A program made the position numbers and the translations under genes. From NCBI GenBank assembly GCA_002104905.1, contig MCFE01000579.1, forward strand, positions 1 to 56,523: DNA of 56,523 nucleotides. The letters run 5' to 3'. The notes beneath the pieces were generated by a model that worked only from the letters and a program-made list of their open reading frames with translations, had not been told where the DNA came from and did not search any database. This document shows, piece after piece, positions 1 to 56,523 of this stretch (positions are counted from its first letter, which is position 1; every line of letters starts with the position of its first letter). This DNA comes from Basidiobolus meristosporus CBS 931.73. Lineage: Eukaryota; Fungi; Basidiobolomycota.

Positions 1-84
1 CTACCATATCGAGATTGACGAAATCAGCTGTAAGCACCCATTTATTTATGATCTATTTCGTGTTGAGCTTCATTGAGGAATGGA

Positions 85-981
85 TTATTCGAGGTTCATG
101 CTTCGGACTCTATAGCCATAAATACGGAGACGTGTGAAGCCACCATTGGGGTATAGAGTGGCATGTACATGGGTGAACACCTTATCCTTGGGGGACAAAT
201 TCCATTCGTGCTCGACATCAGCTGCAGTCTTCTGCCTGGGAGAGACAGTAGTCCAAAAGCCTTCCTGGTTTGCAGCTGGGTCGTTATCAGGATTTTCTTC
301 CTGAGAATTACAAGCCTCCTTTGAAGCCTGAGCAGGGAAATTTCCTCGGAAGTGAAGAGTGTCGAAAATGGCTCTTTCAAGGCGTCCAGGCGCACCAAGC
401 TTGACAATCAAATAATCGATGTGACCTGGAGTTCTGGAACGCTTGGTCTCCCATCCATCACCCATATTTTCACCACGAGTAGGCAAGATGACATTAGAGG
501 CAGGCGCGAAATCATCGTTTGAAGAAACGACTACACGTGCGCCGTTGCCAACATATGCCAGGTCGACCAATTCATTTTTATCCTCAGGGAAAACGGGAAC
601 TATGCCACCGTACACACGGAAACGGGTAATTCCACCATCGGGATACTGGTTGATGCCAACGAAGTTATACGGAGCGTTATCAGGGTTATCGAGAACGAAG
701 TAATGCTTGGAGGTTGGTTGCAATTCAACCTTTGGCAGAACCTCCTTCCATTCGTAGTTGATGTCATCACCTGTAGCCAGTGCCTCGCCACTAACAAAGG
801 CTACATCCACCGAGGCCGCTGGTGCGTGATTTCTGGTGAAATGAGCGGTATCAATATCAAAACCAACGATAGAACCAGCAAAGGCGAGTTGGATAATAGC
901 CCAGTCGTGATCTGGGTTATGGCGGCGATTTTCCCAGCCATCAAACCAGGCACCAGTTTCTATGAAATTGCTTGACTGCTG
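85..981 (-). CDS. DAL2: Allantoicase (two allantoicase repeats); 5' exon not identified, possibly decaying
   Basis: The frame is open from 981 to 85. It reads WFDGWENRRHNPDHDWAII..GFDIDTAHF, YPDGGITRFRVYG, GDGWETKRSR..GHIDYLIVKLG and DTLHFRGNFP, which are allantoicase-repeat motifs. There is no in-frame ATG, and a candidate acceptor (AACAGCAG) lies near 976-983. Confidence 0.9.
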   Translation of the reverse strand, partial: QQSSNFIETGAWFDGWENRRHNPDHDWAIIQLAFAGSIVGFDIDTAHFTRNHAPAASVDVAFVSGEALATGDDINYEWKEVLPKVELQPTSKHYFVLDNPDNAPYNFVGINQYPDGGITRFRVYGGIVPVFPEDKNELVDLAYVGNGARVVVSSNDDFAPASNVILPTRGENMGDGWETKRSRTPGHIDYLIVKLGAPGRLERAIFDTLHFRGNFPAQASKEACNSQEENPDNDPAANQEGFWTTVSPRQKTAADVEHEWNLSPKDKVFTHVHATLYPNGGFTRLRIYGYRVRSMNLE

Positions 982-1694
982 TTATACCAGAGTTATTGCA
1001 CTACACCAACAATAAGAATCTGTTTTGCAAGCCCTTCACCATAGCTACTCAAATTTTCTCGCACCAGTATAAGAGAAATCAATCTTGCAGCATTGTATTA
1101 CTCTAAAGGCATACTTTCCATTGCACTTACGAAGTTTGCTCACATGTAAGCATGCTTTGATTCAATTTAATAAAAGTATATTGAAAACCACACTTTCTTT
1201 GAAATACCCCAAATTACTTTCAAGCTTACTACCACTTTGAACTCATCATAGTATATCATACGAATATCCCAGTGTAATAAAGCACATCTTTGCATTCAGA
1301 TATCTTTGGATCGCCTCTGCCCTCACAGATTGTTGGTTTCACAACATTGGCCTACTGCCAATGTGGCACCACTGCAACAAGGGAATAGAAAGCACTCCAA
1401 GTTGACTTGCATAGGTCGGTATTGCTGGGCTCAACACTCAGCAAGCATCTGAGCCCTAGGCACACACAGGAACTCTCCGGGACTCCACCTTTTGTGGCTT
1501 GACCTTGTTGCTATGTATTCACTGCAACACCCAGACTTCCTTGTTTATGATAGCCATATTTGGCACAGGTCTCCTTCACTCACTGTGACTCCCCACAGAT
1601 ATTTCACAGAATAGACAGAGAGACTCCAAATTAAGATCTATAACTTTCACACTGTTCATTGAGACCTTGTTTGAAACATTTCAAACGTCGGCTT

Positions 1695-2025
1695 TATTGT
1701 AAAAACTCGGAATTGCACCTAAATATTCACCTAACTTGGTCACTTAGATCATTACCTGCATATCTTAGAGAATTCTGAGCAAATTCCTTGTCGGGATTTA
1801 CTTAGAATATTTACCCAGAACATGAAAATTCACAAAGTTGTCCAAACAGCCCCAAACTTTGCGCACATGTTCTTGGGACCTTCCTAAACATATTCCACGT
1901 GTTTTCTGGCCAAGACCATGTCAAAGTATAAATACTACTTGTACACTCAATAAATTATTGAGTGAAAACCACATAATTGACTTGTTCTCCCAAACACTTC
2001 CAATATCTCCAAAACTCTTACAACA
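1695..2025 (+). mobile_element. Solo LTR of the Ty1/copia family at 23671-26854
   Basis: TATTG...CAACA termini, flanked by an exact 5-bp TSD GGCTT (1690-1694 and 2026-2030). It aligns along its length with the reverse complement of the LTR at 23671-24002. Confidence 0.9.
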
Positions 2026-3748
2026 GGCTTTTGGCATTTGCCTATAATTATATTTCATTACATTTTACCTTTCCTGCTGAAGTAGCCATCTGTGGTTTTG
2101 CCAGAGATTGACTCTGAGTGAATCTCATGTATAGATAGTGGAAAGTAAATCTTAGACTCAAACCATCTGGCTTTGCATATATTTCATACACTCGCGGCCT
2201 TTGGGCGAGATCATCATAGCACCCATACTCTACACTTACTCTCAGTTGACCCCTATAATTGAGACATGGCTGAATTAGCCAACACGCCCCCTCCATTGAT
2301 TGTTCCACCAGTTGCACTTGACTCTGCTTTAGCTTCTTCTGAACCTGGCGACCTTTCATACACGCTATCCCCAGATGGGCCATCTCTGTAGCATGGAAGA
2401 CATCACCTCTTGATGATCTTCTTCCTCCTACATTTAACTTGTTCCTGAGTTGCAATAAAATCATAAGACAAATAGTAGAGTCAGATTTATCCGTGAGAAC
2501 TATTCTGTCTGGGGCCATTCAGCAGCTATATCACAAATACAAGCTAAAATCTACATCTAAAAGCCTATACCGCACCTACATGGCGATACTAGATAGGAAT
2601 AGGAGATCTGCTGATTGTTGCACAGAAGAAGTTTTAATGTTTGGCGAAGCTTGTGCAACATTGAGTATATCTAACCTGATCGTTGCCTACTCCAGAGTGT
2701 TATTTCAGCCATGTCGGGAAATTCGTCTCTGGCCTCCAAACATTATCCGTACTCTCTGGCTTGGGTAGCTGCAACGGGAAGGTAGAGTGCTGATAACAGG
2801 GCTGGACATCAAGAATGATGGCTGCATTTCTTAACTTGAAAGGGATCTATACAATATGTGATCCCTGAGGCATCATGGGAAAATCCGGTTTAAAGACACT
2901 GATGTAGTTGTGGTTGGGATTATTACTGGCACTCTAGTAGAAACGAAGCGAGCTACCAGTCAGATCAATACACTCGGGCCCATCATCCTAGAATGGACAC
3001 TAGTTGCAGCAACTACCAATCAGAGCTACTTTATAGGAGCTAGCAATGTCCTCATTGGATATATCCCATGTTCATCGTCCATGAGCAATACGTCCTACCG
3101 GATCAGTGATCCAAACTCAGAAATTGCTTGTCTGGATAAACCTTGTGTACAACCAGAATGCCAGGAATGAGTTTAATTTTATTTGCACTCCTGTTAGTTA
3201 TGAAGCATGACCGGCGACTCATGGTGCTGAGGGGTGAGGATGCAGTCAAACAGCAGCCATCTTCAGCAAGTTTTCAATGGCAATTACAGAGAGGGGGTCC
3301 CAATCATAGGGAGTGCTCAGGTAGCACCAGAGTCAGTAGCACGTTAGAGGCTATATTAAGTTGATTGTTTTTGGCTTCAGTTCAGAAAACTGGTGAAAGG
3401 CGCAGCTATGGATGAAATCCTTATATCCGATATATTGAGCTGAAGAGCATCGGTGGAAACCAACGAGCACAAGGTTTCATCGCAACAGCATCGTGGTGAT
3501 GGTTGGTCACAGTGGAGATTACTGTCCTTCGTGGCCATACCTGCCCAGAAATATCCTGTTAGCTGGGAAGCTATATCGGGACGAGCGTTCTTGTTCTCGG
3601 GTCATCGATGTTTGGAATCGAGCGCCGTTGGACATTTATGGTGCTAATTTTCCGAATTGACTTCTATTTCTACTGCCACTTCGCCATAAATTGCTCCCTC
3701 TGGATGGAAAATCTACTCTCTGATACATATGTTTCATAAGCCTAAGCG

Positions 3749-6700
3749 ATGAGCAAAGGGAATCTCCATCAAAATCAGTATCATCCTTCAGCTTATGCGC
3801 ATGAAACCTCCACCATATCGGATAGCCAGGAAGCGGCAGCTTCGCTTTCTGCACCTCTGCCTCAGCCGCCTTCTGGCTACGCTGGCGAAGTACGCAGCAC
3901 CGACAATCACGCGGGCACCAACAACGAGATTCTGATAACCTTGAGAGATCTGACTTTAACATTATCCCGCCACCCTCCGAAGTTTACTTGGCTTCCATAT
4001 GCACTCCCTTATCTTCGGGAGCAAAGAATCACCCAAACCATCTTTCGAGATGTGTCGCTTAGCTTTGGGCCGGGTTTGGTTCACGGCATACTTGGGGCTT
4101 CTGGTTCCGGGAAAACCTCTTTATTGAATTGCCTCTCCGGTCGAATTCACCCCTCGGAAAAGCCATCGGTTTCTTTATGGTCGCGATTTCTCTCGACCCC
4201 TCAGGTTTCACTTACCGGGCAACTGGACATACAGCCTTCCACAGCCAAAATCTGCTATGTGACGCAGCAAGATTTCCTGATGCCCTATCTCACAGTACGG
4301 GAGACTCTGACCTACGCAGCGAGATTACAAGCCAGTCACGGCTCAACGGAGATTGCCCGACAAGTGGAGGAGATAATTGTGGAGCTGGGCTTGGTGGACT
4401 GCGCCGATGTGTTAATTGGCGATACTCGTGTTCGGGGTTGCTCTGGGGGGCAGCGGCGGCGTGTTTCGATCGGGGTTCAAATGCTTACAAACCCGGCCAT
4501 ATTAATACTGGATGAACCTACCTCTGGATTGGATGCCTTCACCGCCAAAACCATCGTGGAGACGCTTCATTTCCTAGCTCGTAAGCGAGGCACCATGGTT
4601 GTCGTGACTGTGCATCAGCCTCGATCCCAGATCTTCTCGTTGCTGGACACGGTGACCTTGGTGTCCAGTGGGCGGGTGGTCTACTCGGGCTCGCAGCCGA
4701 TCGCGTATTTTTCGTCCATCGGCTACACCTGCCCAACGGACGTTAACCCAGCCGATTATCTGCTAGACCTTGTTGCCGTTGACTTCCGATCCTCGAGCGC
4801 GAGTGCCAAGTCCAAAGAGCTAATCCACAAGTTTGCCGATGATTTTGGCGCGTTCCAACGTTGCCAAATGGCAGCCGACGACGCCGCAGCCCCGCCAGGT
4901 GTAAGCGCCGGAGGGTCTTCTCACACCGCCAGATCGATCGACTACCCGTCATCGCTCTTTATTCAAATCAAAACGCTAACGTCGCGAACGTTCACGAACC
5001 TCAGGCGAGATCGCATCTCGTTGCTGGGCTGCTTCTTCGAGGCTCTGATCATGAGCTTGGTCACCGGGTTTCTCTTCTTGAATTTGGATAGCACCCTGTC
5101 TGGAATTCAGTCGCGGATTGGCTTGATCTACATTAGCAGCTCTATCCACCCGTACTTGATTATAGTCTACTCGGTGTACCGCATCGCCTATACGATCCCC
5201 TCGTTTGACCGTGACCGTCAGGACAAACTGTACTCCCCTTTTGCATATCTGGCCTCTCAGTTGGTAGCCTACTCTCCTTTCGACGTCTTCTTCCCGGTGA
5301 TGTTTGGTGTCATCATCTATTTCATGACTGGCCTCCGAACGGATGGCGCCGGTGCGTGGCATTTCTGGGTTTGGACCTATGTCATGGTCCTCAACCAGTA
5401 TATTTCCATCTGGCTCGCATCCTTCTGTGTTGCAGTGATCCGTGATTACCCCACAGCGTCGCTGATGTCCAACTCGCTAGTGACGTTTGCCGGCTTGTCT
5501 TGCGGCTTTTTCGTCCAGATCGACACGGTCCCAGTCTACCTGTCGTGGATCAAGCATATCTCATTTGTCTACTATCCGTTCAGGCTGCTGATCACCAACG
5601 AATTTACTGACCAGGACTTCCCTTGCCCCCTACCCGATCCCAACAACCCCGTGTGCCAGCAGTATCAGGGGAAGTTCGTGCTTCAAAACTTGGGTTTTCA
5701 GCCGAACGAGTACGCATACTACATGGTCGGATTGGCCATCATGCTGGTGGTATTGATGTTGATGACCTGGGTGGCGATGTCTTTGATAAAGATCGACTTC
5801 CTGGTGATCGCCTCTTCACCTACATCATCGCATGGCCATTCGCAGACACCCGAACAAGATCCCTCGTGGCTCTCGGCGGACCTCACTACTGATGGCCCTT
5901 GTGTGGTTGCTTGTGAGCAGCCACCAGTCATCGGTATCCAAATCAAGAATCTTCGACTTGTTGTCCACAAGCGAATAGTCTTGACATCTACTCAGACCGT
6001 TCTGCTGAACAACGTATCCGCCACCTTTCTCCCGGGCAAGGTGAACGTTATCCTTGGTGAAAGCGGGTCAGGGAAGACCACCCTTCTAAAGCAGATTGCC
6101 CGCCGTAATAATTTTACATCCTTCAATGTCCGTGGGGAGATCACCTTTGGTAAGTATGGACAAGTCTACGGCGAGAACCTGAAGAACATCTTGGCGTTCG
6201 TCGATCAAGATGATGATGCCTTGCTCCTGCCCTCGTTGTCAGTCCGCGAAACTCTACTCTACGCAGCCAGATTGCGCCTTCCTGGCAATTCCATTTCCCG
6301 GGAATCACTCGAACGACGGGTAGACTCGCTCATTCGCAGCCTCGGTCTGCAACAATGCCGTGAGCATATCGTAGGTGATGAGCGGCATAAAGGGATATCC
6401 GGCGGGGAGCGAAAGCGAGTCGCAATCGCCATCCAAATGCTCAAGCAGCCACGCATACTGGTCTTGGACGAACCTACTTCAGGTCTGGATACATTTACTG
6501 CCCATCACCTGATGTTGCTGCTTCGCGATCTGGCTGATAGGGAGGGCACCACCATCCTGTGCACACTTCACCAGCCACGTTCCGATATCTTCCCAATGAT
6601 GGACTCTGTTCTAGTGTTGGCCAAGGGGGGCTCTCCGATTTACTCCGGCCCCGCAACTCAGATGCTGCAGTATTTTCAGCAACAGAATTTGCATTGCCCA

Positions 6701-7840
6701 GCGGGAACCAATCCAACCGATTTTGTGCTGGATATCGCTGCTTGCGATCAACGTAACCCTAGTGCAGATAAGCTTACGAGAGAGCGTGTCGCAATGCTTA
6801 TCCAATCTTTCCATCAGAGATTTGACGACAAGCAGTTGCCAGGTGATCCCGTTGATTCCAAAGAACAGATTGAACAGCTGCCGGTGGTTATCTATCGACC
6901 TTACCAGCTTTTTTCCGTGCGCACGACTTCGATTCTAGTGTCTCGCACGTTGACGAACATGGCCAGACAGCCACTTATGATCTTTTCCCGGCTGGGCCAA
7001 CTCCTTGCCTACGCACTCATCCTAACCATCTTTTTTGCCCCTCTTCCCGAGGACCAGGCGGGCTACCGAAATCGGTTCGGCGTGATGCAGGAGTGTTTGG
7101 CGTTTCTTTTTGTGGGAATGCTGAACAATGTTGTGGCCTACCCAAGTGAGCGGAACCTGTTCTATTCGGAGCACAAGGACAACTCCTACCACACGCTCCC
7201 ATTTGTTCTGTCGTACATGTCCCATGAGGTGCCAGTTGAAATCATCTCGGCATTGATTGTCGCAGCCCTTCTCTCATTTGTGGTTGGCATGTTTAGTACG
7301 GTGACTGGCTATTTCTCGTTGGTCCTGATCATCTTTGTGTGCGCAAATGCTGGTGAATCTATCGGCATCATTTTTTGCTCGATCGTATACACCGTCGGCT
7401 TCTCCATCAACCTGACGTCAACGATTCTCTCGCTCGCGATGCTTACGGCAGGATTTCTTTCGCTCGACCCACCCGCCTTCTTCCCTGCCATTAACCACAT
7501 CTCGCTTCTCAACTACTTGGCCCCCCTTCTAACCGATATTGTGTTCGAAGATACCACTTTTGCCTGTACAGAAAGCCAAAGATTGTCGAATGGCGTATGT
7601 CCAATAAGCACAGGGGCGGATGCCATGCGTCTGTATGGTTTCGATCCGGACAACATCAACAAGCCGCTAAACTTCTGTCTGATTGTGGTCGTTGCCATTG
7701 CCTATCGGTTGATTGCTGTTCTTGCCGTGAAGCTACGAGTAGATGGACCCCCATCATTTCTTAAGCGCTTGTCAGTCGCGTCACTCAAGAAGCCCGACGA
7801 TTCGAGTCAGTTGGCATCAGGTAGAGTGGAGAAAGACTGA
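3749..7840 (+). CDS. Full-size ABCG transporter, (NBD-TMD)2 topology, YOL075C-like
   Basis: Single 1363-aa ORF. NBD1 has GASGSGKT, CSGGQRRR, ILILDEPTSGLD and VHQP. NBD2 has GESGSGKT, ISGGERKR, LVLDEPTSGLD and LHQP. Each NBD is followed by a multi-pass hydrophobic domain. Confidence 0.95.
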   Translation: MSKGNLHQNQYHPSAYAHETSTISDSQEAAASLSAPLPQPPSGYAGEVRSTDNHAGTNNEILITLRDLTLTLSRHPPKFTWLPYALPYLREQRITQTIFRDVSLSFGPGLVHGILGASGSGKTSLLNCLSGRIHPSEKPSVSLWSRFLSTPQVSLTGQLDIQPSTAKICYVTQQDFLMPYLTVRETLTYAARLQASHGSTEIARQVEEIIVELGLVDCADVLIGDTRVRGCSGGQRRRVSIGVQMLTNPAILILDEPTSGLDAFTAKTIVETLHFLARKRGTMVVVTVHQPRSQIFSLLDTVTLVSSGRVVYSGSQPIAYFSSIGYTCPTDVNPADYLLDLVAVDFRSSSASAKSKELIHKFADDFGAFQRCQMAADDAAAPPGVSAGGSSHTARSIDYPSSLFIQIKTLTSRTFTNLRRDRISLLGCFFEALIMSLVTGFLFLNLDSTLSGIQSRIGLIYISSSIHPYLIIVYSVYRIAYTIPSFDRDRQDKLYSPFAYLASQLVAYSPFDVFFPVMFGVIIYFMTGLRTDGAGAWHFWVWTYVMVLNQYISIWLASFCVAVIRDYPTASLMSNSLVTFAGLSCGFFVQIDTVPVYLSWIKHISFVYYPFRLLITNEFTDQDFPCPLPDPNNPVCQQYQGKFVLQNLGFQPNEYAYYMVGLAIMLVVLMLMTWVAMSLIKIDFLVIASSPTSSHGHSQTPEQDPSWLSADLTTDGPCVVACEQPPVIGIQIKNLRLVVHKRIVLTSTQTVLLNNVSATFLPGKVNVILGESGSGKTTLLKQIARRNNFTSFNVRGEITFGKYGQVYGENLKNILAFVDQDDDALLLPSLSVRETLLYAARLRLPGNSISRESLERRVDSLIRSLGLQQCREHIVGDERHKGISGGERKRVAIAIQMLKQPRILVLDEPTSGLDTFTAHHLMLLLRDLADREGTTILCTLHQPRSDIFPMMDSVLVLAKGGSPIYSGPATQMLQYFQQQNLHCPAGTNPTDFVLDIAACDQRNPSADKLTRERVAMLIQSFHQRFDDKQLPGDPVDSKEQIEQLPVVIYRPYQLFSVRTTSILVSRTLTNMARQPLMIFSRLGQLLAYALILTIFFAPLPEDQAGYRNRFGVMQECLAFLFVGMLNNVVAYPSERNLFYSEHKDNSYHTLPFVLSYMSHEVPVEIISALIVAALLSFVVGMFSTVTGYFSLVLIIFVCANAGESIGIIFCSIVYTVGFSINLTSTILSLAMLTAGFLSLDPPAFFPAINHISLLNYLAPLLTDIVFEDTTFACTESQRLSNGVCPISTGADAMRLYGFDPDNINKPLNFCLIVVVAIAYRLIAVLAVKLRVDGPPSFLKRLSVASLKKPDDSSQLASGRVEKD

Positions 7841-8966
7841 TCAAGAATTTGGTCACAATCGGCCGAATCATCGAATCATCTATAGCCTCCCTTAATCTTG
7901 GGTCGCCTCGACCCCGGAAATTGCCCATTGTACTTGTATACCCCGTAATTCATCACACTCGCTATTTAGTCCCCGCATGCACGCTTAATAAATGCCATTG
8001 AGATTGGACGGGGTCTTTCAGGGTAGCTCCTTTGACGGGGGACCACGTTTTGGTTTTTGTGAGTCAGCAGTAGCCGAACTCCTCACGCGGTGTTGGCCAA
8101 CAACCCCACCATCCGCAGGCATGTGAATCGAAGCGTATATGCATCCCCTCCCTGGCAAACGTCTGTTGATCCATTGTCGAGCCGACATGTGACAGGATAA
8201 ATATACGCAACGGTCTTATATAAAGCCCCACGGCATTTCTGCCAGTTCCATGGGATCGGTATTAACAGCCGCATCGGCAACAATAGCATTGGCATTGGTG
8301 ATCAAGGGATTTTTTCTCCCTGGCAACCGGGTTGCCTAATTTTCCACCCACTCAAGCCGTTGTGTTTCATGCGGGATGCACTCCATCTCGTTGTATTATT
8401 AGCCGCTCGCAGACGAGGTGTTTATTTTTCAATCTGAATCTATTTTTGGCGTGCTGTCTGCTTCTTGGGTGATGCGGCCGCCCGATGACGTCACCCGCGG
8501 GCTTGGGAATTTAGGCTGTCAACCCATCGCTTCATAGATCCCCAAAAGCCTCAAAGCGCACCTCCACTTGACTGTCATTGCCGACAGCAGACCCTGCCGC
8601 TGTCGAAGCCATGCCACCACCCAGCCTCGTCCGGGCGGGCATCACTCGCACTGTTCCATACTGGTGGGGTGCGCCTGACGCGATTCTCGCCAACACCCCT
8701 CGGCTGAGCAGCCTAATTTTCATCAAGATCCAGCCCTCAACGGTAACGGTGAATAGCACTCCGATGGGCCGTTGATTGGCCCCCCGGCCTCAGCTGATTA
8801 GGAGGCCCCTCCCGGTTCGCCAGGCTCCGACCAGTGTGGTCGACCGCGATGGCATCTACCAATCTCACCCTTCCTCCTCCCTCCTACTGGCCGGTGGCGT
8901 TTTGTCCAGCCGCTGACCATCCATGGGTCGCTATTATTCATGTGTGAATACCGAATGTCGGTGATT

Positions 8967-9798
8967 TTATTGGAAAGTGGCCAAGTAGCTCAGCATGGCT
9001 GACATTAGGATGACCATGATGGACGGTATGGCCTGGACGGCCCCGTTAACACGCTCGGCGTTGGCATTTTGTTGTGGGGGGGTTGCGACGGGGTCGGCGG
9101 TGGTGGTTTGTGTGACTGATGGGGAAACGAGGGTGCTTGAAGGGACTACCGAAGTGATGGTGCTTTCGGGGACTACTGAGGATGCAGATGAGCTGTCAGT
9201 GGCTGGGGAGGATGTGGCGCTCGAAGAGGCTACGCTGGAAACAGCGGTGTTGGGGATGGTTGTCGTGACGGTTACAGTGGCGGCATAGGATTTGGAGGTG
9301 GTGGGGACGGGCGGGGCAACGGAGGCCGATGCGGAAGCACTGCTAGATGGGGATTCGCTGGCGTTAGCATCAGGAGCAGTGATGGTGAAGTATGGTGTGT
9401 AGGAGCCGTCACCGCCACCAGCCCGTAGAACGTATTGGCCAGGGGCGATGTCAGTAGGGATGGTCCATTCGTAGGTGCCAGCGGCAGAGCTCACACCAGA
9501 GGCAACATTGGCAACAAGTTGGAGAGTGTTGGCGTTGCCGTTTAGGAGATAAAGATCGAATGTTTCGGGCATCCCTTTGCCGTCGCCATTGTCGGTCCTA
9601 GAGTTGGATGGATTTGGTTAGTGAATGGAGCACGTGGGAAGGAGTGCACTGCTGGGATGAAGCATACCAGGTGATTATGTTCTTTGTACCTGCCTTCCAG
9701 TCAACACCCAAAGGGGCGGTGAAAGCAAGGGTGGCATCCACGACTGAGTAGCACACTAAGGAAGCAACGAACAGGATTTGGGCCGCTTGTTGAAGCAT
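8967..9798 (-). CDS. Secreted GPI-anchored Ser/Thr-rich cell-surface protein (Kre9/KNH-like N-terminal Ig-like domain)
   Basis: Exon 1 (9798-9668) encodes a signal peptide MLQQAAQILFVASLVCYSVVDA and FTAPLGVDWKAGTKNIITW. A GTATGC..CTAAC..TAG intron lies at 9667-9598. Exon 2 has YEWTIP..PGQYVL..YTPYFTI, an S/T/P-rich stalk and a hydrophobic C-terminal GPI signal. Confidence 0.85.
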
Positions 9799-11156
9799 GA
9801 GAGGCAGTGAGGATCGATTTGAAAGTGAGTGTAAAGGACGGAGGGATTTCTGTTGGGCCAGGCTGCAGGGATGCAGCAATTTATACTCCAGAGGCCCTCG
9901 GGATTTGCGAGGACAACTCCAGCCTGCTGAGTATACCATCGAATGACATCCAAAGCTATGCCAAATCCGGACATTAATCATAAATATGATGCCATCCCTC
10001 ACGGCTGCAAAATGAACTTTCGGTGCTCTGGACCCTGATTGGTGTGTGGGCGATATTCATAGAAGCGGGGAAAGACGATGGATTCGAATTGGTGATCGGA
10101 TTTGAGACATTCGCACTGCCAGTTGGGGTCGACTCAACCTCTACTGCGCTCTGTCGGGGAAATTCAGGAAGACCCCATTGCCAAGAAAGAGGATGAGGCA
10201 CAGGGAGAGCGACAGCAAGGCACGGCCAGTGATAGAGGCTGGGTCTTTGTGGTGGGCCCGGGGACTGGAATGTGGCGAGGATGATTCAGCAATTACTGAT
10301 AATTGGCGGAGTGTATTCGTAACAACCTCCATAGAATCTCGAGTCCAATGGATCCAGCTGAAGGGAATGCTCGCCGAAAAGCAGTAGGGAGATTTGATGG
10401 ACACCCGTGACGCATGCTGATAACAATCTTCTCGATATTCAATCGAAGATCTTTTGCTTGGGTTACACCAGATATGACGATGATGAGGGCATTACATGTT
10501 GCCGTTTGACATTGTCACTACGAATGTTCCAACAAGAAATTCATTTAATCTGACAACGACTGAGCTAGCTAGCAACCACGAAGCGCTTCTCACTGGTTCA
10601 GTGTCAGAGATAAATGAATCCCGCGAATCCTATCATACAGCTAACCGTGCGCTAGGCAATCACAGACACCATAATGCTTATGTCACTTTAATATATCTCC
10701 TTCGCCGAATCATATCGTGTAACCAAGTGTTGGTACTTTGACGCCTTGATCTGCTGATGACCCTAGAGGCATCAAGAACGATTGAACTACCGGTGCTAGC
10801 TCCCCTCGAACACAGCCAGGCTATTAAATTCGTCACCTGTGTGTCTGCCAAGTTTACCGTCCCCACCTGGATATCCTTGGGCGCGAGGGTGCCTGGCATT
10901 ATCTGAGCCTGTGGGCCAATGGTTGATGTTGAAAGGGTTAGCTGCCCCTCTCTCGCATATAGAACTCTTCCTCATCCGTTAGATGCCATTTTAATCTGGA
11001 TATATATATATATATATTATATTATACCGGCTAAATTCAATTGAGGTTTGGGACGGAGAGTGGATCAACGGGTCTTATAACAAACAAATGGGTGGGATAT
11101 CTCGATGGCGTAGACATACAAAATTGATCGTGGTATGCTTCTGGAAAAACTACTCA

Positions 11157-13478
11157 TCACACTTGCATCATGTTGCTTGGAAATATGGGAAGGTTCATGT
11201 CGAATGCTGCTGAGCCGAAGTGGGCGGCCTCCGAGTTCTTTAGGATGATCTTGTGTAGGGAGTTGGCCCGTAGTACGTGCGATTCACTGGCCGAATGAAC
11301 CTTCTGTGTGCCTCCCAGCTGCGCCCATCGCCTAGCCCTGTCCCACTCCAATACTCGCACACTCCAAGAAATCGTTGGCCAGGTGCTCTTCAACTCCTCC
11401 GCCTTTTTGTGTAGCAGCGTGATCACTAGCTCCTTGGTTAGGCTCCCAGTGTTCGCGTCGGTTAGCTTGAGTTGGTGGACACAGGATAGGATTCCTTGTC
11501 TTGCTTCGTTGAGATATGTCTGATAGGAGAGCATTTTTCTTCGATATGCTACATATGCTGGGTTGTAAATATGGTTGTGAAGGGTTTCGAAATGCTTGAA
11601 AGAGTACATTGCGAGTCGCGGATGATGTGCATAGCTCTTGAGAATGTTGGATTCTTGTATAAGTCGTATTGGCTTGACTACCAGGATGATCCTAACCGTC
11701 TCAACCACCTCTCGGTTGTTCACCCGCCTGGGGATCTTTAGCTCGACGGTTTCCAGGTCGTAGATATGGGCCAAGCTCAGACTCAACCGGGACAGGTTCT
11801 GGAGTTTTAGCATCGCTTTGACTAGTTGGTATTTGAAGTAATGTGCGGGCGACTTTTTCTTTCGAAGCTTCAGGTCGAGGAAGAGGTCTTTGTCCAGATT
11901 CTCCTCGGGGGATTGCTGCTTGGTCTCCAATACTGCCTGCCATTCTTCTGCGCTCAACTCCGAATTTTCCCGGACTTTGATCATGGGAATCATATGGCGC
12001 CGATTTCGCGGAAGGAGAATGTTGATACTGGTTGCGGTGGTCTCCAAGTGGTACAGCCCAACGTACAGCCCGGGTGATGGCTTGACGGTGCGGGAGGCGT
12101 ATATAGTCCACGCTTGGGAGAGGATGGAGTAGCAAGGAGCGTATACCTTTGAATTCAATGACTCGATCGAGCGCCACTTCAACGCACCGCTCTTGATCAA
12201 GTCGGTAGCCACCGTAGGTAAGTATTTATCACAAACGTATTGCACGGTCAGGAGCACTTTTGAGTTGTATTTTGGAAGTTCCACCACCTGCTCGTAAAGG
12301 TTGCCCAACTGGGGCAATGGAAGAATCTTCATCATGTTATCAGCAGCCTCACAAAAGGCCATCCTTATGTTCTGAGAGTGCCGTTGTTGTCTGGAGTGGC
12401 GGTGGTGATTGGTGCTGTAGCACTCCGATACGTTGGTTGTTTCCCACTCCATCGAGCTCTTCAGAATCCATGAGAATTCCTCGCAATTCTCAGTAAACTC
12501 TTTCCCTCCATTGAGCGAGGAGAAATTCTCGGCAACAATCAGTGTCGGAAGCAAGCCACCAGCAGTCTGTAGTACTTTGTGGTCACTGCGGAAAAGTAGC
12601 GTGGACAGATACAGACAGTCCTTACGTAGTTTTGTCCTCAGTGAGGTGTACGAGCGGCCGAAGAGGCCGCTGAAGGAGTTTGGCTTTGGTGGTAGATATC
12701 GTATAGCTTCCTCTGAATTGCGCGACAGGATGGACTTCAAAAGAGATTCCTTGGTTGTTAGGGGAGTCGACAGGAAAGCATGAACTTGGTTTGAAATATA
12801 TTACCGATTTCGTGGATACCAATTCGAAGTAATCAGGTTTCTTGCTCAGCACTAAAAGGGATTTCTACAACAGGCGCATGATTAGCGAAGGGTTCATGCG
12901 CAGCCACAGAAAGAGGTTGTACCCTGGCTTCTGACGAATAGAAGTCTATGGGATAGTCATCGTTCAGCCAGCTATTCAAAGATTCACAGTAACTACAGTA
13001 TAATGCAGATTATCAGTTCACTACATCCTGATAAGATCATGCCCTCCTAACCACATCCTATACTGCATCTTCCACCAGGAGCTCATGAGCAAATACTTCA
13101 AACACGAAAGCAACGCCAGGAACTCACATTGCGTAACTCCAGTCTTCCCAATACTCAAATTTCTCACAGCACTGGGGGATCACAAGGGAACAAGTTTGGT
13201 TGAAGATGAATTGAAAGAAGGGATTGGTGAGATCATGATTGCAAAAGCGATCTAACACAAATGTCATACCAACTCCGCCACCTTCCGAACCGTAGTCCCC
13301 TGGGAGATGTGAAGAGTCAACGCCTTAATGCGTGAGACATCTTTCACCACGACTTCAATGCTTGGTCTGGTCCAATGGGCCTCCGTTAGTAATTGCGCAT
13401 AGGTTGTTCAGGAAACATCGTGAGTTACCGCAATGCGAAATAGTCAACATAATCAGCACGCTTTTCAATTAGACTCAT
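11157..13478 (-). CDS. Protein with a putative N-terminal ubiquitin-like/RA fold and a domain resembling the C-terminal conserved region of ANKFN1/Wide awake/Banderuola
   Basis: ATG at 13478. Introns include a GTAACT..TACTAAC..CAG intron after exon 1, plus 12865-12922 and 12750-12804; all three keep the frame, but one upstream junction is uncertain. The last exon (11157-12749) is a 527-aa ORF with LYLSTLLFRSDHKVLQT..LP, FSWILKSSMEW and PGLYVGLYHL..INILL..IPMIKVRENSELSAEEW. Confidence 0.75.
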
Positions 13479-14149
13479 TGGATTATACACGCTCCCACTG
13501 ACTAGTTAACTTTGGAGGATTAGGAAGTGGATCAACAAGCCAGTTTGTGAATCAAAAATTCTTTGAATGGGCAGGAGTGTGTATTGAGCGATAGCGCGCG
13601 AGCTCATCTATTTATAAAAGAATGGGATTTGCTGTGTTGTTGTGTGGATGTCGGATACAAGATTGACCCTTCAAAGGGTATTGCAGTTGTAACCATTGCA
13701 AGTAATCAAACTAACGTAAATGAAATTTATGCACCCGCAACCCTGAGTTCAGTGAGACCTCCACAACGCAGCGTAACTTTTCCTAGCTGCGCGTACTAGT
13801 TTAGCTATAGTGGGGCTTGGTGTCTCAGAAGACTGCCCTGACAAATGAAATACGCACTTGCATATACTGTGAATAAATACACTACACCAGGTTATCATCA
13901 TCGCGTGCTGTATTTGGGATACAGCAACAGCTAGGCCAATTCTGCCTAATATTGCCAGTTGAGGATGCGCACCATCGGCTTCACAGCAAATGTGCTGGAA
14001 GATAATTAGTGGGATGCATAGACAATATCCAAGTGTGCGTCTTATTTGGTATGATTTGATACAATCAGGTATGAGACCAATATTGCACTGTCATTCGGAG
14101 ATTATCTTTCGCTATCTGGGGTCCGATACTACCTGTGTCTACTTAGGAA

Positions 14150-14453
14150 CTCCCTAACACCCCTTCCGCAAATCCTGGATAGTGGTACCGGCTGTCTTGC
14201 ATCTTTCATGTACGCTAATCCAATTTGCTTGGGAGTAGAGGGCTGTGGATTGTCTATATGGATCAAGTAGGGCGTTCTGACTTGCGCATGGGCGTGTTGG
14301 GACCACATGTAGGGTGGGGAGCAGGTAGGGTTCGTATTTCCACTCAGAAATCCCTGAATAATACCCCTTCCCCAAGTTGTTATTCCATGTAGGCTTTGCT
14401 GTATGTGGCCCACTTTTGTGATGGTCATGATAGGCTTCACATGCGCGTATCAC
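14150..14453 (-). pseudogene. Degenerate Ty3/gypsy integrase zinc-binding (HHCC) relic
   Basis: YHDHHKSGPHTAKPTWNNNLGKGYYSGI..HVVPTRPCASQ resembles the H-x3-GH-G..T...YYW..C-x2-C pattern of gypsy integrases. Confidence 0.4.
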
Positions 14454-14533
14454 GTGACTTGGTGAAGCTGGATCGTGTCAATACCACTTCATTTATTTCA
14501 TTCCAATGCATGCATTCGTGGCATTTCGATACC

Positions 14534-15244
14534 ATGGAGTTGAATCTCATAGTGCTAGCTTCCTTAGGGACCCTTTTGCTCGCAGTGTTGCCCGGAGCCT
14601 TATTCCTGTACTCGAATCTGTTCAAGCTACGGGATCCCTTGACCCTATGGAAGGCTATAGGAGACTCGCCGCTTTACTTCTGCCGAAATTGGATATTCAC
14701 CACAATCTTGGGCTTCATCAACCCTTATAGCAGAACCTTGCCTTTGAAGATTCTGGAGCTAGACCAAGGCCGAGTAGTGGCCACCGTCAAGGTAAGTGGT
14801 TGACCTCCTAGGTTCAAGAAAGTCCCTTCTATTTACCAGCGAGGTCCTTTCTGCAGGAAAAGAATTCTCTTAGAAATCCCTTCAATAGCATTCACGCTGT
14901 TGCTTTGTGTTTGCTTGCCGAAACAGTAGGTGGTCTGGCTATGTTTACAAAGCTGGGGAAAAAAGATCGTGGCATATTGAAGGGGCTCAAAATGGAGGTA
15001 TGATATCCCCGAGACCATTCTCGCTTCAACTCGTTCAGATGTCGCTCCCAATTGAATATTCACCTTCTACCGTTATCAGTACTACAAGAAAGCCCGAGGA
15101 ACCTTGACCGCTGAGAGCGGCTTTCAGCTGGAGCGGTTTGCTGGTAAAAGAGAAGTTGTATCCTCGGTGCGCATTCTGGATGCAGATCTGGTGCTTGTCG
15201 CCGTTGCTGAATTGACGTGGTCACTTGAACTGAAGGACGAATGA
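14534..15244 (+). CDS. Hot-dog fold thioesterase-like protein (DUF4442/PaaI-like) with N-terminal hydrophobic anchor
   Basis: Three exons (14534-14791, 14857-14997, 15080-15244) with canonical phase-0 GT-AG introns. Motifs: NPYSRTL..LELDQGRVV, LRNPFNSIHAVALCLLAETVGGLAM, LKMEYYKKARGTLTAE. Confidence 0.85.
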
Positions 15245-16339
15245 TTATTCCGCAGGCAGTTTGAACAAGGCCCGCAATTGATGAGAAAGCTTATTGCAGT
15301 GCAGTGATATTGCCCAAGCTAAGCGATGTAGCGTATTCTAAACATCTGAAAAGTAACATCAATCATTAAATGCACCGAAGATTATGCTCAAGTCAGTGTG
15401 AGTGGTGTGGTGGACATGGCCAGATCTACGCAGCGCGTATGGATGTTGTCGATTACTCATTGCATCCATGATGTCTGAGGTGGAGTGGTCTCTAGATCCA
15501 TTTTTTCGGGATTGTTTTCCGGAATCTGTGCAATTGGCCAGCCGCAATTTACCTGCTATGCACGTGGGTGGATGAAACAGGCAAGCTATTGATTAGTCAG
15601 CATAACGATTGGCTAGAGGGGTTAACATCCACGTCCGACCGCTAGTCCAGCACCAAGGCTTTCGTACTGTCAGCCCCGATTGAAGGCCGGAGATTTCCCT
15701 CGCTGCTTACAATTAGGGCGTGAGAGGCGGTGGAGCAGTGGGTGCGGGATGGCAGCTATACTGCTGTGCTACTGTTCGGCCCGGAGAAACCATTAAAATG
15801 AGGCGTGTTTATAACGTTGAGTGAGTTGACAATGCAGTATTGGGAATTCATGTGGTAAATTCGATGGGTTTAATGTTGGTGCGAGTAAGATGACTAAGCT
15901 GAGTTCGGTCGCCGTGATTTTAGCTAAATTAATGGCCTCGGAGGCCAGGCAATCTTGAAGTAACTTGTTTGGTTGTCTAGCCGCGATACGAGCTTTTCTC
16001 TGATGGGCTATCCGCAAGGATGGTTGGCCCACTACACTCATTACACATTACGTCTGCGTGAGTCTGAAACAACAAGCTACATGTCTGGTGGGTGAGTTGC
16101 TATCTACGATATGGGAATCACGCAGGAGTTCAGTACAGCGGTAACATTGTTGGCATGGTACCATTCACCGGAGCATGTCACCCCTTACGCAGGTATTTCG
16201 AGGGATCGTATGATTTGTTATGGTGAGCTTCGTTGAATAGCTCCACCATGCTAGCCAAACTAGGCTCTCGGTTGTATTGGGACCTACAAAGGCATTGAGC
16301 TATCGAGCATGATGGTCAGCAGCCAGCTTCAGTTACAAT

Positions 16340-17040
16340 GGCACATCTATTGGCCAAAAAAGTATCATACAGAAAGACAGCCTGGAAGGAATATGTTCCA
16401 AGAATTGTTATCCCGAGTAGTACAGGCCTGCCACAAGAGACAGCAATCCCTCATATATGTGAAGCTGGGATTAGGGCTACATAGACAACCAAGTTACAAA
16501 GACCACTCACAGAGTTCAGTCAAGGGGTATATTGAGCAAGTATAGATCTGAGCCAGTCATATAAGCCTTGAAGCAGTGTCTGTATGGTGGGAGCAAAGGG
16601 CCATGGTAAGGATGATAGAGTTTGGAAAACGAGCAGATTTGGTAGCTCCCTGTTTTGTTCAGTGTAACACAATCATATGCCTTGGCTTTTGTGCGTCAAG
16701 ATTCTTGGATTTACCAGAAAGTCAATCACCACCGCTTCCGTCAACACGACGAATTACCTTCAAGATCTGGCATAGTGATCACATTATCCATCAGCCCAAA
16801 AAGGGGATGTTCGAGTCTGTTACAGCTGGGGTATTCTCATTAGTGCAAGTGGCCATTCCATCGACCAAATCTAAACGATCCATTGTCACATTACAAGCCT
16901 TCGCAAATAATACAAATGGTGTACCCAGATAGGCCAATCAGCATCAAGGGCGACCATGGGTTTGCTTTAAATAGGACAGCAGCCACCTGCAGGTGGGAGG
17001 CGTCACTCAATCCATCACTATTATTTCACACCGCACACAT
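16340..17040 (+). pseudogene. Degenerate Ty3/gypsy integrase relic
   Basis: Across frames it reads RIVIP, VWW..M..FVQC..C, PPLPSTRRITFKIWHSDHI, GVFSLVQVAIP, GVP and ISIKGDHGFAL. This order matches the integrase zinc finger followed by the rve core, with stops and frameshifts. Confidence 0.5.
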
Positions 17041-17048
17041 TGTTGAAA

Positions 17049-17468
17049 ATGGTCAACGTTCAAACAGTAGACGGGAACACTTTCACTGTAGATGAGGCAC
17101 TGGCAAAACATTCCCATTACTTAAAGGACCATCCCGAGGGGAAGGAGCCTATCAGGCTCACGAAGGTTAACGGTGCTACCTTTAGTAAGGTCCTGGAGTA
17201 CCTAGAGCACCACAAAGAGGACCCGGTATTCACGCTCGAAGACACTAAGCAACAGGAGTTCTCGGAATGGGACAGACAGTTCGTTCAAGTTGACCAAGAT
17301 GCTTTGTTGGAGCTACTGGAAGCTGCACAACACCTAGATATTTATCCCTTAATAGCGCTGGCTGGGAAATCACTTACAAATATACTTGATAGACCTGATT
17401 CCCATGAGCTGCATACCTCTATTGAGAACGACGCAGTCATCATTTCCCAGGGACTTGCCTTCTTTTAG
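17049..17468 (+). CDS. SKP1-like: Divergent intronless Skp1 paralog with a truncated C-terminus
   Basis: MVNVQTVDGNTFTVD, PIRLTKVNGATFSKVLEYLEHHKED and EWDRQFVQVDQDALLELLEAAQHLDI..L match the Skp1 POZ domain and helices 4-5. The ORF ends at IENDAVIISQGLAFF. Confidence 0.85.
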   Translation: MVNVQTVDGNTFTVDEALAKHSHYLKDHPEGKEPIRLTKVNGATFSKVLEYLEHHKEDPVFTLEDTKQQEFSEWDRQFVQVDQDALLELLEAAQHLDIYPLIALAGKSLTNILDRPDSHELHTSIENDAVIISQGLAFF

Positions 17469-18456
17469 TTGACAAGCATGTCCTTCGTGCGTGCTGTACC
17501 CAGTTTGCTGCCCTTGCACCTTAGTAGAGTAATAGAATGAAATGCATCCTCTCCCCCAAATCCTGTACACATAGGCTGAAGAGTGGTTGACTCAGATATT
17601 ACTCACCTTCGATAAAATTCTCCTGAAGCATCCATAAAGAACCAGCTTGAATCACTCTCTCCCAACCTTGGCTGTGTTCGGAACCCCGAGGCAGATGCAG
17701 GCAGCGGTAATTGTGCCCAGCAATCAAGGAGGACGCGTCATGCCCAGCCGTGCCTTGCAAATACTCAAAGCAATTGTGCTGCAAGCAGGGTTGTCTAGTA
17801 TGATGCCAAGCTTTTATGATTATTAGTAGATTGCAAGCAAATCAATCCGAATGCCCATTTGTCGGAGGGGACATGGGTGGCGTGATATAATCGCTACCTC
17901 GTGCCGTGGTTGAGTATGATTGTGAGGTAGAAGCTGAGCCACCATGAATTTGGTCAATATAGGTTTGATCAGCCAGTGGCTGAGAATGGGGCATGCTTGG
18001 GCTGTGGTGATTAAACCAGAGTGATCCAGCAGCTGCCCTCCAGCTTGGTAGTTGCGGCCGTCGGAGTCGAAGTCGGTCGTCGCATCACTTCACCCAACAT
18101 ATCGCTGGTCATTAGGGATTGTGGTTCATGGGTCGTGGGCTCATTGCGCCTCCTCTACGCATGGGCGGCAAGATTGTTGGCAAATAGCAGTCATGGACTA
18201 TCCACTGTCCCCCCCGAAACATTGGGAAGTCGTTCATCAGCAACCCGAATTATACACCAATATACAGGAATCACGATTGGCCGATTATTACACTGGATAC
18301 TCAGGGCGAGGTGATTGATGGGATGAGCTCATGCATACAGATCATACTCAATTCACTGACTAGTTTGGATGCCTGCGCAGTAAAGACAATCAGTCAAACC
18401 TCAATTCAACCCATATAAAAAACTCCCAGGCTGGGTGGCTTAGCCCTCGAGCACAG

Positions 18457-20888
18457 ATGAAGTGTACGCAAGGAATCTATTTAAATCGATCTTCAGGCGA
18501 CCGGGAGTTTCCATTGAATGCTATTTGCCAAACTCAATCTCTAATTACGATTATCCCTCAGGTATACTATTCTTGGTTGATCTACCTCCTAAGTGTATCC
18601 CTTTCTCAGTTAACCTTCGATTGCTCTTCCAAGGATATGCCGATGAGTGAGGTTAGATCTTTTTTTTCGCTTTCCTCCGGGGAGGCGGTCCCCCCGCAAA
18701 ACGAGACGCCCGAAAAGGTGGCTGACGAGGAGGTCGAGGTCGAGGAGAGTGCTGCGCAGGAGACCGAGGCCCAGCTTACCCCCTCTACCTCGCTGAATCT
18801 TTCAACCGACTCGGACCATTGTATACACGAGGGGAACGAAACGGTCCTCGAGGTGTTGGGCAGAGACGGCCGTTTCTCGAAGTTCCTGCAGAAAATCAAT
18901 CAACACAACAGTTTAGAGGGGGATCTTGGGGATCCAAGGGAAGAGGTTCGTTGGGTTGCTCTGCATGAGGCTGATCTTGATCGATTGGGTGACTGATTTG
19001 CTCTCATTTGTAGTGGACCATCTTTGCACCGACGGATAAAGCCTTCAGTAGACTTCACAAGAGTCACGAGAAATACTCTGACGAGCAGTTGCGTAAGGTA
19101 TGGATCAACGATTCAACGGCCTTGGGCGGCTTAAAGGAGCTTTATTGATAGGTTGGCAAATAGGTCCTACAATACCACGTTGTCCAGGAAACCTTGATGG
19201 AGGATGAATTCGAAACCAATTCCCTCATTCCGACCACGTTTGTCAGCTCTCGCCTGGACGGACATCCGCAAAGACTCTTAATCGAGTCGTACAAAAACCA
19301 CTACTACATTAATGGAGTGGCCATCAAGGAAACCGACTTGGAAGCTCGCAACGGGGTGGTCCATGTAATCAACGAGGTGATTCTTCCACCGAACCGACTT
19401 CTCAAGCAGCTGAAAGAGATCTCCAAGGAGTTCTCTATATTCCTTAAGGCGGTGGAGAAAACCGGGCTGGAAAGAGAATTTGGCGAGAGCGGAGTGACCG
19501 GCTTCATCCCCACCAATTACGCGTTTAAAAGCTTGGGTCGAAAGGTGCTGAAGCATCTATTTTCGTCTTACGGGATCGTGGAGTTGAGAAATCTCTTGCT
19601 GAACCACTTATCCACCAAACTCATCTACTCCTCCGATCTGAAGGCTCTTCTGCGTCGTGGCAACCTGGGTAGAAAGAAAGGAAGTCGTCGTAATGGCGAT
19701 TTTGATCAGCCCCCTAAAAGAGGTAGAGGTCGTAATCCACCTTCCAGACGTGGTAGACGATCAAGAGACGATGAGAGAGGAGGCAGATATCCTCCACGCC
19801 ACCGTGATGGAAGGGATTGGGATGATGAGCCAGAAAGCCGCTACCCTCACAGGCGTGGAGGACGACGCTGGGATGACGAGCCAGAGCATGGACGCCATGG
19901 AAGACGTTGGGACGATGAGCCAGTGGATCGCCATCCGCCGAGACGTGGTGGTAGACATTGGGATGATGAACCTGAAGGCAGGTTCCCACCCAGACGCGGA
20001 GGGAGACACTGGGATGATGAACCTGAAGGCAGGTTCCCACCACGACGTGGAGGAAGACGCTGGGACGATGAGCCTGAGCAGAGATTCCCACCAAGACGCG
20101 GAGGAAGACGCTGGGACGATGAGCCTGAGGAGAGATTCCCACCAAGACGCGGAGGAAGGCACTGGGATGATGAACCGGAGGAGAGATTCCCACCACGACG
20201 ACGAGGCAGACGCTGGGAGGACGAACCGGAGGAGAGATTTCCACCACGGCGCGGAGGAAGACGCTGGGAGGATGAGCCTGAAGAAAGATTCCCACCACGA
20301 CGCGGAGGAAGGCGCTGGGACGATGAGCCAGAGCAGAGATTCCCGCCAAGACGCGGAGGAAGGAACTGGGACGATGAACCTGAAGAGAGGCTACCTCCTA
20401 GACGCGGTGGGAGACGTTCGGATGATTACCATGAGCATAATGCTTCTGTGCCCGATGGCCAGGAAGGTGGTTTGGCCAATAATACTTCCGGGGGAATAAG
20501 CCACTGCAACGACTCGCGTCGTCGAAGCGATAGCTGGGATGATCTGAAGGAGGAGCTTGCTAACATCGAGAAACGCCAAGCTGGGGCTGAAACAAGAGAG
20601 GAGGAGCACTTATCTGGGCTTGGGCAAGAGTATATCGAGGAAAATGAAGAGACCATCTATGAAGTGGAGTTCCCCTCCAGGCTGTGTGGGGAGAAGTTGG
20701 AGCTTGAGGTGATCGATGATGAATATCAGGACGAGATCGAGATCACTGTTAACAAGCAAGCGCGAGTTCTCCTGGCGGACGGGGTCGTGGAAAATGGGGT
20801 CATCCACATTATTGACAGCGTGCTCTTGCCATGGGGGATTCGACTCCCGAAGTTGCAGTGGCACGATCTTCAAAAACACTCGTTTTAA
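18457..20888 (+). CDS. Fasciclin (FAS1) domain protein; second FAS1 domain interrupted by a tandem-repeat insert; N-terminus uncertain
   Basis: Exons 18457-18945, 19014-19097 and 19164-20888 join in phase 0. FAS1-1 has WTIFAPTDKAF, VLQYHVV and NGVVHVINEVILPP. FAS1-2 has GVTGFIPTNYAF and LLLNHLS, then the insert, then ADGVVENGVIHIIDSVLLP. Confidence 0.85.
19782..20417 (+). repeat. Coding tandem repeat, 51-bp/17-aa unit (WDDEPEERFPPRRGGRR), 12 W[DE]DEP copies
   Basis: Counted directly in the translation. The outermost units are degenerate and one unit is shortened. Confidence 0.97.
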
Positions 20889-21355
20889 TCGCATGCGAGA
20901 GTAGCTTCCTGTAACTTAGCCCATGTCCATGAATTTATAAATATTTTATTCCCGTGTCGAAAGCCACACGTATGTTGATTTGCTATTAAAGATCCATTTC
21001 TTTCTCGCTTGTAAGCTATATTGCCGACAATGGCCCGCCCTGTTCAACCTTTCCACCGATTCGCCCATACATTTCAAATGGGACGGCTCCACACCAAGTT
21101 GCCTTCCATAAATGAGACCCTACGGGGTGTAATCAGAGTGCATATCAGGACCGGGGTTGATCGGGGTGCCGACGGACAAAGGGCACCCTGATTTTCTGGA
21201 TGCCAGGCTCACCAATAAGCGGCCATCTGTCAGAAATGCGATGTTTACGGTAGACGGCATTGTTTTGAATCGTGCGGGGGATTCTCAGGAGATGGAGCAC
21301 CATCCGCACCTCACAATATACGCCCAGTAGCTCACCAACCTAATCACCAAGGAAA

Positions 21356-22809
21356 ATGTTGTTCTGGTTCTTCAAAGCCGTGTACAACACCAGCAAGTTC
21401 GCCTTCATCTTTCTGACCCTGACGCTTGCTTTCGAGCTTGCCGGCAAGGAGTACGGACTGTTCTTATCCGGGTTGGAGTTTCTGCTGTTCTCCACGTTTG
21501 CGTTGTTACGGGCGGTTATCCCTTCCACGAGCGTGGTAGGTTTTTGGCACGATCACCGCTTTGTTGATGGGTTGTTTACTAATGGTGTGACAGCGTGGCG
21601 TGGTTGGCGCTGTAGAAGCCATCCTCACTCTGAGTGTAGTGACGGGAGGCCCTCGTTTGTTTGACTTCGTACAACCCTACCTATTCCTCCTCATCTCCCC
21701 TTGGCAACTGTTCCTCCAGCTGGCCTTACCTATATCGGTTCTGTTGGAGGGGCTGGCCAGCGTGATCGTGTTTTGCGAGATTGGTAAGGTCGTGAACCAC
21801 ACTGTCCAAGTACGAGAGGGGACCCAGGTAAGTACCGCTTTGTTCTCGTGTACGCTTTCAACCCCACCCTAACCACGAAACTAGCCGCTCTTCCTAGGTG
21901 GGGCGGTGGGGATCTCCGCGCTCACCTGTTTCGGGATCTACGCCATCTTGGGCTCCGCCGTTTCCAGCACCTACGGTTTCTTCATGGGGTGTTCGGTCAC
22001 CTGCGCGGTGGCGTTGTGCGCCTTCGCTATGTATTCGGAGAAGAACAGTATCGTGGACTCGGTGTTGCTCGTAAGTTCACCCACACCCCCTGACTTGGGT
22101 TATCATGATACTGACGCTGGCCACAGATCGCCTACATCACCTTCAACTTCTGGATGATCTCGAACCCTCTGAACGAGACCCCGATCCATATCGAGCAGCC
22201 CGGCCTCGACTGGAGCTATCTAAACGTTTTGAGGTAAACGAGTCTTCTCAGGGGACGCTCCCCACCTATCTTCCCCCCCCCTCCACTCCACTCGACTCAC
22301 CCGCGACCCGTGCCCAGCCTGGACTGGCAGGCGGTCATCCTCTATCTCTCGAAAATCTTTAGCAACTTGCTGGGTTTCCTGTGGTCCATCTCCGACCAGT
22401 TCATCATCTCCCTATTCTACCGGTTCGGCGTCATCTACGCCGGCATCCGAATCGTCACTCTGCTACGTCTCTCGGAGGAGACGGATCCGTTCGAGGTATG
22501 TCCTTGGCTCGCCTTTCCCCTTCCCCTTCCCCTTCCCCTTCCCCTTCCCGTTCCCCAATACCACCCACTCACCGATCATCTTCTCCCCAGTCGAACGTCT
22601 CGTTCATCGGCGTCCTCCGTCTGCTGGTCAAACCCTTGTTCGTCGCCATGTACACCTACTCCTTGATGATCCACCACGGTCACTTCACCGCTTACTCGCA
22701 GTTCTTCCAGTGGCTGAACATCCTGTGGTCGATCGGTGTCTACGTGGACGCCACCTTCCTCGCCTACGAAGACAGCCCGAGCCTGGTGGATCACTGGAAG
22801 ACGGAGTAG
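21356..22809 (+). CDS. ICE2: ER membrane protein Ice2 (about six exons)
   Basis: LAFELAGKEYGLFLSG, LALPISVLLEGLASVIVF..IG, IISLFYRFGVIYAGIRIV and LFVAMYTYSLM..FFQWLNILWSIGVY match recalled ICE2-family motifs. Exons are separated by GT-AG introns. Confidence 0.8.
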
Positions 22810-23329
22810 TCCCCCTTCCCCTCCCGGGGCCCCCTTTCAAGGTTCGCTGGACGCGCGCAGGGTCCGTGGCGAAGGGAATTCCGTGGGGAGGTTCCACTCG
22901 GTGTCCATTCCAGTCCAGATCCGCTTTCATCCCACCTCACCTCACCTCACCCCACACCATCCCATCTCATGGGTTCCCCCCCCCCCCAAATAAACCAAGT
23001 GTTCATTCTCCATCGGGTCCGGTCCACCAAAATTGCCCCGAGTCCAAGGTCAGCCAAGCGTGCGAGTGGGAGAGGGGACGACCTGGGGTTTTAGGGCCCT
23101 ACATGTTCTCCGATGTAAAGTCTACTAGCAAATAGAACGTGGGCGCGGATGTACGCCCTTCTGCGTGGATGACACCACTTCATCTCCATGCATACCAGGT
23201 GGTAAGGGTATCCCTCCGCTGGAGGGTTCAACATCGTGTGCTGTTGGTTTGTCACAAGATGTTAGGTTGCGATGGATGTTGTGGATATTTAGGGTACACC
23301 TAAATTACTCATACCTCACGGTGAAATAT

Positions 23330-23635
23330 CCAATTGACAGAGTTGCATTGTTGGTTGATGAGACGAAATCAGTGGGCATACAAGCCACTTATGAAGATGT
23401 CATGGTTACCCTCCTGTACAGCCTAACAGACAGGTTTCAGGGCCTTGTATCAGCACAAGACTCCAGAACTGAAGATTTGACCTTTAATCATGTATATGGA
23501 AGGCTGCTGGATGATGAATTAAGAAAATCAAGTGCCAACCAGAGGGATGAAGAATATGTTTCAATATGCTATGATAACTACCAAAGGATGTATTCAAGAC
23601 CCTTTAGAGGCAACAGCTGCTGTAAAAGCCTGTAG
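23330..23635 (+). pseudogene. Ty1/copia gag fragment
   Basis: IDRVALLVDETKSVG..DVMVTLLYSLTDRFQGLVSA..SR..LTF..VYGRLLDDE matches the copia gag (UBN2/Retrotran_gag_2) pattern. Confidence 0.7.
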
Positions 23636-23670
23636 GTACACCTAAATATGCACCTAACATAGCCATCTAG

Positions 23671-26600
23671 TGTTGTAAGAGTTGTGGAGATATTGGAAGT
23701 GATTAGGAGGACAAGTAGATTATGTGGTTATCACTTAATGATTTATTGAATGTAAAAGTAGTATTTATACTTATACATGATCTTGGCATTACAAACATGT
23801 AGAATAGGTTAAGGAAGGTCCCAAGAACATGTGTGCAAGGTTTGGAGATGTTTAGACAACTTTGAGAATTTTCATGATCTGGGTAAATATTCTAAGTAAA
23901 TCCCAACAAGGAATTTGATCAGTATTCTCTAGGATTTGAAGGTGATGATCTAAGTGACTAAGCTAGGTGAATATTGAGGTGGAATTACAAATTTTTACAA
24001 CACTCCCACTCAGCTAAATGTTCATACTGACTAGTCCTAATTTTGACCTAAGTTATTCAAACTTTTCTCTAGCTAATGGTTTTGTAAACATGTCTGCAAT
24101 CATTTCATCTAAAGGACAGTAAACTAAGCTAACTAAGTTCTTTTCTGTAGCTTCACATATGAAGTGATGTCTAACATCTATGTGTTTAGCTCTGACATGA
24201 AAAGTTGGATTTCTACCTAATTGTATACTTCCATGATTATCTTGAAATAAAGTATTAGGCGTTTTTTGACATAGGCCTAAATCTGTAAAAAGCTTTCTTA
24301 ACCACATTGCTTCTTTTGTAGCTTCACAGGCTGCCATATACTCTGCCACTGTGGTAGAAAGTGCTACGGTTGGTTGCTTTCTTGAATTCCATGAAATTGC
24401 TCCTTGACAGTAAAGAAAGGTGTATCCTGTGGTGGGTCTGCTATCTTCTAAGCTTTGTCTCCAATTAGCATCAGAGTATCCCTCAAGATTCTGTTCTGCA
24501 TTCTTATAAGTGTATCTTAAGCAGATATCAGCAGTTCCTTTTAGGTATCTAAATATCTGCTTAATTGCTGCAATATGATCAGATCCATAGTGCTGATTAT
24601 GCTAGCTGACAACCCCCACTGAATATGAGATATCTGGACATGTTCCAAGCATGATATACATCAGACTGCTAATCATAGCTTGATAAGGAAAGTCAGCGCT
24701 TTCTGATGGCACCAAGCTCTCTTCATTTGGTTGAGTTTTGACAATGTTAAGGTTTGACTCCTTTGGGGTAGCTCCCAGTTTACAGTCTTCCATTTTGTAC
24801 TTCTTTAGTATATCTTGCATATACTTGGATTGGCTTAGGGTAATAGTCTGGGTACTTCAGTCTATGGAGAGCTTAATCCCTGATTAATAACTGAGTTCTC
24901 CCAGATTGGATATCTTGAACTTCTTAGATAGGCTGGATTTAGTCACTTCCAATGTTTCTAGGTTATTAGCAGCTATAATAAGGTCATCCACATATAGAGC
25001 TAATAGAACTAGATTTGCTCTATCTGGCTTATAGTATATACTATAGTCAGCATTACTCCTCTTGAAACTCATAGATTCTAAATAAGAATCTATCTTGCAA
25101 TTCCAAGCTCTTGGTGATTGTTGAAGACCATATAGAGACTTTTTAAGCTTGCAGACCAAATAGGGGTTATCTTGATCAACAAACCAATCAGGCTGGTCCA
25201 TAAACACGTCCTCATCAAGTTCTCCACTCAAAGATGCAGTTTTTAAATCCATTTGATGAATAAAAAACTTATATTTGGCTGCAATTGCCAACATTAATCT
25301 GATGTAATTAAACTTGGCTACCAGTGCAAAGGTCTCAGTATAGTCAAGTCCTTTTGTTTGAGAGTATCCTTTGGCCACAAGTATTGCTTTGTATCTTTCA
25401 ATTGCACCATCAGCCTTGTATTTTGTCTTGAAGACCCATCTGCATCCAATTGATTTTTGGTTGATTGTTAATTTGACTAAGTCCCAAGTCTGATTTTCCA
25501 TCAGGGCCTGATATTTCTCAGTCATTGCAGATCTCCAAAACTTTGTCTGAGGGCTATTTAGGGCCTCTTTTACAGTCTGGGGTTTATCAATATGGACTGA
25601 ATAGGCATAGGCTAAGTTTGTACCCTCATTGATATAGTAATTTGGGCTATTACTTGTCCGATTGGATCTCTGGGCATTTGATACTGGAATGATCACATCT
25701 GGGATACTCCTGGGCACTGCTTCAGGCTGACCACGGTTGTAGAGTCCTCTGGAGTGAAAAAATTCTCATTCTTTTGCTCTGATTCAATCCTGATAATTTG
25801 TGGACTTGAGATCAGATTTTTGTCATCATCTGATGTCATTTTTTGACAAAATTTTGAATTTTCATCAAACAACACATCCCTGGGCTTGATTAGCTTCTTT
25901 GCCTTGCTATTGTAGAGTCTGTATGCTTTACTCTCATTGCAGTAACCCAAAAATATGCATCTTGCACTTTTTGGCTCAAATTTTGACTGATTTCTGGGCA
26001 GTTTCCTGACATATGCTGTACACCCAAATATTCCTAGATATTCTGCACTTGGTCTATACATGTACCATGCTTAAAACGGAGTAGAATCACAAAGTATTCT
26101 GCTATAACTCCTATTTCCAAGGTATATAGCAGTGGCAACAGATTCCACCAAAAATCCTAAGATAATTTTTGATCATGGATCATAGATCTTGCCATATCAA
26201 TTACTGATCTGTTAGCACATTCTGCTACTCCATTTTGCTGTGGGGTGTATGGTACAGTAGTCTCCTGCTTTATCCCATGAATTTTGCAGAAGTGGATGAA
26301 GAGTTTTGAGGTATATTCTCCACCATTGTCAGAGCATATTTTTTTGATTTTTTCACCAGTTTTTCTTTCCACCATGGCTTTAAACTCCCTGAGCTTTGAC
26401 AGAGCCTCTTCCTTTCTCTCCATGAAGTAGACCCATGTGTATCTTGTATAATCATCAGTAAAAGTGATTAAATAACTCATCCCACCTAAGGATTAATTTT
26501 GCATAGGTCCACACAGACTTGAGCAAATTAAATCTAATTTTTTCTTAGCTTTCATTAACCCAGAGCTCTTGAATACTTGCCTGGCTTGTTTCCCATGTAT

Positions 26601-26854
26601 TCAGGCTTCACAGTGCTGCAAATTAGCTGGTGGATCAATTTTACTCTGGAAATTAGCTGATCTTTGATCATTTTGTGCAAATAATCAAAATTGATGTGTC
26701 CAAATCTTCTGTGCCAAAGCATTGGTGTTTCTTCATTTAAGCTACTTAAGTAATGCCAACAAGGAATCTAATCAGTATTCTCTAGGATTTGAAGGTAATG
26801 ATCTAAGTGACTAAGTTAGGTGAATATTTAGGTGGAATTACATATTTTACAACA
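23671..26854 (-). mobile_element. Internally deleted Ty1/copia LTR retrotransposon
   Basis: 3' LTR at 23671-24002 (TGTTG..CAACA), with PPT GAGTGGGAG on the minus strand at 24003-24011. RNase H (AEYMAA..AMWLR, KHIDVRHHF), RT (WVFKTK, LLALYVDDLII) and integrase (DDYTRYTWVY, SDNGGEY, PQQNGVAE) are present but fragmented. Partial 5' LTR at ~26756-26854. Flanks are TCTAG/CCTAG, a 5-bp TSD with one mismatch. Confidence 0.92.
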
Positions 26855-26859
26855 CCTAG

Positions 26860-27630
26860 AATATTAGCTACAAATCTCAGTAAATTCTGACCAAATTCCT
26901 TAACAAGACTTCATGTTCTTGGTATACAATATCTTGATGAAGTCATTCCAAGCAAACTGTGACAACTTGTCCAAGCAGCCACATTCCTCAGATGTGACAT
27001 TTTAGCTTTGGCAAGTTTCAACACTGTACATGCCAAAAAATTCCTTCTACCCATCATCAAGAAATTCTTGCTAAACAGGTTTTTATAGGATCCAACAGAG
27101 CATTAATTCAGGTTAGAAAGGGAGCTATCATAGCACGCTTCAATGGCAGTCAAGGAGCCCATGCACTTACCTTCAAATATGTACTCAATGTACTGGAAAT
27201 AGATAAGAAGTGACTATCTGTAAGCCAGGCCACAGTAGAAGAGCTTGGTATCAACTTTGACAGTTCTGGATATAAGATTACCAATCTAAATCTAAAGTAT
27301 CAGCAAAATCTATGAAGCTTGATTTAAACTGAAGCATTCCTAGAAGTCAACATAGGTACCTTAAGTAAAGAAACATCAATGCTTTGGTACAGGTAACTTG
27401 GAAGTATCAATTTTGCTCATATGGACAAAATAACTCAATATTGGCTAATCTTCAGAGTAAAACATGATCCCCAGCTAATTTGGAGCACTGTGAGAATTGC
27501 ATAGGTGGGAAACTAGTCTGACAGCTGTTCAAGAGCTCTGGACTTGTGGAAACTAAGAAAAATCAGATGCTTTTTCACTCAGATCTAAATGGGCCAGTCC
27601 AGAATTCATCCTTGAGTGGGAAGTATTATA
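26860..27630 (+). pseudogene. Highly decayed Ty1/copia gag-integrase relic
   Basis: Fragments CKPGHSRRAW (zinc knuckle), LWYR*LGSINF (gag-pre-integrase), CENCIGGK and FHSDLNGP..SLSGKYY. Confidence 0.6.
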
Positions 27631-27699
27631 GGAGGTTTGGAGATGCTGGATGCAACTCCAAGAATAAGTATTTTATGTGGCTTGCACTCTCATTTAGAT

Positions 27700-28041
27700 T
27701 AAGTCTCGAGTAGTGGTTACTTTTGCAATATCAATGGAGAATTGGTGGGGTCAGGAAGTAAGGAGGGTGAAAAAGAGACAATAGCTAATCAACATATAGA
27801 TATGTAGGAGGTAATTGAGTTTCCAGGATCCAGAAGTGAGAGAATTAGTAGAGGACTAATCAAAAGACACTTGTGTGCTGTTGTGGTGAGAAATCATGAT
27901 CAAGTGTTTGTGAGACCTGAGGTGCAATTCTTTTTCAACAATTTTTGCATGGTATCCTGATGGGATCAATACCTCTTAGTCATAGGCCTTCAATTTTGGG
28001 ATGGCTTTTTGAAGGGATCATCACAATTATCTCACATAGGG
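27700..28041 (+). mobile_element. Right-terminal fragment of a CMC/CACTA-like element (copy C)
   Basis: Similar to 45400-45713. It ends ..ACAATTATCTCACATAGGG, the same terminus as the element at 31253-45713. Confidence 0.65.
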
Positions 28042-28949
28042 TTAAGAAAATAGCTGTTGTGTTGTTGGTAATTCATTGTGGCTATTATGGGATTCAGTCT
28101 GTTCCAGGCTCATGTCATTGATTGGTGAGAACTGCAGAATTTCTCTCACACTTCCCTGTCTCTGGCTTTGGTAGGCATTTTTCCCTCTAGCTTTTCCTTC
28201 ATCACTGCCAGATCTTTCACTGCTACTTTGTCTAAGTGCTTCTCATATTCAACTAAAATATCTTCTTGATAAATACTGCACTTGTGCATCCTTTTTCCTG
28301 CTTGTCCCTAACCAGCACTCCTTTGGCATCCTGATGTTTCTTTGCCATTTGTTTTGAGCTTTTTAGCCCTATTTGTGACAGTCCCTGAGGAAGCAACTGG
28401 TTTTCATCACTGAAAGGTTGTTCACTGCTACTTTGACTGGCTGCTTCTCAAATAAAGCTAAGGTATCTTATTGATAATGTGGCACTGGTGCATCCATTTG
28501 TGCCTACCTGTCCCTTTCCAGCACTTTTCCAGCTAACTGATGTTTCTTAGGTGCTTATTTAGAGGTTTGGCCTTGCTTGTGACAGGCAGTTGAGGAAGCT
28601 ACTGGTCTTTAGCCATAGTGCTCTTGTTCTTCTGCAACTGCATGTATATGCTATTCCTGAGATATTAACTTGGCATACAAATGCTGGTCTAAAACTCTTT
28701 TGTTTGTTTGAATTCAGGATAATACTTAAGAAGCAGGTCAAGTGCCTTCTGCTTGCCCCTGATGATCAGATGATAAGCCAGCCTTAAGGTAGTGACATGC
28801 TAGATTTCTAGCAACCTCTTGAATATTAGCCCACTCTTTATTTCTGAACTGAGGGCTTCACAGATCTCCAATGTCTTTTGATTTTAGGCTTGGGTATAAG
28901 TACCACAGTCTCTGCTTCTCATGCAGTGATAGGTTTTTCTGTAGACTTT
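28042..28949 (-). pseudogene. CMC-element accessory ORF, copy A (continues after 49729)
   Basis: Reverse-complement similarity to 42357-44835 and to the copy at 51.8-52.7 kb. The sequence is split at ..GACTTT / ATCTTATGGCAC.. by the Harbinger insertion. Confidence 0.7.
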
Positions 28950-29755
28950 GGACTTGTTCCATTGTAGTGTGCCAGGGCACGTGGAGCAATCTGCGGTCTC
29001 AAAGAACAATTGGGCGTGATATTGTAGCAACCAGTAGGCAGAATTGCTCTTTGACAATTTTGCACCATGTGGGACAATCTTGCACACTATGGCACAATCT
29101 GACACAATGAGGTTGGCACAAATGATTGCGCCCACCTGTAATGTTTGCATCATGTGCACAATTAGATACCTCTATTATGATAGGTAAAATCTGGTATTTG
29201 GATATGTTTCTTTAATGTAAATGGAAATAAATGCGTAGCACACTGTAAACTAAGCTGATACTTACCATTTTGGTTACAATCACTCCAATTGGATGGTAAC
29301 TCAGTGCTTAATTGGTTCAAAAGTATCCTGAAGCTGTAAGCCCCCAATTGGCTCTGTGACCAATACACAAGCTACCTGATTTGCCATCAAATATTCTATT
29401 TTGCCAATTATGCAAGTAAATCCCTGATCCTAGTGATTGGACAAGGTGTCATAGCTAGCACACAACTGATTGTATGGGTGCAAATCAGACCAAATAGCTG
29501 CACTGGTGCCACAGATGATGTATACATATGCAGGGTGTTTATTTATAGAGGTCCTGTCTCTAATGTGAGACAACCTTAATATTGCTTGTATCAAAAATTT
29601 AGTGATCACTGATTTGCAATGGCTTGATGCGGATTGCAAAAAAGATGTGTTGTTTAGATCATTACAAAAAATAGCAATTCAATGCAATTGCATCATCTTC
29701 TCCTAGGCTTTTTTCTCACAGGGATTACTACTGAAGCATTTGGTAGTGATTCACT

Positions 29756-30640
29756 TTACACACCTAAACTACTTTCTTGTTGACTATCCTCTTGGCCCCA
29801 CTCCAATGGACTTGTGTCTTTTTGAGCAGTTTGGCGGGTTCTGGTGGTTTTGCTCTGAAGCATGCATGTTGACCCAATACGTGTTGAGTCTATGTGGGGT
29901 GCTCTTGTGAAGGGTGTTGGCATAGCTTGGACTAATGTGCGCAAGCATGCTGAGGTTGTAAGGGATGGTAAGGAATCCAGCAAGGCATGCTGGTGCAATC
30001 TAAACAATGTTGCTTGCAGTCTGTATTTTTCCTCTTGAAGCTCACCTTCTGATTCCTCAAGGTATTCACTTACCCTCTGTCTAATACTTTGCAACTGTTG
30101 CCTGGATGAGTCCTATGTATATTGCTCTTGGAAGCCACTTAGCTCTACTAATATATCACGTAATACATTAGTCATATGAGGCAAAAACTCATTCAAAATC
30201 CCTTTGGTTCCCAAAGTCAAGGCACAAACAGACACGTCCTGCCCGTACTGTGCAAATTGAGTGCAAAATTGTTCCTGTGTGGCTTCCTCATCATATCCCC
30301 TAACTCTCAGCTCATCCTTGATATCAATACTTGCCTTGGTATATATCTTCTTACATGCATCTGCTGGCATCTTGATGTAAAACTCATGCCACAGCTTCCT
30401 ACTAAGGTTCTTCCATCTCTGTTGACTCTAAGCTATCTAGTTCTGCTAGATTAATGAGTAGTGCCCAAATATCTGTTTGAAGGCTCATCATAGACACTTG
30501 GGCCATACTGAAATCTTTTGGCAAGAACTCAAACAGATCCAACATTGCCTTTTCTGGTCCAGACTGTGCTTGTGAGCTGGGGGATGGGTTTTGTCTGGGT
30601 TGAACTAAAGATGAGTTAAGACTTGGTATAGGGATCATAG
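29756..30640 (-). pseudogene. Harbinger second (accessory) ORF, fragmented, function unknown
   Basis: A chain of ORF pieces (30402-30638, 30113-30370, 29756-30094) lies divergent from the transposase. A partly deleted homolog is in the inner copy at ~48050-48650. Confidence 0.55.
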
Positions 30641-31799
30641 TGACAGATTTGGATACTTATACAGTGGTGTATTGGCATCAACCTGGTCTTATATGAAATT
30701 TATATGAAAACCAATGTGATTGTTGAGTTTTCCATATATTATACATATTGCATCTTGGATCACATTGACATGGATCAGATCACATCAATTGCAGATTTCC
30801 TATTTGATTATAGACTTGTGAGTAAAACATCAATAAAAATGCCCAGTCATTGTTTGAGGATAATTTTTGCAACATAATGATGGGATACATGGTATTTGAT
30901 GGAGATTCAATCATAATGCATGGAAAATCAGATAAATAAAGCTGATCAGGCCAAATTGAATCAAATCATCTCAGCCCAATCCTTACCAATTTTAATATGA
31001 CTTACTCATCTGAATGGTCTTTTCTCATTAATCCCATCACTACCACTGGATTTCCTTTTGACACACTTGAGGATATCTATACCAAGTACTGTGGTCTATC
31101 TACCCCAATCTACTCAAGGAGATCCCTTGTTAGGCTTCTCTACTATTACAAAAACTATTGCCCTACAAGGTTTCATCCCACCATCCATGGCAACAAAAGT
31201 CCTAGAAGCTTTCATTCCCAGCTGACAGCAATGGAGAACCACCTTGCAGAGGCCCTATGATAAATAATTTGGTCCCACGGGTGGATCCAGTCCAGATCAT
31301 CCATCAAGATCCCATTTAGTGACCCTCATAATAACAGCAGCTTGGAATTAGTGACCCTCCTGACAATCTTTTAACATGATCATGACGGTGTTTTGCAAAT
31401 TTTACAGCCAAATAAAGGGATAAAGTGTGACAATTTTTGATCAGTGCTGTGACAATATTGCATGGCATTGTTGCAGTCTTTCAGCACTCTATTACTATTT
31501 AAGTGGATCCAGTTGGCCAGGACTTCCAATTGCCTTATATGGCAAGAAACTTGATGGTATCTTGACGGCCTCACAGCAAGACTCTGATGGCTTTTTCTTG
31601 GCATATGATGGCCTGCTGCTGGTTCTGTATAATGCTACCGTACCAATTTACCAAATGGTATTTCCTTTTTCTACCTCCCCTTGTGCAATTCATATATTTT
31701 ACTGTAGAATCATCTTTCTTTATTTGCTTACCCACTACTACCTTGGGTATTCCACATATAGTTTGAATCAAAAAAAACTATGGCCTCCTGCTTACTAAC

Positions 31800-34419
31800 A
31801 TCTACAAACGCACACACCTGCCGCAATTGACATACTTCTATCACCTCAACTTTACGGCTTTTTAGTGTAATACTGGCAAAGTTGCCATATATCTTTCACT
31901 GGTGGTAGCATATACATCTTGCAAACATATGCTTGGTTGTTGCCACTTCTGCCATGAATACCTCCTGAATATCCGCAAAGAACCTCTTGGTATTTAGCCA
32001 ATATATTCCTTCTCCCTACTGGATTCTAGTCCCCCTTATAGGTGCGCTCTGGCTTTTGTCTGTGTGAATTCCATATTGAATGGTGTAGAAGTTGGCTTGT
32101 GACCACAAGAAATCTGGCATATCTTGGTGGAGTTTTCCTGATAAAAATTAGTTGCTTGTTGCACCCAACCCAACTTTGCATTACTTAACTGATTATCCAC
32201 GCATTGGAGCTGCTTAGCTTCTTAATGCCATAGGCATAGGTGTCTCCATGTGCACGTTTGTCCTCAGTATTTTCCAACTCTTTCTGGCTGTCCTCCATGT
32301 GCTAACTCATCACATCCATGACGGACTTGAAGATAACATTCTTGATGAGATTGGGATATGGTTGTACCTGTGACTTGACTTGTCTTCCTATCTCCCCACA
32401 CATCTGCTCCATAGGAAACTCCCAAAAGGTGAAGCAAGGCCTGATATTCTCCACACACCATGCAAGATGGAGTAGAGAATTGATATAGTAGCGGCAGAGA
32501 TCTACACATTCAGCTTTATGTTTGTAGTATAGCTGCTCAAACCCCGTCACAAACTCCTCACACAACAGCTGTAGATGCGTAAAATTGGCATTGGTGATCC
32601 GCTTCTGGATAAATATTCCTACAATGTCCACGTATGACTCCCAATGCTTCCAATATACTCTTGGTAGGAATGGCTTCAGAACACCACTTGAATAAATACA
32701 TATCCAGTTCATCCAGTCTTTGCATTTGTATTGTTGTATATGCATATGAATATTAATTGGAGCCTGTGGGAAGTACTTAGGGTAGCGGATACTCTGTAAT
32801 ATCTTGCCAATTCTTTCAAATTTCTCCGGTATCTTGAAGGGCCCATTTAGCTTGAAATGCTACATGTACAACTTGGTCATCAGTATAGGGATATTGTTGA
32901 AAAGCAAATGCATTGCTCCCAGTGGAAAGCTTTTGCTCCAACAGATACCCTCTATCTTAAGTATCTCCGGTTTCTGATTGATTCCATATTCTGGCCAATG
33001 GCTTATAGCTTGCCAACTTTGCTGCAATTGCATGCTTACTTCTGTACATTCTCTCTGTGGAAAGTTGATGTTCTTAGTGCTAGTGTTTGGGTAATAATAA
33101 TGTGCATGAGTTATGGAGTAAATCCCCTGGATCTCACACATTTGACAGCAATACTGTCCATTGTGCCCAGAAACACCTGCTATCTTGCTGATGGCTGGGG
33201 TATCTCTAATGCAGATAATAATATGCGCTTGTACATGATGGCCATTTACTGTTATCCTGCTGGAAAGCATACAAAATTCACTCAGTAATGGATACAGGTA
33301 GCTATCCAGGTTGGACAGTGATTTAGGCCCAGATACCAGTGAGACTACCATCAGATTATTGCTCTGATACCGTAAGATGGGCAGCAGATTCAGATTGATG
33401 AGAGTCAGTGGCCAGCAGGATTTGCTGGTAGAGTACTTGTTTAATTGGAATCTCTCAAGTGCTAAAGCAAAGGCATGGTCATACATACCTTCAAAGCAGC
33501 CCTTGCTTCTTAGCTGTTTGTAATGTTTGCCATCAAATATATTAGATATGTTTGCACTTGATTGATACTAAGTGCGGTACTGTATAGCTTTGCAATATTT
33601 GTCAGACTGCATCAGCTTCCTCAGACAGGGTATGACCGGAATATATCCGGAGTGTGAACAATGTTTTCCCTCAATGGTGGTGGATTCCTGACAATTTGAA
33701 CACGTTTCAATGGTAGCATCTTTGGATGTGAATGCCATGCAACTGTTAACACATGCTGGAATCAGAACAGTCTCTAGATCATATGTTTCCAGCTGCATGA
33801 TGGTTGACCACTTGTACCATGTACATGGTAAGTTGTATCCCGGTACAATTTTGGCAAGAAGTAGTAATAAATCCTCAAAGCCCCCATTACTGATATTAGT
33901 GGAAACACGCCACTTCTCTAGCCACAACATTACATCATTCACCAGTAGATGAATTACTGGGATCACTTGGCTCCATAAAGTATCCTTGGCGCTTGTTTCA
34001 AAAGGTGCTGTCTCATTGCATATAGGGATTTGACTGGGCTCATTTGTGGTACTGTTGTTAGGGGAGATAGGCTCAAAATCCATCAGTGAACCTTCTTTGT
34101 CAGAGCTATCACTCTGCATGCCATATTCAGAAGGCTGAGGTGAGCCTAAAGGTGTCACAAACTCACCTGACTCAGTTTGCACAAGGTGACAAAGATGGCC
34201 AGGTGCTAATATAGAAGTATCAACTGGCCGGGAATATAATGTTGGTAGAGTAGTGACTGATGAATGGTCAAATATGACTTGGGTGGCAAAACACTGGCTG
34301 TGATCCTTGTAATACTTCCTATGCTGTCTGCGTGCTTCATGGCTGAGAGGCTTGCCACAATAGCCACATGGTCTTTTTTCTCTTCTCTTACGGTGTTGAG
34401 TCAAAGTAGTCTTGTCCAT
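31800..34419 (-). pseudogene. CMC/CACTA Tnp2-type transposase, frameshifted
   Basis: N-terminal CGYCGK..H, then CVNSCMAF..CSNC, WPLTLINLNL..RY..GPK..LDSYLYPLLSE, DTPAISKIAG..GHNG..CCQMC and LLHLA..WEFPMEQMCG. Confidence 0.85.
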
Positions 34420-34515
34420 GGGGCAAACAGTTTGACCTTCAACAACTTAACGCTATTATATCAATTTTTGGTCAATACTCATGTGAACTTAAGACAGTCT
34501 TGTATTTGAGACATT

Positions 34516-35248
34516 AGGCTTGTTCTGTTGGATAGTGCCACATTGAGCCATGAGTGCTAAATGATGCCACAGTGTGCCAGAGAGGCCAAGTGAGCCTCTA
34601 CCTGGCCACAGAGTGTGAAACATAGCTCTGCATCTTCATGCAAAGCAGCCCCTGTGTTTCACCCATTGTTTTGGAGAAAATCCATTTTTTGACCTTTTTT
34701 TTGGATCAATGTTGTGCAGGATGTGTTAGAGCACAAGCAGATTGAAGATATGCATCTGGTACTCAATACCTATGGCACTCTGAATCTAGCTCCTATAGCT
34801 TGTATCATGTCACAAAAATGAATGGCACTATCTTGGCCCACTGGTACTATCTGGCACTATATTTAAATATTAGCCCTAAAGTAAGATTTATACAAAGCAC
34901 TTATAGTGCCAGATAGTACCAGTGGACCAAGATAGTGCCATTCATTTTTGTGACATGATACAAGCTACAGGAGCTAGATTCAGAGTGCCATGAGTATTGA
35001 GTACCAGATGCATATCTTCAGTTCTCCTGTGCTCTTACACATCCTGAGCTACATTGATCCACAAAAAAAGGTCAAAAAATGGATTTTCTTCTGCGCAATG
35101 GGTGAAACACAGGGGCTGCTTTGCATGAAGATACGGAGCTATGTTTCACACTCTGTGGCCAAGTATAGGCTCACTTGACCTCTCTGGCACACTATGGCAT
35201 CATTTGGCACTCATGGCTCAATGTGGCACTGTCCAACGGAACAAGTCT
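34516..35248. mobile_element. Harbinger-derived fold-back MITE, copy 1 (733 bp)
   Basis: AGGCTTGTTC...GAACAAGTCT, TSD ATT. Inverted arms of ~340 bp surround a spacer of ~45 bp. Confidence 0.92.
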
Positions 35249-35946
35249 ATTGCACCTACATGAATGTAAGATTCAATGATGACCTGCCATAGTAAGCATT
35301 ATAAATAAAGTTGTGGCACCACATACACAAGTATATGTAAGACTATATCTCCTTTGGTTTGACTCACTTCCATATATATGCTGCCAACAAATAAAGCAAA
35401 GTTGTCTGGTTCTCAACCAAACCCTACCACTGATGGCAACAGAAGAATGGTTGGACAACAGCTTACTTTGACATTCAGTGCAACAAGCGGGGCTACATCC
35501 AAAAAAGGCCCTGTGGACCGTGTGCCCATTGAAGGTAATAATGTGGACTCCTCAGGCTCTCAGTCAAGTAGGCAATTGAGAACCTCTGCGGAGCCACAAG
35601 CTGACTGTTATGCTCAGGCAGATGAGAATGTAGCAAACGCAGTACCCTCTGTTAAAGATCAGCAAGTGGCCAAGATAACATCACCACCACCCATATTAGC
35701 AAGTATGTTGTCAGCTCATGCCAAAGCATTAATGAAGCAATTAGGTGCATTGGCTGACAGGATAGATGCAATGGCCCAGAGAAATCAGGAAGTAGTCCAG
35801 AAACAGGATGAGCGGATAATATGTGTAGGGAAATCAATATCCCAGGTAGAGAAAGCAGTATCTTTGCTGCAAAGAAGGAACTCAAGTAGCTCAATGTCAC
35901 AGCCAAGAATTGAGCCATTTCCCAATGTAACAGCAGAGGAACACCG

Positions 35947-38900
35947 TGTGAGTACTCAATGTAGTACCCACTCTTTGCCCAAGAGTTCTCCCAAGAGTTC
36001 CCTCCAGAGTCCTACCCAAAGTCCTCCAGTACCCTCCCTATGATTCCCCCACGCGTCTTCCCCTCCTATCCCTGCCCTTATCTAGTTAGAACACTTACCA
36101 TTACAGAAAGGTGTTCACACCCCTATTTTATAACACATTGTCTATTGTCTAAGCCCCCCCCAAGTAATATATATATCTACCCAATTGAACCAGGAAGAAC
36201 AACAAGATTTGGACAAAATAAACAGAAGTCTTTATTACCTTGCTACCTTCTATTGGAAGCTATTCTGAACCAAGTGGTACTGACTTGACCTACAAGCTCT
36301 CCCACTCACCAAGTACAGTCAGTAAAAACCCACATATTTGGTGCCGTCTCTGCGGAAATAAGCACAAGTGAGGTAATGACTTCTACAATCAAACTAAAAA
36401 CATACAAGGGAAAGAGAGAGAAAGCCCTTGAGTGGTTCAATAAGTTTGAGAGAGTTGCAGTTGATGCAGGATGGGACGACGATAAGAAAGTAAGAGAGTT
36501 TGCAAGACATATGGAAGGGTCAGCATGGCAATGGCATTATGGGTTGGAAGACGCAGTCAAAGACGACTGGGATGCACTAGAAGAAGCCTACAAGACACGC
36601 TTTCTATATGCCAAAGGATACCACTACAAAGCCCTTCTACTGTCCTCGCGGAAGAAAAGCAGTGAAAGCTATGAAGCCTACACTGAACTGTTTCTCCAAC
36701 AAGTTTGATGTCTCCCGAAGGACAAAATCGCCAAACGACAGCTCATGAGGTATTACATCATGGGCTTAGACGACAAAATAAGACGTAGGGCGTCCGAAGA
36801 ACAACAGGGATGTAAAACGTTGCAAGAGTTGGTCGAACGAGTACGAGGGGTCATCTTGCTATGGGGGCTACCCTATAGTGATACAAATGATTGAAGGACA
36901 GGGATCCCCCGTAAGAAAGGAAAAATTGCCTCCCTGAAAGACTGTGAGTTAGAGGAATTACGGCGAAAGGTCCAAGAACTCTTGATCAACAATGTCCAAG
37001 AAGTCCCCAAAGAAGGTGATAAACTCTGGGAAGCTGTTGTAGATCTAAAGGCCCAGGTTCAAGTCCTGACCCAACAGATGGAACAACCACGACAACAGTA
37101 TCCGTGTTATGTGTGTGGAGAAGTAGGTCACCGGGCCCATGAATGTGAAAAACGGTACGGAAGAGAAGCCGTACCGGACACAAAAGAGAAGAAGGCATCA
37201 AAAGACAGAGTCCCTCGCCAGGAGGCCAACGGGACTCAGTCAATCTAAGCCCTCCGGTCAGGACAATTGAAGTGCGGAAGAAGAAGCGTCAACATGATGC
37301 TTCTAGAGAGGAGGCAAAGGAACCTGTAGTAGAGGTTCCGTCAAAAGGAAAGAGCGCGGAATTAGGTGAAGAAGTACGGAATGAACCTTGGGAAGAAGTG
37401 TTAAAGCAAACGAAGAATGCTAGCACGTCTTCCCATGGCCTATTCCCCATAATGAAGGTACTAGAGCAAACCAAGGCAACCCTCCCAATAACCAATTTAC
37501 CAGGACTGGCCCCGGCTCTAGTCAAGGAACTGATAGAGGGATTGAAGGAGATAACGACCCTCCATATCAACCAGACGGTCCTGCAAAAACCAAATAAAGG
37601 TACATATGTAAAGGTACATATAGAGAATAAGGAGATTCTTGCCCTTATCGACACAGGATCCTCTACGTTGATCATGTCAGAGTCATTAGCAAAACGTCTA
37701 AAACTAAATATAGTCCCCAACAACACCATTTGAGTACGGCTAGCAAATGACCAACTGGATACAACGGTAGGTGTGGTGCCTAATTGCCCCATTTGGCTAG
37801 GCAACTTGATAATACGCCAAGATGTTGTGGTTCTACCCGTCGCAGCCAACAACTTACTCATTGGCAAGAGTTGGTTTATCCAACATAAGATGGATATACT
37901 TTACAGTGCATCTGAACTCAGGTGGGATACCAAGAGTATCCCACTGATTCATATCACCGATGAGAGCAAGGCACGTAGCAACAGTGTGACAATTGAAGAG
38001 GTAAAACCGTCGCAGTCTCTGATCATCACACAAAAGGTGATAAAAATACCACCCGCCAGTGAGATGGTGATCCCATTAGAAACACCAATAGCTTATTCAA
38101 CAAGCGGAAGAATGATAACCGCAGCACAAGCATCCAAGCAACTGGAAGGAATCTCGATCCCTAAAGTATGGACCACCAAAATTTGAAACGCAAAGCCTGA
38201 AATGCTTAGTGGTAAACAACGGGTGACACACAGTGACATTGCCTAGAGGAGTGCCATTGTCAAACTTAGAGGAAGTCGACGGAAACGACCAAGGACCACC
38301 TCCAAACAAAGAACCAGAAGAAGAACTCCCCAAACTAGATGTGGACCCCAGTCTACCGCCTACGTTACGAGACAAATTCCTAGAAGGAATACATCCGCTT
38401 GCCCGAGTATTCTCTAAGAACCAAGTAATTGGTCATATACCTGGGGTATATCACCAAATCCACCTTGCCGACAAATACCCCATCAAGCAAAAAGCCTATA
38501 GGAATTTGAAAATTGACACAGACTATATCAAAGAGACAATTGAAACTTTATTAAAAGACGACATCATTACAGAGAGCAAGTCTCCGTGGGCCTCCCCCGT
38601 AGTGATAGTCCCAAAAAAAGACGGAAAGCGACACTTTTGCATCAACTACCGGAAATTGAACGCCGTCACCCAGAAGGACGTGTATCCGCTACCGCAAATA
38701 GACGACCTCTTGGACAGATTAATCGGAGCTAAATATTTTGGCTCTCTTGACTTAATCTCCGGGTATTGGCAAGTAGAAGTAGCCCCGGAAGATCGACCCA
38801 AAACCGCTTTTATAACATTGTTTGGATTATACAAATGGAACCGACTACCCTTTGGCTTGTGCAATGCCCCTGCTATGTTCCAAAGGATGATCGACAAGGT

Positions 38901-41900
38901 GCTAGGAAATCTACAATGGGAATGCGCCCTTGTGTATCTGGACAACATCACAATATATTCCCCCGATGTAGAAGAACATATACACAATGTGCAACGTATC
39001 CTGACATCCCTCCTCAAGAACCAACTCAAACTACATCCCAAGAAGTGCCATTTCCTGTATACGAAATTGTTGTTCCCGGGCCACGAGATCTCGGCAGATG
39101 GAATATACCCATCTACGTCACTCCTGAAAGCCGTTCAAAATGCACCTGCACCCAAGGACATTAATGCAGTGTTGGGATTCCTAGGATTAGCCGGCTACTA
39201 TTGCCGCTTTGTCAAAAACTTCGCAATGATAGCAGCCCCCCTATACAAATTGACGCAAAAGGGCCAGTGTTTTGTATGGTCGGAGCCTCAAAAGAGAGCA
39301 TTTGATCAGCTGAAACATTCCCTGACATCACCGCCAGTGTTACAATTTCCCAATTGGGATGCAAGATTTTTTATTAACTGTGATGGAAGCCTCACCGGTA
39401 TAGGTGCCGTACTAGGACAATACCACCAATCCGGCAAATTCCACCCAATTGGTTACGTGAGCCATTTGCTAAACAAACACAAATGCCACTACCTTGTTAC
39501 CAAGATAGAATGTCTGGCTGTTGTTTATTCAATTAAGCAATTCCATACATACATACATGGTCGCCAATTCACAATAGTAACGGACCACAGCGCACTGGTC
39601 TGGCTGATGAAAACTAAAGACTTTACCGGCCGACTAGCACGTTGGGCCCTACAACTACAGCAATACAACTTTGAAATAATTCACCGCGCTGGCAAGAAAC
39701 ACCAGGACGCAGACTTCCTCAGTTGCTATCCCGTTTGCCAAATACGTGTCAGTGATGAGTACGAGGACGTAATCTGCTTTAAAAAGAAAGGGAGGTATCC
39801 CAAACACATTGTTACAAACAAACAGAAGAGAGAATTTCAAAGGAAATGGTGTCAGTACAAAGTACAAGAAAATCAACTATGGTTCCTCCAAGGACAGTCC
39901 AGAGCCAAGGTACCCCCACTAGCAGCCCGTGAAGAAATCATATGAGAAAGACATATGTCATTAGGACATGCTAACCCCCTAACAACATATAAGATGCTAA
40001 GAAAAACGTTTTATTGGCAAAAAATGATGACCGACGTTACAAATACGTTACAAAGATGCACCACTTGCGAAAGATTCAACCGGAGTCAGAAGATAGGGAC
40101 AACCGCACCAATACCGGTTGACCTGCCCTTCCACCAAGTAGGGATCAACTTTGTTGGCCCCTTTATGAAAACAAAGAAAGGAGAACGATACATAATAATC
40201 GCTACCGATTATTTCTCAAAGTGGGTAGAAGCCCAAGCCGTCTGCAATAAAGATCAGAAGACAACCGCCCAATTCATTCTAGAACACCTCATCTGCCGAC
40301 ACGGATATCCTCAGATACTCCTGTCCGACAATGGTGGTTCCTTCCTGAACAACACTGTGGCCCACCTGTGCAAAATGATGGGCGTGAAACAAGTCTTCAC
40401 GGCCGCGTATCACCCCCAGACTAACGGATTAACCAAGAGGATGAACCAGACGTGTTGCCGCATACTGGAGAAGCTTCACTGGGAACTTCCCCAATCATGG
40501 GCCAAGCTGCTCCTACTGACACTCCTAGCAATGTGCACCACACCAAATAAAACGACGGGTTTCTCCCCATATGAAATCCTATATGGACAAAGACCCAAGT
40601 GGCGGGAGGAAGCTGGATTGACAATGGAAGGTGTCCCCCTGACAACACATAACAACTATATAGAAAGGTTGATACACCGTATTGCCCACCTATACATAAA
40701 AGTATTCAAAATGTCAACAAGCACCTTCCCCCTCCACCCAAAAATGAGAAACTAACGAGACAAAAGTGGAAACCAGGCGATAAGGTGTGGTACAACCAAA
40801 CCGTTGCAGGCCTCAAGTTCCGCCCACAATTTACACCCCGATGGATTGGCCCATGCACCGTTATCAGTTCGGACCACGGACCAAAGTACACCATCACCCT
40901 GAATAATAAGACAATCAGCAACGTAACGCCAGCCCATCTGAAACCGTTTCATGATGATCCACCAATCATCACTGAGACCAAAGTGTGATTAAACGATTAT
41001 CAGGACAAGGATAGAGGAAGACACGGGATACATTCAAAGTTTATTAGAGGAGATTTTAGTCGATATAGGTACAAATAATATGCACGAGGGAGTTCGCCCA
41101 AATGGGAGAACAAAAGAATGCATATGGAAAGCGCCAAAGGAAACAGTTCACCCAAAACTGGCGATACCCCTCCCACTAGCAAGAACCAAGATGATATAAA
41201 AAACAAAACCGACCTGCAAGTGTTAAGAGATATGGTACGAGCGTTACGTACGACAAGAGCCACCTATGAAGAGTCGTTTGCCGGAGCAGTCACGCTAATA
41301 CAAGACACAATCAGAGAGGGATGAGACAAGTTACCCACGCCAATACAAAGCATGCAATCCACCAAGTTGCTGTGTTGCAACTATTACAGTGGTTTACCAT
41401 AGGACAACTCAGGAATCAGTACAAAGTCCAACTCCAAGAAGCCAAAGAAACCGCCGCGGATTCTGTAGAAACCATGAGGCAAGTACAATAGCGCCTCAAT
41501 TGCGCCACAGTTTCTACGGAAGAACTACAATACGTCTCAGAAGAAGCAAAAACTTGTTATTGACAACAGGTGACTGCCGACCAAGTGTACGCCCTCTTCA
41601 AAAGGTCCCCTGCCGTCATATTGAACACAAAAAGGACAAGCCCCAATAACGTTTGCAAGATAAAGAAGCAACACTTTATCGCGCTATTGCACCTTTTCTT
41701 GTTCTCCGACCCTCCCAAGGAACTTACCCAGAACCCTATGGTTCACCAACTATTTGGCTCTGTGGAAAACATCCCTTGAGCAACACAGGCCACACCCCAC
41801 TCTGCCGCTGAATGGTATCAGGTACTTGCCCGCAATCCCCTTGCGAGTGACAACCAGCAATGGTACTACGGTGACTCCCCATGCTCCGTAAACAAAATTG

Positions 41901-42351
41901 ATCCTGGAGAAGCGAGTTAGTCAAAGAACTTTGAGGACGAAGCTCCCACTTAACCCCCGGTATATGTGAGTACTCAATGTAGTACCCACTCTTTGCCCAA
42001 GAGTTCTCCCAAGAGTTCCCTCCAGAGTCCTACCCGAAGTCCTCCAGTACCCTCCCTATGATTCCCCCACGCGTCCTCCCCTCCTATCCCTGCCCTTATC
42101 TAGTGAGAACACTTACCATAACAGGAAGGTGTTCACGCCCCTATTTTATAACACATTGTCTATTGTCTAAGCCCCCCCAAGTGATATATATATCTACCCA
42201 ATTGAACCAGGAAGAACAACAAGATTTGGACAAAATAAACAGAAGTCTTTATTACCTTGCTACCTTCTATTGGAAGCTATTCTGAACCAAGTGGTACTGA
42301 CTTGACCTACAAGCTCTCCCACTCACCAAGTACAGTCAGTAATAACCCACA
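35947..42351 (+). mobile_element. Full-length but inactivated Ty3/gypsy LTR retrotransposon
   Basis: LTRs at 35947-36334 and 41965-42351 (TG..CA; about 8 substitutions plus 1 indel by eye), TSD CACCG. PBS TGGTGCCGTC at 36339 (tRNA-His-like, inferred). Gag has CYVCGEVGHRAHEC; then protease LIDTGSS, RT (LPFGLCNAP, YLDN), RNase H and integrase (H..LGH..C..C, SDNGGSF). Confidence 0.97.
41118..41920 (+). pseudogene. Additional ORF (ORF3) between integrase and 3' LTR, unknown function
   Basis: A ~270-codon reading path broken by one frameshift and by isolated TGA/TAG stops. Confidence 0.55.
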
Positions 42352-42688
42352 CACCGTACAGTCTTTGAAGCACAAAACCAGTGCCCAAAGATAAAGCCCA
42401 CAGAAAAATCTATCACAGCTTGGGAGGGAGAAAATGTGGCGTTTATACCAAAGCCTAAAAAGCCAAAGACATTGAAGATCCATGAAGCTGTTGAGTGCAA
42501 TAACAAAGAGTGGGCTAATATACAAGAGGCCATCAGAAGTCTAGCATGCCATCACCTTAAGGCCGGCATACCATGGGACCATCAGGAACTCAAGGCCAAG
42601 CAGAATACACTTGACTTGTTCCATGAGCATTATCCTGGATTCAAACAGGCAAACAGATTTTGGGCCAGCATTGGTATGCTAAGAAAGT

Positions 42689-43404
42689 AGACTTGTTCTG
42701 TTGGATAGTGCCAAATGATGCCATAGTGTACCTGAGAGGCCAAGTGAGCATACACTTGGGTGCAGCATGTGAAACATAGATCTGCATCTTCATGTAAAGC
42801 ATCCCCTGTGTTTCACCTATGATGCAGGAGAAAATCCATTTTTTTGATGTTTTTTTGTGCATCAATATTGTGCAGGATGTGCAAGAGCACTAAAGGATTG
42901 AAGATATGCATCTGGGACTCAATACCCATGGCACTCTGAATCTAGCTCCTGTGGCTTGTAACATGTCACAAAAATGCATGGCACTATCTTGGTCCACTGG
43001 TACTATCAGGCACTATATTTAAATATTAGCCCTAAAGTAAGATCAATACAAAGCACTTATAGTGCCTGATAGTACCAGTGGACCAAGATAGTGCCATGCA
43101 TTTTTGTGACATGTTACAAGCCACAGGAGCTGGGTTCAGAGTGCCATGGGTATTGAGTACCAGACGCATATCTTTAATTCTTTAGTGCTTTTGCACACCC
43201 TTTACAACATTGACCTAAAAAAAAAGGTCAAACAATGGATTTTCTCCATCACAATGAGTGAAACACAGGGGCTGCTTTGCATGAAGATGCAGATCTATGT
43301 TCCACACTCTGTGCCCAAGTGTAGGCTCACTTGGCTTCTCAGGCACACTATGGCATCATTTGGCACTCATGGCTCAATGTGGCACTATCCAATGGAACAA
43401 GTCT
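42689..43404. mobile_element. Harbinger-derived fold-back MITE, copy 2 (716 bp)
   Basis: AGACTTGTTC...GAACAAGTCT, TSD AGT. Removing it restores AGA AAG TAT CCT in the host ORF. Confidence 0.92.
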
Positions 43405-43694
43405 AGTATCCTAAGAATAGCAGAAACTATCAAAGGCAGAAGAACAAGGGTGGCATGGCTAAAACCAGCGGCTTCCTCAAGAGCCCATTACAAGCAAGGC
43501 CAAAAGCTCCAGACAAGCGTCAAAGAGACGTCAGGCAGCTGGAAGAGTGCCATTAAGGACAAGCAGGCAGACATGGATGCACCAGCACAACATTTATCAA
43601 GGAAAAAGAGTAGTACCACTCAAGACGCACCCAGTCAAAGTTGTAGTGAAGGACCTGGCAGTGATAAAAACCAGCCGCTTTTACAGGAGCCCGT

Positions 43695-44499
43695 TGTGGT
43701 AGGGTAAACATACCTCCCACAGACAAGTTTACTCATATAGTCATTATGATATACTTATCCATATTCTACCTTATCAGTATTATTGCATTCTTCTTTTGCC
43801 CATATTATCAGTATTATCCCCATATGATGTTTACCCTGATTAGTTATTAGCATTAGTTATCCCAGATGTTATTCAGCTTTGTGATCAGTATATGTATCTA
43901 CATAAGACAAGTACCCGCGTCAGTACCTGTGACACATGACCCAAGTCTGCATTACTGTCCCTACCATTTCAATACCATATATGGTATTTCTATGTTGCAC
44001 AGGTTTCAGACTACTGATTCCTGATTGGTTGAATGTGCAGTGCCTTTTAGAACCTTCCAGGACATTCTTGACATATTTTTTAGCTAATGGTGATGTCATC
44101 AAGAATTCCACTGATACCAAGAATCTTCTAGAACCTTGTCATTAGTAATCACTTGGCAATCAGGAAAAGTATTTAAGGGAAAGCAATCCCTCATCAATAA
44201 ATCATCCCATCTATCAGTAACACTTCTACCTTATTGATTAGCAGTTGATAACTGCACCTGCCTTCAACAGTACGTTTCAGACCTGCCATCAAGGAGCTTT
44301 TCAGGGTAGTGCACAAGACACACAGAGGCCTTTGGAGACATTTGGAGCACCTAGGAAGCTAGAGAAGCAGGAGCTTTTACCATAGTGACATATTGACAAA
44401 GACACCAGCAGTTTAGACACAGAGGTTATTGAACCCATCAGACACCTCACACACCTAGAGTTGTGTAGCTTCTCTCAAGAGTACCTCTACACCACCACA
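43695..44499. mobile_element. Solo LTR (805 bp), family not otherwise seen in the window
   Basis: TGTGGT...ACCACA termini, flanks CCGT/CCAT (4-bp TSD with one CpG transition). The host sequence is uninterrupted in copy D. Confidence 0.75.
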
Positions 44500-45970
44500 C
44501 CATCACAACTACGGTTGAGCGCTCAAAACAAGCTGAAAAGAAACATCAGGTTGCCAGAGGAGTGCCAGCAAGGGACAAGCAGGCCAAAACAGATGCATTG
44601 GAGCAGAATTTATCCAAGAGAAAACGTAGTTCTTTACAAGAAGCACTCAGACAAAGTAGCAGTGAAAGACCTGGCAGTGATAAAGGAAAAGGTAAAGGGA
44701 AAAATATCTACCAAAGCCTGAGACAGGGAAGCCTGCAAAAAAAACTGCAGTTCTTGCCAATTAACGCCTCAAGCCAGGAACAGACTGAATCCCATCATAG
44801 CCAAGAAGAATTACCAAGAAGAAAACAGCTGTTTTCACAAGAGTTGGAAGTGCAGCCAGTTGAGCTACACTCCAGCAAGGTAGATGAGTTTGCTGAAAAA
44901 GGCAATTTGTCTACCACATCCTCCAAAGCCTCCATTGTTGACAGAGTGGAGATCCCACTGACAGACAAGGACACAACGTCAAGAGCTCAAAAGACTATCA
45001 CAATGCCTTCAGTCCAGTTTTGGAACATTAATAGGCACACCAAGAGGTTGCAGCACTTCTTCAAGAGCAGTGCTCAAGAAAACACAATGAAATATTGCAA
45101 GGATTTATTGCAAAGACTGGCAGATGAGGAGCTAGACCTTTCAGTGCCGGCTGAAGACCAGGATGTGTGGGAACCAGTGAATGAACAGTGGCATATAGCT
45201 GTTGGATTCCTGCCAAGGTTGTGGAAGCAGAGCGTTACAGCAGAAATACTAATTGAGTGGTGGATTTTAATGGAGTTACTTGTTGAGTGTGGGGTTGGGC
45301 TTAATATTAGTGCAGGGTACAGAGACTTGTATAGGTCAATACAATTGGCAATTGAGGTACAACTGAAGTTTCAACAGAAATAAATTAATTTGTATGCATG
45401 AAAAGTAAGAGAAATGGTTGAGTCAGGAAGTAAAGAGTGTGACAAAGAGGCAATAGCCAATCAATTCACACAAATGCAGGAGGCAATAGAGTGTCTGAGA
45501 TCCAAAAGTGAGTAAATTGGCAGGGAACCAATCAAAAGCCACTTATACATTGTTGTGATGAATAATTTTAACAAAGTTTTTGTGAAATCTGGGGTGCAAT
45601 TATTTTTCAATGGTCTCTGGATGGTGTCCTGACAAGATCAGTACCTCTCAGTCACAGGATACTAACTTTGTGACGGCCTTTTGACAGGATCATCTCAATA
45701 ATTTTTCATAGGGAGGGTATGAACAATTTAGAGCAAGCTTGGAGTACTACGCTTAGAAGCTCCAATAGACTTCCATATCCCAGAGTGTTCAGCAACAGGT
45801 TCCATATAAGGAGTATTTTAGATACCTTCCCAGTCAGGATTAACAGACCTTCTAGAGGGCAGAGGCACTTTTATTCTGGCTAGCACATGGCCCACTGTGT
45901 GAAGTTTCAAGCACTGTCTGACATTGAGGGTAACATCAGCTGGTTTAGTGGGCCATTTACTGAAAGTAGG

Positions 45971-46338
45971 TGTTACAAGTCTTGGTATAAGAGTTGTAGA
46001 GGAATAGGGAGTTTAGCTAGTATTGTATTCACTAAAACTTGAACTGATTTTTATTGAGGTTCCAGCAGCTCCTTATATACATTTTGCCAGATCAATTGCT
46101 GACTAATTGTATTTCCTAATGTAGGTTGTGGCTGATGACTCATTTGATTGCATCATCATCACCCAATAAGATCCTACTTAATATATCTTTTTCTGTCTGA
46201 TAAGGATCTGCTGATTCATTTGCTGACTAATGCTACTGATTTCATAGATAATACTGATGTACTGATAACCTAAACATATACTAACTGATTTGACTAAAAA
46301 CTGATCTAACTTAAACATTCAAGCGGCAGATCATAACA
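45971..46338 (-). mobile_element. Solo LTR (368 bp) of the gypsy family at 53325
   Basis: TGTTA...TAACA, 4-bp TSD TAGG. It is the reverse complement of 53325-53693 and splits the Harbinger codons for SR/HD. Confidence 0.93.
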
Positions 46339-46623
46339 TAGGCACGACAAAGCACTCTGGGTAGAGAATCATCCTGAATTCAGTAGAGGGGAGAAATCTA
46401 TGGCTGACTTAGCCTATATAGGAGAGGATTGTCATGGATTAGGATGTATTACAGCTTATAGGAAGCCAAGGAATGGTGTGCTTAGCAGGAAGCAGAATCT
46501 CTACAATGAGACATTTAATCATTTCAGAGTGAGGGTAGAGCATACATTGGGATATCTGAAGAGATCCAGAATATTGGCAGGTAAATATAGAGGAAAGTCA
46601 TATATAGGAGTAAACAGCAGAAT

Positions 46624-49456
46624 AGAATTGTTCCGTGGGATGGTGCCACATAGTGCCAGCCTGTTTATAGTTCTGGATTGATCTGGCACTCTACAGCACT
46701 ATCTGGCACTATTATATCTACCATGATGCCAGTGGTATGATACAGTTACCGGTAATATTACTCAATCTTACTTATGTTTCTCAGAATAGTGCTTTCCTTG
46801 CTTTATTTACTCTTCATAATGCTCCAGACACATTTCTCTCAGTGGATGTCTTCTTGTAGGAGCATACTGTGCATTAATAAGTATCTTAACTATTTTACCT
46901 ATTCTGCTGTTTTCTCCTATATATGACTTTCCTCTGTATTTACCTGCCAATATGCTGAATTTCTTCAGATATCCCAATGTATGCTCTACCCTCACTCTGA
47001 AATGATTAAATGTCTCATTGTAGAGCTTCTGCTTCCTGCTATGCACACCATTCCTTGGCTTCCTATAAACTGTAATACATCCTAATCCGTGACAATCCTC
47101 TCCTATATAGGCTCAGTCAGCCATAGATTTCTCCCCTCTACTGAATTCAGGATGATTCTCAACCCAGAGTGCTTTGTCATGCCTACTTCCAGTAAATGGC
47201 CCACTAAACCAGATAATGTTACCCTCAATGTCAGACAGTGCTTGAAACTTCACACAGTGTGCCTTGCACTTGCCAGAATAAAAGTGCCTCTGCCCTCTAG
47301 AAGGTCTGTTAATCCTCACTGGGAAGGTATCCAAAATACTCTTGATATGAAACTTGTTGCTGAGCACTCTGGGATATGGAAGTCTATTGGAGATTCTGAA
47401 CCTAGTTTTCCAAGCTTGCTCTAAGTCATTCATACATTCTGCAAGGTGGTTCTCCATTGCTGTCAGCTGGGAATGATAGCTTCTAGGACTTTTGTTGCCA
47501 TGGATGGTGGAATGAAACCTTGTAGGACAATAGTTCTTGTAATAGCAGAGAAGCTTAACAAGGGATCTCCTTAAGAAGATTAGGGTTGATGGTCCACAGT
47601 ACTTGCAATAGATCTCCTCTAGTGTGTCAAAAGGAATCCAGTGGTATTGATGGGATTGATGAGAAAAGACCATTCAGATGAGTAATTCATATCAAAATTG
47701 GTGGATGATTGTATGGAGGTGGTTTGAATTGATTCAGCGCAATCTGCGTTATTTATCTGCTTTTTAACGCATTATGGTTAAATCTCCATCAATTGCCATG
47801 TATCCCAATATTGTGTTGCAAAAATCATCCGCAAACAATGCCTTGGTATTTTTATTGATGCTTTACTCATAGGTCTATAATCAAATAGGAAATCTGCAAT
47901 TAATGTGATCTGATCTGTGTCAATGCAATCCAAGATGCATCATGCATAATATATGAAAAATTCAACAATCACATTAGTTTTCATATATATTTCATATAAG
48001 ACCAGGTTAATGCCAATATACTGCTGTATAAGTATCCAAATCCATTGCTATGGTCCCCATACCAAGTCTCAACTCATCTTTAGTACAACCCAGACAAAAC
48101 CCATCCCCCAGCTCACATGCACACCTTGCTGGATTCCTTACCATCTCTTGCAACCACTACACACTGGCGTACATCAGTCCAGACTACACCAACACCCTTT
48201 ACCAGAGCACCCCACTTTGAGTCAATGCACATTGGGTCAATGTGTGCGCTTCAGAGCAAAACTACCAGAACTTGCCTAACTGCTCAATTGGACACAAGTC
48301 CATTGGAGTGGACCAAGTCACATCAACATGCAGCATCATATTGAACTCAGCCAAGGGCCATCTCAGCGCATCAAGGTGCGCATGCACGTGCCGTTTTGCC
48401 TGACCATCAGCGAGTTACTTCTGGTGAACTGACTGATGATGACCAACATGAAGTGCCTCAACCACCAGAGCCCTTGGCAAGTAAAAGAATGCATCAGCAC
48501 ATGGCACTTCAGGCCAGTTCAGTTGGTTCAGTTGGAGCAATTCAGCATGGCCAAGCTGCAGCATTGCACTCATAAACTAGGAGGCAAAATACTGACTACA
48601 AATACACAAGTAGCCAAGATGATAGTCAGCCAGGAAGTAGTATAGGTGTGCAAAGTGAGTCACTACCAAATGCTTCAGTAGTAATCCCTGTGAAAAAAAA
48701 CCCCGGATAAGATGATGCAATTGCTTTCAATTGCTATTTTTTGTAATGATCCCAACAACCCATTTTTTTGCAATCCAAATCAAGCCATTGCAAATCAGTG
48801 ATCATCAAATTTTTGATATAAGTGATATCAAGGTTGTCTCACATTTGAGACAGAACCCTATAAATAAACACCTTACATACATATATGTCATCTTTAATAC
48901 CAGTGCAGCTATTGGATCTGTTTTGCACCTACCTGATTGCTTGTGTGCTAGCTATGACACCTTGTCCAATCACTAGGATCAGGGATTTACTTGCTCAATG
49001 GGCAAAATGGGATATTTGATGGCAAATCAGGTAGCTTGTTTAGTAGTCAATGAGCCAATTGGGGGATGCCAGCTTCAGGATACTTTTGAACCAATGAACC
49101 ACTGAGATACCATCCAATTGGAGTGATGGTAACAAAAATGGTAACTATCAGTGTAGTTTATAGTGTGATACACATTTATTTCCATTTACATTAAAGAAAT
49201 ATATCTAAATACCAGATTTTACCTGCCATAATAGCGGTATCCAATTGTGCACATGATGCAAACATCACAAGTCGGCGTGATCATCCATGCCAGCCTCATT
49301 GTGTCAGATTATGTCATAGTGTGCAAGATCATCCCACATGGTGCAAAATCATCCAAGAGCAATCCTGCCTTCTGGTAGCTATAATATTGCGCTCAATTGT
49401 TCTTTACAACTGCAGATTGCGCTGCGTGCCCTGGCACAGTACAATGGAACAAGTCT
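46624..49456 (-). mobile_element. Second Harbinger copy (2833 bp) inserted into the transposase of its own family
   Basis: AGAATTGTTCC...GGAACAAGTCT, TSD AAT. Its transposase (46807-47690) has one frameshift and one stop. Motifs: ILDTFP, YSGKCKAHCVKFQ, GPFTGSRHD, MADLAY, RVRVEHT. Confidence 0.92.
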
Positions 49457-50029
49457 AATAGGTAAAATAGCTAAGATACTTCTCAATGCACAGTATACTC
49501 ATACAAGAAGTCATCCACTGAGAGAAATGTGTCTGGAGCATTATGAAGAGTAAATAAAGCAAGGAAAGCACTACTCTGAGCATCATTAGTAAGATTGAGT
49601 AAAATTACCAGTAACTGTATCATACCACTGGCATCATGGTAGATATTATAGTGCCAGATAGTACCAGATCAATCTGGCACTATAAACAGGCTGGCACTGT
49701 GTAGCACTATCCAACAGAACAAGTCTTTTATCTTATGGCACTGTTGTTGTTCTGTGAAGACTTGGCAGTGGGTCAGCCTTAACCCATAGAAACAGTAGCA
49801 GCTGAAATCTACATATTTAGCTTGATGCATGTAGTAAAGCTACTGAGATCCCATTTCAAACTCCTTGCATAAAATCTGTGGACGTACCAAATTTGTATTG
49901 GAGGTTGCTTCTGATTCAATATTGCTTACTAAATGTGAATCCATCAAGTACTAAGACAAAGGTATAGTCATATATCCCCTTAGGAGGGTGTTTACCTCTT
50001 TGTTGATTTTACTTTTTGCCATCAAGTGT

Positions 50030-50950
50030 GTAGGTAATGTTGGTACTTAATTAGCACCAATTGTATAATTTAGAGTGTCACAATGTTTGTTGGACTGCAT
50101 ATATTTGTTTAGATTGAGTATTGCTAGTAAACATCTGCAGTCTGAACAATGTTTTCCTCTGATGATGGGGGATTCCTATCAACTTGGACACCTTGCAATG
50201 GAAATATTTTCTGGTGTGAATGCCATGCAACTGTTAGCATATAATAGTATCAGGAGGGTCTCTGTGTAATATGTATTTAGCCACATGTTAGTTGTTCATT
50301 TGTACTATGTACATGGTAAGTTGTATCCAAGAATTATTTTTGCAAAATTAGCAGTAAATCATCAAAGCCCTTATTACTAAAACTAGTGGAAGTATGCCAT
50401 ATCCCTAGCCACAAGCTTGTATGATTTGCCAGTAAATGGATTACTAGGCTCACTTGACTGTGTGAAGTGTCCTTTGCATTTGCTTCTGCAGGTGTTGTCT
50501 CATTAAATATATGTATCCTGCCAGCTCATGCTAAGTACAGTTGTGAGATGAGAAAAGCTAATAATCCAACAGTGGGCCTTCTTCTTCAGAGTTGTTACTC
50601 CACAGGTCCCATTCTATGACTCAGTTGAGACTTAAGGCATCACAAACTCACCTGACTCAGTTTGCACATGGTGACAAGTGTGGCTTGGTGCCATCATAGA
50701 TGTGTAAGGTGTCCAGCAAGATATCTTTTATGCAGCAGTGACTGATAAGTGCTCAAATATGGCTTTTGTGGCAAGATATTGGCCATGACTGTTGTAATGC
50801 TTTCTATGCCTTCTGCATGCATTGTGGCTGAGAGGCATGCCACAATAGCCACATGTTCTTTTTTCTCTTCTTCTACAGCATCCAGCCAAAGTAGTTTTGA
50901 GCATGGGGAAAGCAGCTTTATACTCAACATCATAATGCTATAGTAGTACT
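50030..50950 (-). pseudogene. CMC transposase N-terminal fragment (copy E)
   Basis: Colinear similarity to 33540-34480, in the same orientation. Confidence 0.7.
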
Positions 50951-50996
50951 TTTTCATCAGTACTACTGTGAGTTCACGATGGTATCATATTCAAGA

Positions 50997-53324
50997 ACCT
51001 ATGAGGGATTATTGTGATGATCCTGTCAAAAGGCCATCACGGACTTAAAGTCCTGTGACAAAGAGGTACTGACCCCACCAGGACACTGTGCAGAGACTGC
51101 TGAAAACTAATTGCACCCCAGATTTCACAAAAAACTTAGTCAAAATTTTTTGTCACAACAATATACAAGTGGCTTTTGATTGGTTCCCTGCCAATTTTCT
51201 CACTTTCTAATCCTAGACACTTGAGCACCTCCTACATTTGTGTATATTGCTTTGCTATTATTCTTGCACTCCTTACTTCCTGACTCAACTGTTTCTCTTA
51301 CTTTTATGCATACATATTGATTTATTTGCATTGAAACTTCAATTGTGCCTCAATTGCAAATTGTATTATGTTGACCTATACAAGTCTCTATACCCTATAC
51401 TAACATTAAGTCCAACCCCACACTCCACAAGTAACTCCATCACCATCTACAACTCAATAAGCTTATCTGCTGTAACACTCTGTTTCCATGACTTTGGCAG
51501 GAACCCAGCAGCTTTATGCCACAGTTCATTCACTGGTTCCCACATGTCCTGGTCTTCAGCCAGCACTGCAAGGTCAAGCACCTCATCTGGCAGTCAGTGC
51601 AATAAATCCTTGCAATATTCAAGTGTGTTTAGTGAACACAGCTGTTGAAGAAGTGCTGCAACCTCTTGGTGTAACTAATGATGCTGAAAAATTCCACTGA
51701 AGGCTTTGTGATAGTCTTTTGAGTTCTTGACCTTGTAGCCTTATCTGTCAGTGGGGCCTCCACTCTGTCAACAATGGGATTCAATCTGTTCTGGGTTTGT
51801 GGCATTAATTGGCTAGAACTGCAGTTCTTTTTGCATGCTTCCCTGTCTCAGGCTTGGATAGACATTTTTCCTTTACCTTTGCTGTATCACTGCAAGGTCT
51901 TTCAATGCTACATTGTTTGGGTGCTTCTTGTAATGAACTACATTTTCTTCTTGATAAATTCTGCTGCAATGCATCTGTTTAGGCCTGCTTGTCCCTTGCT
52001 GGCTCTCTTCTGGCAACTAAATGTTGCTTTTCTGCTTGTTTCAAGCTCTCAGCCATAGTTATGAGAGCTCCTGAGAAAGCTGCTGGTTTTTATCAGTGCC
52101 AGGTTGTTCATTGCTACCTTGAGTGAGTGCTTCATGTGTGGTATTATGCTTCTTCCTTGATAATTGTTATAGTTGTGCATCCATGTCTGCCTGCTTGTCC
52201 TTAATTGGCACTCTTCCAGCTACCTGATGTCTCTTTGATGCATGTCTGGGAGCTTTTGGTCCTGCTTGCAATGGCTCTTGAGGTAGCCACTGGTTTTTGC
52301 CATCACCCCTTGTACTCCTGCCTTTGATAGTTTATGCTATTATTGAGAAACTTTCTTGGCATACCAATACAGGCCCAAAATCTATTTGCCTGTTTGAGTC
52401 CAGGATAAAGCTTGTTGAACACATCAAGGGCATTCTGCTTGGCCTTAAGTTCCTAATAGTCATGTAGTATGCCAGCCTTAAGCTGATGGCATGCTAGACT
52501 TCTGATGGCCTCTTATATATTAGCCCACTCTTCATTATTGCACTCAAATGGCTTCACAGATCTTCAATGTCTTTTGATTTTCAGCCTTTGGTATAAACAC
52601 CACATCATATCCCTCCCATGCTATGATAGGTTTTTCTGTGGGCTTTATCTTTGGGCACTGCTGTTGTGCTTCAAAGACTGTATGGTGTTCCTCTGCTGTT
52701 ACATGGGGAAATGGCTCAATTCTGGGCTGTAACATTGAGCCACTTGAGTTCCTTCTTTGCAGCAAAGATACTGCTTTCTCTACCTGGGGATATTGATTTC
52801 CCTACACATATTATCTCCTCATCCAGTTTCTGGACTATTTCTGATTTCTCTGGGCAATTACATGTATCCTATCAGCCACTGCACCTAAATGCCTCATAAA
52901 TGCTTTGGTATGAGTTGACAACATATATGCTAATATGGGTGGTGGTGATGTTATGATGGCCACTTGCTGGTCTCCAACTGAAGGTACCATGTTTGCTACA
53001 TTGTCATCTGCCTGAGTATAAAAGTCAGTTTGCAGCTACACAGAGGCTCCCAATTGCCTACTTCACTGTAAGCCTGAGGAATCTGCATTATTACCTTGAG
53101 TGGGCACACCGTCAAGTGGCGTTTTTGGATGTAGCCCTGCATGTTGCACTAAATGTCCAAGCAAGCTGTTGTCCAACTGTACTTCTGCTGCCATCAGCAG
53201 TGGGGTTTGGTTGTGAACCAGACAACTTTGCTTTAATTTTTGGTAGCATATATATGCTTTATTTGTTGGCAGCATATATATGGAAGTGAGTCAAACTAAG
53301 GGGAAATATTGTTACATATACATG
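50997..53324 (-). mobile_element. CMC element copy D (terminus plus accessory ORF), cut by a gypsy insertion
   Basis: Begins (A)CCTATGAGGGATTATT, the reverse complement of the copy B right end. Its accessory ORF is uninterrupted relative to copy B. Confidence 0.8.
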
Positions 53325-55400
53325 TGTTATGATCTGCCGCTTGGATGTTTAAGTTAGATCAGTTTTTAGTCAAATCAATTAGTATATGTTTATGTTATCA
53401 GTATATCAGTATTATTCTATGAAATCAGTAGCATTAGTCAGCAAATGAATCAGCAGATCCTTATCAGACAGAAATAGATATATTAAGCATGATCTTATTG
53501 GGTGATGATGATGCAATCAAATGAGTCATCAGCCACAACCTACATTAGGAAATACAATTAGTCAGCAATTGATCTGGCAAAATGTATATAAGGAGCTGCT
53601 GGAACCTCAATAAAAATCAGTTCAAGTTTTAGTGAATACAATACTAGCTAAACTCCCTATTCCTCTACAACTCTTATACCAAGACTTGTAACATTGGTAG
53701 CAGCAATAACCAGAAACCTCCCTCCTGAAGAAAGAAGAAACCACCCTCAAGATGTTGGACAATCAAGAATGGAAGAATGCCATGCAGCAAATCCTGGCCC
53801 AACAGCAACAGCTACTCCAGATCCTCAGCCAACAGCAACAAGGAATGACTACCATGGCTCAGAGCCAGCAAAGCCCTGTCAAGAGCAACTTTAGTGTGAA
53901 GGTCAACCAGTACCATGGCAGAGTCAATGAAAACCTGGGAACTTGGCTCTTTCAGATTGAAGAAGCTTTTAAAGCTAAAGGAATTGCTCCAGAGAGCAAG
54001 TTGCATTATGCAGCTTCTTACCTGGCAGATGCAGCTTTACAGTGGTACCACAACAAGATCAGGTCAGCTACTATGATGGGATGCTCTACAATCTCTACCT
54101 GGGATGAGTTTGTGTTGGAAATTCAGGATGCTTTTGAACCTCCACACCAGCAGACACTACTAAGAAGGAAGTTAAAGACACTCAGACAGAAAGGAATGGT
54201 GCAAGAATACATCTATGAGTACAGATGTCTACTTGGACAAATTGAAAGAATGGACCCCTTGGATCAAGTTGAATACTTTATTGATGGGTTGAAAGAAAGA
54301 ACTTGCAAGGAAGTCAATTACGAAGACCTCAGACTATTGAAGAAGCCATCAAGATTGCCATTGACTATGACTCAGCTATGTTTGGAGTTGGGAAGCCTAC
54401 AGTGACTAATCAGAAAGGCTATAATCATTATGAAAGAAGACAATCAGAAGCAGTACCAATGGAAATAGACGCTATGCAGAAGAATCCCTCCTCAGAAGAA
54501 TGCAAGAAGAGAGGACTTTGCTTCAATTGCCACCAGCAGGGACATATTGCAAAGTACTGCCCTCAGAGAAGAAATGGACACCAGCCAACAAGAACCTTCA
54601 ACCATATTGAGTCCCATGAACACAGTAATGTGGAAGATGAGCTTGAAGAAGACTCGAACTCACCTTCCATATGACAGAAGAGTACTTGTCCCAAATGACT
54701 TCAAACTCAGGGAAGTTATTGTACTTGAATGGAGTAATCAATGGAGTACCTGCCAAGATCATGATTGACTCAGGAGCATCAGCATGAGTACATGTCAGAG
54801 CAATTTGCTTGAAAGCTGGAATCAACTCGGAACCTACCAAATCAACTTCAGTCTCCACAGCTGATGGGAACTCTCACATAATCAACCGTATTACCCAGCC
54901 AGTAAGAATGAAGATCAATGACTATGAAGAAGACCTACAGGCTTATATATTTGGGAACTGCAAGTTTGACCTTGTACTTGGAAAAACCTGGCTATTTTGT
55001 TGTAATCCATCAATCAACTGGAGAACCCATGCTACTCAGATCCAAAAAGACAACAAGACCTATGAGCTATTACCTGCCAGGCTGGATTTCAACTTGGTCA
55101 ATTCCAGTGTGTGTGAGACAAGTGAACTTAGCAAGACCCAGTTCTGTAGAGCACTTAGAAAAGGTACCAGATGTTCCTCATGGCGGTATTACAGGAGGAT
55201 TCCTCTACCCAGCACCCCAGCAGGTCCAGACTCTCTTGAAGAAATATTCAGACGTGTTTCCAGATGAGCTTGTAAGCCTACCACCAGTCAGAGACGTGGA
55301 TCATGCCATTGACACAGGAGATAGCCCTCCAGTGAGCAAGACACCTTACAGAATGAGTCCATTGGAATTGGAGGAAATGAAGAACAACATTGATCAGCTG
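53325..55400 (+). mobile_element. 5' part of a second Ty3/gypsy element (LTR, PBS, gag, protease, start of RT)
   Basis: LTR at 53325-53693, PBS TGGTAGCAG (tRNA-iMet-like, inferred). Gag has TWLFQIEEAF, AALQWY and CFNCHQQGHIAKYC; then protease MIDSGAS and DHAIDT..PVSKTPYRMSPLEL. Confidence 0.92.
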
Positions 55401-55516
55401 ATGTGGTGAGCAAGATGACATTCTGAGAACTGAGTCAGCTTGAGTAATGCACACAAGTGTCATTTTTCACAAAAGCACTGTGCTCCAAGTGACTTGCTCT
55501 GATGTATTTGCATAGT

Positions 55517-56523
55517 GATCAATTTGTTTTCATTTCTCAATTCCAATGGATCATTCTGTAGGTGTCTTGCTCACTGGAGGGCTATCTCCTGTGTCAATGG
55601 CATGATCCACATCTCTGACTGGTGGTAGGCTTACAAGCTCATCTGGAAACACGTCTGAATATTTCTTCAAGAGAGTCTGGACCTGCTGGGTGCTGGGTAG
55701 AGGAATCCTCCTGTAATACCGCCATGAGGAACATCTGGGTACCTTTTCTAAGTGCTCTACAGAACTGGGTCTTGCTAAGTTCACTTGTCTCACACACACT
55801 GGAATTGACCAAGTTGAAATCCAGCCTGGCAGGTAATAGCTCATAGGTCTTGTTGTCTTTTTGGATCTGAGTAGCATGGGTTCTCCAGTTGATTGATGGA
55901 TTACGACAAAATAGCCAGGTTTTCCAAGTACAAGGTCAAACTTGCAGTTCCCAAATATATAAGCCTGTAGGTCTTCTTCATAGTCATTGATCTTCATTCT
56001 TACTGGCTGGGTAATACGGTTGATTATGTGGGAGTTCCCATCAGCTGTGGAGACTGAAGTTGATTTGGTAGGTTCCGAGTTGATTCCAGCTTTCAAAGCA
56101 AATTGCTCTGACATGTACTCATGCGATGCTCCTGAGTCAATCATGATCTTGGCAGGTACTCCATTGATTGACTCCATTCAGGTACAATAACTTCCCTGAG
56201 TTTGAAGTCATTTGGGACAAGTACTCTTCTGTCATATGGAAGGTGAGTTCCAGAGTCTTCTTCAAGCTCATCTTCCTCATTATCTGTGTTCATGGGACTC
56301 AATATGGTTGAAGGTTCTTGTTGGCTGGTGTCCATTTCTTCTCTGAGGGCAGTACTTTGCAATATGTCCCTGCTGGTGGCAATTGAAGCAAAGTCCTCTC
56401 TTCTTGCATTCTTCTGAGGAGGGATTCTTCTGCATAGCGTCTATTTCCATTGGTACTGCTTCTGATTGTCTTCTTTCATAATGATTATAGCCTTTCTGAT
56501 TAGTCACTGTAGGCTTCCCAACT
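55517..56523 (-). repeat. Inverted duplicate of 54386-55398 (fold-back)
   Basis: Near-identical reverse complement. Each arm carries its own 1-2-nt indels, and deletions cluster next to the ~120-bp turn. Confidence 0.9.

What the first reader, a model, noticed from the sequence alone, without database searches (positions are those of the whole stretch)
11157..13478. Fungal gene carrying the ANKFN1/Wide-awake conserved region without ankyrin or FN3 domains
Two blocks resemble the uncharacterised C-terminal region of animal ANKFN1 (Drosophila Wide awake/Banderuola; sleep timing and asymmetric division) as I recall it. The blocks are GLFGRSYTSLRTKLRKDCLYLSTLLFRSDHKVLQT..LPTL..FSWILKSSMEW and PGLYVGLYHL..INILL..IPMIKVRENSELSAEEW. 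Here they follow an N-terminal segment (IEVVVKD..LTLHISQGTTVRKVAELCCEKF) that reads like a ubiquitin/Ras-association fold, and the fly protein carries an RA domain at its C-terminus. If confirmed, this is a pre-metazoan, independently shuffled domain with a possible small-GTPase-effector role in fungi.
Basis: partly seen in the sequence, partly recalled or inferred. Interest (0 to 1): 0.75.

Follow-up and report, generated by a model that had tools for sequence, protein, structure and literature searches.

The report
Fungal ANKFN1/WAKE core with ubiquitin-like head
This Basidiobolus gene is a true fungal relative of the animal sleep and balance protein ANKFN1/WAKE: it keeps the conserved core, swaps the ankyrin and fibronectin parts for a ubiquitin-like domain, and belongs to a family spread across early-diverging fungi, so the core predates animals.

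Summary

- **Gene:** it lies at 11157-13478 on the minus strand of a Basidiobolus meristosporus CBS 931.73 contig. It has six exons and encodes 632 aa.
- **Gene model:** The deposited model (K493DRAFT_307129) is mis-spliced at its 5' end.
- **Homology:** exon 6 matches animal ANKFN1/wake over about 460 residues, not only in two blocks. BLASTP gives 1e-16, a family HMM gives 2e-14 against 1.8 billion proteins, and profile-profile comparison gives 99.7% at E 1e-25. The GLY signature is present as GLYVGLY.
- **Missing parts:** there are no ANK, FN3 or C-terminal RA domains.
- **Distribution:** relatives occur in Glomeromycotina, Mortierellomycotina, Mucoromycotina, Zoopagomycotina and an aphelid. 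A tree splits fungi from holozoans and each subphylum is monophyletic. This favours vertical descent over the horizontal transfer proposed in 2015 from a single Mortierella hit.
- **Not tested:** the small-GTPase-effector role remains inference.

The scan found paralogs of this gene before, on other pieces of the same genome.

The parts
13429..13478 (-). Exon 1: start codon and a short unstructured N-terminal tail
   Evidence: The ATG is at 13478 and the donor is GT. The start resembles that of ortholog P0002.
13270..13366 (-). Exon 2: strands 1-2 and the start of helix 1 of the beta-grasp domain
   Evidence: It is 78% identical to P0002 residues 22-53. The secondary structure comes from the model of P0002.
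13128..13171 (-). Exon 3: the rest of helix 1 (CCEKFEYWEDW motif)
12923..12992 (-). Exon 4: strands 3-4 of the beta-grasp
12805..12864 (-). Exon 5: last strand of the beta-grasp and the start of the linker
   Evidence: The deposited model runs on through the intron at this point.
11157..12734 (-). Exon 6: linker, ANKFN1-type core, non-conserved tail and stop codon
   Evidence: Intact 525-codon exon. BLASTP 1e-16 to insect ANKFN1.
12225..12635 (-).
   Evidence: hhalign of A against B gives 95% probability, E 3e-8 to 1e-8, over 123-124 columns. Reversed and shuffled controls show no signal.
11658..12089 (-).
   Evidence: G, L and Y of the signature are at least 90% conserved across 94 homologs.
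11325..11657 (-). C-terminal helical part of the core, ending in the SWSVRVLEWDR motif and corresponding to ANKFN1 conserved domain 3
   Evidence: It aligns with insect ANKFN1 up to residue 1207. The helices are at pLDDT above 90 in the model.

Best explanation
Shown: the gene encodes a 632-aa protein with three parts. The first is an N-terminal ubiquitin-like (beta-grasp) domain of about 80 residues. The second is a linker of about 40 residues predicted with lower confidence. The third is a core of about 440 residues that is homologous to the three conserved 'non-motif' domains of animal ANKFN1 (Nmf9, fly WIDE AWAKE/Banderuola). The core is itself a tandem duplication of an alpha/beta unit of about 140 residues: three strands, a helix, helices, then strands. 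The famous GLYLGYLK strand of domain 2 is the counterpart of the first strand of domain 1. The gene is one of at least five old paralogs in B. meristosporus. The family is present in most early-diverging fungal lineages and in an aphelid, and it groups apart from the holozoan proteins. The core was therefore most likely present in the opisthokont ancestor and lost in Dikarya. It was joined to different partner modules in different lineages: a beta-grasp head in fungi, CRIB or ANK-FN3 heads and an RA tail in holozoans. Inferred (my estimate about 0.3-0.4): because the core is repeatedly coupled to small-GTPase-binding modules (CRIB, RA, and here an RA/FERM-F1-like beta-grasp), it probably acts as the output part of a cortical scaffold recruited or switched by a Ras/Rap/Rho-family GTPase. 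In animals the protein binds Discs large and directs polarity, so in the fungus it would plausibly act in polarised growth.
For: Homology to ANKFN1:
- The family HMM against 1.84 billion proteins finds 210 hits. These include named ANKFN1/wake from an insect (E 2e-14, profile 122-596), Hydra, Clytia and a wasp, which carry ANK, FN3 and RA domains.
- BLASTP gives 1e-16 and 3e-15.
- hhalign gives 99.7% at E 1.1e-25.
- G, L and Y of the signature are at least 90% conserved.

Fold:
- The AlphaFold2 model of ortholog P0002 with 94 homologs has pLDDT 85 and pTM 0.85. The N-terminal domain is at pLDDT about 95 with beta-beta-alpha-beta-beta-beta order.
- The top Foldseek hit is the Grb14 RA domain bound to H-Ras, followed by Ufm1 (TM 0.84), the TBK1 ULD, RIAM and lamellipodin RA domains, and SHANK3 SPN.

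Distribution:
- Named hits come from seven Glomeromycotina genera, several Mortierellomycotina, Umbelopsis, Radiomyces, three Zoopagomycotina and Amoeboaphelidium.
- The head is shared by four of these lineages.
- The tree splits a fungal side (SH-aLRT 97) from a holozoan side (98), and every subphylum is monophyletic at 99-100.

Internal repeat.

A real, selected gene.

Literature:
- CRIB and RA modules and the functional importance of the GLY glycine are described in PMC4488434.
- Binding of the fly protein to Discs large is described in PMC9210315.
Against: - No experiment bears on function in any fungus.
- The fold search ranks RA, FERM-F1, SUMO-like and plain ubiquitin-like domains equally.
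- Pfam's RA model does not match. The only Pfam hints are sub-threshold hits to TUG-UBL1.
- hhalign of the head against the ANKFN1 RA tail reaches only 53.6% probability.
- The fold was predicted for the ortholog P0002, not for the window's own joined protein.
- No unicellular holozoan was identified by name in the tree, and the tree is unrooted. Placement of the fungal clade outside Holozoa is therefore suggested, not proven.
Confidence: 0.82

Rival explanations
1. The fungal genes stem from horizontal transfer of a holozoan (choanoflagellate-like) ANKFN1 core into a fungus, as Zhang et al. 2015 suggested from a single Mortierella hit, followed by spread within fungi.
For: PMC4488434 found only one fungal instance and none in basal or sister lineages. 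No Dikarya appear among the hits I could name. The tree is unrooted and has no named unicellular holozoans.
Against: Homologs are now seen in five fungal subphyla or phyla plus an aphelid. Each lineage is monophyletic at 99-100 support, and all sit on one side of a 97/98-supported split from the holozoan proteins. A fungus-specific head is shared by four lineages. A transfer would have to predate the divergence of these lineages, which makes it nearly the same as ancestral presence.
Confidence: 0.08
2. The N-terminal domain is a generic ubiquitin-like module, or a structural cap packed on the core, with no small-GTPase binding. On this reading the protein is not a GTPase effector. The homology and ancestry conclusions still hold.
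Against: The top Foldseek hit is an RA domain in complex with Ras. A nearly invariant Arg or Lys sits in the strand 1-2 hairpin, where Ras-binding domains contact switch I (this reading rests on established knowledge). hhalign to the ANKFN1 RA tail aligns strand 2 and helix 1 in register at P 1.3e-4. UniRef's automatic names call the Gigaspora homolog 'Ras-associating domain-containing' and an Actinomortierella homolog 'FERM domain-containing'. Holozoan relatives carry CRIB or RA modules (PMC4488434).
Confidence: 0.45
3. The resemblance is chance or compositional, or the locus is a decaying pseudogene.
For: Pfam, PDB sequence search and the ESM Atlas give nothing. The deposited gene model looks broken at its 5' end.
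Against: E-values of 1e-16 to 1e-25 over 400-460 aligned residues. The reading frame is intact. The exon structure and synteny are conserved with B. ranarum. Third codon positions are 44% identical against 91% for second positions.
Confidence: 0.01

Closest known systems
Animal ANKFN1 / mouse Nmf9 / Drosophila WIDE AWAKE (Banderuola, CG45058)
   Same: The whole conserved core, meaning non-motif domains 1-3, is shared. This includes the GLY strand whose first glycine is functionally essential in mouse. The aligned region is about 23-24% identical over about 460 residues.
   Different: The fungal protein has no ANK repeats, no FN3 and no C-terminal RA domain. It is half the length. A beta-grasp domain sits in front of the core, where animals have FN3. 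The signature reads GLYVGLYH rather than GLYLGYLK. The gene is multi-copy in Basidiobolus, whereas invertebrate animals have a single copy.
Mortierella verticillata homolog reported by Zhang et al. 2015 (PMC4488434), and the 'two Mucoromycote fungi' set aside by Ross et al. 2021 (PMC9210315)
   Same: These belong to the same fungal family. Mortierellomycotina proteins P0015, P0022 and P0023 are strong hits at E 1e-74 to 1e-59, and they share the N-terminal head.
   Different: They were described as core-only and as a possible horizontal transfer. Here the family is found across early-diverging fungi. It carries a recognised beta-grasp head, and Basidiobolus has a lineage-specific expansion.
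Ras-association and related beta-grasp domains (Grb14 RA 4k81, RalGDS RA 3kh0, afadin RA1 6amb, SHANK3 SPN 7c7i, FERM F1 lobes)
   Different: There is no significant sequence match to Pfam RA, so membership is unproven. The domain is equally close to SUMO-like and ubiquitin-like domains.

Membership tests
ANKFN1 orthology group (as defined in PMC4488434 and PMC9210315) | Two ankyrin repeats | tested here: not met
   Pfam finds no ANK in exon 6 or in seven Basidiobolus paralogs. Animal hits do show ANK. There is no room upstream, because the paralogs start about 20 aa before the beta-grasp.
ANKFN1 orthology group (as defined in PMC4488434 and PMC9210315) | Fibronectin type III domain before the core | tested here: not met
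   No fn3 hit. A beta-grasp occupies that position.
ANKFN1 orthology group (as defined in PMC4488434 and PMC9210315) | Three conserved non-motif domains | tested here: met
   Continuous alignment over about 460 aa to insect and Hydra ANKFN1. hhalign gives 99.7% at E 1.1e-25 over 396 columns.
ANKFN1 orthology group (as defined in PMC4488434 and PMC9210315) | GLYLGYLK peptide with invariant first glycine | tested here: met
   It is present as GLYVGLYH at 12051-12071. G, L and Y are at least 90% conserved in 94 homologs, but the later residues differ.
ANKFN1 orthology group (as defined in PMC4488434 and PMC9210315) | C-terminal RA domain (ancestral form) | tested here: not met
   The protein ends about 55 non-conserved residues after the core. 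There is no Pfam RA hit. An HMM built from ANKFN1-type RA tails finds 50 holozoan-type proteins and no fungal one.
Ubiquitin-like beta-grasp fold | Beta-beta-alpha-beta-beta-beta topology that superposes on solved UBL domains | tested here: met
Ras-association (RA, PF00788) domain | Significant match to the RA family profile | tested here: not met
   No RA hit at E up to 1 in Basidiobolus paralogs, and none at E up to 0.01 or 0.001 in other fungal homologs.
Ras-association (RA, PF00788) domain | Profile similarity to a bona fide RA set (the ANKFN1 RA tails) | tested here: inconclusive
   hhalign gives 53.6% probability at P 1.3e-4, with 28 columns of strand 2 and helix 1 in register.
Ras-association (RA, PF00788) domain | GTP-dependent binding to a Ras-family GTPase | not testable with these tools
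   This needs a binding assay.

The most novel reading that the evidence does not exclude
The ANKFN1/WAKE core is an ancient opisthokont module built by internal duplication of an alpha/beta unit of about 140 residues. It serves as the output domain of small-GTPase-controlled cortical scaffolds. In early-diverging fungi it is driven by an N-terminal Ras/Rap-binding beta-grasp head. These compact fungal proteins would then offer a simple system for working out the still unknown biochemical activity of a protein that controls sleep timing, balance and asymmetric division in animals.
Probability: 0.3. Interest if true: 0.7.

Novelty: new variant of a known kind. Interest (0 to 1): 0.5.

Why it matters
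ANKFN1/WAKE has strong genetics in flies, mice and fish, affecting sleep timing, vestibular function and asymmetric division. Its conserved core, however, has no known biochemical activity, fold class or solved structure.

Three points follow from the results here:
- The core is not an animal or holozoan invention. It is a widespread gene of early-diverging fungi that is probably ancestral to opisthokonts. This revises the published suggestion of horizontal transfer.
- Compact proteins of about 630 aa, without ANK or FN3, become available for structural and biochemical work.
- The fungal head adds a third kind of GTPase-type partner module to the CRIB and RA modules already known.

The internal duplication also reframes the three 'non-motif domains' as two homologous halves plus a helical end. 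This should guide mutagenesis, because the essential glycine strand has a twin in domain 1.

Tried and rejected
- **Pfam:** scans of exon 6 and of the paralogs gave nothing.
- **PDB by sequence:** the single-sequence search gave nothing. With the 94-row profile, only the FN3 columns contributed by animal rows hit titin and neogenin, and the core hit nothing.
- **ESM Atlas:** the best score was 0.78, which is chance level.
- **Word-indexed protein search:** it returned only Basidiobolus and Actinomortierella relatives, both with the single sequence and with the alignment. The exhaustive HMM search was what reached animals.
- **First AlphaFold2 run:** with 9 close paralogs it failed at pLDDT 36. 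The second run with 94 diverse rows succeeded.
- **Fold searches of the whole model:** the ubiquitin-like domain saturated both lists.
- **Naming unnamed hits near the base of each clade:** tracing their contigs led only to metagenome records.
- **CRIB motif:** a strict motif scan of all retrieved hits found none.
- **Joined protein:** Exon 6 was searched by reference. The small exons were compared with the ortholog by tblastn. Full-length inferences rest on the database ortholog P0002.

Full report
**Where and what.** The window is a contig of Basidiobolus meristosporus CBS 931.73, phylum Basidiobolomycota, an early-diverging fungus. The finding's interval holds one gene on the minus strand. 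Its last exon is an intact 525-codon reading frame at 11157-12734.

Upstream lie five short exons:
- 13429-13478
- 13270-13366
- 13128-13171
- 12923-12992
- 12805-12864

These are separated by GT..AG introns of 58-135 nt, and the frame closes at 1899 nt, which is 632 aa.

It agrees with ten paralogs and orthologs. It also matches the exon pattern of the syntenic B. ranarum ortholog P0002, whose middle exons are likewise 32, 14, 23 and 20 aa and which has a Kre9/KNH gene downstream in both species.

The deposited model for this locus (P0001, K493DRAFT_307129) is wrong at its 5' end. It translates intron sequence and a wrong frame at the start of exon 6.

The gene is under purifying selection. 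Identity to the ortholog is 0.80, 0.91 and 0.44 at codon positions 1, 2 and 3. dN is 0.136 and synonymous sites are saturated.

Exon 6 was searched by reference. The small exons were compared with the ortholog by tblastn. Whole-protein inferences use the database ortholog P0002, which is 77% identical.

**Is it related to ANKFN1?** Yes. Pfam, a PDB sequence search and the ESM Atlas are silent, and no Pfam family covers this core.

A profile of the Basidiobolus family was scored against 1.84 billion representative proteins and found 210 hits at E up to 1e-3. Those with names include:
- the same protein from Hydra, Clytia and a spider
- 'wake' from a wasp

These animal hits carry ANK, FN3 and RA domains in Pfam.

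Exon 6 alone aligns with the fly protein at BLASTP E 1e-16 (23% identity over about 460 residues) and with Hydra at 3e-15. An hhalign comparison of the Basidiobolus alignment with a separately aligned set of 32 holozoan cores gives 99.7% probability, E 1.1e-25, over 396 columns.

The homology is continuous from just before block 1 to the SWSVRVLEWDR motif. It therefore covers all three 'non-motif' conserved domains defined by Zhang et al. (PMC4488434), not only the two blocks. The signature GLYLGYLK appears as GLYVGLYH at 12051-12071. Its glycine, which is essential in mouse (PMC4488434), together with the following Leu and Tyr, is at least 90% conserved in 94 homologs. No ANK, FN3 or RA tail is present.

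**The N-terminal domain.**
- *First model.* A model built from nine close paralogs failed at pLDDT 36.
- *Second model.* With 94 diverse homologs the ortholog P0002 folds at mean pLDDT 85 and pTM 0.85. Residues 21-100 reach pLDDT about 95 and have the strand-strand-helix-strand-strand-strand order of a beta-grasp.
- *Foldseek.* The first PDB hit is the Grb14 RA domain bound to H-Ras. It is followed by the TBK1 ULD, Ufm1 (TM 0.84), kindlin F0, RIAM and lamellipodin RA domains, SHANK3 SPN and ubiquitin.

The fold is therefore confirmed, but the subtype is not.

*Hints towards RA type:*
- the top Foldseek hit is an RA domain
- a nearly invariant basic residue lies in the first hairpin
- hhalign to the ANKFN1 RA tails reaches 53.6% at P 1.3e-4, in register
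- UniRef's automatic names for two homologs are 'Ras-associating' and 'FERM'

*Hints against:*
- there is no Pfam RA match
- two sub-threshold matches are to TUG-UBL1

**Distribution and descent.** Named fungal hits come from the following groups:
- Glomeromycotina: Entrophospora, Rhizophagus, Geosiphon, Gigaspora, Ambispora, Paraglomus and Acaulospora
- Mortierellomycotina: several genera, one already labelled ANKFN1 by its submitter
- Mucoromycotina: Umbelopsis and Radiomyces
- Zoopagomycotina: Thamnocephalis, Syncephalis and Piptocephalis
- the aphelid Amoeboaphelidium

The beta-grasp head directly precedes the core in Basidiobolus, Zoopagomycotina, Glomeromycotina and Mortierellomycotina. 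It is absent in Umbelopsis and in animals.

A maximum-likelihood tree of the core (92 rows, 409 columns) splits a fungal-plus-aphelid side (SH-aLRT 97) from a side holding all named animal and RA-tailed proteins (98). Every fungal subphylum is monophyletic at 99-100, and the aphelid group branches near the base. This is the pattern expected from vertical descent with loss in Dikarya. It does not fit the single late transfer proposed when only Mortierella verticillata was known (PMC4488434). Later work set aside 'two Mucoromycote fungi' (PMC9210315).

There are two caveats. The tree is unrooted, and I could not name any unicellular holozoan among the rows.

Basidiobolus has at least five gene models in B. 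meristosporus and seven in B. ranarum. They form one clade with several subclades shared by both species, so this is an old lineage-specific expansion. Only one copy lies in this window.

**A further result: the core is an internal duplication.**
- *Short comparison.* Profiles of the two regions align at 81.6% probability, P 1.1e-5, over 48 columns. One reversed and 30 column-shuffled controls did no better than P 0.04.
- *Longer comparison.* With longer segments the alignment grows to 123-124 columns at 95% probability, E 3e-8 to 1e-8. It is also seen with holozoan rows alone (88%, 2.8e-6) and more weakly with fungal rows alone (49%, 1.7e-4). Reversed controls stay at 3.6% or below.
- *Secondary structure.* The matched elements agree in the model: three strands, a helix, further helices, then strands.

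In window coordinates repeat A is about 12225-12635 and repeat B about 11658-12089. The papers I read do not mention this.

**Mechanism.** What is shown is the architecture and the ancestry. What is inferred is the function.

In animals the protein binds Discs large and is needed for asymmetric division, and its loss affects sleep and balance (PMC9210315). Holozoan relatives carry CRIB or RA modules (PMC4488434).

The fungal version couples the same core to an RA/FERM-F1-like beta-grasp. I therefore think the most likely role is a cortical scaffold whose core is the output part and whose head receives a Ras-, Rap- or Rho-family signal, acting in polarised growth. I put this at roughly 0.3-0.4. 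The main rival is that the head is a generic ubiquitin-like or structural module.

**Surroundings.** The neighbouring genes are unrelated: a Kre9/KNH-like gene at 8970-9617 on the minus strand and a Skp1-like gene at 16971-17465 on the plus strand.

**Earlier notes.** Earlier notes of this scan describe paralogs of this gene on other pieces of the same genome with the same reading. I tested the claims independently here.

**Verdict.** The gene is a new architectural variant of a known family. Three points go beyond the literature I could search: the breadth of the family in fungi, the beta-grasp head, and the internal duplication.

Noticed in passing
window 12735-13478 (minus strand): The deposited gene model K493DRAFT_307129 (P0001) is mis-spliced. 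It reads intron sequence and a wrong frame, so it loses strands 1-2 and helix 1 of the beta-grasp and the first strand of the core. Two paralog models, P0005 and P0008, also look damaged in the same region of the alignment.
   Followed up: yes
window 11658-12635 (minus strand): The ANKFN1 core appears to be a tandem duplication of an alpha/beta unit of about 140 residues, so conserved domains 1 and 2 of the literature are homologous to each other. The ANKFN1 papers I read do not mention this.
   Followed up: yes
L001:56-1267 and L001:3921-6226: In B. ranarum the ortholog has a second family member about 2.6 kb upstream on the same strand (P0010, cut by the contig end). K7432_003366 and K7432_003367 are also adjacent paralogs. 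The window has no such tandem copy.
   Followed up: partly
P0016, P0017, P0021, P0165 (Glomeromycotina homologs): These proteins have 1000-1800 extra residues after the core with no Pfam domain. They also have a 150-250-residue insertion between the second repeat and the helical end of the core.
   Followed up: no
P0026 (metagenome protein, 1526 aa) and P0112 (553 aa): In these proteins the beta-grasp head plus core, or the head plus first repeat only, sits in the middle of the protein after 270-650 unannotated residues. The head-core unit therefore also occurs in other architectures, in unidentified organisms.
   Followed up: no
window 8970-9617 (minus) and 16971-17465 (plus): There are two neighbouring genes. 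One is a Kre9/KNH-like cell-wall gene that is syntenic with B. ranarum. The other is a Skp1-family gene.
   Followed up: partly

Follow-up and report, generated by a model that had tools for sequence, protein, structure and literature searches.

Our combined findings suggest that about 320 translated residues interrupt the second of two FAS1 domains (FAS1-2) in a protein of the fungus Basidiobolus meristosporus, within the loop between strands beta2 and beta3. The break falls after the LLLNH segment, a short strand and a helical turn, and before the first long strand of the beta-wedge. FAS1-2 is split in two, its halves are predicted to assemble into a single fold, and the stretch between them contains tandem repeats whose peptide is under selection and conserved in B. 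ranarum. The same loop is occupied repeatedly among paralogs. We consider this structural and evolutionary part of our explanation very likely and the explanation as a whole likely, whereas the part that concerns function (multivalent display, binding or condensation) is put forward tentatively.

A FAS1 domain in two pieces

The window analyzed here, a stretch of 56,523 nucleotides from B. meristosporus CBS 931.73 (contig MCFE01000579.1), contains a gene that encodes a product of ~705 residues with two FAS1 domains. Its features, all on the plus strand, are as follows.

18637-18945, +: exon 1, acidic N-terminal extension, based on the open reading frame and a GTTCGT donor at 18946
~18838, +: start of FAS1-1, within exon 1
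19014-19097, +: exon 2, with the FAS1-1 H1 motif WTIFAPTDKAF (Pfam Fasciclin profile positions 27-46)
19164-20888, +: exon 3, spanning the end of FAS1-1, all of the split FAS1-2 together with the insert, and the C-terminal tail through the stop codon
19164-19391, +: C-terminal part of FAS1-1 (profile positions 57-123 of 123, E 7e-13)
19392-19673, +: N-terminal half of FAS1-2, comprising its helices, H1 strand, LLLNH segment and beta2 strand (covering profile positions 2-75 of 123)
19674-19817, +: basic linker of 48 aa, decayed proto-repeats, 18 K+R versus 7 D+E
19818-20417, +: tandem array of twelve units (17 aa each, except one of 13 aa), consensus WDDEPEERFPPRRGGRR
20418-20534, +: variable segment enriched in N, S, G and acidic residues, containing four N-x-S/T sequons, poorly conserved relative to B. 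ranarum
20535-20585, +: conserved island, WDDLKEELANIEKRQAG after SRRRSDS, predicted helical, near-identical in B. ranarum
20586-20651, +: acidic lead-in to strand beta3
20652-20831, +: C-terminal half of FAS1-2, made up of five beta strands, with the H2 motif NGVIHIIDSVLLP among them
20832-20885, +: C-terminal tail (LPKLQW...), common to the closest paralogs in the alignment

The end of exon 1 agrees with the NCBI model, the 5' end of the gene is predicted, and the introns on either side of exon 2 are 68 and 66 nt long with GT..AG ends. A hydrophobic stretch at 18563-18633 was considered as a signal anchor that would be present if unspliced, but it is more simply read as an intron of 72 nt that is rich in T and C, in agreement with the NCBI model. 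The public annotation has probably fused the window gene to a Skp1-like neighbor. The coding part of exon 3 (19164-20885, stop at 20888) is a single open frame of 574 codons, a length that would stay open by chance with a probability of ~2e-12 at the local base composition.

The exon 3 product matched the Pfam Fasciclin profile in three stretches (95.7 bits). Pfam was run on separate pieces of the exon, and on their own both halves of FAS1-2 exceeded the 22-bit gathering cut-off of PF02469: the N-terminal half, 19392-19673, with 42.4 bits (E 1e-10), and the piece 20622-20885, covering positions 77-123 of 123, with 30.8 bits (E 4e-7). No family matched the 316 aa between them (19674-20621) when scanned separately. 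Since the two pieces match profile positions 2-75 and 77-123, the split is clean, at 75/77, and the array of repeats falls within FAS1-2 and not between domains, as the initial annotation had proposed. The motif positions given there were likewise correct (H1, TGFIPTNYAF, 19500-19529; LLLNH, 19596-19610; H2, 20775-20831). In a 141-sequence alignment, the window protein retains near-invariant FAS1 columns on both sides of the insert (T36, F38, P40, A44, F45, L65, L69 and H72; D463, N468, G469, H472, V477 and P480), and the FAS1 YH dyad is NH.

Fold and motifs are the same as in canonical FAS1 domains (TGFBIp FAS1-4, 5nv6 and 2vxp; periostin, 5yjg). However, all solved FAS1 domains matched by sequence are contiguous and about 130-150 residues long, whereas FAS1-2 of the window protein is interrupted by ~320 residues, with the 316 unmatched ones at 75/77. 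Among 611 FAS1 domains from 156 relatives, 95% have a junction within ~8 residues of the median, and that of the window FAS1-2 is the largest. The tandem two-FAS1 layout is already known in fungi (PMC6032426). Neither the open-access full text searched nor that 2018 fasciclin review yielded a description of a FAS1 domain that is split or of a loop insert of more than 300 residues. FAS1 folds with insertions may be present in PDB entries 9i05_Xf/9g6k_LE and in Fsc1 (9nu9).

The repeat insert and its probable retention in the coding sequence

The insert runs from the basic linker through twelve 17-residue units and the variable stretch to one conserved short helix, which contains WDDLKEELANIEK, and the acidic lead-in. 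The array has twelve W[DE]DEP anchors at 19818-20384, compared with 0 expected from 100 shuffles, and Tandem Repeats Finder (TRF) reported a period of 51 nt with 9.3 copies at 84% identity. Higher-order periods of 102 and 153 nt are also present, and degenerate units border the array on both sides. In each 17-residue unit, acidic WDDEPEE is paired with basic RRGGRR, and the W, P, F, PP and GG positions are fixed. Charge counts (7 K+R versus 21 D+E in the acidic linker, 20418-20651) and the anchors agree with the earlier description of a basic linker, twelve repeats and an acidic linker between the FAS1-2 halves. Over its ~320 residues, the insert is an arginine-rich polyampholyte with 75 R, 5 K and 76 D+E and a net charge of ~0; R, G, P, D and E together make up 73% of it.

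Judged by codon-level variation, the insert is translated and its repeat peptide is under purifying selection. In nine core units, pN/pS is 0.10 at a pS of 0.62, and summed variation at codon positions 1, 2 and 3 is 1.6, 0.9 and 7.1. The ortholog comparison suggested by the initial annotation bore this out: in a B. ranarum contig (L001), the same units also share a reading frame with the linker and the C-terminal half. Between the two species the repeats have a pS of 0.73 and a pN/pS of 0.34, with a pN/pS of 0.12 for the C-terminal half of FAS1-2.

An insert-skipping isoform of the window gene may exist, since in two paralogs the corresponding inserts are excised from the public gene models as in-frame GT..AG introns, at the ORX96982.1 locus (L004:3270-4070, 801 nt) and the ORY00108.1 locus (L005:3165-3389, 225 nt). 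These two models, with intron lengths that are multiples of three, also favor the idea that the insert is an exitron, in-frame and coding-looking but spliced from the main mRNA so that mature FAS1-2 would be contiguous. We consider this very unlikely given the strong purifying selection on the repeat peptide (pN/pS 0.10) and the conservation of the repeats in B. ranarum although synonymous sites are saturated. Moreover, the 801-nt "intron" is itself conserved as protein, with 69% identity and a pN/pS of 0.245, and the B. ranarum ortholog of ORX96982.1, KAK9764108.1, is annotated as a single exon. In the window gene, the verified-looking introns are 66-72 nt long, there is no consensus-like donor at the edges of the insert or inside it, nor any short-intron candidate inside it, and the public NCBI model keeps the insert. 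Homology-guided gene finders are a simpler account of both removals.

Predicted fold and recurrence among paralogs

The AlphaFold2 (AF2) model supports a single canonical FAS1 domain formed by both halves. Confidence (pLDDT) is 89-98 for the N-terminal half (model residues 1-90) and 87-97 for the C-terminal strands (E421-474). With the insert trimmed, the best superposition was with TGFBIp FAS1-4 (5nv6_A 503-637; Z 20.9, rmsd 1.4 Å, 134 residues); it spans model residues 1-483 and thus both halves. Matches to single solved FAS1 domains gave Z ~20 and rmsd 1.4-1.6 Å at ~30% identity. The insert-less control, the database protein ORX96982.1, which is itself a paralog whose insert the annotators deleted, gave Z 21.7 and rmsd 1.4 Å over 135 residues with the same order of secondary structure. 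If the halves do reassemble, as they do in silico and as the initial annotation had expected, the insert leaves and re-enters the domain at neighboring points and would form a very long, flexible closed loop.

From the same model we infer that the insert is a disordered-looking surface loop. The basic linker has a pLDDT of 44-59, the repeat array has a pLDDT of 38-51 without secondary structure, and a helix is predicted in the conserved island (model residues 382-398, pLDDT ~75-80). Disorder is a prediction only, because low AF2 confidence coincides with almost no alignment depth in this region. The alternative that the 17-residue units fold as a solenoid or hairpin stack, making the insert a nested folded domain, draws on the fixed W, P, F, PP, R and GG and on two Basidiobolus proteins that lack FAS1 domains, ORX93008.1 and KAK9761898.1. 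Both keep the 17-residue spacing of these residues, with the charged residues largely replaced, and neither has a signal peptide. We regard a nested domain as very unlikely in view of the low pLDDT of the array, a composition dominated by R, G, P, D and E, and the absence of any Pfam family or Atlas look-alike (an ESM Atlas feature search with the insert gave no usable match). A word search with the insert alone matched only ORX93008.1, and Pfam found nothing meaningful in the FAS1-less repeat proteins.

The initial annotation had treated the architecture as one it did not recognize. It does recur: long inserts sit in this loop in five or more B. meristosporus paralogs, in the corresponding B. 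ranarum proteins and in a small number of unrelated FAS1 proteins. In the paralogs, arginine-rich mixed-charge inserts of 75-316 residues occupy the same beta2-beta3 loop. The nearest paralog, ORY08246.1 (tree support 100/99), has an insert of ~95 residues; those at the ORX96982.1 locus and in its ortholog KAK9764108.1 are about 267 and 265 residues long, and ORX95456.1 and the ORY00108.1 locus have about 82 and 75 residues. All of these have the architecture, loop and type of charged insert of the window gene. However, their sequences differ, with for example DDDDYGRGRR-type units, and none has the 17-residue WDDEP...RRGGRR array. ORX96982.1 and ORY00108.1 were considered as natural short-loop paralogs, but reading their loci ruled this out, as the inserts had been annotated away. 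In unrelated FAS1 proteins the same loop accommodates widely differing inserts, among them some rich in Thr/Ser or in Cys, and chytrid relatives have inserts at the next hairpin. Such inserts are a family habit in Basidiobolus, one that gene annotators handle inconsistently.

Possible roles of the loop

The arrangement could provide multivalent display of one short motif on a disordered loop that would be electrostatically self-complementary. Such a loop could bind one partner many times, or it could cause self-association or condensation, in the manner of arginine-rich mixed-charge regions. The insert resembles these regions in being long, of low complexity and nearly balanced in charge, with R over K and a blocky pattern, features reported in studies of mixed-charge regions to drive cohesion and condensation. 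The mixed-charge domain criteria of Greig et al. (10.1101/771592) are a charged-residue fraction (FCR) of 0.7 and a positive-to-negative ratio of 1:0.7 to 1:1.3 with R over K. With 80 positive and 76 negative residues, and 75 R versus 5 K, the charge ratio of the insert falls within this range; its FCR of 0.49 (0.54 for the repeats, at most 0.62 in any 60-aa window) lies below the threshold, and we do not class it as a strict arginine-enriched mixed-charge domain. It also differs from such domains in being rich in P, G and W and nested in a folded, usually extracellular domain. Plant fasciclin-like arabinogalactan proteins (FLAs) likewise combine FAS1 with long disordered regions, but their disordered glycomotif regions lie between or beside FAS1 domains and not within one (PMC10152678), and the window insert, unlike FLAs, has no AP/SP/TP glycomodules.

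No signal peptide was detected in the window gene, in either our own or the NCBI model, or in the nearest paralogs and orthologs. In a crude test on the predicted 5' end, the most hydrophobic 10-residue stretch among the first 35 aa of the window model had a Kyte-Doolittle mean of 0.91, compared with 2.1 or more in signal-peptide-bearing relatives. Of the initial annotation's folded adhesion scaffold with a long disordered loop, the fold and the disordered-looking loop stand as predictions, and adhesion was an assumption.

The failure to find a signal peptide also weakens a reading in which the insert is a Kex2-processed peptide precursor within a secreted FAS1 protein, cleavage at RR freeing WDDEPEERFPP-type peptides and leaving a two-chain FAS1 domain. 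The insert offers 27 dibasic (K/R)R sites, two RR per unit, in tandem near-identical short repeats such as those of KEPs (PMC6339444, PMC7329392). Most two-FAS1 relatives carry a signal peptide, the start of one charged-insert paralog in B. meristosporus resembles a signal peptide, and the window protein has seven N-x-S/T sequons. Nonetheless, the first feature that defines KEPs (PMC6339444), a signal peptide, was not found in either model or in the closest paralogs and orthologs, nor in the other carriers of the repeat unit. The RR pairs sit in the conserved RRGGRR block and not in spacers between variable cores, and the inserts that paralogs have in this loop are not built as arrays of repeats and cleavage sites. 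The window array also lies inside a folded domain instead of following a pro-region. As no signal peptide was detected, we do not count the window protein as a KEP, despite its internal repeats and KR/RR sites, and we consider a Kex2 precursor very unlikely. A similarly slim chance is given to the insert being a tolerated, functionless expansion by replication slippage in a permissive loop. The diversity of inserts accepted there, including the Thr/Ser-rich and Cys-rich ones, the decayed edges of the array and the 102- and 153-nt periods, which point to unit duplications, fit such an origin. Against it, the peptide is kept (pN/pS 0.10) in units near synonymous saturation (pS 0.62), and two species have conserved both the unit and the helix downstream of it.

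A bolder extension of the proposed loop function is that a two-FAS1 protein that is normally secreted has become an intracellular scaffold in Basidiobolus, one lacking a signal peptide, with the beta2-beta3 hairpin of FAS1-2 as an evolvable display site and the loop driving multivalent binding or condensates. Each paralog would then loop out a different arginine-rich mixed-charge region anchored at both ends, in the window gene twelve copies of a W-acidic/FPPR/RGG-like motif common to other Basidiobolus proteins. We regard this as speculative and rather unlikely; if true, the FAS1 fold would have been put to a new use, and a condensate-type sequence would be presented as a natural closed loop.

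The inserts also pose an annotation problem, since in one genome they are kept in two or three models and cut as an in-frame intron in two, errors that carry over into domain censuses and secretome surveys covering early-diverging fungi. The 17-residue unit in FAS1-less proteins hints at a motif specific to the genus. The hairpin that follows the (Y)H motif is a permissive hot spot of the FAS1 fold, carrying more than 300 residues with the predicted core undisturbed. Because the inserts are conserved and selected, and recur within a single genus in five or more paralogs, they likely matter for the function of these fungal FAS1 proteins.

The split FAS1-2 domain and its gene model

Exons of the two-FAS1 gene were modelled by reading the DNA directly and by mapping the 841-aa NCBI protein K493DRAFT_411366, part of which is 100% identical to the exon-3 product, back onto the window. 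The two introns between the exons are 68 and 66 nt long, both GT..AG. The pieces of exon 3 were submitted separately to a Pfam scan.

Exons of the FAS1 gene (DNA reading plus protein mapping) and Pfam results for the pieces of exon 3.
18637-18945, + strand, exon 1
19014-19097, + strand, exon 2
19164-20885, + strand, exon 3, stop at 20888
19164-19391, + strand, end of FAS1-1 (Fasciclin profile positions 57-123, E 7e-13)
19392-19673, + strand, FAS1-2 N-terminal half (Fasciclin profile positions 2-75, E 1e-10)
19674-20621, + strand, insert of 316 aa (no Pfam match)
20622-20885, + strand, FAS1-2 C-terminal half (Fasciclin profile positions 77-123, E 4e-7)

The FAS1-2 halves are thus exact complements on the Fasciclin profile, which bears out the initial annotation of a domain split in its middle by a repeat insert. 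Its layout of a basic linker, twelve repeats and an acidic linker was also accurate, as judged from linker composition and from 12 W[DE]DEP anchors, versus 0 expected from shuffles. The array has a period of 51 nt, with 11 units of 17 aa and one of 13 aa, and decayed units at both edges. Two further frames of the array lack stops, one in sense (19657-20499, + strand, 280 aa) and one antisense (19714-20349, - strand, 211 aa); they result from the codons that make up the repeat and can mislead gene callers.

In the NCBI model, a Skp1_POZ exon (17049-17303), taken from a complete 142-aa ORF (17040-17468), is linked to the FAS1 gene across introns of 1078 and 33 nt. The other introns of the gene measure 66-72 nt, unlike these two in the upstream region (17040-18636). 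Since a Skp1_POZ-type N-terminus was found in no paralog, the fusion is probably chimeric. Downstream of the gene, at ~22310-22810, runs of PLPLPLPLP and SPSPSPSPS in the ORF translations point to a CT-rich short simple repeat.

Coding status of the insert and its repeat unit

The probability of an open frame arising by chance is ~4e-7 for the 316 insert codons and ~2e-12 for all 574 codons of exon 3. Among nine core units, pS is 0.62 (near saturation) and pN 0.064 (pN/pS 0.10), with summed variation at codon positions 1, 2 and 3 of 1.6, 0.9 and 7.1. The ortholog comparison that had been proposed as a check came out in favor of a coding insert: in KAK9686416.1, an ortholog fragment from B. ranarum, the array units share a frame with the acidic linker and the C-terminal FAS1 half. 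Between B. meristosporus and B. ranarum, pS is 0.73-0.96; pN/pS is lowest in the FAS1 half (0.12) and reaches 0.34 in the repeats and 0.42 in the linker. Scanning the insert for splice signals revealed no consensus-like donor and no short-intron candidate. Together, these findings argue strongly, if indirectly, that the insert peptide is translated and under selection. An additional isoform that skips the insert may exist. On the B. ranarum contig (JASJQH010008835.1:1-728), the contig edge falls within the repeat array; the annotated start of KAK9686416.1 is in the wrong (+1) frame of the repeats, and the correct frame runs open from that edge onward.

The repeat unit follows the pattern W-x3-P-x3-FPPR-x-GG-x2 with 17-residue spacing. 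Two further Basidiobolus proteins, ORX93008.1 and KAK9761898.1, carry 6-8 units of this pattern and have neither a FAS1 domain nor a signal peptide. Many charged residues of the unit are replaced by G or F in these proteins, suggesting that fixed aromatic, proline and glycine positions, beyond charge alone, define it. No similar unit was found outside Basidiobolus in the relative search, the word search or Atlas, and the 17-residue unit looks like a genus-specific repeat family.

Predicted fold and possible role of the loop

The domain was modelled with AlphaFold2 from an alignment of the window FAS1-2 domain and 140 FAS1 domains.

Segments of the AlphaFold2 model of FAS1-2.
Residues 1-90, N-terminal half, pLDDT 89-98
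Residues ~100-380, insert, pLDDT 38-51, without secondary structure
Residues 382-398, helix, pLDDT ~75-80
Residues 421-480, C-terminal half, pLDDT 87-97

The helix coincides with the sole linker island that is near-identical in B. ranarum. With the low-confidence stretch trimmed beforehand, model residues 1-483 superposed on single FAS1 domains in VIA-align. The best match was TGFBIp FAS1-4 (5nv6_A 503-637; Z 20.9, rmsd 1.4 Å, 134 residues, 30% identity). As a stand-in for the insert-deleted window sequence we used a paralog FAS1-2 minus its insert (ORX96982.1:172-347). Its model (mean pLDDT 93.2) has the same order of secondary-structure elements and the same best match, 5nv6_A (Z 21.7, rmsd 1.4 Å, 135 residues). 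The insert sits in the loop that joins the first long wedge strand to the short strand and helical turn following LLLNH. The two halves are therefore predicted to fold together, as initially expected, and the proposed folded scaffold with a long disordered loop is largely supported in silico, the fold being predicted and the insert having low pLDDT. Our combined findings support a canonical FAS1 core with a long loop that is translated, conserved and predicted to be poorly ordered. The fold search also returned a Toxoplasma mitoribosomal FAS1 protein (PDB 9i05_Xf / 9g6k_LE; ~300 chain residues for ~160 aligned) and S. pombe Fsc1 (PDB 9nu9; ~225-240 for ~140-146), both of which may represent solved FAS1 structures that carry insertions.

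Because both loop ends are anchored at the hairpin, the insert would form a closed flexible lasso, displaying twelve copies of one short motif. It consists of 24% R and 24% D+E, with a net charge of ~0 and alternating acidic and basic blocks. In R content, balanced charge and block alternation it resembles arginine-enriched mixed-charge domains, which give cohesive multivalent contacts (10.1101/771592; PMC9324279). However, these domains need an FCR, a measure of charge density, of 0.7 (10.1101/771592), whereas that of the insert is at most 0.62. Based on the anchored lasso and on this likeness, multivalent partner binding and/or electrostatic self-association ranks as the most likely role, a tentative assignment.

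Charged inserts among relatives

The entire split domain, used as query in an exhaustive profile-free search, yielded 1359 relatives, of which 156 proteins were surveyed by pairing matches to the N- and C-terminal halves. Of the resulting 611 junctions, 95% were within ~8 residues of the median and that of the window gene was the longest (+339).

Other long junctions.
KAK9764108.1, B. ranarum, +270
ORY08246.1, B. meristosporus, +92
ORX95456.1, B. meristosporus, +82

Further outliers were two environmental proteins with Thr/Ser-rich inserts and one with a Cys-rich insert. Two apparent short-loop paralogs were rejected as such, their loci holding in-frame inserts annotated as introns.

In-frame "introns" at the FAS1-2 loop of B. 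meristosporus paralogs.
L004:3270-4070 (locus on MCFE01000142.1), ORX96982.1 gene, 801 nt, exactly at the loop, R/G/D/Y-rich
L005:3165-3389 (locus on MCFE01000087.1), ORY00108.1 gene (L005:2408-3616), 225 nt, charged, R/G/D-rich, DDDDYGRG-type

The ORX96982.1 gene is a single uninterrupted 614-codon ORF, and its 801-nt segment shares 69% aa identity (pS 0.73, pN/pS 0.245) with the insert of its single-exon B. ranarum ortholog, KAK9764108.1. From the junction outliers and these reread loci, Arg-rich mixed-charge inserts at this loop, 75-316 residues long, are thus present in at least five B. meristosporus paralogs. A second hot spot for insertions is the following beta hairpin of FAS1-2, which holds R/D-rich inserts of 45-85 residues in chytrid two-FAS1 relatives with signal peptides (Irineochytrium KAJ3194420.1, Borealophlyctis KAJ3281880.1 and a third protein, P0121).

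Most two-FAS1 relatives start with an obvious signal peptide. By hydropathy of the first 35 aa of the gene models, none was found in the window gene, ORY08246.1, ORX96982.1 or KAK9764108.1, with highest 10-residue means of 0.6-0.9 versus 2.1-3.5 in signal-peptide relatives; no upstream in-frame ATG was found at the two loci checked. At the ORY00108.1 locus, the ORF reaches an ATG 93 nt upstream of the annotated partial start, followed by a signal-peptide-like segment. Charged inserts therefore appear in secreted-looking and non-secreted-looking paralogs alike. Kex2-processed repeat proteins are recognized by repeats, RR sites and a signal peptide (PMC6339444); the window array has the first two, but no signal peptide was found for the protein by hydropathy.

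In a tree built without insert columns, ORY08246.1 comes out as sister to the window gene and KAK9764108.1 groups with the ORX96982.1 locus, each at 100/99; the four proteins without a signal peptide cluster only weakly (80/44). Full-text searches of open-access papers found no published account of such a split FAS1 architecture. The initial view of a singular architecture did not hold, given like inserts at this loop in the B. meristosporus paralogs; the split FAS1-2 is a lineage-wide variant of FAS1 architecture rather than a singular oddity.
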